Positions 1 through 64,000 of a stretch of DNA of 64,000 nt are shown here, one piece after another. The position numbers and the translations under genes are program-made. The notes under the pieces were generated by a model. That model was not told where the DNA came from, did no database searches, and was given only the letters and a program-made list of their open reading frames with translations. The stretch is from Mayamaea pseudoterrestris. Lineage: Eukaryota. Position 1 is the stretch's first letter. Each line of letters opens with the position of its first letter. The stretch is from contig BROI01000013.1 in NCBI GenBank assembly GCA_027923505.1, positions 1 through 64,000 on the forward strand, in the 5' to 3' direction.

Positions 1-193
1 ACCCAAACCGAAGCGGCAGCGGTGACGTCACGAAGACGGTCACATTTAAGTAAGCGCGGTAAGCGGCAACCGAAGGAGTGGATCGAGGACGATCACTTCT
101 TGGAGAAAATAAGTAAAGTGGTTTTATTGACTCTGTTCTGCTTAATCATTAGTGTCGCTTCAAGGGCGCGCAAGATATATTCTAGATCCAACA
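1..193 (+). repeat. 5' LTR of copia element 1 (partial)
   Basis: Identical to 5014-5206; ends CAACA at 193. Confidence 0.95.
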
Positions 194-220
194 TTTTCTC
201 CAAGAAGCGAGTGAAAAGAC

Positions 221-3200
221 ATGTCTTCGACGAGCAATACTCCGACGACAGGAGCGGCGTCGAGCGGTGGAGGTGCACCTCCCGCTCCGCCAGCAAGCGA
301 AGGAAACCGACGCAACCGTCATTATCGTCGTGGGAATCGTGCTGGGAATCGTTCCGGGAATCAAGGCAATGGTAACAGACTCAACGGACCGAGTCGTGCG
401 CCGAGTGGAAATTCCAAGGAAGCGAGCCGACGCTCGCTGGATTCATCTACGACTATAACGGTTCGCGCGATCCCGATGGATTCATCCGTACGACGAACGA
501 GATCATCACTTTCGTCGGGCGCTCCTACAAGAAATATACCAAGGAGCTGCTCAAGGGCATGCGCAACGTGGAACTGGAGATTCCTGACGAGCCTGCACGT
601 CCAACGAAGGATGCCGACACGACGGACTCGGACTGGTCCATAATGCTCGAGGAATACAAGGCCGACAAGAAAGAGCATGTCGAGCGCGTGCGTGTATACT
701 CCGACTTCCTCGCTGGTCTCTACGCCGTGTTGCATGGACAATGCACGGAGCGTATGAAGGATCGTGTCAAGTCGCACGCCAAGTTCCGAGACGCCGAGGA
801 GGACACGGACGGAATTAAGTTGCTGGCGATTATCAAGGAGATCTCGCATACGTACGAAGGGCGCTGCAAACTTGTGGATCAAGTCGTGGACATTCAAGCT
901 GAGTTGTTCGGACGTACTCAAGGAGCGCGCGAAAGCCTGCAGAAATATTACGAAAGCATGGTCACGCTGGCAGACGTGGCGAAGGCGGTTGGCGTCACGA
1001 TGCACAACGAGATTGTGGCGTTGAACATTGCCAAGGATGACAATCGTAACAAGGCGAACAAGGAGGATATCAAGGCCGCCGAAGAGCTCGAGCTGGGCAT
1101 GCTTTTCGTGCGTGGCGCAACGGGCGAATACGCTGGGTATTGCAAGCACTTGCGCAACTGCTACCTCGACGGGCACGACAACTTCCCGTTGACGATCCAC
1201 GATGCATACAACATCATGCAGCGTCGTGAGCATGCGGATGGAGAAGCCACGTTGCCAACGAACGAGGGCGTGGCGTTTCACACGACTGGTACAGCGCGTG
1301 ACCCTCCCAGATGCTGGACCTGTCAACAGGTTGGTCATGTGCAGCGAGACTGTCCTACGAGAACGGAGTCTACGGAGAGTGCGCCGGCTGCAGAGGCTAG
1401 TGGGGCGCAGCACTTCACGCTGGGTAGCGAGGAAGAAAGCGATGACGACGATGAGGTCGGATACATGTTCGCGCAGCCGCCGAAGGTGAACATCTCGAAG
1501 AAGGCTGTGCTCTTGGACAATCAGTCGACAGTGGATCTGTTCTGCAACGCCAAGATGCTGACGAACATTCGCCCGGTGCCAACGTGGATGGTGACTAAGC
1601 GCAACGCTGGTACAGTAAGGACGAACATGATGGGCGACCTGGAGGGCTATGGTCCGGTGTGGTGGTATCCGCAGGGACTGGCGAACATTTTGAGTTTGGC
1701 GCAAGTCCGCAAGAAGTTTACCGTGGAGTATCTCATGCACGGCGTGGATCGTCCAATGTTCGTTGTGGAGAAGCCGGATGGTAAGCAGCGAGAGTTTGTC
1801 GAGACTGACTCTGGGCTGTATGTTTGCGAGAGCTTTTCGAAGGGCAAGCGCAGCGATGTCAAGGATGGAGTGGCGATGTTGACTACGGTAGACGATAACC
1901 GTACTAACTACACCAATGATGACTATTTACGCGCTGTTAGAGCTAGGGAACTGCAAATCAAAATTGGACGGCCAAGCCTCAAGGATTACCTGCGCATCGT
2001 TACTAGCAATCAGTTGCCGAACTGTCCTGTGACGAAGGCCGACATCCTGGCTGCTGAGCACATCTTTGGACCAGATGTTGGCTCGTTAAAAGGAAAGACG
2101 ACGCGTCGCGCGTCGCATCTGGTGAAGCCTGCGATTGTTGAGCAGCTTCCACCGGCTATCATGAGTCGCTATCGAGACGTTACTCTTTGTGCTGACATCA
2201 TGTATATCAACAAAGTCCCTATGTTGGTGACGTTCTCCCGCAGCATTCGTTTTGCTACGGTTGAGGTGATTCAAAACCGTACGCTTCCGGTTATGTTGAA
2301 GGCAATCGAGTCTGTGTTGAAGATTTACGCACGCGGTGGGTTCCGTGTCGTCGCGGCTCTGATGGATGGGGAGTTCGCTCCAATGCTTGGCGCGTTGGCT
2401 GATCTCGGAGTGGCGCTCAATGCGACATCTGAGGATGAACACGTTGGCGAAATTGAACGTTTTATCCGTGTCGTGAAAGAACGGGTGCGCGCGACATACA
2501 ACACGTTGCCATTTAAGCACGTGCCGGCACGCTTGGTTATCGAAATGACGAAGTCTGCCGTGTTTTGCTGAATGCGTTTCCGAACGAGCGTGGCATTTCG
2601 AAGGATCTCAGTCCACGCACTATTGTGACTGGTCAGACAGTTGACTTTAATCGGCATTGCAAGTATGAATTTGGTCAGTATGTGCAAACGCATGAGTCGC
2701 ACAGCAATGACATGCAGGCGCGCACGATCGGTGCGCTGGCTCTGCGCCCGACTGGTAATGTGCAGGGTGGGTTTTATTTCCTCAGTTTGTCTTCGGGCAA
2801 AGTTCTGAATCGTGGGCACGCTACGCCTTTGCCCATGCCTGATGATGTCATTGAGCGCGTGCATCGTCTCGCTCGTCAACAGAAGGCCAATCCGGGCATC
2901 GTGTTCATGGACCGCCACCGTGTTGCGGAGGCTGCTGAGCCAGTCATGTGGCACGAAGATGACGCCGAGGATGATGATGACTCTGATTATGATGACGACG
3001 CTTCTCGCGGTGACGACGACTCTGCCGGCGGAAGCGAAGGAGTGAATGCGACCGATGACGACGACGACGACGACGATGGTGCTGACGGCGCAATCGAAGG
3101 AGTGCCGAACGACGAGGATGGTGAGGCCATTGACGGCGAACTTGACGACGCGCCAGCCGTGGATGATGGCGAAATTGAAGGAGTGCCCGATGAAGGCGAA

Positions 3201-5066
3201 ATTGAAGGAGTGCCAGCTGCTGCAGACGAAGAGGATTTCGATGCGCGCTATGGCCCACGCACTGGTCGGTATGGCCTGCGTGCGCGCAAACCTCGCTCGT
3301 TCGCTCATTTGTTCACGCTCGACGCTGCAGAGGAAGTGTCGGAGCCACTCGTCACGGCACAGATGAATATGCGACAAGGTTTAAAGGCTTTTGGCGATGC
3401 TGGAGTGGAGGCAGTGCGCAAGGAAATGCAGCAGCTACACGACAGGCACGTCATGAAGGCAGTCCCCAATGCACTCTGACTCCGCAGCAGCGCAAGGACG
3501 CTCTGGCGTATTTGATGTTTCTCAAGCGCAAGAGATGCGGGACTGTGAAGGGACGCGGATGCGCGGATGGACGCAAGCAACGAGCATACACTGCAAAGGA
3601 AGACGCAGCATCTCCAACGATAGCGACAGAGGCCATCTTTCTGACAGCTATCATTGACGCTATGGAAGGGCGCGAGGTTGCTGTGGTTGATGTACCGGGT
3701 GCTTTCATGCAAGCGGAAATGGATGAGTTGGTGCACGTTCGTTTCACTGGGAAGATGGTGGAGCTACTGTTGGAAATTGATCGCGAGATGTACGAGCCTT
3801 GCGTCACAATGGAGAATGGCGAGAAAGTCATGTATGTTGAATTACTCATGGCGCTTTATGGTACGCTTCGAGCAGCGCGACTATTCTGGGAGAAGTTGTC
3901 CGCAAAATTGCTTGAGTGGGGGCTTCGAGAAGAACCCGTACGATCCGTGTGTGTGCAACAAGATTGTCAATGGGAAGCAAATCACCGTGGGATGGCACGT
4001 GGACGATTTGAAGATTTCGCACGTCGACGTGAGCGTAGTGGATGAGTTCATCGCGCAGATGGATGAGGAGTTTGGCAAGGAGACTCCAATGAATAAGTCA
4101 CGCGGAAAAGTGCACGACTACCTCGGCATGGTATTGGACTATACTAAGCCTGGAGAAGTAGCAATCAACATGGTTGACTATGTGAAGAACATCCTGCATC
4201 ATGCGCCAGACGACATGGATGGAACGGCAGCTACTCCGGCAGCCAGTCACTTGTTTCAGATATCGGAAAATCCTGTCATGTTGAGCGAAGCGAAGAAGCA
4301 GATTTTTGTGACGATTGTGATGCAGTGTCTGTATCTGAGTCAGCGAGCGCGACCGGATATTCGCACAGCGATTTCTTTCTTGAGCACGAGGCTGCAGCAG
4401 CCTGACGAAGACGACTATAAGAAGGCTGCAAGAGTGATTAAATATTTACGCGGAAGCGTGGACATGGTGTTGACGCTGAAGGCGGACCAGTCCGGGATAG
4501 TCCAGTGGTGGGTGGATGCGTCGTACGCGGTGCACCCAGACATGAAGGGTCACACTGGTGGAACAATGACACTTGGCCAAGGATCAGTGTACAGTACGTC
4601 GGCTAAACAGAAGTTGGTAACAAGAAGCTCGACGGAGAGCGAAGTTGTGGGAGTTCATGATGTGCTACCGCAGTTGCTGTGGACAGGATATTTTCTGAAG
4701 GCGCAAGGTTTCGGGGTCAAAGACACGAAATTGTATCAAGACAATATGAGTTCAATGCTGTTGGAAAAGAATGGCAGAAGCTCAAGTACAAAGCGCACGC
4801 GACACATGAATGTTCGGTACTTCTTTGTGAAAGATCGCGTGGCAGCTGGTGAAGTCAACATTGAGCATTGTCCGACCGGAGACATGGTCGCGGATTTCTT
4901 CACGAAACCATTGCAGGGAGCCCAGTTTGGCAAGCTCCGCAACCTGGTTATGAATCTGGCCTCGAGCAGTAAGTACTACTCGGCCCAAAGGAGTGTGTTG
5001 AGCATGGATGAGAACCCAAACCGAAGCGGCAGCGGTGACGTCACGAAGACGGTCACATTTAAGTAA
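221..5066 (+). CDS. copia gag-pol polyprotein broken by four 1-nt frameshifts (about 410, 2567, 3468, 3920)
   Basis: Zinc knuckle CWTCQQVGHVQRDC; protease-like LLDNQSTVDLF; integrase core (LCADIM...MDGEF...EHVGEIER); RT (VDVPGAF, LYG, WHVDD); RNase H (VDASYAVH, QDN, ADFFTKPL). Pieces are ORFs 221-643, 559-2571, 2565-3479, 3512-4045 and 3654-5066. Confidence 0.93.
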
Positions 5067-5206
5067 GCGCGGTAAGCGGCAACCGAAGGAGTGGATCGAG
5101 GACGATCACTTCTTGGAGAAAATAAGTAAAGTGGTTTTATTGACTCTGTTCTGCTTAATCATTAGTGTCGCTTCAAGGGCGCGCAAGATATATTCTAGAT
5201 CCAACA
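4996..5206 (+). repeat. 3' LTR of copia element 1 (211 bp)
   Basis: TGTTG...CAACA termini, preceded by a PPT. The pol stop codon (5066) lies inside this LTR. Confidence 0.95.
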
Positions 5207-5493
5207 GTCGTTGCTTGCAGCTTATTCAACAATTTGCCGAGTCTCGCACACACTGATTATACAGAATAAAGAGGGTCCTTTGCGCCGATGCTTTGTATAT
5301 TGCTGCATGGCCTTTATTATTGAAGCGTCAACCTCGCAAGGGAGACGCAGCCGTACGCCGTACAAGACTGGCTTGCTCTCCTCGCTCCATCAAGGCTGAT
5401 TCCTTCCTCGTTTGCGGAACCTTTGACTATATGTTCAATGACAGTAATTGCTACATTGATGAGACTGCAATTCATGTATAGTAGTGGAGGCAT

Positions 5494-6543
5494 TTACAAG
5501 AATACTAGTAGAGCGACGGCAATGATGCGCCATGGTTGAAATAAATGACGAAGCGCGCGTGGATTTATCGCGTGCACCACCGCGGTGAATGGTTTAACAC
5601 GGGCTATCGCGTGGCAAATTATCGCGATCCGGACCTCGTAATCCAAATCAACGCTTCCAGTTAAAAGGACAAGTCCTTGTCCATTGCCTGCCGCCTTGGC
5701 ATCAAGTAACGTGAGGTGGTCATTCTCCCAATTCAAAATCGTGTGATTCGCTAGTACATTCGTGTTCCAAAGCAATCTAAACTCCAGTTTTCTCGTCGAG
5801 TTTGAAAGTGCCAATGCATGCATTGTAACTTCGCCATTGTCCCATAGCGTTGCTACTGCAGGAATGCTGCCTTGCGGGGTGTACATGGCATCGAAGGCGA
5901 ATCGCTGTTTACTTTCCATATGATCATCAGAGACTGAAGCATCGCAGGGAGTATCAGCGTAGCAAGTTTCCCCATCAGGACAGTCACTGGACAAGCCATT
6001 GGGACAATGCGTGCGACATTTGGTGGAAGCGTCATGCCAATCGATGCCGCAATAGTAATGCTTGGTTCGATCGTTTTGAATGTTTTGTGCCCTGTAAGCC
6101 GTGTCCAAATGTCTTGCTTCATCGTCGTCACCTTTCATGTATATATGAGCAGTCGCTAGGTGCAAGGGATGAGAGTCGGAAGGCAATAAAGCTGGTTCGG
6201 ATTGTATTAAAAGTGGTGGACGAAAGGGCGCCATGAACTGTTGCTGTGATGCTTCCCGTAAATCGTATATTTGCAAGATCTTGTCCTCACGAACAACCAC
6301 AATGGCTTCTGTTATTCCATCTCCATCAATATCTAATAGTTTTGGAGCAATGTTAATGGATGATGCGGTGGTTCCCTTGCTTGAATGTCGTGGAAGATAC
6401 CAACTCAAGTGAAGCGATGCGCCGACTGCATCAAGCTCATCGCTGTTCCATGCCATTCGCGACAAGACCAAGGCAGCTACTAAAGCAACGATGTCTCTCA
6501 CTCGAAACATGCTTGGATGCTGTTGGAGGAGTTTTGTCGTCAT
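5494..6543 (-). CDS. Secreted or membrane protein with an FG-GAP-like motif and a diatom-type Cys-rich module; 3' end uncertain, possibly truncated
   Basis: Hydrophobic N-terminus (IVALVAALVL), DIDGDGITE motif and YCGIDWHDASTKC...CP...C...CYADTPC module. The start may be the ATG at 6510. Confidence 0.6.
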   Translation of the reverse strand: MTTKLLQQHPSMFRVRDIVALVAALVLSRMAWNSDELDAVGASLHLSWYLPRHSSKGTTASSINIAPKLLDIDGDGITEAIVVVREDKILQIYDLREASQQQFMAPFRPPLLIQSEPALLPSDSHPLHLATAHIYMKGDDDEARHLDTAYRAQNIQNDRTKHYYCGIDWHDASTKCRTHCPNGLSSDCPDGETCYADTPCDASVSDDHMESKQRFAFDAMYTPQGSIPAVATLWDNGEVTMHALALSNSTRKLEFRLLWNTNVLANHTILNWENDHLTLLDAKAAGNGQGLVLLTGSVDLDYEVRIAIICHAIARVKPFTAVVHAINPRALRHLFQPWRIIAVALLVFL

Positions 6544-6735
6544 TTACTACTTGCTGTCAATGGTCCAAGTCGGATCATCTTGTTGCGTCGCGCGACGAAC
6601 CGCGAGGGTTCCAGAATGTCATTGTGACTGACCGGTACCTGAGTAACGGTACGACGAAATCGATTGTTCTTGGCGAAACCAACCACTTCATTATTTTCAC
6701 TGCCCACATCACAATCATCCAACGTGAACAACAAC

Positions 6736-8415
6736 ATGAAAGGAACGGAACATGAATCTGCAAGGTTTCCCCAATACGTGCTTTTCTGTTTCGTATCTTT
6801 CAATTTGATTCAAGCGTCCCACTCGCTACAAACGTCATTTAACGTAGATTCTGTTGCAGCTGCAAACAGACACGGACGAATCCGGCGGCGGCCTCAGCCG
6901 TCCTTCACTGCCCCTACCTCTACCGCTCGGCCTCTCTACTCTCAGGCAAGAAACAATAATGAGGTATTGACGGATGGTCAACTAGTCGACGAAACGTTCC
7001 AAGAGCTCTATGCCCATCAGCTTCCTCCGTGGCTATTGAAGCGATCTTTTGAATGCGGATGGATTCGTCCCTCACGCATTCAAAAGTACGCCCTTGATAC
7101 TATTCTCATTGACAAACATGACGCCATTATACAGGCAGAAACTGGATCTGGAAAGACGCTGAGCTACTTGCTTCCATGTTTAGCCATGATTGATCCGTCA
7201 AGAGCCGCAGTACAGGCACTTATTGTAGTCCCGACGCGAGAACTTGGATTGCAAGTGGCAAAGTTGGCCAAGCGACTGGCGGCTGGAAGTGTCGAGAGTC
7301 AACATGACCAAAAAATTATGGTCATGAGTGTTTTGCAAGGGAGTCAAAACAAAAGACAGCGAGCATGGGCCTGGGCTGATCCTCCCCATGTTGTGATTGG
7401 AACTCCAGAAGAATTGTGTAAAATGGTACGATATGCTGGCATCAAAAGATATAACTCGGTCCAATTTCTCATTGTTGATGAAGTTGATGCCTGCTTATTA
7501 AATAATGCAGGAAGCTTGACATCAAATTTACAGTCTGGTCCGCTACACGAGCTCCTTTCAAAACACTTGAGTCCAACTTTTGACGATGGAACTGGCATTG
7601 ACTTTGCAACGGATTCAACCCTCCAGCAAGCACAAAAAGCTGCTCTCAATTCACGCGTCCAACAACGACCACTCTCGCAAAAACGACAAACTATATTTTG
7701 CTCGGCAACGATTCCGCAGCCGCGTCATTTTCTCAGGCAGTGTGTTCAAAATCAGTGGATGCTTCGTCAACCAACTCATGTTTGTCTACGATCGGGTGAG
7801 CAACTACTGCCCGAGACATTAGAGCACGCTTACACGATATGCCGGACGACAAAACACAAGCTGGTAGGACTGCGACGTTTGCTACTCAAGATTTATCAAT
7901 CGAGCTCAGAGGAAATCCCAAAAAAGGTACTCGTCTTTTGTGAAACCAATCGGCCAATGCAGGAAATGGCTCGTGTCATTGCCAAGGATTTGTACAGCAA
8001 AATTGACAGCGGCTTGGATAATGCTAGTGAACAAGCTTATGGCGTCGCTACTGTGTCCGTCCTCCAGTTTGACGGCGCCCTGTCTGAGCGTGCGGCTGCC
8101 ATGGATGTGTTTCGCGGAGAAGCCGACGATTCAGCCGCTCAAGCCCCCTTTACCATGCGCATTCTGCTATCAACTGACATGGCCGCTCGCGGACTTGATG
8201 TTGTAGACATTACGCATGTCATTCACTTTGACCTTCCACCGGATGCGGATACGTATACTCATCGTGCCGGAAGGGCAGGCCGGTTCGGAAGACAGGGCCA
8301 AGTCATATCCATCATTCCGTCCGAGCAAGAGTTTGCTTTACAGCGGCAGGCCAACAAGATAAATCTGGACTTGAAATGCATAGGGAAACAAAGGACGAAA
8401 GTTGACTACCGATAG
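6736..8415 (+). CDS. DEAD-box RNA helicase, probably plastid-targeted
   Basis: Q motif, AETGSGKT, PTRELG, GTP, DEVD, SAT, ARGLD and HRAGRAGR; signal/transit-like N-terminus. Confidence 0.92.
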   Translation: MKGTEHESARFPQYVLFCFVSFNLIQASHSLQTSFNVDSVAAANRHGRIRRRPQPSFTAPTSTARPLYSQARNNNEVLTDGQLVDETFQELYAHQLPPWLLKRSFECGWIRPSRIQKYALDTILIDKHDAIIQAETGSGKTLSYLLPCLAMIDPSRAAVQALIVVPTRELGLQVAKLAKRLAAGSVESQHDQKIMVMSVLQGSQNKRQRAWAWADPPHVVIGTPEELCKMVRYAGIKRYNSVQFLIVDEVDACLLNNAGSLTSNLQSGPLHELLSKHLSPTFDDGTGIDFATDSTLQQAQKAALNSRVQQRPLSQKRQTIFCSATIPQPRHFLRQCVQNQWMLRQPTHVCLRSGEQLLPETLEHAYTICRTTKHKLVGLRRLLLKIYQSSSEEIPKKVLVFCETNRPMQEMARVIAKDLYSKIDSGLDNASEQAYGVATVSVLQFDGALSERAAAMDVFRGEADDSAAQAPFTMRILLSTDMAARGLDVVDITHVIHFDLPPDADTYTHRAGRAGRFGRQGQVISIIPSEQEFALQRQANKINLDLKCIGKQRTKVDYR

Positions 8416-8528
8416 TTTATTAACATAATTATTTGATGCAATTTGCTTTAGCCCGTAATCGCTACTAAATTCCACATGCGCTGAATCACATGTATCATGA
8501 CAAAAACCATTTATAGTGCTGCAGCCTT

Positions 8529-10456
8529 TCAGTCGTCCCATTCTCCATCAGCAATCAATGTCGAAACATGCGCTTCCGCAGTTTCATCGTTAGCATCAGC
8601 AAGCGACACCTCATCTTGCACTTCACGCGCGTCTTGGTCATCGCCTGCAACTTCAGCCGATTCTTCTCCAATAGAAGCGAGATTTTGGTTTACAACAATG
8701 TCAGGATCTGCGCGAACAACATCTTCCTCCACGTCTTCCTTTAATTCGGGCGGAGCTACGTAATGGGGCAAACGACCGCGCTGGAAATCATTAATCATAG
8801 ATATGGCTGCGCTGCGAATACAAGGATCTCCGCCCTTGAGCAATCGACCAGATTTTCTGGCTATCATTTCCATGAGCTCCAAGCTGCTGCTCCAGGTATC
8901 AACGCCATCCTTGGGAATATTGTACTGGGCAGCAATGTGCTCCCGCTTCACCTGCTCAACAATGGCGTCGATATAGTCTTCGGGATTTTCTAGGCGCTCG
9001 GCACGAACTACTCCCTTCAAAACGGAGTCCGTTTCCGTGTCTCCTGCCGTGTCAACAACGACACCTGGACAATCAATCAAAGAGATCCGCTTGAACAACG
9101 AAATATACTGCCAAATCTTAGTTTCACCGGGGATTGGCGCAACTTTGCAACTTTTCTTCGAAATAAGAGTGTTAATGACACTCGATTTTCCTGCGAACAC
9201 GATGGTATGACATTATGAGAATTTAACACATAATACTGACCCCAACCGTTACAATCAGTTGCAGTACACTTACCAACGTTTGGATAGCCAACCACGCCAA
9301 CACTGATCTCCTTCTTGTCCTGATGAAGAGTTCCAAACTGTCGCATCAGACTTATCAACGCTCCCTTTCCAAATGCATGCGTCATGCTGGCATGGAACGC
9401 GATAGTCGGCCGCACCTTGCTGAGCTCACCCATCCAACGCTTAGCCACCCAATTGGGCACCAAGTCAATCTTGTTCAAAACAAATACCAAGTGCTTGTGC
9501 GAGGCATTGTCACGAATATGCCGCTCAATCATGGTGCATCGCGTGCCTGGCACGTTGCGTGCATCAATAACATGTAAAACCACGTCACTGCAGTCAAGCA
9601 CCTTGTAAAATTCTCCCCAGATGCGCCTCGACTGCCCCTTTAAAAACAAGTCGTCCTTCTTCTCCTGTCGCCAATCCACCCCTTCACCATTTGGCAGCGG
9701 AAGCTGTGAGTCGCGTCCAATTGCCGCAATGCCTGGACGTGCATTTATTTCATCGTATGTTGACTGACTCTTTTGCGCCGTCTGCAGCAGCGATTCGTAC
9801 AGGTTACCCCCGTTCGTCTCCACACTTTCATCAACGTCAGCTTCCGTTGTCGGTTGCACCAACTCCGCCTTGCCTTCCGTCGATGACTTGCTCGTTTTAG
9901 CTGCTTCCACCGCTCGCGTGATCATGAGTTGATCCAATTTAACCCGCTTGCGCCGCGACTGCTTGCCGAAAGCATTCTCAAATGGCTCTTGTTCCAAGAG
10001 TGCCTTCTTTGAAACCGTGCTATACTCGGCCGCCTCCTTCAAGAGACCCATTGGCAGCTTCTTTCGCTTCAATACGACACTGTAGGGATCCGCAACTGCT
10101 TCCGTCATCTGCTGACGAAACTCGTCCAGTTTCTTGCCATCTACAAGTCGCGTATTGCCAAACCACCTGCGATCCGGCTGAATACGCCCCGTTGACGCCG
10201 TGATTTCCGTATCCCCAGCACGATCAGCCATCATAAACTGACCTCCAATCACTTTACCGCCCTTGTTGCGAATCGTTCGTTGACTGTACATTTTGAGGCG
10301 AGCCACTGTTTCGGCCGAGCGTTTGGAGCTTGCCGCACCGCCGCGTGTACGACCCTTGCCTAGCTTGCTTGATGCATTACTGAATCGCAACGCGTTGGTA
10401 GAGCCAGCCGTCTTGGCGGGACCAGCTGGCTTGGTCGTATTGAACTTTTTCGGCAT
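8529..10456 (-). CDS. NOG2: Nucleolar GTP-binding protein 2 (Nog2/GNL2), one intron 9191-9273
   Basis: GRIQPDRRWFGNTR, KGQSRRIWGE, DARN and NKIDL. GYPNVG|KSS is restored by a GT-AG splice; DCPG follows. Confidence 0.95.
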
Positions 10457-10584
10457 CTTCACTAATAGAAGACAAGGTGAAGGGACGAATGGATCAAGCT
10501 TGTCGGCGCAAAGAAACTGCACAATGGAGAAAAATAATTGGTGGCAGCGAAAACGATCGTGAGTACCACTACGATTTAATGACA

Positions 10585-10990
10585 AATACGTCATAAGGCA
10601 ATAAAGCAAAACGAGTGCCAGTGAAAACTGCGTCACGAGGCTATAGTACGAAACGAGTGCCAGTGAAAACGGAGTCATGAGGCTATAATAGAAAACGAGT
10701 GCCAGTGAAAACGGCGTCATGAGGCAATAGTAGGATTCGAGTGCCAGTGAAAACTACGTCTCTTGAAAAGAACATTGAATGAGTATCAGTGCAAAAGTAC
10801 AAAACGAATGCCAGTGAAAACTGCGTCACGAGGCAATAATTGAAAACAGGTGCCAGTGTAAACTGTGTCATGTGGCAATAATAAAAAAACAAGTGCCAGT
10901 GAAAACTGAGTCATAAGGCAATAACACAAAACGAGTGCCAGTGAAAACTGCGTCACGAGGCAATAACACAAAAGCAGTGGCAATGAAACC
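10585..10990 (+). repeat. 42-bp minisatellite array 1 (about 9 units, one interruption near 10760-10800)
   Basis: Repeated core ACGAGTGCCAGTGAAAACTGCGTCA..AGGCAATA with about 42-nt period; reverse complement of arrays 2 and 3. Confidence 0.9.
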
Positions 10991-11081
10991 GGCAAGCGGG
11001 TGAATCTTCTCCACAAACGCGCGACTTCATTTCGGCTTTACGGCTACCAGTCTTGTACAAGCTACTCACATAAACATTAGC

Positions 11082-13736
11082 ATGGAATTGATAACTTCTC
11101 TCGCATCGGAATGTCGCGTCGCTGCAGCGTACGATAAGGTGATGAACGCCGAGTGTGTCTACACCTTTCATTCACCCTACACGACAGACCAAGGAATTCT
11201 CGTAAACTTGAACACTTTTGTCGGAACCGTCCAGAATCTTGCTTTTGGTTCACCTTCCAGTGACAAGGGATTATTTGTTCGCATCGTCAAGAAGCGCGTC
11301 GTCAAGAAGGGAGCTGCTGATCATCCCACTAATTCATCCGCCACCACGACAGCGCCAACGAAACTAGCCATTGGAGTTGAAGGAGGATTTGCAAGTGAAG
11401 CGGAAAAGTATGATACGATTTCATCGCACTCGATTGTTGTTCTATCGAAGCGAGAAAACAATGAAATGGCTCCGGAAATCCTTGCTGAGCTCCCATACAC
11501 CGACGCTACCAAGAACAATTTTCCGACATTGGTGACGATGTCAGTTGATTCCATTGTCCACCACGCTGGAGCACTTACGCCGCAAGATGCCCAGCAATGG
11601 AAGCTTGATGAAGAGATTCCTGTTTCCAAGTATGCAGCACAGTTGCCATTTGTTGACAACGATGTGAGAATTGTTTCAAACCCAAAGCACTGGGCGTGTC
11701 AAAAATATCCTGACGCTGAACGGTCCAAAGAAAATCTTTGGCTCAATCTCAGCGATGGGTTTATTGGCGGAGGACGTAAGAATTGGGACGGATCTGGCGG
11801 AACGGGTGGCGCTCTCGACCACTACGACGAAACTGGCAAGCTGTTTCCACTTGTTGTCAAGCTCGGGACATTGACTGCTGACATTGACACGGCAGACTGC
11901 TACTCTTACGCACCCGACGAAGATGGACCGGTCAGAGTTCCTAATCTAAAAGAGCTTCTAGTGAAGCGAGGGATTCATATTGCGTCTATGCAAAAGACGG
12001 TCAAAAGTACTGCCGAATTGGAAGTCGAGCTCAATGCCAATTACGCCTTTGACGCCATTACGGAAGCTGGCGCGCAACTTGTACCTGTCTCTGGACCAGG
12101 ATTGCAGGGGTTACAGAACTTGGGAAACTCTTGCTACATGAATTCGGTCTTGCAGGTGCTTCTTTCGGGAACGGTATCGGAGCTTGCTCATCGGTACGGA
12201 ACGAAAGCACACGGCAATGTTACAAGTCATGCGTTTTTGAAAAGCGCGCCAACTTCGCCGTGGGATAATCTGCTATGCCAAACAACAAAAATAGCTTGCG
12301 CTTTAACAAGTGGAGCTTTTGCCTTGCCAGTGGACCAGGCTGAATCGGAGGATGGCGCCACCACCAACCCCAAGTATCGATTGGCCCCGCGCATGTTCAA
12401 GCATTTAATTGGCAAGGATCATGTTGACTTCTGTACGGCACAGCAACAAGATGCGGCTCAGTTTTTCCAGTATCTATTGGAGAAGTTGGATCAAGCCGAG
12501 CTGGCTGCAGCTAAACAACAGCCAGGCACTTTTTCAGCCGCCAGCAATATTATCAATGTGACCTCGCGACTTTTTACTTTTGCCACACGTACCCGCCTCG
12601 TTTGCATGGCCGACCAGAAAATTAAGTACAATGAAAATGCGCTGGAGAATGTTTGGGGTCTGCGTATACCCATGGAAAAAGCTGTATTCATGGAGGAGGA
12701 GAAGAAAGCGGCTGATATTGCCTCGCCAGAGCACAAGCGACTTAAATCGGAGGATTCCGAGCTGAAGCAAGTTCCGACGATAACCTTTGCTGCTTGTCTT
12801 GAGGAATGGGCTAGTGAAAGTACAATTGATGACTTGAAATGGGCTCATTTGCAGAGTGCGAATTATCCGGCGACGCAGCGCACCCGTTTTGCAAACTTTC
12901 CTCGTTATCTGGTCGTTCAGATGCATCGTTACGAAATGGGGCCGGATTGGACGCCAGTCAAGTTGGAAGTTAAGCTCGACATTCCTCAGGAACTCGACTT
13001 GAGTCAATATAGATGCAGCGGCCCGCAGGATGGCGAAAAGTTAGTTCCGGAAGATGCTTCTGTCACGGCGCCAGCATCAGCATTTGGACCAACCATTGAC
13101 GAAAGCGCCCTGTCGCAGCTGATGGACATGGGTTTTTCCATGAATAGCTGCCGTCGTGCTTTGATTGCTGTTGGTGGAAATAACTCTGAAGCTGCCATGA
13201 ATTGGATCTTTGAGCACAATACAGATCCGGATTTTAACGACCCACTGCCTCAGGTTGGTGGGCCGACTGGTGAATTAGCATTGTCGCACGATAGTGTCGT
13301 CGATGAAGGTTCTGTCCAGACACTTGTTGAAAATCTTGGCTGTTTCCCTGCAGATCACGTTCGTGCTGCCCTCAAAGCGACAAATGGCTCCATGGAGCAA
13401 GCTGCCGACTGGTTGTTTTCGCATATGGACGATATTGACAGCGCCATATCTGCGTTGCAGATAAGGGAAGCTGCTTCTGACGGGACACACACTTCAAGTG
13501 CTCCTTCCATGACGCTGGAGGATGGGGACGGCAAGTACAGCATGATTGGAATGATATCGCACATTGGAAAGAACACAGGGTCGGGGCACTATGTGGCGCA
13601 CTTGAAGCGTGGCGACGATTGGGTTATTTTCAATGATGAGAAGGTGGCACTTTCGTCGAAACCCCCGACCGAGCATGCGTACATGTATTTGTACAAGCGT
13701 AGCGATGCGATGAATTCCCCAAATTTAGACTATTGA
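11082..13736 (+). CDS. Ubiquitin carboxyl-terminal hydrolase, USP5/USP13/UBP14 (isopeptidase T) family
   Basis: ZnF-UBP-like ENLWLNLSDGFIGGGR; Cys box GLQNLGNSCYMNS; QQDA; two UBA domains (QLMDMGF; AADWLFSH); His box SGHYVAH...FND. Confidence 0.95.
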   Translation: MELITSLASECRVAAAYDKVMNAECVYTFHSPYTTDQGILVNLNTFVGTVQNLAFGSPSSDKGLFVRIVKKRVVKKGAADHPTNSSATTTAPTKLAIGVEGGFASEAEKYDTISSHSIVVLSKRENNEMAPEILAELPYTDATKNNFPTLVTMSVDSIVHHAGALTPQDAQQWKLDEEIPVSKYAAQLPFVDNDVRIVSNPKHWACQKYPDAERSKENLWLNLSDGFIGGGRKNWDGSGGTGGALDHYDETGKLFPLVVKLGTLTADIDTADCYSYAPDEDGPVRVPNLKELLVKRGIHIASMQKTVKSTAELEVELNANYAFDAITEAGAQLVPVSGPGLQGLQNLGNSCYMNSVLQVLLSGTVSELAHRYGTKAHGNVTSHAFLKSAPTSPWDNLLCQTTKIACALTSGAFALPVDQAESEDGATTNPKYRLAPRMFKHLIGKDHVDFCTAQQQDAAQFFQYLLEKLDQAELAAAKQQPGTFSAASNIINVTSRLFTFATRTRLVCMADQKIKYNENALENVWGLRIPMEKAVFMEEEKKAADIASPEHKRLKSEDSELKQVPTITFAACLEEWASESTIDDLKWAHLQSANYPATQRTRFANFPRYLVVQMHRYEMGPDWTPVKLEVKLDIPQELDLSQYRCSGPQDGEKLVPEDASVTAPASAFGPTIDESALSQLMDMGFSMNSCRRALIAVGGNNSEAAMNWIFEHNTDPDFNDPLPQVGGPTGELALSHDSVVDEGSVQTLVENLGCFPADHVRAALKATNGSMEQAADWLFSHMDDIDSAISALQIREAASDGTHTSSAPSMTLEDGDGKYSMIGMISHIGKNTGSGHYVAHLKRGDDWVIFNDEKVALSSKPPTEHAYMYLYKRSDAMNSPNLDY

Positions 13737-13782
13737 ATCAGCTGACACAAGGTCTTTAACTCAACATATAAATTGCAAACAT

Positions 13783-14819
13783 TTAATCAGATGCTATCGA
13801 AGTAGGAGCAAATCGCGAGGCCTTTGGCCCCGTGTACCCTTGGTGTATGAGCTTGTCTCCAAAGTGGTTCCATGGCACCGTGTTTGTTCCCATGTTAGTC
13901 AAGTGCGCCGTGTAACCATTCATGCTATTTGCAGTGTCATGAGCGTCAATTGTCCACGAAGTGTCATGTGCACGTCGTGTTAGCTTGTAGACACTGCATG
14001 GTGCCGCCGGAGTAACATCCGCTAGACTCATATTAGTGGCGGCCCGAACCAAGCTAATGCAGGCGGCCGCATGCGATACCATGACAATTACCTTTCGTCT
14101 CTGCGGCGTCACTGGATAATTCCCGTTTAAAAGCTGAATAGCTCGATCACATCGATCATGGAAAACAATACGAGGTTCCGGAATGTTTGGAACAAATAGA
14201 CTCTCGTGAGTGATGTCGAGTCGAGGAAAGTAGTGACTTCGCTCGGCGATAGGCGGGAGTGAGGCATGCCATGCACCATTCTTGCCGTCCCACTCGAAAA
14301 TGGATGATTCCGGTAGGATCTTGATATTGGCAGCACCTGGTACCTTTTGCAACTGACTAATGGCCTCGTTCGACGTTTGCAGCGTTCGTAGGAAGGGACT
14401 GGACAACCATGTAACATCGTCACCGGTAACGCCGTCGTTGGAGAAAAGTTGATCCAGAAAAATGCCCGTCTCTCGCGCTTGTGCATGACCAAGGTCGCTG
14501 AGTGGTGGATCTCCTGGTCGGTCTGTCGTCTCGGTCCACTTGGATAAGTAAGTGTGTGAGCGACAACATCATGAAAAGATTCTTCAATCGAATCTACAAC
14601 CTTCCAAACGCAGGCGAGGCATTATGATGGATTGCATGCCGCCTTGCATTGCTCACTCGTTGCAAGTATCATTTCTCTATTACTTACCTTTGGATTTTCA
14701 TAATCCCATCGATCTCCGTGTCGAACAATGTACAGCATCTGAACTCCCATGTCGGAGCACTCGTTGTTGAATGTAAGGGTCGTCGCAGCGTCGGTGTCAG
14801 CAGTCAATATCGGCGACAT
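13783..14819 (-). CDS. Histidine phosphatase (phosphoglycerate mutase-like) protein, intron 14539-14687
   Basis: Exon 1 YIVRHGDRWD spliced to W..DRPGDPPLSDLGHAQA...SSPFLRTLQT...VSHAA. Start codon uncertain. Confidence 0.85.
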
Positions 14820-14975
14820 TGAATTCTTTGTCGTACTTGTATGTAAATCTGACAACTAGAACACAACTACTGTGGTCTATCCTGAGCCTGCAATATCACC
14901 AAGATCAGAGTTTCGGTGACGAAGATTATGGTGGACGATGCAAGGAAAACGCACTTGGGAGTCGCGTATCGCGGC

Positions 14976-15211
14976 TTTATGACGTCCGTTTTCATTGGCA
15001 CTCGTTTCATACTATTGCCTTATGACGTAGTTTTCACTGGCACTCGTTTCGTATTATTGCCTTTTGACGTAGTTTTCACTGGCACCCGTTTCGTATTATT
15101 GCCTTATGACGTAGTTTTCACTGGCAGTCGTTTCATACTATTGCCTTATGACGTCATTGACACTGGCACTCGTTTCGTACTATTGCCTTGTGACGTAGTT
15201 TCACTGGTGCC
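14976..15211 (-). repeat. 42-bp minisatellite array 2 (about 5.5 units)
   Basis: Unit GGCACTCGTTTCGTATTATTGCCTTATGACGTAGTTTTCACT repeated; reads as TGTRFVLLPYDVVF repeats in the ORF track. Confidence 0.92.
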
Positions 15212-15326
15212 TTGACCAAAGCAAAAATGAAAGTTCTGCAACCGTTCGCGCCACGCACACTGCTCGCAACAAGAAGAAGTCGCCACTGTGCTGATCGCTG
15301 TGGAATTTGTGCTCTTACTCCCAACA

Positions 15327-16367
15327 ATGGTTGCAGGTCTTAAATTTCTCTCGAAAAAAGGTTTCAATCCACAAAACAATTCGAATCGCCAAAAAGTTTG
15401 GGAACGCGAGCAACAGGCCGAGCAAGACGCCAAGAGAATTCGCGATCGAATCGCACAACTCAAACGCGAGCGAGATGACGAGGAACTTGCCATTGCTCGG
15501 GGCGACTCGGTAAAAGTTAATTTCATGTATCAACTTCCACCTGGTCTGGATGCGGCAAGTGCAAACAAGAGTGATGGAGACGATGAGGAGGGGTCGAAAA
15601 CGAATGGCGATGCATCGGGTGCAGCTGCCGCTGACTTTGCTGTTCACCGCCAAGCAGGCGACGATGACGCAGCAGCTGCCTTTCGAGCATTGCTGGCGGG
15701 CCAATCGACTTCAGAAAAAGATACTTTACTGCAAACGAAGCAAGAGGAACTCGAAGATGGTTTCAATTTTGCGCTTCGTGGATCAGGCGCCGGTGCAGTC
15801 ACTCACGAACGCGATAGTCGCAAACGGGATGCACAAAAGCTTACGGCTTTGGAAAAGGCGGCTGGACGAGCGAGCAGTAAACTTAATCATGGTCTATCGT
15901 TGAAATCGCAGATTGAGCGATTCCCTTCTCTGGCGAATGCTCCTCGGGCCCAGGGTATTTCGAGCGAACATGTTGGAGTCAACTTTAAACCAATGGGTGC
16001 GCAGATTCGGAACGTCAAATGTTTGGCGTGCGGAGTTTGGGGACACGCGAGAGGCGAACGAGAGTGCAAGATTACTGGTTGGAATCCATTCGAAATAGCA
16101 TCGAATGTTACACGGCATTATAATGTTACAGGAGCCTCTGAACAGGCCGGCCAGACGCGGCGAAACAAGCGAACTGATGACGGCATTAACGACCTCCCGG
16201 TACAGCATGTACAAACACACAAACGAAAGTCATCAAGCGAGCTACGGCATGATAGCGACAGCTCAGATGGTGAGGACGGAACGAACAGGAAGCGAAAACA
16301 CAAACGAAAGAAGTACAAAAAGTGCCACCGCGACGAAAATCGCAAACGACAGAGACAGTCCAAGTAA
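15327..16367 (+). CDS. CIR1/Cir_N (CBF1-interacting corepressor-like) spliceosome-associated protein with zinc knuckle
   Basis: N-terminal LKFLSKKGFNPQNNSNRQKVWEREQ; IRNVKCLACGVWGH..GEREC; Lys/Arg-rich tail. Confidence 0.8.
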   Translation: MVAGLKFLSKKGFNPQNNSNRQKVWEREQQAEQDAKRIRDRIAQLKRERDDEELAIARGDSVKVNFMYQLPPGLDAASANKSDGDDEEGSKTNGDASGAAAADFAVHRQAGDDDAAAAFRALLAGQSTSEKDTLLQTKQEELEDGFNFALRGSGAGAVTHERDSRKRDAQKLTALEKAAGRASSKLNHGLSLKSQIERFPSLANAPRAQGISSEHVGVNFKPMGAQIRNVKCLACGVWGHARGERECKITGWNPFEIASNVTRHYNVTGASEQAGQTRRNKRTDDGINDLPVQHVQTHKRKSSSELRHDSDSSDGEDGTNRKRKHKRKKYKKCHRDENRKRQRQSK

Positions 16368-16451
16368 TTTGCTGCCTCTGTTGCTACAGGATTAGCTAAA
16401 ATATATTTAAAACTTGCCATTTTTATCATATTTAATAATTTACTACCAGTA

Positions 16452-18625
<2,174 letters not shown>

Positions 18626-18984
18626 TGACATTCTGTAGACTGAAGCAAATCAAACTTTTCCTTTCTTTTACGTAAGCAGTGGCAGATCAGCAGGTTTTCA
18701 ATGGTCGAAGCGTCGCTTATTCGATGGAAGAAAGGAGAAACGATCTTGTGGTTCACGCGCGATGGCGCGCCAAGACTAAGTACTCGTGAATGACGAGTCT
18801 TGTTTTTCAACGGAGCGTGGTTGACCGGCAGGCGTGATATTTAAATCTCACCTGCCTAATTAGAAAACGTGCTTTAACCCTTCCTTTTAAAACCTTATCG
18901 TCATTGTCGGTCGATGCGAGTTTGCTTTCCACAAATCGACCATTCACCATTGAGGTCAACCTTCCTCGTTTGTCTCTCATATAG

Positions 18985-19873
<889 letters not shown>

Positions 19874-22146
19874 ACATCTTGGCAAGCCTGTTGATTTGAG
19901 TGTTGGCAGTGGTGTGGGTTGTCTGTTGCGACGGAAGGGTCACACACCTTCCTATCGTACACACAGAAGTGACACGAATGAGTGGTACGCTTGGGAGCGC
20001 AGTGGAGCTTAACACAAATAAAACAGTGCTATTATTTATACTTTGCGCTGTATGTTTTTGCTTGCAGCTAGCACGTCGTCCAACTGGACACCATGCGACG
20101 ATTTTTGCCTTTCATTTGACCAAAAACGTACGTGAGGGAAGTCGGTAGTTCTCTAATCGTACCCTTTTCCTCATTTTTTGCAAAAGCACCCAACAATCTC
20201 ATATCATCGCAATGCTCATGGCGTGTCAAAACGAGAAGTTTACGTGCACTTGTGTACACACATTGTATTGTAACTCTCGCGACTGCCATAAACATATAGT
20301 GTGGAAACGAAGACATTGTCTGCCGCGCCATATTTCTCATCCCAAACATCGTAGCATCCACCGTGAGTCCTCTTATAACTCTTCAACGATCCATACCCTC
20401 TTCTCGAAAACAATATGCAACATGCATCCACTAGTCAAAAAATCAACTAACTGTAAGTGTCGAACTTGCCGGCATCGCCATATGTCATTGCATACAGACA
20501 GCCATCTCAGTAAGGTGCCAACCAATCGGCCGCGTTCAAAGACACCCATCTCAATTTCTCAAGCCCATGACTCAGAAGAATCTTGCGACGAGCATCACTT
20601 AATTTTGAAGTTAGTCTATTCTTGAAGATCGCCTGGCCCGTCACGAAAGCCCATCAAGCCCAAGATGATACCCAGCGCGCTCATGAGGCCGATCACCGAA
20701 AAAATCATCCCGCATTCTGGAGCCAACTGTCCGATCAAAGCTGCGGAAATGCCATCTTGGCGGCGAATTAGACGCAACGTCCACGATTGTCGCGTTGCCT
20801 TGTTGATCCTTTGGAACCGAGTACGGCCGCAACTCAAATAGCATGACAACCGTGGCATATTTTATAACTTTGAAGCTACGGATCGCCACTTTGATGGCCA
20901 AGTGAACGCAACATTCTTGTCATATCTCGCCGCCTTGTTGTTGCTGCTCCACTACGGGCATAAGATCGGCCAGCTCGGCATCCTTGGCGACTCGCAACAT
21001 GCGAACTTTCATGAGTTGACGAAACGGAAGTTCTTGTCTACACCTTCTATCTCGACGGGTGGAGCTTGCCCCGCTTCCCAATAAAATACAGCGTAGCAGT
21101 ACTGCCAAAAGCTTGCCAAAACTATCAAATCATCATCAGGTTCGTCCCGAGCTTTCAAACGACGATCCTCCTCGGACACGTCAAGCAGGCACGTCACGCC
21201 ATTCACCTTGTTTTTTTGTAAAACGGAAGAATGGAAAGTTGAGGTGCTGTGAGTCTGATTGGTATCGTGGTTCGTGATAAGCACAAGAAGATCCATGGCT
21301 GCTCTGTAAGGCGGTCATTCGTCGTTAATGTTTTATGGCATGCTCATGCACAGACTCATCGTCTTCTTTTTCTCTCCTCATTGCCACTGTCCTTTGACGA
21401 AACGATAATTCGAGTGTCAATTTGGCAAAAAACTCTTTATAGATGTCATATTGAAGTTTCCAATCGTAAAATCGTGCCCCATAGAACAACGGACGGCACT
21501 CGTTCCTCGCTCCATCTCCCATCTTTTAAAACTCATTTTCGCAGTATCGATACAAGAACTGTCTAATATTGAAGTTTACTTTTCGTCTGGCGCATCTTGC
21601 TACTTTCCTGCATCTGACTGGAATCAAACTTGGCAGCAGAACGCAGAAGGAATTGTCGCTTGTCGCACCAAGAAATGATTGGCGTTCGCTGATATAAACG
21701 ATTCCCTCGGGTTCGACGACAACATGCGTCGTGCAACTTCACAGCTAGTGTAAGCTACATCAATGTTAAAGTCTTGACGTTGAATGTGAATGATTGATAA
21801 TCAATATATATTATTTGGTGACTGACCGAGGCCGAGGGCAGGTGCAAAAGGTGCAAGGCGAAAATGTTTCGGCGATAAGTGTGACTGTCGTAGCGTTATC
21901 AGCTACAATCGTGGTCATCCGTTTTTCCTAGTCCTACCGGTAGCGGTACTCAAAGCGTGACATGGGTTCGGTATTCGCGCCGCTGCGCCACTTCCCTGGC
22001 TCCACTCTCAAGCCATCATGATGTACTTGTACAACATGTACTCGCATCAGATCAGCCTCCTACGGACGAGTTTAGTTTTTAATAGCTACGGAAGACCTAC
22101 TCGAATTTCAAACTGCTTTACAAATGTGGTTGTGCGTCGCAAAATC

Positions 22147-23310
22147 ATGTCCGAACCGCCATCGAGTTCGACGACTCGACGAAACAAATTTCTCGCGGCC
22201 CCTCGTCAATTTCAGCGACATGAGAACCACCGTAGAATTCCTCCATATATACTCTTTACTGCTGGAGGAACGCTGCTTGTCATTGGAGGTACATACTACG
22301 CCTTTCTCGATCGAGTTCCCTTGACAAATCGGCAGCGCTGGATTGCAACGACCACGACTATGGAGCAGGAGCTTGGCGACTCTGAATACCAACAGCTGCT
22401 CCAACAGTTTCGAGGGGCAATTCTTCCGCCGCAACATCGAGCCACTCGGACTGTTCAGCGGGTTGGAAATCGAATTGTAGCGGCGGCGCAGGAATTCATG
22501 ACAGATTATCATGCGTCAACCAACACAGCAAGCCGAGATTTGACGCTTTTGGCGAGGCCATATACTTTTACAGTTGTCCAGTCGGACATGGCGAATGCCT
22601 TTTGCTTGCCTGGAAATCACGTATTTGTCATGACGGGCTTGTTTCAGTATGCGAGGACCGAAGACGAGCTCGCTGCTGTCTTGGGTCATGAAAGTACGTT
22701 CTAATACCTGTACCTGTACAATGCAGTACAATGTACAATACAACATCCAGTCGAATGGTTGCTGTCCTCTTGCACGCTTGCAGACTCACCTTTGATTCTC
22801 TTCTTTTCTTTATTCTCGTTTGCAGTCGCTCACAACCTTGCGCGCCATGCCGGCGAGAAAATGAGTGGTGGTTTGGTGGTGAACCTTTTGGCGCGGTCGA
22901 CACTTCTCCTCGATCCATCCGGTTTATTGGCCATGATGATACTCCCAGCCGCTAGTATTTTCCGGGAACTCCCTCATTCCCGCATTCAAGAGCTGGAAGC
23001 TGACGAAATTGGTGTACATTTGGCCGCCTTGGCGTGCTACGATCCACGCGCCAGCAAGCGAGTCTTTCAACGAATGAAGGATGGACTCGACGGCAAAGCC
23101 CCGCCCGAGTTCCTTTCAACTCATCCTTCGCACACGTCTCGCCTAGCCAAGTTTGACATGTACATGCCGGAGGTCATGCAGACGTTTGAAAGCAACGAAC
23201 GATGTGCCGTCATTCGACAGCAAATGGAGAGAGCGCGGCTAGCTGCTGCGCGAGATGCCTTGCTTCGGGAGCGACAGGCTGCGCAAGGAGCAGTATGGCA
23301 CGACCTTTAG
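22147..23310 (+). CDS. OMA1: M48 family zinc metallopeptidase (OMA1-like), intron 22694-22825
   Basis: TM segment, VPLTNRQR, NAFCLPG, LAAVLGHE|IAH (HExxH restored by splicing), ELEADEIG and EFLSTHP. An upstream in-frame ATG at 22018 is possible. Confidence 0.88.
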
Positions 23311-23498
23311 CCATGGTATCATACAATGGCTTTGTATACATACGAATGAATAGTAGTGATGCATGTTAGATGCCAGCCATGGTACTTGCATCGATGATGA
23401 ATATTTCGCAGATTAACAGTACCCAATTCAAGCGTTGGCACACTCGTGGTAAAAAGTCTTTACTATTACACACCTGTTACTAATAACAGTCGCCATAC

Positions 23499-23948
23499 TT
23501 AACGTCGGTGGTTGCCAATTGCACGCTTCTTGGCTCGTCTGGCTTGACGCGACACGGCTCTTTTCCCACGGTTTGCTGCCTTTGGTCGACGAGCGTTTCT
23601 GTTCATGGCTTGCAAAGGTGAAGATGCCGGTACGTCGCTTGAAGTTAAGAATTCCTTCTTGTTCTGCTTGACTGCTGCTTCTTCCAAATCCACCCATCCA
23701 ACGACAATTGGTGCATTTGGATGACGGTAAAATTGAGTTGAAAATGACAAGAGCGAATCAGGTGGTGGCTCTCGCATCACCTTTCGAGATGTTTGGTCAG
23801 TGAAAAAGCTTGAAGTGGCAATGGTACGGCCAGACATTGCCCTCGTCACAAGAGTCATCAAGGAGTACCGGCAGCAGGTGGTCGGCACCTTCGGTTGCAT
23901 CGTTGGATAGCCACGAGCGGCCATTCTAGTAAAAACAGACGATATCAT
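23499..23948 (-). CDS. Small protein with a mitochondrial-like presequence and a very basic C-terminus
   Basis: 149-aa ORF ending MNRNARRPKAANRGKRAVSRQARRAKKR; family not confidently assigned. Confidence 0.55.
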   Translation of the reverse strand: MISSVFTRMAARGYPTMQPKVPTTCCRYSLMTLVTRAMSGRTIATSSFFTDQTSRKVMREPPPDSLLSFSTQFYRHPNAPIVVGWVDLEEAAVKQNKKEFLTSSDVPASSPLQAMNRNARRPKAANRGKRAVSRQARRAKKRAIGNHRR

Positions 23949-24763
23949 GTCACTTTTCTAATCGGTAAAAGCTCTAGGAAGTGGAATCAAGTTTTAGACG
24001 ATGGTAACAAGTAGTACTCGTACGGTAGGTTTGGCCCGTTCGACATGATTCTTCTTCGGTTTCATGGTGCCAGGTTTGTCGCAGCGGTTGATTTTCTATC
24101 CTCATCCATAACTACTCTCATAACAAGCTACCGTAGCTATCTTTAAAGCTTTCAGTTCGCCAGGCAATATACTTGCCATGGGGTGAACTCTTACGCTCTT
24201 TAGTTACTGCATACTAGTATGAACGAGTTCCTGCCAAGCTGTTAGTGTCACCCAGTCCCTCCTCATTCGAAAACGGTGCCCTACTTCTGCATTATTGCTT
24301 AGCGAAAGCCGGTATGCAGATGGTATGACATGTTGTACGTAACATACATAGTTGTACCACAAGTAACTACTACAGTACCGTAGGAGATCAAGTCGCTGAA
24401 AGAATAAAGTTCATCGCCGGATCATCGCAGTGATGAGTCAGTGACAGCTGTACTGAAGGCTATAGCGCCACGTTTCCAATGGCCTCATTTCTCTATGTAA
24501 GCGCTCGGAATGCTTCTGCGGTTGCAGTAAATAGCATGACAGGCCAGTGACGAACGCAGATTGATGGTGACTCGCCAACTGAGGGCACACCGGGCAATGA
24601 CGTGTTCGAAAGGGCAAGAGCCTTGGCCTCACGATGTGGCAATAGAAACACAATCGCTTACGAATGGATTGCCGCCGAGGCACAGCGCGCTGCAAGCAAC
24701 AGAATTGAGACACAATTTTCGAAAGCGCCATCTTTCTTCTTCAAACACGCAACTAAATCTACC

Positions 24764-25928
24764 ATGAAGATTACCGGAACTTTCCTTCTACTCGCATCTG
24801 GCGCCGCGGCCTTCCAGGCTCCCGCCTTTCAGTCAAGCCGATCCTCCCCGTCATTCTCGTACCTTTCAAGCCTTGGAGGAGGTGAACCGCTCAGCAGCAC
24901 TCCGCCCCGCAGTGGCGAACTTGGAACCAACACCCGCAACGTTGAAGTCACCCGCAACGATTTCCTTAACAACGATCGCTCGGTAAGTTTAACTAGTGGC
25001 GGCTGCGACGCATGCGTGCTCAATTGACTTCCTAGAATGACTCTCACATTCTTGCGTACTGCGTTCCTATTACTTGTTGCAGCGCCAGCTTGAGCAGCGT
25101 TTGAACCGGCTAGAGCGTGACAACGCCATGCAGGCCCAGAAACTCAACACGCGCGGTCCTACTCCAGCCAAGTTCACTCGCCCCGAAGGTGATGTTCGCG
25201 GACCTGCCGCCATCATTTCGGAAAAGTCCCCCAAAGTTCCCGTTCAAGGAGGATCTCTCAAGACTTGGTCATACGCCAGTCCATTGGTCGAGCGTATCCA
25301 CGTTGTCCTCAAAACGGACGGGCGTCCTCTTGATGCCGACGTTGCGCTTTGGCAGGGACCAGACAACACTCCTCACAAGATGCGCGTCTATGTCGAGGAC
25401 GGAGCTGAGCGCCCATTCAGTGCTGTCTTTGAGACACCCCGCGGACCGAACACTGTTTCTATTCGCAACACTGGCCAGTTGGAGTTCCCTCTTGCGGCTC
25501 ACGTATTGGCCGAAGTCGATGGCACCAACACTGGTTTGTTGCCGGCCGCCAAGTCCAACGACTTGAAGGGTATGCCCATGACCATTCAGGGAGGAGCCCT
25601 TCGCACCTACCCATTCGACCCGACGGTTGACAGTGTTGCTGTATTGTTGAAGACGGATGGACGTCCGCTCAACGCGCGCATCGAGTTGCTCCAGGGACCT
25701 AACAACAACAAGCAAGTCGTCGAAGTCTACACGGAAGACGGCCTGGACCGACCATTCTTCATGATCATTGAAACACCAGGCAGTGGCAACGTCGTGCGCG
25801 TCGTTAACTCCGCCACGGTTGAATTCCCTCTGACTGCCTGGGTGGAGCCATACCGCATTGGCACATCCTACTCGCCTCTTGAACCAGTCATTGGTGGAGA
25901 TGATGATGGCTTCATCCGTCAATGGTAA
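24764..25928 (+). CDS. Plastid-targeted algal protein of unknown function with an internally duplicated domain; intron 24983-25082
   Basis: Signal peptide ending AAA-FQAP; two copies of QGG.L.T....LKTDGRPL.A...L.QGP.N....VY.EDG..RPF....ETP. Confidence 0.85.
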
Positions 25929-26478
25929 ATAATGATCATTTTGGGTCGCTCGCATTCAATCACTGGAGCTATCTTTCGAAAATCAAGAACACATTCGTGG
26001 CAAGGACACGCTCTTCGTTAGTATCTCCTGGTATGCACATATATATTTATAAATCGGTTTTACTGTTGTTTGACATTTTATACTTTTAGTAGCACCTATC
26101 ATACGACACGACTTGCCCTCTTACGCCAAGCAAACTTTAGCCGAATTTAACATGGCACCTCGTTGTACATGGACGCATTCTGCCGTCGGTCCGCTTCGGC
26201 CTGGTTGCAAACGTCCCTGTAGTTGGTAAACCGGCCAAGTCATTTTTCCCCTTGTACTCGCAGTACGTACTCTGGAGAGACAACAAACGGGCAGTGCATC
26301 AAAATATAAATGTTTTCAGGTTCCTTTTCGGGTCGATCTCGTACTAAATTGCTTTAATTGGCGACACAGTTATGTTTGCAACGCGATATAGATACGAAGT
26401 CCTTAGTCGTAATCAAAATTAGAGTTAAATTGTGCAAAACAAGTAATTACACTTTGCAAGTAGTTGGCATGCTTTGCT

Positions 26479-29400
26479 TCATATACCTGTCATGTGCCCA
26501 ACCAGCAACTCGTGCTCGTGGTGAGCCGACTCGAGCGCTTGCCGCTGCATTATTGCCTCGTTTAGAATCATTAAAGGGCCCTCTATGGCGTCATTGATGA
26601 CGGGCGGAACAATGGCAGTGTTGCGCGAACGAGTCGACATGCCTCCGTGGGTTCGACAGAGCTGCATGCGTCCAATGGCAACGCGATTGCAGCCGTCCAA
26701 TTTACATCGGACGCCGCCCCCGTGCTTCGCGCAGAACTGTGTACGTCCACGGGCTACCCGTTCACAACCGTCTTTAGCGCATTTTTTGCCACCGCCATGG
26801 TTGACACAAAAATTGGTCGATGACTGAGCTGATTTCTCGCAGCCGTCAATGGCGCAGCGACGACCACCACCATGCGCAGTACAAAGGTCTGAACCACCAA
26901 CAGCCGATTTGGTGCACCCGCCATGGCTGCATCGCTTGCCTCCACCATGCGCCGCGCAGAAAAACTTGTCGCGAGCGCCTTTGTCGCACCCAGGGATCGT
27001 GCATCGCCGGCCGCCTCCATGAGCGATGCAAAACCGAGTGGAGCCTTGCGCACACTTTCCGCAGCCCCCATGCTCGCACTGTCGACTACCGATGTGGTGC
27101 TCGCAATACGGACGACGTGCCACAGCAAGAACGCTGCAGCCGACGATGCGACAAATGCTGGTGTTGTCGAAGTTGCCATCATATGCTTCAGCGTTTCCAG
27201 TTTCTCGACAAACATTTTGAGGTGACAGACAGAACGAGATCGCAACGTCCTCGTTCACTGAATCTGGATTTTTGCGATTGATATCGCCATTCGAACGAGC
27301 CGGTGGCCCCGAAGCTTGCATTTCCCAACTGATGTGGTACTGTTGGTTTGGATCCAGGGGGTTTGGCTCCAGCGAGACGTTCGGATGTAGGATTGGTACT
27401 TGCCCCGAATCAGTCTGGACAATCGTACAATTCGACAAGGTGCTTCGCTGGCTGCAAGCGTATGGTGACTCGAATCGAGAGCTCATTGACGGCACGATCG
27501 ATTTCGGAAGGCCGCGTGGTCGCTGCAAAGGCTGCCCAATGCTGCCACTGAGAGCCGTGGGCAATAATTGCTGGCGCTTGGCAGAAGGAGACCTCGAGAT
27601 TAAATTGCAACCACGCTGAAAATCGCGAGCGTGTCGAAGAGCTTGTGCCATGTGTTTCTGCACCACTTCCGCTTGTAGTGGTTCGCTCATGTCATTGCTC
27701 GGTAGCTGCAATGGAACGTCAATCGTTTCACCGCTAGGTAATTGAATGCGGTGCAGTCCATTTGCGAGGAGGGTTGTTTCTGCGTGTTGTACCAATTCGT
27801 CAGCCGTGTGATGATGTGGTCGCTTTTTGGACATAAAATGCTGCTGCATCTCCACGTCGGCCGCCATTTCTCCAAGGTCGGCTGGAGCTACGTCCAAAAA
27901 AATGTTCTGATCGAAGCTTTCATGAAGTTCGATACCATCTATACCCTGCCACAAAAGACTCAATGCCTGTTGCACAAATTTTAAAACAAAGGGTATCGAG
28001 CTAGTTTGTACAAGCGAGTAGCATGCCACCACGCAAGCTGGGGTCAAGCTTCCCTTGGCAAAGACTGGAACAGCCAAGATTGTTTTAATGTTCGATTGCT
28101 CAAAGACATTGAATCGTGCCGCATCTGTAAAGATGTTTGGATCTGTGCTCCACACTGGGTTCCCCGACGCGTACGCTCGTCCAACTGCTCCTGTCCAAAA
28201 TTTAATGAGCGCATGTACCGAGATGGCTCTTAACTCGTTCAAACAGCCGGCGTTGACTGTGCTCACGGATGACATTACATATCGAAGGCAGTCGGGAAAT
28301 CCATTTTCGGTCGCTGGGATCCAAACGTCGGCATAGTCAAAGACCGACATTTCTAAAAAGGCTTCGCAAAACTCTCCAAGTCTGTCTTTCCGTTCGTTGG
28401 ACATGAAAGGACTTGGTGGCGGCAAAACGACCAGTAAGGACGCATCAGCTCTAACAGTTTCGTCTGGCTCGTTCGCCTCGCTGGCCTCGCTGGGGTCCGT
28501 CTCAGGCAATGTATCGCCAATAGATTCCATAATGGTCGACCATATTCCATATGACGCTTCATCAAAGACGTCAAATCCTTCATCAGATGCTGCAGCGCTT
28601 TCCTGTCCCAACCCATCGAAATACGCATAGTCATTGCGTTTACTACTTGCTCCAAAATCAGCCAAAATTTGATTGTGACGCTCATCGAGAGTGACAAATC
28701 GTGCAACGACGCCTTCTCCAAGCACCGATGGAGGCATTTGGATGAGCTGGTGTTCCTGGTCAGCATTAATTTGACCATGTTGTTGCATTGTTTGAATGAT
28801 GCCAGGTTGCAGTACGGGATACGTTGTTCGCGAGTCAAAAACGGGCAAGAGACACGGAATATTGGAGGACGTTGCACTCTGGCTGATGCTTTGCAAATAA
28901 AGCATCGCCTCGTCAGATGACTGAATGTTGTTTGGTGAAAACATGACGACAATGCACATGTTTCCGTCCTCGTCTACAGCAACGGGCATACCGACAGCCG
29001 TCTGCAGGCGAATGTCGGATCGGCCTGTCAGTCCTTCCTGCTTCTTGGTAGTTGCCCAGATGACTTGGGTCGTTCTTGAGATGGCGTCGACGAGACGAGG
29101 ACTGAGAACATGTTCGTTTAACGTTTCAGAAGCGTCTGGTCGCTGCTGCGAATCGCTCTCATCCTCCGATGGCGGGGGATTGACAAGCTCAGCGCGTCGA
29201 TTTTCGTAGGACCTTGACGTGTAAAGCTGGACAAAACGCAATGTTTTGCTCTTCTCTTGATTCGCTCGGTGATCTTCCTCTGCAGAAGACGATCAATGGC
29301 GGTGATTGGTGAGCAAAAGCAGAAACAAAGTCCTGACGTAAACGTCTAATTAAATAAGCTGTCAGCTACTACTGTAAGTATTGCACTAGTAGTACTGTAA

Positions 29401-29622
29401 CCTGAATATTCCTACCGGTAAGCGGAGAAACCCTCAAATGCCGGCGTCTGTGGCGGCACGGAACATTACACAAGCATCATAACGTCATGCAGCTGCTTGC
29501 TTACCAATCGATGCCATGGAAGAAGACCCATTCTCGTCGGACGTCCACCAGACCTCTCCGATATCAAAACCAAGTCCCGCACATGCTGCCTGCAGATAGG
29601 CATGCACGCGATCTGGGTCCAT
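26479..29622 (-). CDS. Putative transcription regulator: NIN/NLP-like GAF-type regions plus C-terminal C-x4-C-x10/11-C-x2-HGG zinc-finger repeats; intron 29280-29504
   Basis: Exon 1 MDPDRVHAYLQAACAGLGFDIGEVW splices in frame; GAVGRAYASGNPVW and TILAVPVF; about 7 tandem C..GC.K.A.G...FC.AHGGG repeats. Confidence 0.8.
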
Positions 29623-29887
29623 GGCGGCTTGGCAAGTGCAATCAAATCTCGCTGTGCTGCTTGTCTGTGAACTGTGAACCCGACGGAGAAAATGGAGGAA
29701 GCGCGTGGATCCGCTGATGGAATCGTGCGAAATTTGACTATACGCTTGAAAGTTCAAAGGGTTAGCGCGAATGTCCTTGCCACGTAGCTTGCGGTACTCA
29801 TTCTGAAACGAATTTTTGTTCATCGACTGCATGGAAGTAACTCCTATTATATACAATACAGATAGTATACCATTGCATCATATCATA

Positions 29888-31213
29888 ATGCCTCTAGCTG
29901 AAGAGGAGGATGTGAATGAACTGCTGGATCGACGTCGAGCGGAAATTGAAGTCATCTCAGCGGCGTTTGCGTCGGAAGAAGCGTGGGTCGAACTTTCCGC
30001 TATCGATTCGGCTCCTCGCATTTACAGACGTTTCATTGCCAAAGAAGAGGAACAATGTGCATGTTTTTTGGTGAAACTTGCGCTGCCAGATGAATATCCT
30101 GACTGCTCGCTCATTGTTGAGTCCGTACAGGTCGAAACTGGAGCAACTTTGTCGAGGTTTTTGAAGGCCGCTCATAGTGCTGCAGCATCTCTGCGACAAC
30201 TTATGCAGCAGGCTGCATTAGTAGCGATCGGAGGTGAAGCCATCTTTTCAGTCTTCTCTGTGGCCCAAGATTGGCTGGACGATCATTGGCTAAGCCACTT
30301 CACGCATAAAAGTCACACGTGGACCGAAACAGCAAACTCAGCTAACACACTTTACAGCAAAGCTACAGCTCCATGCAATCAACTGATCTTGGAACGCAGA
30401 TTCATTTACTCGCATCACATTATATCAAAGACCAAGCGATCAGATATCATTGATTTGGCACGATCGCAGCTCCGGTTAACTGGCTGTATGAAGATTGGCT
30501 GGCCTGGCATTTTGTTCATTGAAGGGTCAACGATAGATTGTCAAGCATTCTATGACATCATACGCCGCTGGCAGTGGCAGTACTTGGTGGAACGAGGACG
30601 AGAGCAAGAGACAGTGGAATGTGACAAGACAGAATTGAAGGCGAGGCGACGGTTTAAGGATTTCACTCAAGTGGATGACATGTCTTTGCTCGCCGAAGCT
30701 TGTCGCAATGTTGGATTGGACTCGCTGTTTCGATCTTGCTTAAACTTGACAGTCGCTGACGATCAGCAAAGTATAGAAGTTCATGAGCCACTTTACGGAG
30801 CCTTAATTCATGTCGACCACATGAATGACGCAAAGACATACCGAAAGTGGTTGCGCAATGCGTGTGAGCAGCGAGATGTAGCGCTGCTGATCAAGAATTG
30901 CTGTACTACGAATGGCCGCCTGATAATTTTCGTGGCTCTAGTCGGCCATAAATCAAATTTGATCGGTGTTTTGAAGCGGTGGCGGACGACCAAGGTTGAT
31001 GTTGATTCTCGCAATCGGCCGTGCTTTGAACGGATGATGACTGTCCTAGTGGAAGGAAGCCTTCCGCCAAGACGATCACTAGATCGATTGGATTGGGAGC
31101 GTACAAATAGCGACGCCCAATTGAGATTGAAAAGTGCCGAGGCATTGGCCATCGTCGAGTCGATTGGTGGGCAGGTATGGCGAGAGCGTCTGCGTAGCAT
31201 TCTCGGCGCATGA
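29888..31213 (+). CDS. RWD-domain protein with RWDD2-like and RWDD3-like C-terminal domains
   Basis: EIEVISAAF...LPDEYP; YSHHI...KIGWPGILFIEG; HVDHM...VDVDSRNRPCFERMM. Confidence 0.8.
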   Translation: MPLAEEEDVNELLDRRRAEIEVISAAFASEEAWVELSAIDSAPRIYRRFIAKEEEQCACFLVKLALPDEYPDCSLIVESVQVETGATLSRFLKAAHSAAASLRQLMQQAALVAIGGEAIFSVFSVAQDWLDDHWLSHFTHKSHTWTETANSANTLYSKATAPCNQLILERRFIYSHHIISKTKRSDIIDLARSQLRLTGCMKIGWPGILFIEGSTIDCQAFYDIIRRWQWQYLVERGREQETVECDKTELKARRRFKDFTQVDDMSLLAEACRNVGLDSLFRSCLNLTVADDQQSIEVHEPLYGALIHVDHMNDAKTYRKWLRNACEQRDVALLIKNCCTTNGRLIIFVALVGHKSNLIGVLKRWRTTKVDVDSRNRPCFERMMTVLVEGSLPPRRSLDRLDWERTNSDAQLRLKSAEALAIVESIGGQVWRERLRSILGA

Positions 31214-31668
31214 GCAAAGCTGTTTACTAGTAAGTGCGCAATGTTTGCTCTTTGAAAGCTGGCGCGTTCTAATGCAGCTTTAACTGCGCCATTATTGCCC
31301 AAAGAATTGCAATGAACAATGACCGGATCGTTGTGCTTTCATATCAGGGGTAATGGGTAAATTAGCTTGAAGAGCTGCGCTGTGGGACATGACAGCGGTC
31401 TAATTGACAGTAGTTACCGGTTAGCGAATTAAGGCATGTGAGCGTGACAAGAAAGAAAAGTACATAGTAGTAGACTACCGGTTTCGTTCCATCTGGCCGC
31501 AGACCGAGTAACGGTGAGTCACGAAGTTCATTCGTCGCATCGCCGCGCTGATGGCGCGCCTCATTTTTCAAACCGAACCGCGCGGACAGGCGGAAGGCTT
31601 CGATTGACCGAGTGTCGTGACGAAACGTTCATCGCATCGAAGGGCGGCGACGGCGCACAACTTTTACC

Positions 31669-32448
31669 ATGACGGCGCCACGGAGTCCTCGATCGAGTCG
31701 ACGAAGGATCTCATCGGGTCGACAGAAGCAGCACAACAGACCAAAGGACAGTAATGGTAGTAGCTGGGGCTGCATGTCCTACATTTACCTTTGCCTCGCC
31801 ATTGCCGCCATTGTCATTTCGCTTTCGCTGCAGAAGTGGTTGAGTGCATATACGGAAACGTCGCAGCAGTTGTCGCAGTCAAGCAATAGCAACAACAAAT
31901 TCAGTGCGGCAGCGAGCAGTACAAGTAGCAATAAGCTCCGAGGATCGTCAAAGTCAAACTCCAAGGAAGACAGCCCAGCCAGTAATGGTGTCGGATTTGA
32001 ACCGAATCCATCCGTTGCAAGAAACGGATCTGCTGGTGACGGCGACTCATTTTCCGAGAAGGATGTATCAAAGGACCATGGCTCGGACGATGAAGACGAC
32101 GATGGCACGGACGCAGCGGAGGATGAAGAGGAAGGTTCGGCCGGCGATGAAGAAGACGATGATGCAGCGGAAGACGGTGACACAGAAAATACGAATGACG
32201 AGTCAGGAGAAGATGCCTCGCGCGATGGAGCCGAGAAGAAGGATTCAAGCGACGAGGAGCAGCTTGCTAACGACCAGACGGCCAAAACGGTGGGTGACAA
32301 GGACAGTCAAGATGAATCAGAGGAGCAAGAGTCAGTCAAGGAAGAGGCCAATGATGAAGATGACGAGTCTGCTGATGAGAAAGAAGGACAGGTATTAAAG
32401 GACGAGCAAGGCGACAATGACGATGACGACAAAGCTGTAACCGAATAA
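31669..32448 (+). CDS. Single-pass membrane protein with a long acidic low-complexity tail
   Basis: 259-aa ORF with basic N-terminus, TM YLCLAIAAIVISLSL and Asp/Glu-rich C-terminus. Confidence 0.75.
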   Translation: MTAPRSPRSSRRRISSGRQKQHNRPKDSNGSSWGCMSYIYLCLAIAAIVISLSLQKWLSAYTETSQQLSQSSNSNNKFSAAASSTSSNKLRGSSKSNSKEDSPASNGVGFEPNPSVARNGSAGDGDSFSEKDVSKDHGSDDEDDDGTDAAEDEEEGSAGDEEDDDAAEDGDTENTNDESGEDASRDGAEKKDSSDEEQLANDQTAKTVGDKDSQDESEEQESVKEEANDEDDESADEKEGQVLKDEQGDNDDDDKAVTE

Positions 32449-32458
32449 CGTGTTTGTT

Positions 32459-33262
32459 CTAATTTCGAATGATACTTTGCTGAGGTAGCAGGATCAGATC
32501 TATGGGTCGATCGTGCGCATTGATAGGAATAGTCATTTCATCACTTAATAATTGACATTGTAGTCCCACTGCAATGAGGCGAGGATGCTTGACATTGGGC
32601 GCCAGCATACGTGAAATGAACCGATCGTAATACCCCTTGCCTTGTCCCAAGCGGTTGCCAAAGGCGTCAAAGGCAAGTCCAGGAACAATCAAAACATCCA
32701 AGTCGCCAGGTGCAGCTGCTTGCAAGAGACTATCTGGCGGTGGCTCGGGTATACCCCACTTGTTTCGTGGCCACGCACTGTGAAAGAGTGTCTTGTCGGC
32801 AAAGGTACCTGTCGTCAGACTAGTCTCCTTAATCCCTGTCGTTTCCACTCGGACCAATTCCATTTCACTCTTTTCAAAGTTCCTTCCAACCTGTGGGACG
32901 TAAATGTGCTTTCCTTCCTGTGAGGCATTAAGTAAAAGTGAATCCGTCAAAATCTCGCCTTGTGGCATGGAGAGAAAGACGCCTATAGAGCGAGCCGTTT
33001 TGTAATCTTCGAGTTGAAAAAGACGATCCCAAACCAGCTGACTCTCCTTTCTTAACTCTTCTGCTGACATGTCGGATAACTTGGAGCGAATCTGCTTGCG
33101 CAAAATCTTTTTGAGCTCGACGGAATCTCGAGGAGAAGCATTGGTGGCTTGTTGTTCGTTGACATGGTTGTTTAAACACATTCTGAGTGAACGCTGACTG
33201 TAAAGATAATAGCTCTGGCTGGAATAGGCGCTTGAAAGGCAAATTTGGCGAAACAAGAGCAT
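32459..33262 (-). CDS. MTHFS: 5-formyltetrahydrofolate cyclo-ligase
   Basis: KKILRKQIR, FLSMP.GEI.T, NKWGIPEP, DVLIVPGLAFD..GNRLGQGKGYYDRF and HD. Start codon uncertain. Confidence 0.92.
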   Translation of the reverse strand: MLLFRQICLSSAYSSQSYYLYSQRSLRMCLNNHVNEQQATNASPRDSVELKKILRKQIRSKLSDMSAEELRKESQLVWDRLFQLEDYKTARSIGVFLSMPQGEILTDSLLLNASQEGKHIYVPQVGRNFEKSEMELVRVETTGIKETSLTTGTFADKTLFHSAWPRNKWGIPEPPPDSLLQAAAPGDLDVLIVPGLAFDAFGNRLGQGKGYYDRFISRMLAPNVKHPRLIAVGLQCQLLSDEMTIPINAHDRPIDLILLPQQSIIRN

Positions 33263-33642
33263 GGACAAGGTAAGGTGGGTGTGCGCTCGTTACGAAAGCA
33301 TGGTGGCAGCGCGGTGGCATGTCTTGGTTTTGGCCGCGGCGGCAGCAGTTGAACGCATCCTGCGAACCACGACTGCGCTTTCTGCTCGTGACTCCTTGAC
33401 TGCCAATCAAAACTCCGGAAGTAGACTGGGCCTAATTTATTCTGAAAACTCATTTACGAAAGCCAATCATGATGCGTGAAAAAATGTCCGTCAGACTAAA
33501 ATGTCCATGAAAAGTTGTAACAGTGCGACAATGACTGACGGTCGATGAATCAATCAAGTTTTTCGTCCGCTCATTTTTTAATGATGATGCTTTTGCCGAG
33601 CGTCTTCCAAAACTCCATCGCTGCTCGATAAAAGTAAGCAGC

Positions 33643-34431
33643 ATGAGTGGAAGCAACATGTATGGATACTCCGACTATCATGGTCCGAAATATTTAAGAT
33701 TGAATGGTGCAGTGGTCGAAACAGCATCCATTACCGGTAGCCCTCGTAGCAGCTGCGACACGGATGATCAACTTGAGGAAAACCATAATCCTCTTCAGGT
33801 TGGATTTTGGATGGAAGGGGACTCTCTCGCTCCACCCTGTGGCTCTTCAATATCCACCATTCATGCCTTGCTGCAGTTCGCCAACGTTACCAGTGACGAT
33901 ATTCTCTATGATTTGGGATGCGGCGACGCGCGTATCTGTTTGGAAGCTTTTGCGCTGCATAGATGCCAAACCTTTGGAGTCGAAATTGAAGACGACTTGG
34001 TTCAGCGTGCGAATACCCTAATTGGAAATCTTGCGAGTCAAGTCAATGAAGACCAGCGACAAGGAATTCCTCGCGTGCTGAAGTGTGACTTGCGAGACGT
34101 CTTGCATGCGCTTGTAACGAAGGCTAAAGACGTCTTTGGTTGTCCTACTGACATGCCGAATGACGAGCCATTATCTAACGAAGCGGACGTGCTAACAGAA
34201 CTAACTGAGCTTCGATTGCCAACATTACTTGTCATGTACCTACTACCAGATGCCATCGATTTGATCCGAGACGATCTGATCTTATTGCTCAAGCTATTGC
34301 CAAGCACCTTTCGAATCCTTTGCAATACCTGGGGCATCAAGTCGCTACAAAAGACGAATTCGATTGAGATTCAGGAAGTTTCGTCGGCGTTGACGTCCCT
34401 CATGTTATATACGAGGCAAAGTTTGGAGTGA
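33643..34431 (+). CDS. Class I SAM-dependent methyltransferase (FAM173/DOT1-like fold)
   Basis: SLAPP; DILYDLGCGDARI; GVEI; MYLLP. Confidence 0.82.
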   Translation: MSGSNMYGYSDYHGPKYLRLNGAVVETASITGSPRSSCDTDDQLEENHNPLQVGFWMEGDSLAPPCGSSISTIHALLQFANVTSDDILYDLGCGDARICLEAFALHRCQTFGVEIEDDLVQRANTLIGNLASQVNEDQRQGIPRVLKCDLRDVLHALVTKAKDVFGCPTDMPNDEPLSNEADVLTELTELRLPTLLVMYLLPDAIDLIRDDLILLLKLLPSTFRILCNTWGIKSLQKTNSIEIQEVSSALTSLMLYTRQSLE

Positions 34432-34482
34432 ATGGCTGTATATTGTTTTAAACGACCAGGAGCAGGCTAATGTGGGTTGCGA

Positions 34483-35304
34483 CTATCGTGCACCTACTAT
34501 TGCGTCGGTTGAGCACATTGATCGAGCTACGTTAGAAGCTATGTCACCATCTGAAACAGTTCGCTGCGATGCCTTGCCATTACGTACTAGCTTTTGATAG
34601 TCCATCAATATTGTCCTGTGGTCGGCAAAGTACTCATACTTGTCGACTTCGTCCAAATGTATCCGCATTACATCCTTGACATCGTCGGCTGCTTTTGGTT
34701 GCTCGGATCCGTCAAGATGGACGACGTAGACGACGGAAACCGTGTGCCGTCGATTGTCGCGTCGGGGATCCGAGTAGACCCCGAACAGATTTGGAATGAC
34801 TTCGAACAATTCGACATCAATACCCGTCTCCTCCTTTAGTTCTCGCTTGACAGCATGTTCAACTGTCTCTCCAACCATGACGAATCCGCCCATGGTTGCC
34901 AACTGCCCAGTATCCTTGCGCCGAACAACCCAAACGTGATCGCTTCCTGATGCAATGATTAAATCGATTGCCAGGCTTGGAGTACACATGCAGTAGTCGT
35001 CATATCTACTGCATACGCACGTTCCAGCTTGAGAGGCTGCCGGATGTCCTCCGTTCCACTGCAATGTTTCGCTTTGAAGATTGTTGCCAGTGATCGAGCA
35101 GTAGCTGGTGATGAAGGATCGGTGAACAGCAGGGAGAAACCAGGCAGCATTGGACAACAAGAAAATAAAAATCCATCGTTTCTTTACCCATCCAGACACT
35201 GGGAGTCGCTGGAAGCCGGTACCTTTGTACCTGGACATCAAAGCTCTTTGATCACTCGTTTTGTTGTCCGTTTGTTGGAGAAGTCGAAGAAAGATCGTTG
35301 CCAT
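34483..35304 (-). CDS. Nudix hydrolase with an N-terminal TM segment
   Basis: Nudix box GGFVMVGETVEHAVKRELKEETG; YSDPRRD.R.H; AADD; FADH. Confidence 0.9.
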   Translation of the reverse strand: MATIFLRLLQQTDNKTSDQRALMSRYKGTGFQRLPVSGWVKKRWIFIFLLSNAAWFLPAVHRSFITSYCSITGNNLQSETLQWNGGHPAASQAGTCVCSRYDDYCMCTPSLAIDLIIASGSDHVWVVRRKDTGQLATMGGFVMVGETVEHAVKRELKEETGIDVELFEVIPNLFGVYSDPRRDNRRHTVSVVYVVHLDGSEQPKAADDVKDVMRIHLDEVDKYEYFADHRTILMDYQKLVRNGKASQRTVSDGDIASNVARSMCSTDAIVGAR

Positions 35305-35366
35305 CACCGGTAAGACACTACTCTTGAATTATCTATGTAAGTAAAAATGATAAAATTGCGACCATA

Positions 35367-35438
35367 GTTGGGTTGGTCTAGCGGTAGGACGTTTCCTTCA
35401 CACGGAAAAGATCGCGGGTTCGATCCCCGCACTCAATA
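35367..35438 (+). tRNA. tRNA-Val(CAC)
   Basis: Acceptor stem GTTGGGT/ACTCAAT; D arm TGGTCTAGCGGTAGGAC; anticodon arm TTTCC-TTCACAC-GGAAA; T arm GCGGG-TTCGATC-CCCGC; followed by TTTT. Confidence 0.93.
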
Positions 35439-35794
35439 TTTTGTCTCGGAAATCCGCACGGGCAGACTGTTGCCTACAAGGAGGGACGAGCGGAGGCGCT
35501 GTTTTCTACCATTTTACAGTATCATAAGCAAATACTTTCGTCTTTTATGAATACTGTAATGGGCCTCTACGAATTCGTGGTCATACCGAACATCGCTGCA
35601 GAACGGACCGCTACGTAAACTCATGGGGAATATCGCAGGCTCTCGGTGGGTTAAACGTCAAAGCCGCGATATATGAAAAGAATATGGTTTGCATAAAGAT
35701 ATGTATGTCTTAAGGAACGACTTTGCGGAGTCGATTTCACGCACGTATCAAAAAAGTACGCCAAAACGCAAAAAAGCTGCCTCGCGCAGAAAAG

Positions 35795-38296
35795 CTAATG
35801 ATCGCCATTCGGAATAGATCCATTGCTGCCATTAGGAATTCTCCAATCAACAATCAAACGGCTCCACTTGTCGTCCAGAAGTTCTGCGACCTCCTCCTCG
35901 CAGCCCTTCAATCGCTGACGAATGTACTCGGCCAGCCTTGGTGCTAAAGGTAAGCCCACTGAGTCTAAATTCTGTGTTGCATACATGAACGCTTTATCAA
36001 TACATTGGGCCGCAATGTCAATGGCGTGCCTTCTATCCTTCGACCCACCGTCTTCTTCGCCCACCACTCGAGGTTTCCTCGCACCATCACGTGGGGGTGG
36101 GCTTAGCGCAAGGTTGGCTAATATGCGAGCCCCTCCGAAGGCAGAGGCAAACTTAGAAAGCTCAGAATCGCACCACAAAACCACAGACGCAACAGCGCCA
36201 GCAGGGGCAGTTTTTGTCGTATGCGAGTGCAACGACGATCCAGCAATGCTATCTGTGTCAAGATCATGTCCTTTGTCGTCCGAGGAAGCCTTGTACATGG
36301 ATGTACTGCTGTCCATGAACAAATCCAAGAATCCCTCTACGGACAGAGCAAGGCAAGAAAAGAACGACTGGCTCAATTGGGCAGCGTAAATAACCAAATC
36401 AACCGATCCTGCACCCGATATTGGTCGCTCATTGAGCGCCTCCAGTAATAAGAGGGAACGTCTCGCCGCATATTGTTCCGCAGCCGTCTGATTGCGCCCC
36501 ACTTTGACCAAAAGCTGGAGGTACAGTGCATCGTCATCCAGTGCGCAAGGCGAAACGACAGTCACTGTTGCGTTTGGGTCCGTTCGTTCGCGCTTGGATG
36601 CTTGTCGGAGTGCCTCGTTCTTTCTCCGAAGGGTCTCCTCCAAGCGGTTGCCAATACGTCGGGCCATGACGTCCAAAGTGCGTCGCAGTCGATGCAAATC
36701 AAGCACCTGCTGTTGTGATAAGCGATATGGCGTTGGTCGCTCATGTCTATCCACAAGGTCCAAAACTTCCGCCTTGGCTTTGACTTGCAGGTCAATCGCA
36801 TCATTGTATCTGGCTTCTCGCACCAATGCACCAATTTCGTCTGTAACATCATCCAGCCAGTTTGGAATGTCTATCGGAGGAGCATCGTCGACCGTCACCG
36901 TCTCATCCAACGTTTTCTGCGTTGAAGCCTCCCGATTCTTCTCTAGTTCATCAAACACGTCGTCAAACAAGGCATCTGCGAGCTTCGTTTCCTTGTCAGT
37001 GCCGTGGTTGAATAGACTATTATTCTCACTCCCATCGTGTTCATCCAAGACATGTCCGTCAGATACTTGCGTATAGTCAAGTTCGTACGTGGCGAGTGCC
37101 CCCGAGAAATCAATTTCCTTCATTTCTCTAATGGTCTCCACTTGTGTTTCAATAAGCTGTTTAAGCGCTGTAACTTCGCGTCCCATTGTGGTCATTTCTC
37201 CACTTGCTTGTACAAAGTATTCGTATTGCTCTAAAACAGCTCCTTTCAAACTCTTTTTCATTTCAGCCTGTATCTGCTCCATAGCTTGGCACTTGTTGTT
37301 GGTTTCAAAGTCGCCATGTATCTGTAGAAAATTGTCGAGCCACTCCGTTTCTAAAAAGTTGGGTGCGGCAAACTCTGAAATTGCCTGAACAACTTCAATG
37401 TCGTCAGAAGCGTCGTATTGTTGCTGTTGGTGTTGAGTTGTTCGTTGCTGCTTGCTGGACGAGAAAAGAGATTGCTTCTTACTGGATCCGCCTCGCGCCG
37501 ATGCCTTGGCAAGTGACTCTTTGGTGCTCGTTGCACCTTCCTTCTGCAGATCAACACCTGCATCATCCTTCATAGATGTTGTTGCCGATATGGACAACTG
37601 TTGCGCATTATCCTTTATCATTGCCTTGGAAGTACTTTCGTCGACCCTCTTGATATTGTTGTTGCTCGCCGCGGACGCTCGTCCATTAGTACTGGTCGTT
37701 GCGCTCGTACTTGTGAACCCAGCGCGAAGAAGCGTCGGTTTGGAAACACTTGCTCGCTCCCTCAAAGCCTGCGCCCACTTTTCTCGCTGTCCGAGCGACT
37801 GCGTCACTAGAAACACGGGTGGCCTGACTTCCGTGTCTTCATTGGGAGTGTGTAAAACAACCAGTTCGTACCCCGTCCTGGCATCAGTATGCGCATGCTC
37901 CCGAAAGACGCGACGGCCACCGGGAGGAAAAGTCACTTGAACATGTTCCAGTGGTACCGCTCCAACAGGTGGTCCATGAAATGTCGCTCGTCCAGCCGAT
38001 TCGTGGTCGACATCGTCTGGTTCAAAGTAGAAGAGATAGCCGCCTCGCATGCAAAAGTGGTAGATTGGAAATCTGATGGCATCCCCATTCAAAACATCTT
38101 CACCCAGCATAAGAGGACCATCCTGCGGCGGTTCACTGGCTATGTCAAAGTCCATGACGCGTAGAATATCCTCTGGGTCAAAAGTACGAATGTGTCCAGC
38201 CGAGGAAACTTGCGGCTGGTAGCGTCCTGGAAAGGAGGGATCTGGAATTGATGTTACTCGCTCTTCCTCGTAGCGAGGAGTATTTCTAGAGGTCAT
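35795..38296 (-). CDS. EXO84: Exocyst subunit Exo84/EXOC8-like (PH-like domain, Vps51/Exo84 N-terminal coiled region, helical C-terminus)
   Basis: PH-like MRGGYLFYF...QREKWAQAL; MKKSLKGAVLEQYEYFVQASGEM; LLVKVGRNQTAAEQY; VVLWCDSEL..F. Confidence 0.75.
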   Translation of the reverse strand: MTSRNTPRYEEERVTSIPDPSFPGRYQPQVSSAGHIRTFDPEDILRVMDFDIASEPPQDGPLMLGEDVLNGDAIRFPIYHFCMRGGYLFYFEPDDVDHESAGRATFHGPPVGAVPLEHVQVTFPPGGRRVFREHAHTDARTGYELVVLHTPNEDTEVRPPVFLVTQSLGQREKWAQALRERASVSKPTLLRAGFTSTSATTSTNGRASAASNNNIKRVDESTSKAMIKDNAQQLSISATTSMKDDAGVDLQKEGATSTKESLAKASARGGSSKKQSLFSSSKQQRTTQHQQQQYDASDDIEVVQAISEFAAPNFLETEWLDNFLQIHGDFETNNKCQAMEQIQAEMKKSLKGAVLEQYEYFVQASGEMTTMGREVTALKQLIETQVETIREMKEIDFSGALATYELDYTQVSDGHVLDEHDGSENNSLFNHGTDKETKLADALFDDVFDELEKNREASTQKTLDETVTVDDAPPIDIPNWLDDVTDEIGALVREARYNDAIDLQVKAKAEVLDLVDRHERPTPYRLSQQQVLDLHRLRRTLDVMARRIGNRLEETLRRKNEALRQASKRERTDPNATVTVVSPCALDDDALYLQLLVKVGRNQTAAEQYAARRSLLLLEALNERPISGAGSVDLVIYAAQLSQSFFSCLALSVEGFLDLFMDSSTSMYKASSDDKGHDLDTDSIAGSSLHSHTTKTAPAGAVASVVLWCDSELSKFASAFGGARILANLALSPPPRDGARKPRVVGEEDGGSKDRRHAIDIAAQCIDKAFMYATQNLDSVGLPLAPRLAEYIRQRLKGCEEEVAELLDDKWSRLIVDWRIPNGSNGSIPNGDH

Positions 38297-38686
38297 GCTT
38301 CGTATAATGTATCGTAGTGATGATCTATCGCTCTTCTTTAGTGAGAAAAAGAATGTACAACCCTTGATCGAAAAGAGAAATTGCAGCAGTGCGTTCGTTG
38401 GAAAATGATCATGGTGGTCAAGTTCGTCAGACTGAGTGTCGCAACGTGAATGCAGCGGCCCGCTTGAAACGGACGCGCAGTGGCAGTAACTGACGCACAG
38501 AAATTTGGGAGCGCCGGCCCAGCTTTCGGCCGTCACAAATTCTGCGAGGAATGCTGTCAACGCACGAGACGAGATGCGAGATGGAACAAGTCACTACTAC
38601 TGTCACAGACTTGGTCGCGCAATATCTTCGACAACCCTACCGTCACGCCACTTTAACAAGCAAGTTCTCGGCAATCAAGACATAAA

Positions 38687-40153
38687 ATGAGCGTCTGGTT
38701 GTCACAATCCAGTTTGATGGCTCCTGTACCTCCAGCATGGCTTGAATCCATTTGTCAACGACTGACAGAAGATGATCCCTCATTAGTAACAGTCGAACTT
38801 GCCAACCTTCATCGAGTTGATGACAATTTTTCCAAGTTATTCGCAAGGGCCTTCGAACACAACACTAAGTGCACGACGCTCATTCTATCCTTTGCATCTA
38901 TAGTAGATGATGGAGCCTTCGCTTTGGGGTCGGTCCTTTCCAAACATAAACATGTCACAAAACTACAACTGCGAGACTTGCGCAATCATCGGGAAATTGT
39001 TATACTATTAGATAACATGCGTACCAATAATACAATCACGGAACTTTCTTTTCGACACTGCCAGCTATGTCCTCGATCCGCCCAAGCCATTCAGCATTAC
39101 CTTGAATGGAACCCAAACGTACAAGAGGTCCGACTCGTGGACTGCCAGTTGGTACACGATCAACAAGCTTCCATGCAACGATTGTCAATCGGTTTTCAAC
39201 ACTCACCATCTCTGCGAAACATTTACCTTCTAAACATGGAGCTCGAGCCTGTGTCGGCCAATCATATTGCTAGTATGCTCACGAATCCTACCACCACCTT
39301 GAAGGAGCTACATTTGGGCGAAAACAATCTGGCCGATCAAGGGGCCGGCATTCTCTCAGCGGCGGTACTTTCCAATCACTCGCTAAGTTTGTTGGACTTG
39401 CGGTCCAATTCCATTTCCGCGCAAGGGGCACTAACACTTCAAGGCATGGTGGCCCGATCGACAAGCATGCTCTCACTTTGTTTAAATCACAATGACCTTG
39501 GCGCAGCCGGAGCTACCGCTATCGCTCGAGGATTGCAGCAGTCAACCAGTACACTCGTCAAGCTGCAACTAAGTGGCAACGATATTCAATGCGACGGGTG
39601 CAAAGCCATGGCGCATATGCTGCGGCTTAACAAGACTCTTGAAGTATTGGATCTTTCAATGAATGATATTCTGAACGATGGTGCGGCAGCAATTGCTCGA
39701 GCACTCACCAGAAACAAGACGCTCCGATCCATCAACCTTCGACGCAATGACATCTCGGATCAAGGAGCGCTGACCTTTGCCCAGTCACTTGGTTGCATGC
39801 GTGGATTGAAAGAACTAATTTTGAACAAGAATACAATGACGGAGCTTGGCGGAGACGCCTTGCTCGATGCGCTGCAATGTAATACAGAAATCGAGTACTT
39901 GACGGCAACCGACGACTCTCGAGCGGACCGACGTATGGTTCCTTGGTTTCGATTGAACAAGGCGGGTCGACGCATTTTCAAGGACGAAAATGTGCCGAGC
40001 GCCCTTTGGAGCAAGGTGTATAGTAAGGCTGCTAGTGATGCAAATAGTTTATACTTTTTCGTCAAGGCGCGGCCGGAAGCGATGCCAGTGGTAACGACTA
40101 ATAAGAGAAAGAGCCAGCCGGTGGAGGCGCCCGACGATGAGAATGTAAAATAA
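38687..40153 (+). CDS. Ribonuclease-inhibitor-type leucine-rich repeat protein
   Basis: 28-aa repeats L..L.L..N.I...GA..IA..L; C-terminal LNKAGRR...LW...LYFFVK..P. Confidence 0.88.
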   Translation: MSVWLSQSSLMAPVPPAWLESICQRLTEDDPSLVTVELANLHRVDDNFSKLFARAFEHNTKCTTLILSFASIVDDGAFALGSVLSKHKHVTKLQLRDLRNHREIVILLDNMRTNNTITELSFRHCQLCPRSAQAIQHYLEWNPNVQEVRLVDCQLVHDQQASMQRLSIGFQHSPSLRNIYLLNMELEPVSANHIASMLTNPTTTLKELHLGENNLADQGAGILSAAVLSNHSLSLLDLRSNSISAQGALTLQGMVARSTSMLSLCLNHNDLGAAGATAIARGLQQSTSTLVKLQLSGNDIQCDGCKAMAHMLRLNKTLEVLDLSMNDILNDGAAAIARALTRNKTLRSINLRRNDISDQGALTFAQSLGCMRGLKELILNKNTMTELGGDALLDALQCNTEIEYLTATDDSRADRRMVPWFRLNKAGRRIFKDENVPSALWSKVYSKAASDANSLYFFVKARPEAMPVVTTNKRKSQPVEAPDDENVK

Positions 40154-40335
40154 AGCAGCACAAGTGGTAGTAATCACGTAAAATCTTATGCGGTCAAAGT
40201 TGAACGAGAGAAACCGAAAGATACACATATTGCTAAAATAAGATGCATGTATTAGGTCGATTACTAGCGGGCGATTGGGCTTGAAACTCGATAAATCCTA
40301 CACTTTCGCGCTGTCGCCGGCATATCCACGTTCAA

Positions 40336-41226
40336 TTAATCGTCACGCTTCCAAAACCAATCCACAGCCATGGTTGCTCCAGAAACGAGAAGAACCGGAA
40401 CCACCACCTTGGCGGCCGTCTGGACTTGCTTGACAGTCTTGTTCAATGTCTGCTTCAATCCCTTCTTGTCCAACCACTGCTCAAGATAAAAGGCTCCGTC
40501 CTCACTCGTTATCTCTGTTTCCTTCGTGGCTGGCCCAATAATCTCTTCCTCAATAATGTCGCGAACATGCTCAGCCGTCATCCAAAAAGAATCCTTTAAA
40601 TCCGTAATGTGGTGATAAATTTGGTTCTTGGCTTCAGTCGCACACTCGTTCAACTTGTTCGTCGCCTCGGCTGGGAACTTGGCTTCAAAGAGCTTGTAAA
40701 AGTAGTCTTCATCCTTGTTAGATTCGTGTTCTTGCTGAAGTGTCTCCACCGTCAATCGAAGCTGCTCATTCTCAAGACGAAGAGCAGCCAAGTCATTCTT
40801 AACGAGAACTAGTTGCTGGACGCCGTATAGAACCGCAACGACGAAGATAACGACCCAGCAAAAAAGCATATTTAGCTTCAAGTAGCCAGCAATTCGTCTG
40901 TCTTCGTGTTCTCCGTCAAACTCGTGTAAATTCTGTTCATCATTCGGAGGCGTAAACTGCAACGAGTACACGTGCGTTGGAGCAGAGAAATCCAACGAAA
41001 ACGAGTATTCCTCGCGTCCACAATCGTTTGGGATGACGTTAGGAGGCGTACTAAGACGATCATTACCACCAACGACATCATCCACTACTTCATCCTCTCC
41101 TTCGAGAATCACCGTGCCGCGGCTGTACTCCTGCGACTCATTGACACGCGGCTGACGCTCGCGAAATTCGCTCAAGTTCATCATTTCCTCTTCCTCCTCC
41201 TGCGAAAAGATTGGTCCAGTCAGCAT
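40336..41226 (-). CDS. Hypothetical membrane protein with a coiled coil
   Basis: About 300-aa ORF with two hydrophobic segments and heptad LAALRLENEQLRLTVETL. Confidence 0.65.
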   Translation of the reverse strand: MLTGPIFSQEEEEEMMNLSEFRERQPRVNESQEYSRGTVILEGEDEVVDDVVGGNDRLSTPPNVIPNDCGREEYSFSLDFSAPTHVYSLQFTPPNDEQNLHEFDGEHEDRRIAGYLKLNMLFCWVVIFVVAVLYGVQQLVLVKNDLAALRLENEQLRLTVETLQQEHESNKDEDYFYKLFEAKFPAEATNKLNECATEAKNQIYHHITDLKDSFWMTAEHVRDIIEEEIIGPATKETEITSEDGAFYLEQWLDKKGLKQTLNKTVKQVQTAAKVVVPVLLVSGATMAVDWFWKRDD

Positions 41227-41523
41227 GGCAAGCGATAATATGCTTACAGTAGTCTGCAATGATGGCTACCGAAAAAGACGAAACAAGTTCCTTGCCGCCA
41301 CACAAACACTCGAGCAAGATCCTTGGCTATCAGAGCGTGACAACAACGCTGCACCAGAAATCGGGAGCCGGCAAGCGAAACGAGGGAGCGAAACTCCGCC
41401 CGTTCTCACACACTATACCAAAACCTGATCCTTGTCAGTCGTTCCAGTCATTTGTTGGGCATGTCATACTCGTATCACATACGAAGTCAATGGTGGTGAA
41501 CGAGCTGACAAGTCGGGAAAGAT

Positions 41524-41930
41524 GGTTTTCACTGGCAATCGTTTTGTGTTATTGCCTAATGACGTAATTGACATTGGCACTCGTTTCATACTATTGCCTA
41601 ATGACGTAATTGACACTGGCACTCGTTTCGTACTATTGCCTTATGACGTAATTGACACTGGCACTCGTTTCGTATTATTGCCTTCTGACGTAGTTTTCAC
41701 TGGCACTCGTTTCTTTCTATTGCTTATTGACGAAGTTTTCAAAAAAAGGCTTAATCAGTTATGACGTATTTCTCACTGGCACTCGTTTCGTACTATTGCC
41801 TCGTGACGTTGTTTTCACTGGCACTCGTCTCGTATTATTGCCTCGTGACGTAGTTTTCACTGGCACTCGTTTCGTACTATTGCCTAATGACACAGTTTTC
41901 ACTGGCATTCGTTTCGTACTATTGCCTCAA
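41524..41930 (-). repeat. 42-bp minisatellite array 3 (about 10 units, interruption near 41740-41760)
   Basis: Same unit and orientation as 14976-15211. Confidence 0.92.
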
Positions 41931-44053
41931 GATATACTGGTACTTGTACTTTTATTCAAAGGGTGATGTGGATGCCGCGCTACAGACGCCTCGCGGCATG
42001 TTTCTCCACGTCGACTTTTGTATCGTTGACTTGAAAGAGTCAACAATTAAAATACCACGAACACTTTCCCGATCAATAAGCTAGATGTGCATCATCTCCA
42101 GTTTAGATAAAGGAAAGCATGCGCCCTACGACTTGTGATATTTAGCAGGCGGCACGACGGCCCACGGCACGATGCACGACCTCAGAAAGCAGAGCGACCT
42201 GGCCCAATTGGCATCCACGAACCATCGTTAGTCGACGATGGTTTCTTCAGATCGATTGGTAAAGCACGTTATCAGCGCACATCTTGCGAGGCATTGTATA
42301 AATGTAGCGCTCCAGTGGGACGACGATAGATATTTCTCTCTCTCTTCGAAGCTGGGTCGATTGTCAATCGAGCATGAAATGCGCAATGATGAGTCGCTAC
42401 TTTGATTATATTGCAATTCGGAGGGTGCTAGGCAAGTAATAGTTTTCCAAGTGCCAACTGAAGACGTTGCAGCGACAATGCTGAAAAGGCATGCAACAGA
42501 CTCAGCGAAGAAGGATTGGATGGCTATGACGACTTAAACACCTGCGTACCAGTATCAGCGCCAGGCGTTCAAGTCCACGGTAGAAGAAACACTTTAGGGA
42601 CGATGCGTCCAAAGTTTGGCTACGATTTGTTTTCAGGTCGTCCGACAGTTCCAGTTGCGTATGTTGAAAGGTTGATGCGATTGATAGTCAGGATTAGCGT
42701 TGAGTACGTCACGGTCTTGGATGCTGGAGCGGATGCTGGTCATTAGCTCGGAGAGCCCATACTGTAAATACAGGCAAGAAATAATCGACGTAGGCAACCG
42801 TCCAAGTATTATCATGGCATTTGCTTGCAAAAACGAATGCGAGCGACGAACTCAACGCTCGGATATTTTTGCCTGCTTTCATTTAATCCATGTACATACT
42901 CCTACATACGTCGTAGATGGTTTGAAATCCATTAGTTATCAGTAGTTGCAATCATTGCCTGTACAGATCTACCCAAGCGCCGCCTTCTAAAGCGTAAGCA
43001 CCACACCACCTGCATGTGCAGCACGCGTTGCCGTCATCCGGGGAGCTGTTGCGAGTTTGAAAGCAAGCTGCAATCAGGAAAATCAGCTACTGCACCTTTT
43101 ATGTTGCCAACGATCGAAAAACAACACATGCGACGTTGGACCGTTAGACAACATTCCTCTATTCGCTGATCTCGGCTGGCGGAGGCTGCAACTAAGGTTG
43201 ACGAAACAACAATTCTAAGTTAGACCAAACGACAGATGCGAGTTAAAGCCAAAGGTTTCGTTAATGACGAGAAATACTGTAGCACCGGACCATAAAATAG
43301 TTCAGAAAAGGGTCGACGAGGAAGCATGTCGTGACAGCCAATTACTGTCCGTGAGCAAAGACCATACTCCTATATAGCGGTAGAAAATCAAGTAAAGCAT
43401 ACCATTGTAAAACTATGAATTCGAAGCATTGATGGTTGGCGACAACTGTGACCAAAAAATGTCAGTTATGTCAATGCCACTAAATGGTACTAATGGTAAG
43501 AATTTGTAGAAGCTACACATAACAAGCAAAGCTTTGCCTCGACGTTAAAGCCACAGCCAACAAAATGTAAAGAAAGCAGACGCGCGATCGCAACACCGGA
43601 GACGTCAACCTTCGGTTCGAAATTGTCTCGCAAAGCGGCCGGACGCCATATAGGACTCCTGAACGTCGAGATATTGCTTGCGAGTCGAAAAGACTAGCTC
43701 TGGCGGTCTATCGTTCATTCCTGCGCTAACTAATGATAAGGGTCGTCGAAACATCGACCATGCACGGCAAGAAGTGTCAAGCATAAAGCCCCTGCCAGCG
43801 CAGCTACTCTGCGTTGCGCCACTCCATCGCCCGAGCTTCTCCTTGCTGCCAATTGCTTTGTTCATTCATTGTAAATTGTAAGACGTAAACCTGTCTACCA
43901 GCAGCAACCATGCTAATCCTCGATCCTCGTCTTATTATTATCACCGACCAAACTTGCTCACAGCAAACCGACTGCAGAATAATACCGTAGGCAAGGCATG
44001 CACATGGCACATCGCATTTCCATTGCTCATTGTGATGGTCGTCGATCACAGTC

Positions 44054-44279
44054 TGAAGTACCTATCGTAGGATGATATGTAAATGGAAATTATGGTGGTA
44101 TTTTAAAGACTGCAATTGAAGATTGCCTCCATGGCGAGCCATCGCTCTTTTACTGGCGAGGATCGCAGATGTCGCAACAGGATCGCCCATCTTCGCTAAT
44201 ACCCGACGGGCGTGTCCGTTGACTGTCCGGCTCGCCGTTGAGGCTGGGCCGGTGCATGTGAATCGTGTCAGATAGCACA
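44054..44279 (-). repeat. gypsy 3' LTR
   Basis: Identical to 55786-56011. Confidence 0.95.
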
Positions 44280-44424
44280 CTCTCCCACACTAAGAGCGAC
44301 CATGAGGGTAGCTGGGGTAAAATGTCTTCCTTCTTGTTTGTAAAGTGGCAGCGGCCTTCCTGTCGCACAGGGTGCCGTAATTTAGCTCGATCTTGATGAA
44401 TCGAACAAGGGAGCTGCGCAAACC

Positions 44425-44853
44425 TTAAGCGTCTTGCCGATACGGCTTGATACGCCGAATATTAACTCGGTCAGTCACCATAGGCGAGAGGCGAATGGTA
44501 ACCGTTCCATTAACGTGGACTTGTTCAATTGAATAAGGACCGATCCATCGTTCTTCGAGCTTGTTAGGGTCGTATACCTTCTTGAGGATCTGCTCGTCAA
44601 CTTTAAAGTCATGAGTCAGTCTCGAACGGTTCGCTTGGAGCAAACGTTCATTGACAATCGCTTCTCGTTTAACAGAGATAGCTAGAATGTCGGCAACAAG
44701 CGGTATATCCAGAAACATGTCGCGTTGAAAGACGACGGCGCCGGGAGAAAGGTTATCAAGAGCTCCACTTGATACAACTCGTGTTGCATGCATTGCTGTC
44801 GCGAGGCATTGATCGATTATATCGTCAGCTTCCATCAAATCCTCGGGCGGATG
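44425..44853 (-). pseudogene. gypsy integrase C-terminal part, cut off by the nested copia
   Basis: HPPED...SPGAVVFQRDM...KLEERWIGPY....VHVNGTVTI...RVNIRRIKPY. It joins in frame to 51437-52256 when the copia is removed. Confidence 0.9.
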
Positions 44854-45315
44854 TTGCAGGATGCGAACGAAAACAGCGAAAATCGGGCAAGTCACACCGA
44901 ATGTCCGATAGGGTGACACAGCGGCACTCGCGGCTCACCACAGCCTCACGATCGCGTGATGCGTGGCAGCGACGGCTTCGAAGCGATTCAACGAGTATAT
45001 TGCTGAAACTAGTGCGATGTAGAGTAGAAACAAGCAGACTTACTAAGCTTGAAGAGTTAAGAAAGCGATTTATTCGTCTCTCGTATTGTAGCAACTGCAA
45101 GCTTGGATTGGCCATCCAAGGACAGCTACAAGCGAAAGGTGCAACGATTTGATTTACAAGTTACAAGATTAACACTGTCTTGAGACTCATTGCCTCGGCA
45201 TAGAGACTTTATCGACGAAGAGTACTATTGATTTACGAAGTAACGTGGACGCACGTTGGTTCTTGGCCCGGAAAGTTCCGCAGGTGATAGCAAGAACATT
45301 GTCACGACGACAACG

Positions 45316-48300
45316 ATGGCGGAAACTCGCGCGCAGAAAGACGCGGCGTTTGCGCATGTTTACGAAGAGAACGTAGGCGTTTTCCAGGATCCTCAGTTCA
45401 AGGAGTTATTCGACGAACTCGGAGTAGAATCGCTTACGCAATTGATCGAGATGGAGTACGACGATTTCGCGACGAAGTGGAACGTCACGACGACGACAAC
45501 GACGACGACTGACGATGGCGACAATGTCACGCAGGAAACGAGCGAACACTCGCTAACGAAGATGAAACAACGCACGATCACGAACGCGATCGAATGGTAT
45601 TTGGCGCAAGAGTCGCCGGACATCAAGACATGGTCGCAACTGACCACCGAAACGCTGGCGACGTTCGTCACAGCACGAGCGAAGGAACGAGTCCAAGCGC
45701 GCAACATTGCGAGCGTGGGCAGCGGAAGCGGAGCGAAACCTCCAGCGAAGGAAAGCGAAACGGAATCCAAGAAGGACGAATCCAAGGACTCCACGCTAAC
45801 GAACGAAGGCGACGAGTCGAAACCCGACTCGGCCGACAAGGTGCCACCGACGAGCGTGGACGTGGACACGAAGCAGTCACCGACATCCGTATTGGACCTC
45901 GGCGACGACGAAGACGACGAGAAGTATTCAGACCAATTTACGAAGTCTATCAAGTTCTCGGCGAAGGATTGTAAAGAAATGAAGCTGGATTCCTCGTGGA
46001 AACAGTGGATTTCCGAGTTGAAAGTCATCGCTACATTGCACGACTTCCACGAAGTCTTTGACGACGATTATGACCCGAAGGAAAAGGGACCGAAGGAACA
46101 GAAGGCGTATGCAAAGAAGAATGTGTTTGTATACAGAATCTTTCTCACGCACTGTCGAACTCCGTCTGCATCACTCGCAGTACAGCAGTTCAAGAAGACG
46201 ATGGATGGACGCGAAGTCTACCAACGATTGCGAACGCGATACGAAGAGGGCGCTACTGCTCACATCGAGAAGGAACGCGCGCGAACGGAACTGCAGGGAA
46301 TGCGGCTGACCGAGAAGTGGTCAAGGCCGACGATCGAATTTCTCGCACTGTTCTACAAGAAAGTCATCTGGCTGCTCGAAATGGACGCAGAAGCTCTGAC
46401 AGGTTTACAACGATACGACATGCTACGCGACGCTTTCTCTGAGCACACTGGATTCAGCGCATCACTAGCAGGTTTTGACGGAATGATTGCCATCAAGAAA
46501 CACATGGGGCAACACGACTCGGAAGACAATTTCGCGCAGTTGTACGCGCACTTAGAAGAGTGCTGCATCAAGTATGACAAGAAACATCCATCGACGACGA
46601 AGACTAAGCGCACAATCAATCAAGCGCAGTCTAGTGGAACGAAAGGAGGCGGCGGCGGCAATGGCGGCGCGACTCCAAGCGGCTTATCGGCGGAACGATT
46701 TGCAGCGATCATGAAGAAACCTCACGCGAGCGTGAAGGATGAAGTCTGGTTGGAGATGAAGTTCGATCAGCGAAAGCAGTTGAAGGACAAGCGTGCGACG
46801 GCGCCCAAGACACCCGAACGGATGGCGACCGCGCAACCAACGAGGCACGGCTACGACGCAGACGCAAGTCAACGCGGCGCATCAAGAGCGTCACGCGACG
46901 GAATCTGTAGCGAACGAGCACGCAAGCGTTCCTGGCACGATTAATATTCAGCCAGGCAATAGTGGAATGTCAGTCCAAACGGCTGCACGATCGGTTCTGC
47001 AAGCGAACAATGCGAGTACTACAACTCAGCAAGTGACAGGATCGTTGACGACTGATAACACCGGACGAGGTACATTCAGCTTCAACATGCATCGTCGTAT
47101 GCGCGTCAATCGCGCACACTACGAGCGGATCAACGAAGGCGCGCTCATCGACAGCGGCGCGAACGGAGGCTTATGCGGAGGAGACATGCTCGTCGTTTCG
47201 GAAACGAACGCCGAGGTGGATGTGACTGGTATTGACGATCATATTGTCCCAGCTCTCAAGATTGGCACTGCAGCTGGACTGGCAAAGACCCTTAGTGGCG
47301 AAACCATTCTGCTTTTGTGTCACCAGTATGCTTTAAAGCGAGACGGACCAACGATTCATTGCCCGAATCAATTGCGCGCAATGGGACATCGCGTCGACGA
47401 TATTCCGACCATGTTTGGCGGAACGCAACGAATTACGACGAACATTGGAGGCTACGTTTTGCCATTGGCAATTCGCGATGGCCTGGTGTACTTGGACGTG
47501 ACGAAACCCACGTTCGATGATTTGGATAAGTATCCGACTGTCATCATGACGTCGGACGTGCCGTGGGACCCGACTGTTTACGATGTCGAGCACGCGCACG
47601 ACGATTTCGACGAACGAGATCACGATTATGGATCTTTCGACGAACGATTCGATGATGACGGTATCACGCACCGCAATCGTCAGACGCCGACACGCACTGG
47701 CGATGAACTTGACGTACTGATCAATCGGTGCGTGCGACACGCTCAGTTTTCACGCGTTAATTTGCGGAAGCTAAGAAGCAAGGAACCGGACTATAATGCT
47801 CTTCGGCCGTACCTCGGATGGGTCCCGACTGAGCGAGTTCAACAGACTTTACGTCACACGGAAGCATGGTATCATCTCAGCGAACATCCACGATTACCAT
47901 TTCGACACCTCACGAAATCACGATTTCCGGCCGCGAACGTTCAGCGGTTGCGCGAACTATTCGCCACGGACACGATACACTCTGACACGCCAGCTTTGGA
48001 TGATGGAATTCTAGGGCATGGGGGAGCTACTAAGATGCAGCTCTTTGTTGGACGAGAAAGTTTTTACACGCGCGGCTACCCGATGAAGTCGGAGAGCGAA
48101 ATGTCAAACGCGTTAGAGGATTTTATCCGCGAAGTGGGCGCTCCTAACGGACTGCTCAGCGACAATGCCAAGTCGGAGACTGGCAAGGCTGTGAGGGATC
48201 TCTGTCGGATGTACAATATTCCTCAAGTGACCACAGAACCGGGTCATCCAGAACAAAATCCATGCGAACGTCACACGTCGCACATTAAGCCAATGATGGA

Positions 48301-51106
48301 GAACCTCCAACGAGATTCGGGTTCGCCAGGCCATTGCTGGGTTTTGCTGATTAAATTCGTAATCATGCTTCTGAACGTCCTCGCGACAAAATCGCTGGGA
48401 TGGCGCACTCCAACGGAAGTTGCGTTCGGAAATTTGCCGGATATTTCGCCTTTGTTACATTTCAAGTGGTGGGAACCGGTCACGTTTGAGGCGCAGGGGA
48501 GTTTTCCCTCGGCGGTACGATCTGGCAACGGCCGATTCGTGGGCATCGCAGAGAATAGCGGTCCGCACATGACTTTTCTCGTTCTGACGGACGATACGCT
48601 TCAGGCGATTCCGCGCTCCAACGTGGTCTCGCGCAGCTACTTGTTACCACGAGAGTTGCCTTCCTTCCCTGAGTCTGGAGGGGAGATTTCTGAAGAAGCT
48701 ACACGCGTAAGCGAACGAAATTTTGAAACTCCAGATCTCGCGACAGGACGCTACCATAGCACGAATGCGACAGAAAGTAGTCACGACAACTACGAAGGAA
48801 ACGACGACAAAACGATTCCGATGGCGAACCACGCCAACGTACCAGCGAAGTTCTTCAGAAGGGCTGAGCAAGAATCAGGGAATAAATGCCCTCTGTTCTC
48901 TCCAAGCGAACTCATCGGACGCACGTTCGTAAGGGAACACGAAAACGGTCAGAAAATGCGAGCGACTGTATGCGAATATATCGAAGTACGCGATAACGAG
49001 CTACTCGAAACGACGAAAGGTTTCTTGATCCAGATGGGAGAAGAGCCAGCGAAAGACTTAATAAGTTACAACGAACTGTCAGATTTAATCGAACGACAGA
49101 TGGACGAAGATATACGAAACGATCCGGCGACTCAGTGGGTATTCACGAAAGTAATCGGACACGAGCTTAATTTGAAACCGAATGATCCGACATACAAGGG
49201 AAGTTCAAGTAACGTTCTCGTCGAATGGACCGACGGAACGACGACGTGGGAGCCTCTCGCGATCATGAAGAAGGACGATCCGATAACGATCGCAGAGTAT
49301 GGACTCAAGCATGGCTTACTCGATAAACCAGGATGGAAGCAGCTGGAACATTACACTCGGAAGCGAAAGAAGTTTCGACAGATGGTGACAGCAGCGAAAC
49401 GAAAATCGAAAGCAAACGGCGTACGCTACAAATTTGGCGTAAGATTGCCGCGCAACTATAAGGATGCGAAAGCTCTCGACGAGATCAACGGCAACACGCT
49501 GTGGACGGATGCGATTCGAACGGAACTAAATCAGATAAATGATTACGACACGTTCGCAGATCAAGGAGTCGGTAAGGTTATGCCGGCGCCGTGGAAACGA
49601 ATAAACGTGCACATGATATTCGATGTCAAGCACGATTTGCGACGGAAAGCACGACTCGTCGCAGGAGGACATATGACAGAGCCGCCGAAGGATTCAGTTT
49701 ACTCGGGCGTTGTGTCATTGCGAAGTCTACGAATGGTAGCGATGTTAGCGGAACTCAACGGTCTGGAACTGTGGGCAGCTGACGTCGGCAACGCATACTT
49801 GGAAGCGAAAACGAAAGAGAAGGTTTATATCGTGGCAGGTCCGGAGTTCGGGGAGCTCGAGGGTCACACGCTCACGATCGTGAAGGCACTATACGGTCTT
49901 CGCACGTCAGGCGCACGCTGGCACGAGCACTTTGCAGACACGCTCCGCGACATTGGCTTCACGCCGTGTATCGCAGAACCGGACGTGTGGATGCGCGATA
50001 AGGGCACGCACTACGAATACGTTTGTGTATATGTCGACGATTTAGCGATAGCGATGAAGAATCCGAAGGAACTAACGGATCTTTTAATTGAGAACTACAA
50101 CTACAAGTTGAAGGGCGTCGGTCCATTGGCATATCATTTGGGCGCAGACGTTTGGCGGGACGACGACGGCGTACTCTGCTTCGGAGCGAAGAAGTACGTC
50201 ACAAGACTATTAGCGAACTACAAAGAAATGTTCGGCGAGGAACCGCGACCGCGACAAAGTCCACTACGCGACGGCGATCATCCGGAACTCGACGAAACGA
50301 AAGAACTTGACGACGACGGAATTGCGAAGTATCAATCGATAATTGGTGCGTTGCAATGGGCAGTAAGTTTATGTCGATTCGACATTCACTGCGCTGTCAT
50401 GACTATGGGGAGATTCCGAGCTGCGCCACGAGCGGGGCACTTGGAACGGTTGAAGCATATTTGCGGATACTTACGACGATACCAGGATGGAGCGATTCGA
50501 TTCAACGTTTCGATTCCAACGGACGAGCGATACGCGACAGTTGACAAGATGGATTGGGACTACAGTGTGTACGGCAAGATCTGCGAAGAGCTTCCGTGGA
50601 ACATGCCCACGCCGCGCGGCAAGGCGGTGCGAATGTCAACGTTCGAAGATGCGAACCTGTACCACGATTACACGACGGGACGGGCAGCGATGGGCATGCT
50701 ACACATGTTGAATGGAACAGTCGTTGATTGGTTTTCGAAACGCCAAGCGACGGTCGAGACGGCGACGTACGGCTCGGAGTTTGTAGCAGCGAGAGTGAGC
50801 ACGGAGCAGATCATGGATCTCCGCTTCACGCTACGCATGTTGGGAGTTCCGCTCGACGGACCTTCATGGATGTTTGGAGACAACAAGTCGGTAACGCAAA
50901 GCAGCAACCTACCGCACTCTAGTCTGACGAAGCGACACAATGCATTGGCATTTCACCGTGTACGCGAAGCGATTGCGGCGGGAATTATTAATTTCAACCA
51001 CATCATGGGAACGACAAACCCGGCGGATGTACTTACCAAGTTTCTTCCACGGGCTACGGCAAGCAAGCACTTAAAGAACCTGCTCTTCAAGGAATCTAAC
51101 TATTAG
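45316..51106 (+). CDS. copia gag-pol with one +1 frame change near 46814
   Basis: gag ORF 45316-46944; pol ORF to 51106 with LIDSGANG (PR), integrase core (ATDT...LSDNAKSE...PEQNPCE), chromo-like VLVEWTDGTTTWEP, ADVGNAYL/YVDD (RT) and FEDA...GDN...NPADVLTK (RH). Confidence 0.93.
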
Positions 51107-51123
51107 GTATGACTTGAGGGGAG

Positions 51124-51436
51124 TTGCAGGATGCGAACGAAAACAGCGAAAATCGGGCAAGTCACACCGAATGTCCGATAGGGTGACACAGCGGCACTCG
51201 CGGCTCACCACAGCCTCACGATCGCGTGATGCGTGGCAGCGACGGCTTCGAAGCGATTCAACGAGTATATTGCTGAAACTAGTGCGATGTAGAGTAGAAA
51301 CAAGCAGACTTACTAAGCTTGAAGAGTTAAGAAAGCGATTTATTCGTCTCTCGTATTGTAGCAACTGCAAGCTTGGATTGGCCATCCAAGGACAGCTACA
51401 AGCGAAAGGTGCAACGATTTGATTTACAAGTTACAA
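51124..51436 (+). repeat. 3' LTR of the nested copia
   Basis: Identical to 44854-45166. Confidence 0.95.
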
Positions 51437-52256
51437 GATGAGCGTGTACAAGTGTACGAAGCACGTTGCCAATAACGAGGTGACAGCGCTCGCAAATGCT
51501 GTTAGCAGTGGGCGTCTTGGCCGAAGCGGCATGCCATTCAATCCCATTGTGTTCAAGGATGGTTCCAAATGCTCCTTTAAACTCATTGCCTTGGTCGGCA
51601 ACGAGTCGCATTGGTCGAGGATAGCGAGAGAGCCAGTTGTCTTCAAAGAGACGACCGATATGATACGCCGACTTGTCCTGATAGCGAACAATTTCGACAA
51701 GGTTAGTAACTGGGTCAATCATCGTTAACGCTCTGAAATAACAGTCAATGCCGTTCACTGATACTTTCCATGGGCCGATGAGGTCAACGTGGACTTCATA
51801 CCAAGGAGCGACGCGCACGTCTCTCGCTGGCAGCTCGCCATATTGACGGCTGCCTCCTTTGTTCCGTTGGCAGGTATCGCAAGCTCCAACAAGATGCTCA
51901 ACGCGCTGCTTGAGTTTAGGATGGTAAAAGTGTTGCTTGATGCTCGTTGTAAGGCAAGTCATTCCAGCGTGGGCCATTGAGAGGTGGTACCAAAGAATCA
52001 AGCGATCGAGGATCGCACTGGGGATGCAGATTCGCCAGCGTTCGTCTGCTTGGAATACAACAATCTGAACGTCTCCAAGTTGTTTGTATTGTATGGTTGT
52101 CGCGTCTTGGTTTTGGACTGCGGCCATTAGCGTTGCATCTTCTTGTTGATACTCGGCAATGGTTGAATACGACAGGGGATATCGCCCTTGTTCGTCGAAC
52201 TCCGGATGGAGGAGCAGGCACTCTGCAAGCTCTGGTTCGTCCCGTAGGAGAAAACT
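51437..52256 (-). pseudogene. gypsy integrase N-terminal HHCC and core
   Basis: YHLSMAHAG...CDTCQ; VHVDLIGPW; ADQGNEF; ANSICER. Confidence 0.92.
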
Positions 52257-52257
52257 T

Positions 52258-52877
52258 CATTAAGTTGCTCTTCAATCTCAACATTGGTAGTGGTGGTTAC
52301 ATTCCAAAACAAGAACGCTTCTTGGATGTCTCGTCCGAAACGTTTCCGTGCAGAGAAGCTGCAAGCTTCGATGTCGCAACCATGATAGTGAATACCTCGC
52401 TTTCCGCAAGTCCTTTCTTACACAACAACCGCTCTCAATGCGAGTCGAGCCTTATACGATCCTGTTCTACGCGCTCGTGTCAAGTATTCGGATTGACGAC
52501 GCCGCAAAGGAATCTGCTCTTTTCTCTCTCAATTTCTCGGATTCTTTCACTCCTCTCTCTTTCGCACAGCTCTCTCAGGTCAAGACAAGCTAGCAAGACT
52601 GTTAATCTGACACGTTAATATCAGACGAACCTTTTATTCCAGCGACTACAATGGACTAGGAGGCGATCAACCTCTTCGTCCAGCGTAAAGCAAACAAACA
52701 AACTCAATTGCTAGAATAGTGCATGTTACTCGCTACTCTCGTGCGCTTCCTTCTCATTCTCACTGGGTTCACGGTCGAGGTTCACGCCTCGATCGTCAGG
52801 CATTCACTCATGTATGTGAGGATTCGGTCACAAGTGTGACTCAACCCCTGCACAGGATTAAATGCATACAAAACACA
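52258..52877 (-). mobile_element. Foreign segment of about 620 bp: probable LTR (52608-52877), PBS and leader of another LTR element, replacing part of the gypsy RNase H
   Basis: The pol frame breaks after SRKLNSAQAT. The minus strand reads TG...AATAAA...GTGTCA, then GATTAACAGTCTTGC. Confidence 0.55.
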
Positions 52878-54635
52878 GGTAGCTTGGGCGCTGTTGAGCT
52901 TGCGCGAAAAGTAAGCGACCGGCACGCCATCTTGAAGGATGACGGCGCCGAGTTGATAATCAGACGCATCCGTTTTAATGACGAATGGCTTGTTATGATC
53001 AGGATAACGAAGGAGAACATCGCTTGCTGCAACTGCTTTCATTTCTTCGAACGCCTTTTGTTGAGGCGCGCCCCATTGAAAGGACTTTTTGCCGACGAGA
53101 TTCGTCAAAGGAGCAAGCATGTGCGACCGTCGCGGCCACATGGTTCGATAGTATGTAACAAGACCAAGGAATGAGCGCAACTGCTTGAGATTAGTAGGAG
53201 GCTTCATATCCACAATTGCTTGGACTTTCTTGGGCCAGGGTTTGAGTCCTGTCGGCGTGAGCCAGTACCCAAGCCAGTCGGTTTCCTTGACGCCCCATTC
53301 GCACTTGCTTGGATTGATTGTGAAGCCGCTATCCTCGAGACGCTTTAAAACTGCCTCTAAGAGAGTTAAATGCTCCTTCCAAGTGTCGCTAAAGCAACCG
53401 ACGTCGTCAAGGTACTTTTCAACGTCGCGCAATCCTTGTAAAACTTTCTCCATCACCTCTTGAGCAATATCGGGGGCTTGATTGACGCCCATTGGCAAGC
53501 GCAAGTAACGGAATAAACCGAACGGCGTTGCAATCGTACAGAGCTCGCTGCTTTCCTTGTCCAACTGGAAGGTATAATACTGCATTGAAATATCAAGCTT
53601 TGTGAAGAACTTGTACCCGCTGCGCCTCGCCAGTAGCTCATGGATACGCGGCATTGGGAACGTGCGCCTTTTAATCACTTTATTCAACGCCCGAAAGTCA
53701 GAAACAAAGCGTACAGTCTTGTCCTTCTTTGGTATAATAAAGGTGGGCGCCGCCCATTCGCTGCGGCCGCAAGGCTCAAGTACACCGAGTTCGACGAGTC
53801 GATCAAGCTCTTCCTTGAAGGTTTGCTCATGCACTCGAGGCACTGGATAATGTCTTTTATGGACTGGTTTAGCTTGTGGATCAATGTCAATGTGGACTAG
53901 CTCGTGTGGGTATTTGCCAAGCTTGCCTGAAAAGAGAGCGGGAAAGCGTCGTAAGAGACGTTTTAAATCGGTACGTTGCTCCTCATTTAAATGAGTTGAT
54001 TGATCTGCAACCTCATCTGTTGACACTTTGTTATACTTAGCTGATAAAATCTCCTCGCTTGTATGCAGGTCTGGTTCAGTATCCGAGAAGAGGACGAAGC
54101 GCTCAATCAAAGAGTCTCTAATCTGCTTTGGCCGATTGCTCAAATCCTCCATCGTTACCATTGGAGTCGATTGATTACCCCAATTGATTTGTTTGTCCCC
54201 GAAATCAATGGTCAATCCGAGCGCCGTTAAGACGTCTCGCCCCAGCAGCATGTCGTATCTTATATCCTGCTGGAAGACTCGTACTGGGAAGGCGCCGATC
54301 CTTTTTGAAGTGCTAAACTCGGGAAGGAACGACTCGGCAAAATCAATCTTGGTAGAGCTCTCCAATTTGCCAACTGCAGTCTGTGATACTAAACGTGGTG
54401 CTTTGCACTGAGGCAATCCATGTGCCGCTCTTTGGCTAATCCAACTTGTCGAGGCTCCTGAATCGCAAAGGGCGGTAAGCGTGCGTTTACAGCGACTGCC
54501 ATTAGCTTTACCAACGACAATAAGTACAACAGGAATGTAATCCGTAACTTTGTCGCTAGTAGCTTGTTGATTAACTTCATCCGCTACAAGAGCGTCTTCA
54601 GTCGCACTGGCTGCCGCTGAGACCGCCGCCGTATC
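52878..54635 (-). CDS. gypsy pol (PR-RT-partial RNase H), in frame with gag after a single TGA
   Basis: ALCDSGAS (PR), DMLLGRD, SDFRALN, KLDISMQYY, LPMG, YLDD and KTDASDYQLGAVI. Confidence 0.92.
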
Positions 54636-55736
54636 TCATTCTTCAAAGACCGCTCCAATTGCTTGATCCCAATCAACCTCCGACTCGCTCTCTTGCTCTT
54701 GCGCTGGCGCTGGTTCCTCTGTTGTAACATCCACTATCATGTGCTGGTCTTCATCAGCTCCTTGAGCAGCTCCGCCTCCATTGTTGCCGCCTCCATTGTT
54801 GTTTTTCTTTTTCAATTTCGACTTGTCGAGTTTGAAACCCGGCTTGTAGCGCGGGCCCTTGGGGTTGCCAAAACACTGCTCCCAAGTGTGGCCGCCATGG
54901 TATTTGCACACGTTGGCATCGTTGTTTGCTTTAAGCTTCTTGCGTGCGTTCCCGTTGCCTCCATGGTCGTTGTTTTGGCCGCCGCCGTTGCCACCGTTGC
55001 GACGCGAGCGTTTGCCGCTCCGACGGCTGCCTCCTTCGTTCGTGTCGACTGGAGTCCTGTTGCTTGCCTTTAAGTTGATCATGTTATCCAACCAACGAGC
55101 AAATTGAATCAGAGAAAGGTCTGCAAGGCGACTCGTTAAAGATTGCTCCTCAAACTTGCTTTGCAGCCAAGTAGGGACCATTGCGAGCAGGAGATCCTTG
55201 ATGTCCTCGTCCGTATACTGGACCGCCGTTGGGTAGACCGCCTCGTCTTCTTGCGGCATATAAGCCATCAACTTGAACATATTGCGCAACAAACTAATCG
55301 ATTGGGTAACCGTATAGCCGTCAGGCAACTTGAGGTTCTTGAGGTACTCTTTTTGTCGACGCAAATCGTCGTCGACGACCATGAGCTCAGAGAGGAAAGC
55401 TTTGAGCGATTGGTTCCACGCTGCGATTGTGTCGTCTGGTAGAACTGATTGATCCCAGGTATCACGAGGCGCTCCAAGGAGACAAAGGCGAAAGGATTCC
55501 TTGCGGACCCTCATGCGATGGGCTGCCTGTCCATCAAAGGCGAGCTGCTCCATTGCACCAATCACCTCCCCGATGACACGAAGGACAGTCACGACGTCTT
55601 CATCACTAGCAATCTGTATCTTGCGCTTGTGCTTGGATCCATCTTGCTTGGTGAACGTGAGATCTTGTTTCGGTAGCGACTCAAACTTGACGCGAGGCAC
55701 CAAAGGGATCTTGACGTCGACTCCTCTAATCAACAT
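54636..55736 (-). CDS. gypsy gag
   Basis: 366-aa ORF directly after the 5' LTR; CKYHGGHTWEQC zinc-binding-like motif; basic and Gly/Asn-rich segments. Confidence 0.85.
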   Translation of the reverse strand: MLIRGVDVKIPLVPRVKFESLPKQDLTFTKQDGSKHKRKIQIASDEDVVTVLRVIGEVIGAMEQLAFDGQAAHRMRVRKESFRLCLLGAPRDTWDQSVLPDDTIAAWNQSLKAFLSELMVVDDDLRRQKEYLKNLKLPDGYTVTQSISLLRNMFKLMAYMPQEDEAVYPTAVQYTDEDIKDLLLAMVPTWLQSKFEEQSLTSRLADLSLIQFARWLDNMINLKASNRTPVDTNEGGSRRSGKRSRRNGGNGGGQNNDHGGNGNARKKLKANNDANVCKYHGGHTWEQCFGNPKGPRYKPGFKLDKSKLKKKNNNGGGNNGGGAAQGADEDQHMIVDVTTEEPAPAQEQESESEVDWDQAIGAVFEE

Positions 55737-55785
55737 GTTGTTTGTTTCCGTTTCCGATAGACAGTTGTCTATTTTGAATTCAAAG

Positions 55786-56011
55786 TGAAGTACCTATCGT
55801 AGGATGATATGTAAATGGAAATTATGGTGGTATTTTAAAGACTGCAATTGAAGATTGCCTCCATGGCGAGCCATCGCTCTTTTACTGGCGAGGATCGCAG
55901 ATGTCGCAACAGGATCGCCCATCTTCGCTAATACCCGACGGGCGTGTCCGTTGACTGTCCGGCTCGCCGTTGAGGCTGGGCCGGTGCATGTGAATCGTGT
56001 CAGATAGCACA
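55786..56011 (-). repeat. gypsy 5' LTR
   Basis: Identical to 44054-44279. Confidence 0.95.
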
Positions 56012-56247
56012 CAGTCAATGAAACTTCCACGAAGTCGTCAAAACAAGATTGAAAATTATGTCTACCTGACGTGGCGAAGGTCATTGACATTTCAGAGTCA
56101 TTGCCGTTCAACGAATGAAGATACCATGCTCCTAATTTAGCGAGTCGCGTTCCGACTGCTGCCAAGTCAAGCAATGGTATGTAAGTAAGTACCGTCTGGT
56201 ATGAGAGCAAACAAGTAGCATAGCAACAGCCAGCTGACCTTTGCACC

Positions 56248-59200
56248 ATGGGCCCATTGGTCGACAGTCGGCGACGTGCCTTCTCTGCAGAAGGGTCAGT
56301 GACACTTGAAGACAGAATCCTGGCGTTGCAGCTGGCGCAACTCTCTCACAAACGACGGCACGTTCCAAGCAGTGGCACGCCACTAACTGGGATGCGGACG
56401 ACGACTCTGCCACTACCGACGCAACAATCAGCAACTCGAGATGATGGCGATAGCAATCATGAAGACCTCACGCCGGATTCTTGGGCGGACGAAATGTTGA
56501 TTCAAGACTGCAGCGATGAGACGGAGAATCAAGACGCTGAAGACATGCTGCGCCAACAATCTGCAGGGTCGAATTTACTGATGACGAAGAATTCACATCA
56601 GCGCGGCAGCTTGACGCGAAAACAAACAGATGAAGCAGATGTTTCTCGGTGGCGGTCCGATCTTTCCGCGGTCTCGAATCTTTCATTCGCTTCACCTCGT
56701 CAACAATCGATCAGCAATCGCTCACGCTACCCTTGCTCATCCGTTTCTGCACCTCGTTGCTTCAACGGCCAAGATAGCAATGGATATAATCTTAGAAAGG
56801 ATCATGTACGAAAGGAATATCCTGCTGGGGGCTCGCGAAATGCGATGGTATCGGATTCAATTCTAAAAACAGTCTCGCACAGTCCGCAACTCACAGTCAG
56901 ACAAACGTCTTCCAATGTATCTTCGTCGTCTCACATAAATAGCGTACTGCGCGAACTCATGCATGAAGCCGGCATGCTATCAACTATTTTCAAGGAGCAT
57001 GATAATGCTAGGAGCAGCAATTCGCAAATTCATCTCGACAGACAGTTTGCTGACTCGGACATGTACGAGGAAAGTGTGACGGCATGCAGCTTGGCTTCGG
57101 GGATTCATCCGAGCTTGGCTTCTACGTCAATGTCTTTCGCTCCGAAAACATCAATCACTCGAAGAAAGAATCGTTCTGATAATACATTCCATTTGTATGA
57201 TACGACAGTGGCGGATCAAGAGGGTTTCAGTGATCGACTGGGCATCGCACCGCCCTTGCACTGGTCACCTACGGTTCCAACAATGGAAGGGAGGGAACCA
57301 TGCAGTCATACAAGAAACATGTATGCTAATGTGGGTGGTCGACTGGGTATAGAAAATCGCGTTGACGTTTTTCAGCCCTCCTTTTTTGACCCGCAAGCTC
57401 TCGACGCATCCATTTACTCGGATCGGATGTCATCATTTGGTAATACTGACGTTGCGACTGGAGACTTGACTCCAAAGACATTCGCGTCGACTCATCTTCC
57501 AATAACCCATTCAGAAAGACCTTTTACCGAGGAAATATCGGGTGCGCAAAAGCCTGCTAGCTCGCATATGACGTCAAATGATTTTGACTATACAGACGAA
57601 TCATGGGACTATCCATTTGGACAACAATCAGATCAGAGTGTTGCCAACGATGATAATAGCTCATCCGAATCGCTAACAGGTTCGTCAAAAAGCTTCAATT
57701 ACAACATTCCATCAAGGGCAGCATCACCTGCAGGCTCCGCCATTACTGCCACCCCGATTTACCGGCAACAATATGAGCAGAAAGCACAAGCTGGTCGCCC
57801 GCTTGCTCGTTCAAAGCAGCGCCAACAACAAGTCGTTTCTGAACCAGCAATCGATGCTCCGTTATTTGATTCAAGCCAAATTGCTTTGTCTTGGTCTAGG
57901 GAAGTTCAACTGTTGCAGTCTATGGCGCCATCGACGGCCAGTGCAGCAATGCCATCGCCAGCAAGTTTCTCAATCATAGCCAGGTCTGCAAAGCGGCTGG
58001 ATGCAGGTCAGCAGGACTTACCGCCCATAGAGCCGACTGGCCTTTACAAGCAGCGAAGCCCTACCCAACCAATAATTTCTTCATTTGAATTACCACAATT
58101 TACAATACCAACGACGCAAGCAACCAGACAAACTGTTCCAACCGTCTCGTCAACGGTCGACGATTCTCGTGAAGAGCATTCCTCAGATAGGAGAGGGAAA
58201 AGTTTGTCCAGCGAGCACTATCACGGGTTGCAGCTTACAAGCCCATTCGCTCAGGTAGTTCAGCTACAACATGGAATTAGGTCAGAAGCTTGGCCGCCAA
58301 TACTACACGATGAGTCAAAAAAAATTACGGCCGTTTCAATTATCGAAAAAAGCGACACTAATGCGACCGCGCCGTTAACCAAAAATGAGCAACGAAAGCA
58401 TCTGCAGGACCAAGAACGAACTTTATTGCAGCGACAGCATCAGCTCCGACTTCAGCAGCATTTACTTCAAAAGCAGGAGGAACGACTGCGAGTACAGCAG
58501 CAATCCGTCCGTGACTTTTTTGCGTCAGATGATAAACAAGAGCCGCAATCATGTCCTGATCTATCACCTTGTATGCGCGACCAACATTATACGGAGCATG
58601 GAAGCAATTCCACAGAAGGTCGTGACAATGGCAACGCTGCAGAGGGATTTTGGGTGCCAAAGAGTTGTCGAGTGAAACTGGAAATGTTCAATAGTCCATC
58701 ACGGGCGCGTATGTTGTCAAGTGAAGGGCGCCAAATACCGACAAATCATCAGCCGCACGCACACGAGCAACACATGTTACAAGACAACCAAGTACAGTAC
58801 AATGATCGTTATGGGAAAATAGTCGATAGCGATGCTTGGTATGAGCAACAGCGTATCGGTGAAAATGGAGTCTCCACCTGGCTACCGAGATTGTCCACCG
58901 ACACAGTTACAAATCAGTTTACTCAAGTTAGTGCAATGGCAATGAGGCCAAGATATCAAGAAGGGATGAATTCTGCCTATTTAAGGCGTGTGAGAAGCGA
59001 GCCCACGCTTCTTAATGCTAAAGCTAACTTCATTGCTGATGATGTGTCAAAGCATCTTCGACAAATGACTCCAGCTTGGGATGATGGCATTGGATCGAGA
59101 GAACGTAACGATCCGCCAAAACGACGGGTGTCATTTATAAATGAGCACTTGATGTCAAACAATCTGTCGCCATCACCGTTATCCACTGTTGTCTCAAGCG

Positions 59201-60621
59201 GAGTCGCCCCAAAGAATGAGATTTTTGCACTTCCACCATACCAGGATGAGGAAGGTGACAGAAGAGACTCATTGCTGCAGCTTCCATTGAATCCTTCTGC
59301 AGACTTCCGTTTGAACGAGGCTAGTTACGCTCCGGGTTGTCTAAAGAGAACAAATTTATTACTCGCCGACCAAACGTTTGAAAATGAACTGTGGAGAAAT
59401 GACCGGCCAAGCACTGTATCATCATCGGTTGCTCGTCTCCAGCGTGACATGGAGTTTCCTCGACGGCCCTCTAGGCTGGTGGATACAGTGCGCGGTGATA
59501 TCGCTGATCCACCACCCAAGGGAGGAAACGAAAGGACGCAGCATCATGCTCGAGTTAGGAAGGATCCAGAAGGTCAAAGCAGTTGTGACCCCGCAAAGGG
59601 ACCCAGTAAGGCCGATGAAAGGTCTATCTTGTCAGACATTTCTTTGGGCGACATTTTTGCAAATCTCGACGGCTTTACAGTAGATCCCAGGTCCCTGCTT
59701 TTTGGACATTCGCAGCAGCAACGCACCGACGCATGCGGCGCCACCGATCCAATGCTCACCGCTTCGGCTACAACCATGGCGCCCGCTAAAAATTCTGGGG
59801 ATGCTAGGTTACAAACTCGACCAGCACCAATGTTTCAAGCGGCGGAGAAAGATGAAGACGATTCTCACATTGCAGTGTTTGGCGGCGAGAGGCAAGCCAA
59901 GGATACGCAACAGGGATCAAACATGACTTGGAAAGATGGTTGGGCTAGCATAACAAAGTTGAAGGAAGCGCTCAGTATATCTGCCAGTCAAGTGGTACAA
60001 AAGGACAATCAGAAAGCTGCCATGGATCCAACGACCCCACATTTGACTATGAAGGGTGGCCAGGTCAAGCAGTCTACTTTCAAAGGCGTTGCTCGCAACT
60101 ACTTGTCTGCAATCGACGGCATCAAGACTATGGGATCATTTGATACTCTGACTGAAAATAGCAATGATGTTCGTGCGATTCTCGGTGCCGCGACAAGTCC
60201 TATGTACGAACGCAGTCGCTTGCGGACGAAGAATTTGAGGTCGATTGCCACTCCAACGGTGACTGATAACCTCTCGTTACGTCAACCAAGTGCTACTACC
60301 CTTCCTCTTCAACCTCCTCCGCCTCCGCCGCCCGGTCGTCCACCTGGGTTTGATAAGCGGCGACAACGAAACCTCGTGACACAAACGGCAGAACCACCCG
60401 CCCTGGAACCTCCAAGTAGTGTCAACATTCCGCTTCATCATTCGTTAGCTGACGAAGCCTTGTATGAAATGGGCCCCCTGTTTAGCATAGACACGGACGA
60501 CAACACCATAGAGACTGACCAGATACCTGAGCAAAAGGTTGACCCTGATACCGGTACGGGTTGCGCCTGGTTTGCATGTGTGGATCAATCCGAATGGTTT
60601 TCAAAGTGCTTTGCTAGATAG
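56248..60621 (+). CDS. Large Ser/Gln-rich, largely disordered hypothetical protein
   Basis: 1457-aa uninterrupted ORF with a Gln-rich coiled coil and poly-Pro near the C-terminus; no recognised domain. Confidence 0.8.
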   Translation: MGPLVDSRRRAFSAEGSVTLEDRILALQLAQLSHKRRHVPSSGTPLTGMRTTTLPLPTQQSATRDDGDSNHEDLTPDSWADEMLIQDCSDETENQDAEDMLRQQSAGSNLLMTKNSHQRGSLTRKQTDEADVSRWRSDLSAVSNLSFASPRQQSISNRSRYPCSSVSAPRCFNGQDSNGYNLRKDHVRKEYPAGGSRNAMVSDSILKTVSHSPQLTVRQTSSNVSSSSHINSVLRELMHEAGMLSTIFKEHDNARSSNSQIHLDRQFADSDMYEESVTACSLASGIHPSLASTSMSFAPKTSITRRKNRSDNTFHLYDTTVADQEGFSDRLGIAPPLHWSPTVPTMEGREPCSHTRNMYANVGGRLGIENRVDVFQPSFFDPQALDASIYSDRMSSFGNTDVATGDLTPKTFASTHLPITHSERPFTEEISGAQKPASSHMTSNDFDYTDESWDYPFGQQSDQSVANDDNSSSESLTGSSKSFNYNIPSRAASPAGSAITATPIYRQQYEQKAQAGRPLARSKQRQQQVVSEPAIDAPLFDSSQIALSWSREVQLLQSMAPSTASAAMPSPASFSIIARSAKRLDAGQQDLPPIEPTGLYKQRSPTQPIISSFELPQFTIPTTQATRQTVPTVSSTVDDSREEHSSDRRGKSLSSEHYHGLQLTSPFAQVVQLQHGIRSEAWPPILHDESKKITAVSIIEKSDTNATAPLTKNEQRKHLQDQERTLLQRQHQLRLQQHLLQKQEERLRVQQQSVRDFFASDDKQEPQSCPDLSPCMRDQHYTEHGSNSTEGRDNGNAAEGFWVPKSCRVKLEMFNSPSRARMLSSEGRQIPTNHQPHAHEQHMLQDNQVQYNDRYGKIVDSDAWYEQQRIGENGVSTWLPRLSTDTVTNQFTQVSAMAMRPRYQEGMNSAYLRRVRSEPTLLNAKANFIADDVSKHLRQMTPAWDDGIGSRERNDPPKRRVSFINEHLMSNNLSPSPLSTVVSSGVAPKNEIFALPPYQDEEGDRRDSLLQLPLNPSADFRLNEASYAPGCLKRTNLLLADQTFENELWRNDRPSTVSSSVARLQRDMEFPRRPSRLVDTVRGDIADPPPKGGNERTQHHARVRKDPEGQSSCDPAKGPSKADERSILSDISLGDIFANLDGFTVDPRSLLFGHSQQQRTDACGATDPMLTASATTMAPAKNSGDARLQTRPAPMFQAAEKDEDDSHIAVFGGERQAKDTQQGSNMTWKDGWASITKLKEALSISASQVVQKDNQKAAMDPTTPHLTMKGGQVKQSTFKGVARNYLSAIDGIKTMGSFDTLTENSNDVRAILGAATSPMYERSRLRTKNLRSIATPTVTDNLSLRQPSATTLPLQPPPPPPPGRPPGFDKRRQRNLVTQTAEPPALEPPSSVNIPLHHSLADEALYEMGPLFSIDTDDNTIETDQIPEQKVDPDTGTGCAWFACVDQSEWFSKCFAR

Positions 60622-60884
60622 CTTGTGAGTATCAATGTTTTATATATTCTGTATAAACGCCTGTATTAGGCCATTGTTGCCCGTTCGTATCATTAGTAAA
60701 AAGTTGGGACAAGTCAATGGCTGCTATACGTACGGTACGTCGTACTACAGGTAATGAAAGTGTGTATGAATACCGGTACGATACGAAACGATTTGGTCTT
60801 AGATGATGATTCGAATCTCAGAAAGCAAGAAGGAGAGACGCACGCTTGCTTCATTGATCCTTCATACGCACAAATTTCCTGTCA

Positions 60885-63163
60885 ATGAACGAATGTTTGA
60901 TTCTTTATGCGACACAGTCAGGAAGAGCGAAGGCTTGCGCTAGGCGAACGGCTCGGATTCTTCGCGAGAAAAATGTTTGGCTTTGCAACGGCAGTGGATC
61001 TTCCTTTGAAGACGATTCCATTTTGGAATTTGCCAAGCAGTCGACAGAAATCAAAGCAAACAGATTCCTACTTCTCTTTGTCAGTACGACGGGAGACGGA
61101 GAACATGTCGATGCAATGCGAAAAACGTGGAAGCAATTGTAAGTCTCTGAACTTGTCGTGCCTATGTCGCAGGTGTCTGACCTTGATCCAAGAGACTGAT
61201 CAATGCATAGTATTGTTCATCATTTCTCACTCGTCGTCCGTCCAACAGAATCCAAATATCGCTGCCTAAAGACCTTTTTCGCGAAGTCAAATTTGCGCTA
61301 TTTTGCTTGGGAGATCGAGCATATGGAGATCAGTTCTGCGCGGCTGGTCGCAAGTTGGCTGCTCGATTGCTGCAGCTTGGTGCGACTTTGCTCTGCGAGC
61401 CAGGGTATGGAGATGATTGTACACCGAATGGAGGAGTTTTTTGTGACTTGGATGATTGGATCGAAAACTGTCTAACGTCAGATATATCAGCATCAAACAG
61501 CTTGATGCAGACGCATGATATTTCCACCGATGCAAATACATCGTTGGCCAGCTATCGCATCTCACTTGCCGAACCACAATCAAGCGCTTTGGATCAGTCA
61601 CCAAAAGAAGAATGGCAGCAATACCAATATATTCGGTGTTACCAGTCCTACTTCTCCCACTTGCGCCCTTTGACAGCGTACAGATACGAAGCCGGCGCTG
61701 GTGCTGCTGCTGCGAATAATTGTTGCGATTTGAGCGACGCCCCAATGCTTGCCAATGTCCTTGTCAATGATCGAATTACATCGCCAAACTGGAACCAAAA
61801 TACACGTCACATTGAGTTGCAAGTAAGTAGCCAAGTTTCTTCTTCTGCTTTAGCCAATTTTGATACGATGCCAAGAACCAAGCGTTCACAACTTCCATAT
61901 CGCGCTGGCGACGTCGCCGTCGTTTTACCCAGCAATACACCCGACAGCGTCCGGCGCTTGCTAAAGGCGCTACCGGAAAGAATTCAAAAAATGGCAGACA
62001 AGATACTGCTCGTGGAGAACATTAATTTCTCGGCTGTGAAAGGAGCGACTATATCGTCGGCTTGCACTTTTTGGCCAGGCCAATGCACACTGCGAGGCTG
62101 GTTGGCTTATTGTGCCGACATCCATGCGCTTCCGGAACGGGAAGATCTTCGAGCATTGGCAAGCTACTGTTCACTTGATCATGAGCACGGCATGGAGCAA
62201 GCAAACAAGTTAATTTCGCTCAGTGAAACGGCTGGTGCAGCTCTTTACGCCGACTATGTCTTGCGCGAGAAGCGAAGCTGGCCAGACGTGCTACACGATT
62301 TTGATTCGATTCGAGCAGCTGGTTCCAAACTTACAGTAGAAGGTTTGTTTGGATTGATTGGGCCGATACGGCCTAGAGAGTTCAGCATTGCCAGCAGTCC
62401 GTTGGAAGTCTGCGAAATACTCACGGACAGCAGTGATGAAGAGACGACCCAGTGGATTGTTCGCTTGCACCTTTGCGTCGCAGTCGTCGAGGGAAGGACA
62501 CCGCTGGGACGACATTACCAGGGCTTGTGCTCTAGTTATCTATCGCAGCTACAGACAAACCTGTCACAAGTTCAAATTTGGATCCGTCCAGGATCGTTCA
62601 CAGAGTTGCCATTAGCCATGCCAAGCAACAATGCCGTACGTTTTGAAGTGCCTGTTTTGTTTATCGGAGCTGGGACAGGAATTGCGCCGCTTCGTGGATT
62701 GATCCGAGAGAGAGAGGCGACGCGACACGCCATGTTGAAGTCGTCAGGCCGAGATGGAGCTGAATCACAACACTCGCGACGGTTGCGTGCCATGGAGAGA
62801 GACAACATCCTAATTTTTGGATGTCGCAGGGAACAGGACGACTTTTACTACCACAACGAATGGGCAGCCTTTTGCATGGAGGGACGACTTACCTTGTCAA
62901 CTGCGTTTAGTCGCGATCAGGTGCAGAAGGTTTACGTGCAGCAATTGCTAAAAAATGCTGACGACGAAACTTCAATTGTTGTCAATCACTTATTAGCAAG
63001 GAATGGAGCAGTTTATATTGCCGGAAGTCCAAGGATGGCTCGTGCCGTGAAGGATGTCATTGTTATTTCGCTCGCTCAAGCGCTCGGGAGCGAGCAACGG
63101 GCAAAGCAACTGCTCTCGAACTTGCAACGAGCTGGCTACTTTAGCATCGAGGCTTGGTCATAG
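60885..63163 (+). CDS. NDOR1: NADPH-dependent diflavin oxidoreductase 1 (Tah18/NDOR1), intron 61139-61248
   Basis: ILYATQSG, VSTTGDG, LGDRAY, REFSIASS, GLCS, GAGTGIAP, FGCR, AFSRDQ.QKVYVQ and C-terminal EAWS. Confidence 0.93.
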
Positions 63164-63600
63164 AACTATACGTGTACAATATACCGGTAGCATATATAAT
63201 CCAGCATATCAGTCTGTATAACAATAGTTAGTATTGCTCTTATTGGCTTGGCAATTTCCAGCACGGCAGATGCTATCGCGCTAAAGCAAACTGATTCACG
63301 TCATTCCAACCTGACAAGCATGCATCAGAAGCAATCTAACATTTCGAGATGCTTGGTGATGCGCTGCAAATGTAAAGGACAGCCCGTGGCCCGTGGGTGG
63401 TTGCTCCTGCCGGTATTATTCACAGAACTCAAGGGTTAGGAAAGTGATGAGGTTTTAATGTCTCACTAGTTACCGTTGCGATTCGCTTCGTCGCGTCAGT
63501 CGCGATCCATCAATTTCCTTCCGTCGCGCAGCCATCACAATAGCAACTAACAGTCCGTCCAGTCGAGGAGTTCCGAACCTACTTACGACTTTTTGTACAA

Positions 63601-64000
63601 ATGCAAATGAGAGCTACTCGATGGGGCATGGCATTCGTATCGACAGTGCTTACGATTGCCTCGCGACGGAAGGTCGCTCATGCCTTTCGACCAGCGCAAA
63701 CATTACCCCGAAGTCATGGACCTCGTCTACTGTCAACCTTACATGCTGGCAAAGGTACGTTGGTAAAGATATCGTATTGTGAATGGCTGTCGCGCTAGGA
63801 TACTTAGTATGGGCGCTTCCACTATATATTGATTAGGCAAGGGAGGAACCGCAGATGGGTCCGTCAGCAAGAAACCCAAGAACGTTTTTGCGGAGACGAT
63901 TTTACTTCCAGAGACTGACTTTTCACAGCGCGCCAATGCCCTCCAACGAGAACCGGAAATTCAAGCATTTTGGAAGGAAATTAATTTATATCAAAAACTC
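63601..64000 (+). CDS. ileS: Organellar isoleucyl-tRNA synthetase, 5' part; intron 63755-63836; runs off the window
   Basis: Targeting-like exon 1; exon 2 FAETILLPETDFSQRANALQREPEIQAFW matches the bacterial-type IleRS N-terminus. Confidence 0.85.

Follow-up and report, generated by a model that had tools for sequence, protein, structure and literature searches.

A Ty1/copia-type retrotransposon of Mayamaea pseudoterrestris with a predicted primer binding site complementary to its own LTR, a candidate for self-priming shared with a clade of relatives

Most LTR retrotransposons are tied to a host tRNA for the priming of reverse transcription, and self-priming frees them from this dependence. 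The 64,000-nucleotide stretch of Mayamaea pseudoterrestris DNA that was analysed here (the window) opens inside an LTR retrotransposon that raises the question of where its primer comes from. An initial annotation, made from the letters of the window, had noted that the 5' LTR is followed by the reverse complement of a segment of that same LTR in place of a tRNA-type binding site, and had proposed that the element primes reverse transcription with its own RNA. We assessed this proposal by characterising the element and its leader, by searching for relatives and scoring their leaders for the same pairing, and by comparing the result with the known self-priming systems.

The element and its fold-back repeat

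The window begins 18 nt inside the 5' LTR, leaving positions 1-193 (plus strand, ending in CAACA), and these match 5014-5206 at 100%, confirming the identical LTRs of the initial annotation. The complete 3' LTR (4996-5206, plus strand) is 211 nt long, reads TGTTG...CAACA and carries a second copy of the primer arm described below at 5109-5123. Directly 5' of it lies a polypurine-rich tract, AAAGGAGTG (4987-4995, plus strand), whose putative role follows from its position. Between the LTRs a gag-pol frame (221-5066, plus strand) runs in five frame pieces from an ATG at 221 to a stop at 5064-5066, 71 nt into the 3' LTR. Gag was recognised by a CCHC zinc knuckle at 1309-1356 (plus strand; Pfam zf-CCHC, E 1.4e-05, residues 251-266 of the ORF at 559-2571). 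A copia-type reverse transcriptase (RVT_2, 3539-4205, plus strand) was matched by Pfam PF07727 in two pieces (E 2e-07 and 2.7e-04), each of which is under the curated cut-off because the domain is split by a frame change near 3918; homologues of this region with up to 76% identity have PF07727.

The integrase was detected by structure. Sequence searches of 1480-2568 against Pfam and PDB gave no match, either with the element alone or with 31 relatives, and none of 32 clade members matched rve or any protease family of Pfam at E <= 0.1 in the protease-integrase region. An AlphaFold2 model of 1480-2568 (mean pLDDT 82.6) was searched with Foldseek and its top matches were retroviral integrases (best E 5.5e-07). 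The integrase core of Rous-associated virus aligned to the model with a TM of 0.77 (normalised to the target) and an rmsd of 2.2 over 137 columns, and the predicted catalytic-core fold occupies 2152-2568 (plus strand), running on into the next frame piece. The N-terminal half of the model is beta-rich (residues about 9-117) and is without a family match. In this clade the protease-integrase region escapes both Pfam and PDB sequence searches, yet it is predicted to fold into a clear integrase core. As this fold lies 5' of the reverse transcriptase, the gene order is that of copia. The RVT_2 reverse transcriptase, the integrase upstream of it, the TG...CA ends of the LTRs and the CCHC Gag are all features of Ty1/copia (Pseudoviridae), and the element is a Ty1/copia-type LTR retrotransposon.

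The state of the coding region was assessed with the contigs of four public sequencing runs, one of which is DNA (X1) and three of which have no recorded library type (X5, X6 and X8); none of them is recorded as RNA. In all four runs the contigs were one base longer or shorter than the window at every frame change, these being after 411, at 2566/2568, after 3463 and at 3918. Every one of these differences keeps a single frame open, and the family is therefore intact in those runs. The four single-base indels belong to the copy in the window or to its assembly. Three of the four sites are in or beside short homopolymer runs. The frame changes of the window copy may be assembly errors and not real mutations.

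Two of these runs, X6 and X8 (37 and 16 million letters), covered the element at a summed contig depth of about 1,000-60,000 compared to 1.6-160 on the flank at 5221-5400. X8 contained the whole LTR as one contig at a depth of about 3,200, and a 211-nt contig of this run spans exactly 4996-5206. Such depth could result from strong expression, extrachromosomal cDNA, many copies or targeted libraries. One X6 contig matched the flank from 5207 on and was preceded by unrelated sequence, and other contigs had unrelated sequence ahead of 4995/4996. Such junctions are what one would expect of an empty site and of insertions of the family elsewhere, and each was seen as a single contig. The family may be moving at present: in the public runs its frame is open and, in two of them, it is 10 to 10,000 times as deep as the flank; its two LTRs are identical, and one contig has the appearance of an empty site.

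The complementarity was evaluated with a repeat search of the window. The arms are at 93-110 and 193-210, 18 nt that are 94% complementary (17/18) across a spacer of 82 nt, and they include a perfect core of 15/15 in which 96-110 (CTTCTTGGAGAAAAT) pairs with 193-207, as initially described. Pairing begins at the last LTR base, A193. We refer to 96-110 (plus strand), which would make up the first 14-15 nt of the element RNA, as the self-primer arm and to 193-207 (plus strand) as the predicted primer binding site (PBS); the part that is universally paired in the leaders compared below joins 96-109 to 194-207. The initial annotation was also right that a TGG is missing, none being present in the 12 nt 3' of the LTR end. 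The gag ATG sits 14 nt past the helix.

This repeat is the most extensive of its kind in the window. Across all 64 kb only four perfect inverted repeats of at least 11 nt with a spacer of 20-350 nt were found (15, 12, 11 and 11 nt), and the LTR/PBS repeat was the sole one of at least 13 nt. When the 18-mer was searched across the window with up to 3 mismatches it matched only itself (93-110, plus strand), its copy in the 3' LTR (5106-5123, plus strand) and the PBS (193-210, minus strand, 1 mismatch). The expected number was 0.11, and three matches were reached in 0 of 100 shuffles. Contigs from the public runs showed zero differences from the window in the LTR-PBS region. A predicted RNA fold of 95-225 was closed by the arm/PBS helix, with a z-score of only -1.78. 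A scan of 1-260 for bacterial-type promoters and terminators returned nothing, these models not being applicable to a eukaryote.

Two further elements of the window, a second copia element and a Ty3/gypsy element, served as a control; in both, PBS region and LTR lack any complementary stretch of 8 nt or more. The Ty3/gypsy element is on the minus strand between identical 227-nt LTRs (44054-44280 and 55786-56012) with a target duplication of CAGTC, and its span (44054-56012) has Pfam matches to RVT_1, RT_RNaseH_2 and Integrase_H2C2. It is interrupted at about 44853-51441 by the different copia element, which is on the plus strand, matches RVT_2 and, weakly, rve, and has identical LTRs that are about 319 nt long. 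Elsewhere the window contains arrays of 42-nt tandem repeats with copies that are 62-86% identical (10566-11035, 14946-15285 and 41441-42024), of which the second and third are one repeat family. An open frame on the minus strand (16452-18152) joins an esterase (PF00756) to a zinc-type alcohol dehydrogenase (ADH_N, ADH_zinc_N), and as judged from these domains may encode a fused pair of formaldehyde-detoxification enzymes.

Recurrence and covariation of the helix in relatives

Homology searches with the reverse transcriptase-RNase H protein returned 3826 homologues at E <= 1e-3 (best identity 76%), and Gag had only 2 homologues of near length. Because Gag had so few, PR-INT was chosen as the query. 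It had 527 homologues, among which the only informative name was that of a protein from the diatom Cyclotella cf. meneghiniana at 42% identity. With regard to the host, an atlas search with a ubiquitin hydrolase led no further than Eukaryota of mixed phyla, and a single diatom name emerged from cluster names. Scanning metagenome contigs with a PR-INT alignment (A1) produced at least 516 relatives confirmed by tblastn, and the best 80 of these (L001-L080, 36-55% identity) were kept. A scan of viral contigs with the reverse transcriptase-RNase H protein gave 22 pattern matches, 0 of which were confirmed.

The 80 loci (361,381 nt) contained 33 perfect inverted repeats of at least 13 nt with a spacer of 20-200 nt. 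Twenty-eight of these, from 27 loci, were in the context of an LTR end and were perfect over 14-17 nt, and the other five were elsewhere. Within this context the 3' arm started at or one base after a conserved CAAC|A (CAATA and TAACA in two loci) and the 5' arm was 37-111 nt upstream. For L003, L060 and L067 the LTR end was mapped independently by self-BLAST, and the PBS arm started exactly there. In control windows of 900 nt taken from coding parts of the same loci, a repeat of at least 12 nt was found in only 4 of 167.

How often the repeat occurs could be judged in the 43 loci that have at least 1250 nt upstream of the match, the other 37 having too little. A perfect repeat was present in cis in 26 of them, and in two more (L005 and L037) its LTR arm came from the 3' LTR, where the contig ends; five had a slightly imperfect repeat (L077, L070, L049, L011 and L040) and ten had none. 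Eight of the ten repeat-less contigs begin downstream of the expected arm position, including L007, L030, L053 and L015, which still open with the PBS or the LTR end. L029, the sister of L028, was also repeat-less with too short an upstream sequence. Ample upstream sequence without a helix was found in a single case among the 43 loci, L038, a degenerate copy with stops. Among the 37 loci with short upstream sequence a circularly permuted contig, L010, still has the repeat. L067 has a second perfect inverted repeat of 16 nt (1459-1532, spacer 42 nt) about 360 nt upstream of its 5' LTR and outside the CAAC context, possibly left over from a different element.

Elements with a perfect repeat were 42-100% identical to each other in PR-INT (median 49%, 21 elements). 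They fell on all main branches of a PR-INT tree of 34 sequences, for which 47 of 81 had been dropped for a stop codon or a length below 250 aa.

Covariation between the arms was quantified in two ways. Leaders were first aligned on the CAAC at the LTR end, giving 25 distinct rows with the window included. Positions 2-14 counted from this anchor were paired in 25 of 25 rows, each position showing two to four pair types; position 15 was paired in 24 and position 1, the last LTR base, in 19, while pairing at positions 16, 17 and 18 was seen in only 10, 5 and 6 rows. Pairs were also counted in a MAFFT alignment of 21 leaders (A2). Here 95.2% of 270 helix cells were paired compared to 54.4% in shuffles (0/500), and the covariation score was 0.818 compared to 0.187 in shuffles (0/500). 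Sliding the partner by 1-3 columns as a control left 35-59% paired. The unpaired cells came mainly from rows that MAFFT had misregistered (L006 and L047, which have 16-nt arms, and L013), and L026, with a gapped arm, was counted only among gap cells. Thirteen of the 14 pairs changed on both sides, in 99 cells, demonstrating the compensatory changes between LTR segment and PBS that the initial annotation had suggested looking for in relatives.

RNAalifold recovered the helix unaided together with two inner stems that also covary, at A2 columns 38-41/73-76 and 120-128/147-154; one is right after the primer arm (CTGGTT...AACC) and the other is a U5 hairpin. The pairing was specific to each element. 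Of 702 cross pairs, just 2 gave a PBS with a perfect partner in the leader of another element, both of them between L009 and L058, which are nearly identical, and 27 distinct relatives had 27 different 14-nt sites, each matching its own LTR. At the level of these sequences the arm is not conserved across the clade and its predicted pairing is kept.

Predicted RNA start, proposed priming and alternatives

The position of the arm was compared with the likely start of the RNA. An initiator-like consensus proposed for diatoms is TCAH(+1)W (PMC4686930). The window has a match, TCACT, at 93-97 (plus strand), with a predicted +1 at C96; it is the start of the TCACTTC that the initial annotation had located, which lies at 93-99. 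A conserved (C)TCA also precedes the 5' arm in the relatives, and in 24 of 27 distinct leaders TCAH(+1)W was found with its +1 at the first arm base or one base to either side (offset 0 in 17, +1 in 6 and -1 in 1), compared to a background of 0.0075 per nt. From this agreement we infer that transcription of the window element probably starts at or beside C96. Because the TCA motif abuts the arm and the PBS abuts the LTR, the helix extends precisely between the predicted 5'-terminal base of the RNA and the base that follows the LTR.

Contig ends in the public runs were also considered; all four runs consist of contigs, and no site at which many molecules start or stop emerged from them. Contigs of X5, a run that is not on record as RNA, covered only 106-3636 and 3701-5134, with nothing on 1-105 or past 5134, and a contig of the DNA run X1 crossed the whole LTR. 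The X5 coverage is a weak hint of RNA, being the pattern expected of a transcript that starts at or just before 106 and terminates at the LTR equivalent of 121, since 5134 corresponds to 121 of the 5' LTR. Based on this stop, and with an AATAAG at 108-113, we tentatively assigned 111-121 (plus strand) as the putative rest of R, leaving 122-193 (plus strand), between this end and the LTR end, as the putative U5 and fold-back loop. If the RNA ended at about 121, the stretch of R still available to the first strand transfer would be short, at only about 11 nt. The X5 stop at 5134 is 11 nt past 5123, the end of the arm in the 3' LTR, and the contig of L005 (5245-5256) likewise ends 11 nt past its primer arm. 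The contig of L007 starts exactly one base after the primer-arm position, as judged against the near-identical L009. The ends of the L007 and L005 contigs may be real molecule ends or coincidence.

Self-priming has been shown experimentally for Tf1 of Schizosaccharomyces pombe, which belongs with the Tf1/sushi group to the Ty3/gypsy chromoviruses and uses a primer duplex of 11 bp. To our knowledge Tf1 is the only element for which self-priming has been experimentally demonstrated, and few self-priming groups are known. In Tf1 the PBS comes directly after the 5' LTR and can pair with the 5' terminus of the Tf1 mRNA, and according to PMC10085805 priming needs a leader folded into a three-duplex 'pretzel'. 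Like Tf1, the window element has a PBS directly 3' of its 5' LTR that is complementary to its own predicted first RNA bases and, as in the Tf1/sushi group, a tRNA-type PBS is absent and this feature is kept within a group of related elements. The window element differs from Tf1 in its duplex of 14-15 bp, in the two local hairpins that its loop has in place of the extra pretzel duplexes, and in that its cleavage and priming are predicted ones. The Tf1/sushi elements have the reverse transcriptase before the integrase and an RVT_1-type reverse transcriptase, whereas this element has an integrase fold before an RVT_2 reverse transcriptase; it is not a member of that group because of its copia order and its RVT_2 domain.

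We consider it likely that the element starts reverse transcription in the manner of Tf1 from the 5' end of its own RNA and not from a host tRNA. Transcription would start at or beside C96, straight after the initiator-like TCA. Nucleotides 96-109/110 of the RNA would then fold back over the 82-nt loop, made up of the rest of R and U5, and pair with 194-207, for which the pairing potential is evident in the complementarity itself. The RNase H of the element would cut after about nucleotide 109 to leave the 3' end of the primer beside the last LTR base. The cut after about 109 in the initial annotation fits, because the universally paired part is 14 nt, 194-207 with 96-109. As the 3' end of the arm pairs beside the last LTR base, extension would copy U5 and the rest of R, yielding minus-strand strong-stop DNA with the geometry required of a fold-back primer. 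The PBS of each new copy would be written from the primer, so that arm and PBS could drift together yet stay perfectly complementary, and this rewriting would explain the compensatory changes across the clade. The self-priming reading of the initial annotation is strongly supported by the recurrence of the same helix, with compensatory changes, across a deep clade and by its anchoring at the LTR end and the initiator-like TCA; the start and the cut are still predicted positions.

The conserved helix could instead be a structure of the RNA leader, acting in packaging, dimerisation, control of gag translation or strand transfer, with something else serving as primer. The helix does close a leader that holds two more conserved hairpins. 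The RNAalifold consensus consists of the primer helix and two local hairpins, and the additional duplexes that flank the PBS in the Tf1 pretzel were found neither there nor in the 25-row pair counts; priming itself is something that we infer. Nevertheless, in every case the helix starts with the base that directly follows the LTR, the point from which minus-strand synthesis has to set out, and the element offers no other candidate PBS, with no TGG after the LTR. Between elements there is free variation in the bases adjoining the LTR, and the length of the helix is set by the LTR end and the TCA motif, which fits a primer and not a generic stem. We therefore regard a leader structure with a separate primer as unlikely.

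Much less probable still is a host-derived primer (a tRNA, a tRNA half or a different small RNA) that binds 194-207, with the match to the LTR being secondary. In favour of such a primer, copia lineages are described as using tRNA-Met and half-tRNAs (PMC6317226). Against it, the 14-nt site differs in all 27 of the distinct relatives and pairs with the LTR of the same element in each, so that no single host RNA could account for these sites. The missing TGG argues in the same direction, and the Val-CAC tRNA, the only one in the window, has no more than 5 nt in common with the site. A chance match or an assembly artefact, suggested by an assembly that is imperfect at four single bases relative to the public runs, has a negligible probability and is for practical purposes refuted by the recurrence of the repeat in independent metagenome contigs, given also that 0 of 100 shuffles reached the observed count, that the LTR-PBS region is identical in the public-run contigs and that so few control windows (4 of 167) had a repeat of at least 12 nt.

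Relation to other elements and implications

Self-priming by the element's own RNA, the reading preferred here, was compared with what has been published for other copia elements. The initial annotation had known the mechanism from gypsy lineages only and had suggested that a self-priming copia element could be new. This claim was too strong, because self-priming has already been predicted for a plant Ty1/copia lineage, TAR, which includes Houba and Osr-1 (Neumann et al. 2019, PMC6317226). The criterion given there asks for a stretch of at least 10 bp in the 5' LTR whose complement begins 0-5 bp downstream of the LTR, and the window element falls within it with 15 bp from the last LTR base. 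It shares with TAR the copia superfamily and this operational criterion for self-priming, and it is by this published criterion alone that the two are set side by side. In contrast to the plant TAR elements, its relatives come from environmental metagenomes and the only named one is the diatom protein at 42% identity.

In the fungal copia element GalEa the PBS is replaced by a 'Conserved Hairpin Site', a short local palindrome for which no complement in the LTR was found, as reported by Donnart et al. 2017 (PMC5445492). Both are copia elements without a tRNA-type PBS that have a conserved structure at the PBS position. Relative to this account of GalEa, the partner of the present site is 37-111 nt upstream in the LTR, and its sequence varies with only the pairing kept. 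The CoDi copia-like elements of diatoms (Maumus et al. 2009, PMC2806351) probably belong to the same superfamily and the same broad host group. The main text of that paper contains no mention of 'primer binding', 'tRNA' or 'priming' and uses 'PBS' only for a buffer, and our full-text literature searches found no report of self-priming in diatom-type or CoDi copia elements. Compared to tRNA-primed LTR elements, the window element has no TGG in the 12 nt after its LTR, and no PBS is shared among its relatives (27 sites in 27). Judged by sequence comparison, the clade as a whole is a new addition to a known kind of element, those predicted or shown to self-prime, with unusually strong covariation support.

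Whether this extends to replication is a broader proposition. We put at about even the chance that a whole clade of protist (diatom-type) Ty1/copia elements, environmentally widespread and undescribed, replicates without a host tRNA. If true, the 14-nt primer of each element would be set by its own transcription start (TCA|+1) and its LTR end, and the PBS would be written anew from the primer in each cycle. Within the Pseudoviridae self-priming would in that case be an old strategy common to the lineage, reaching beyond Tf1/sushi and one plant lineage. A deep copia clade that keeps a self-complementary PBS through massive compensatory change provides a natural covariation data set for the mechanism. 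It also suggests an annotation rule, namely TCA, 14 nt, a distance of 37-111 nt, CAACA and the reverse complement of the 14 nt, for elements that PBS finders based on tRNAs would call PBS-less. Transformation systems exist for algae, and the clade is a testable candidate in transformable algae. Together these data bear on whether a hairpin or self-priming is ancestral in LTR elements, an idea that is raised in PMC3601003.
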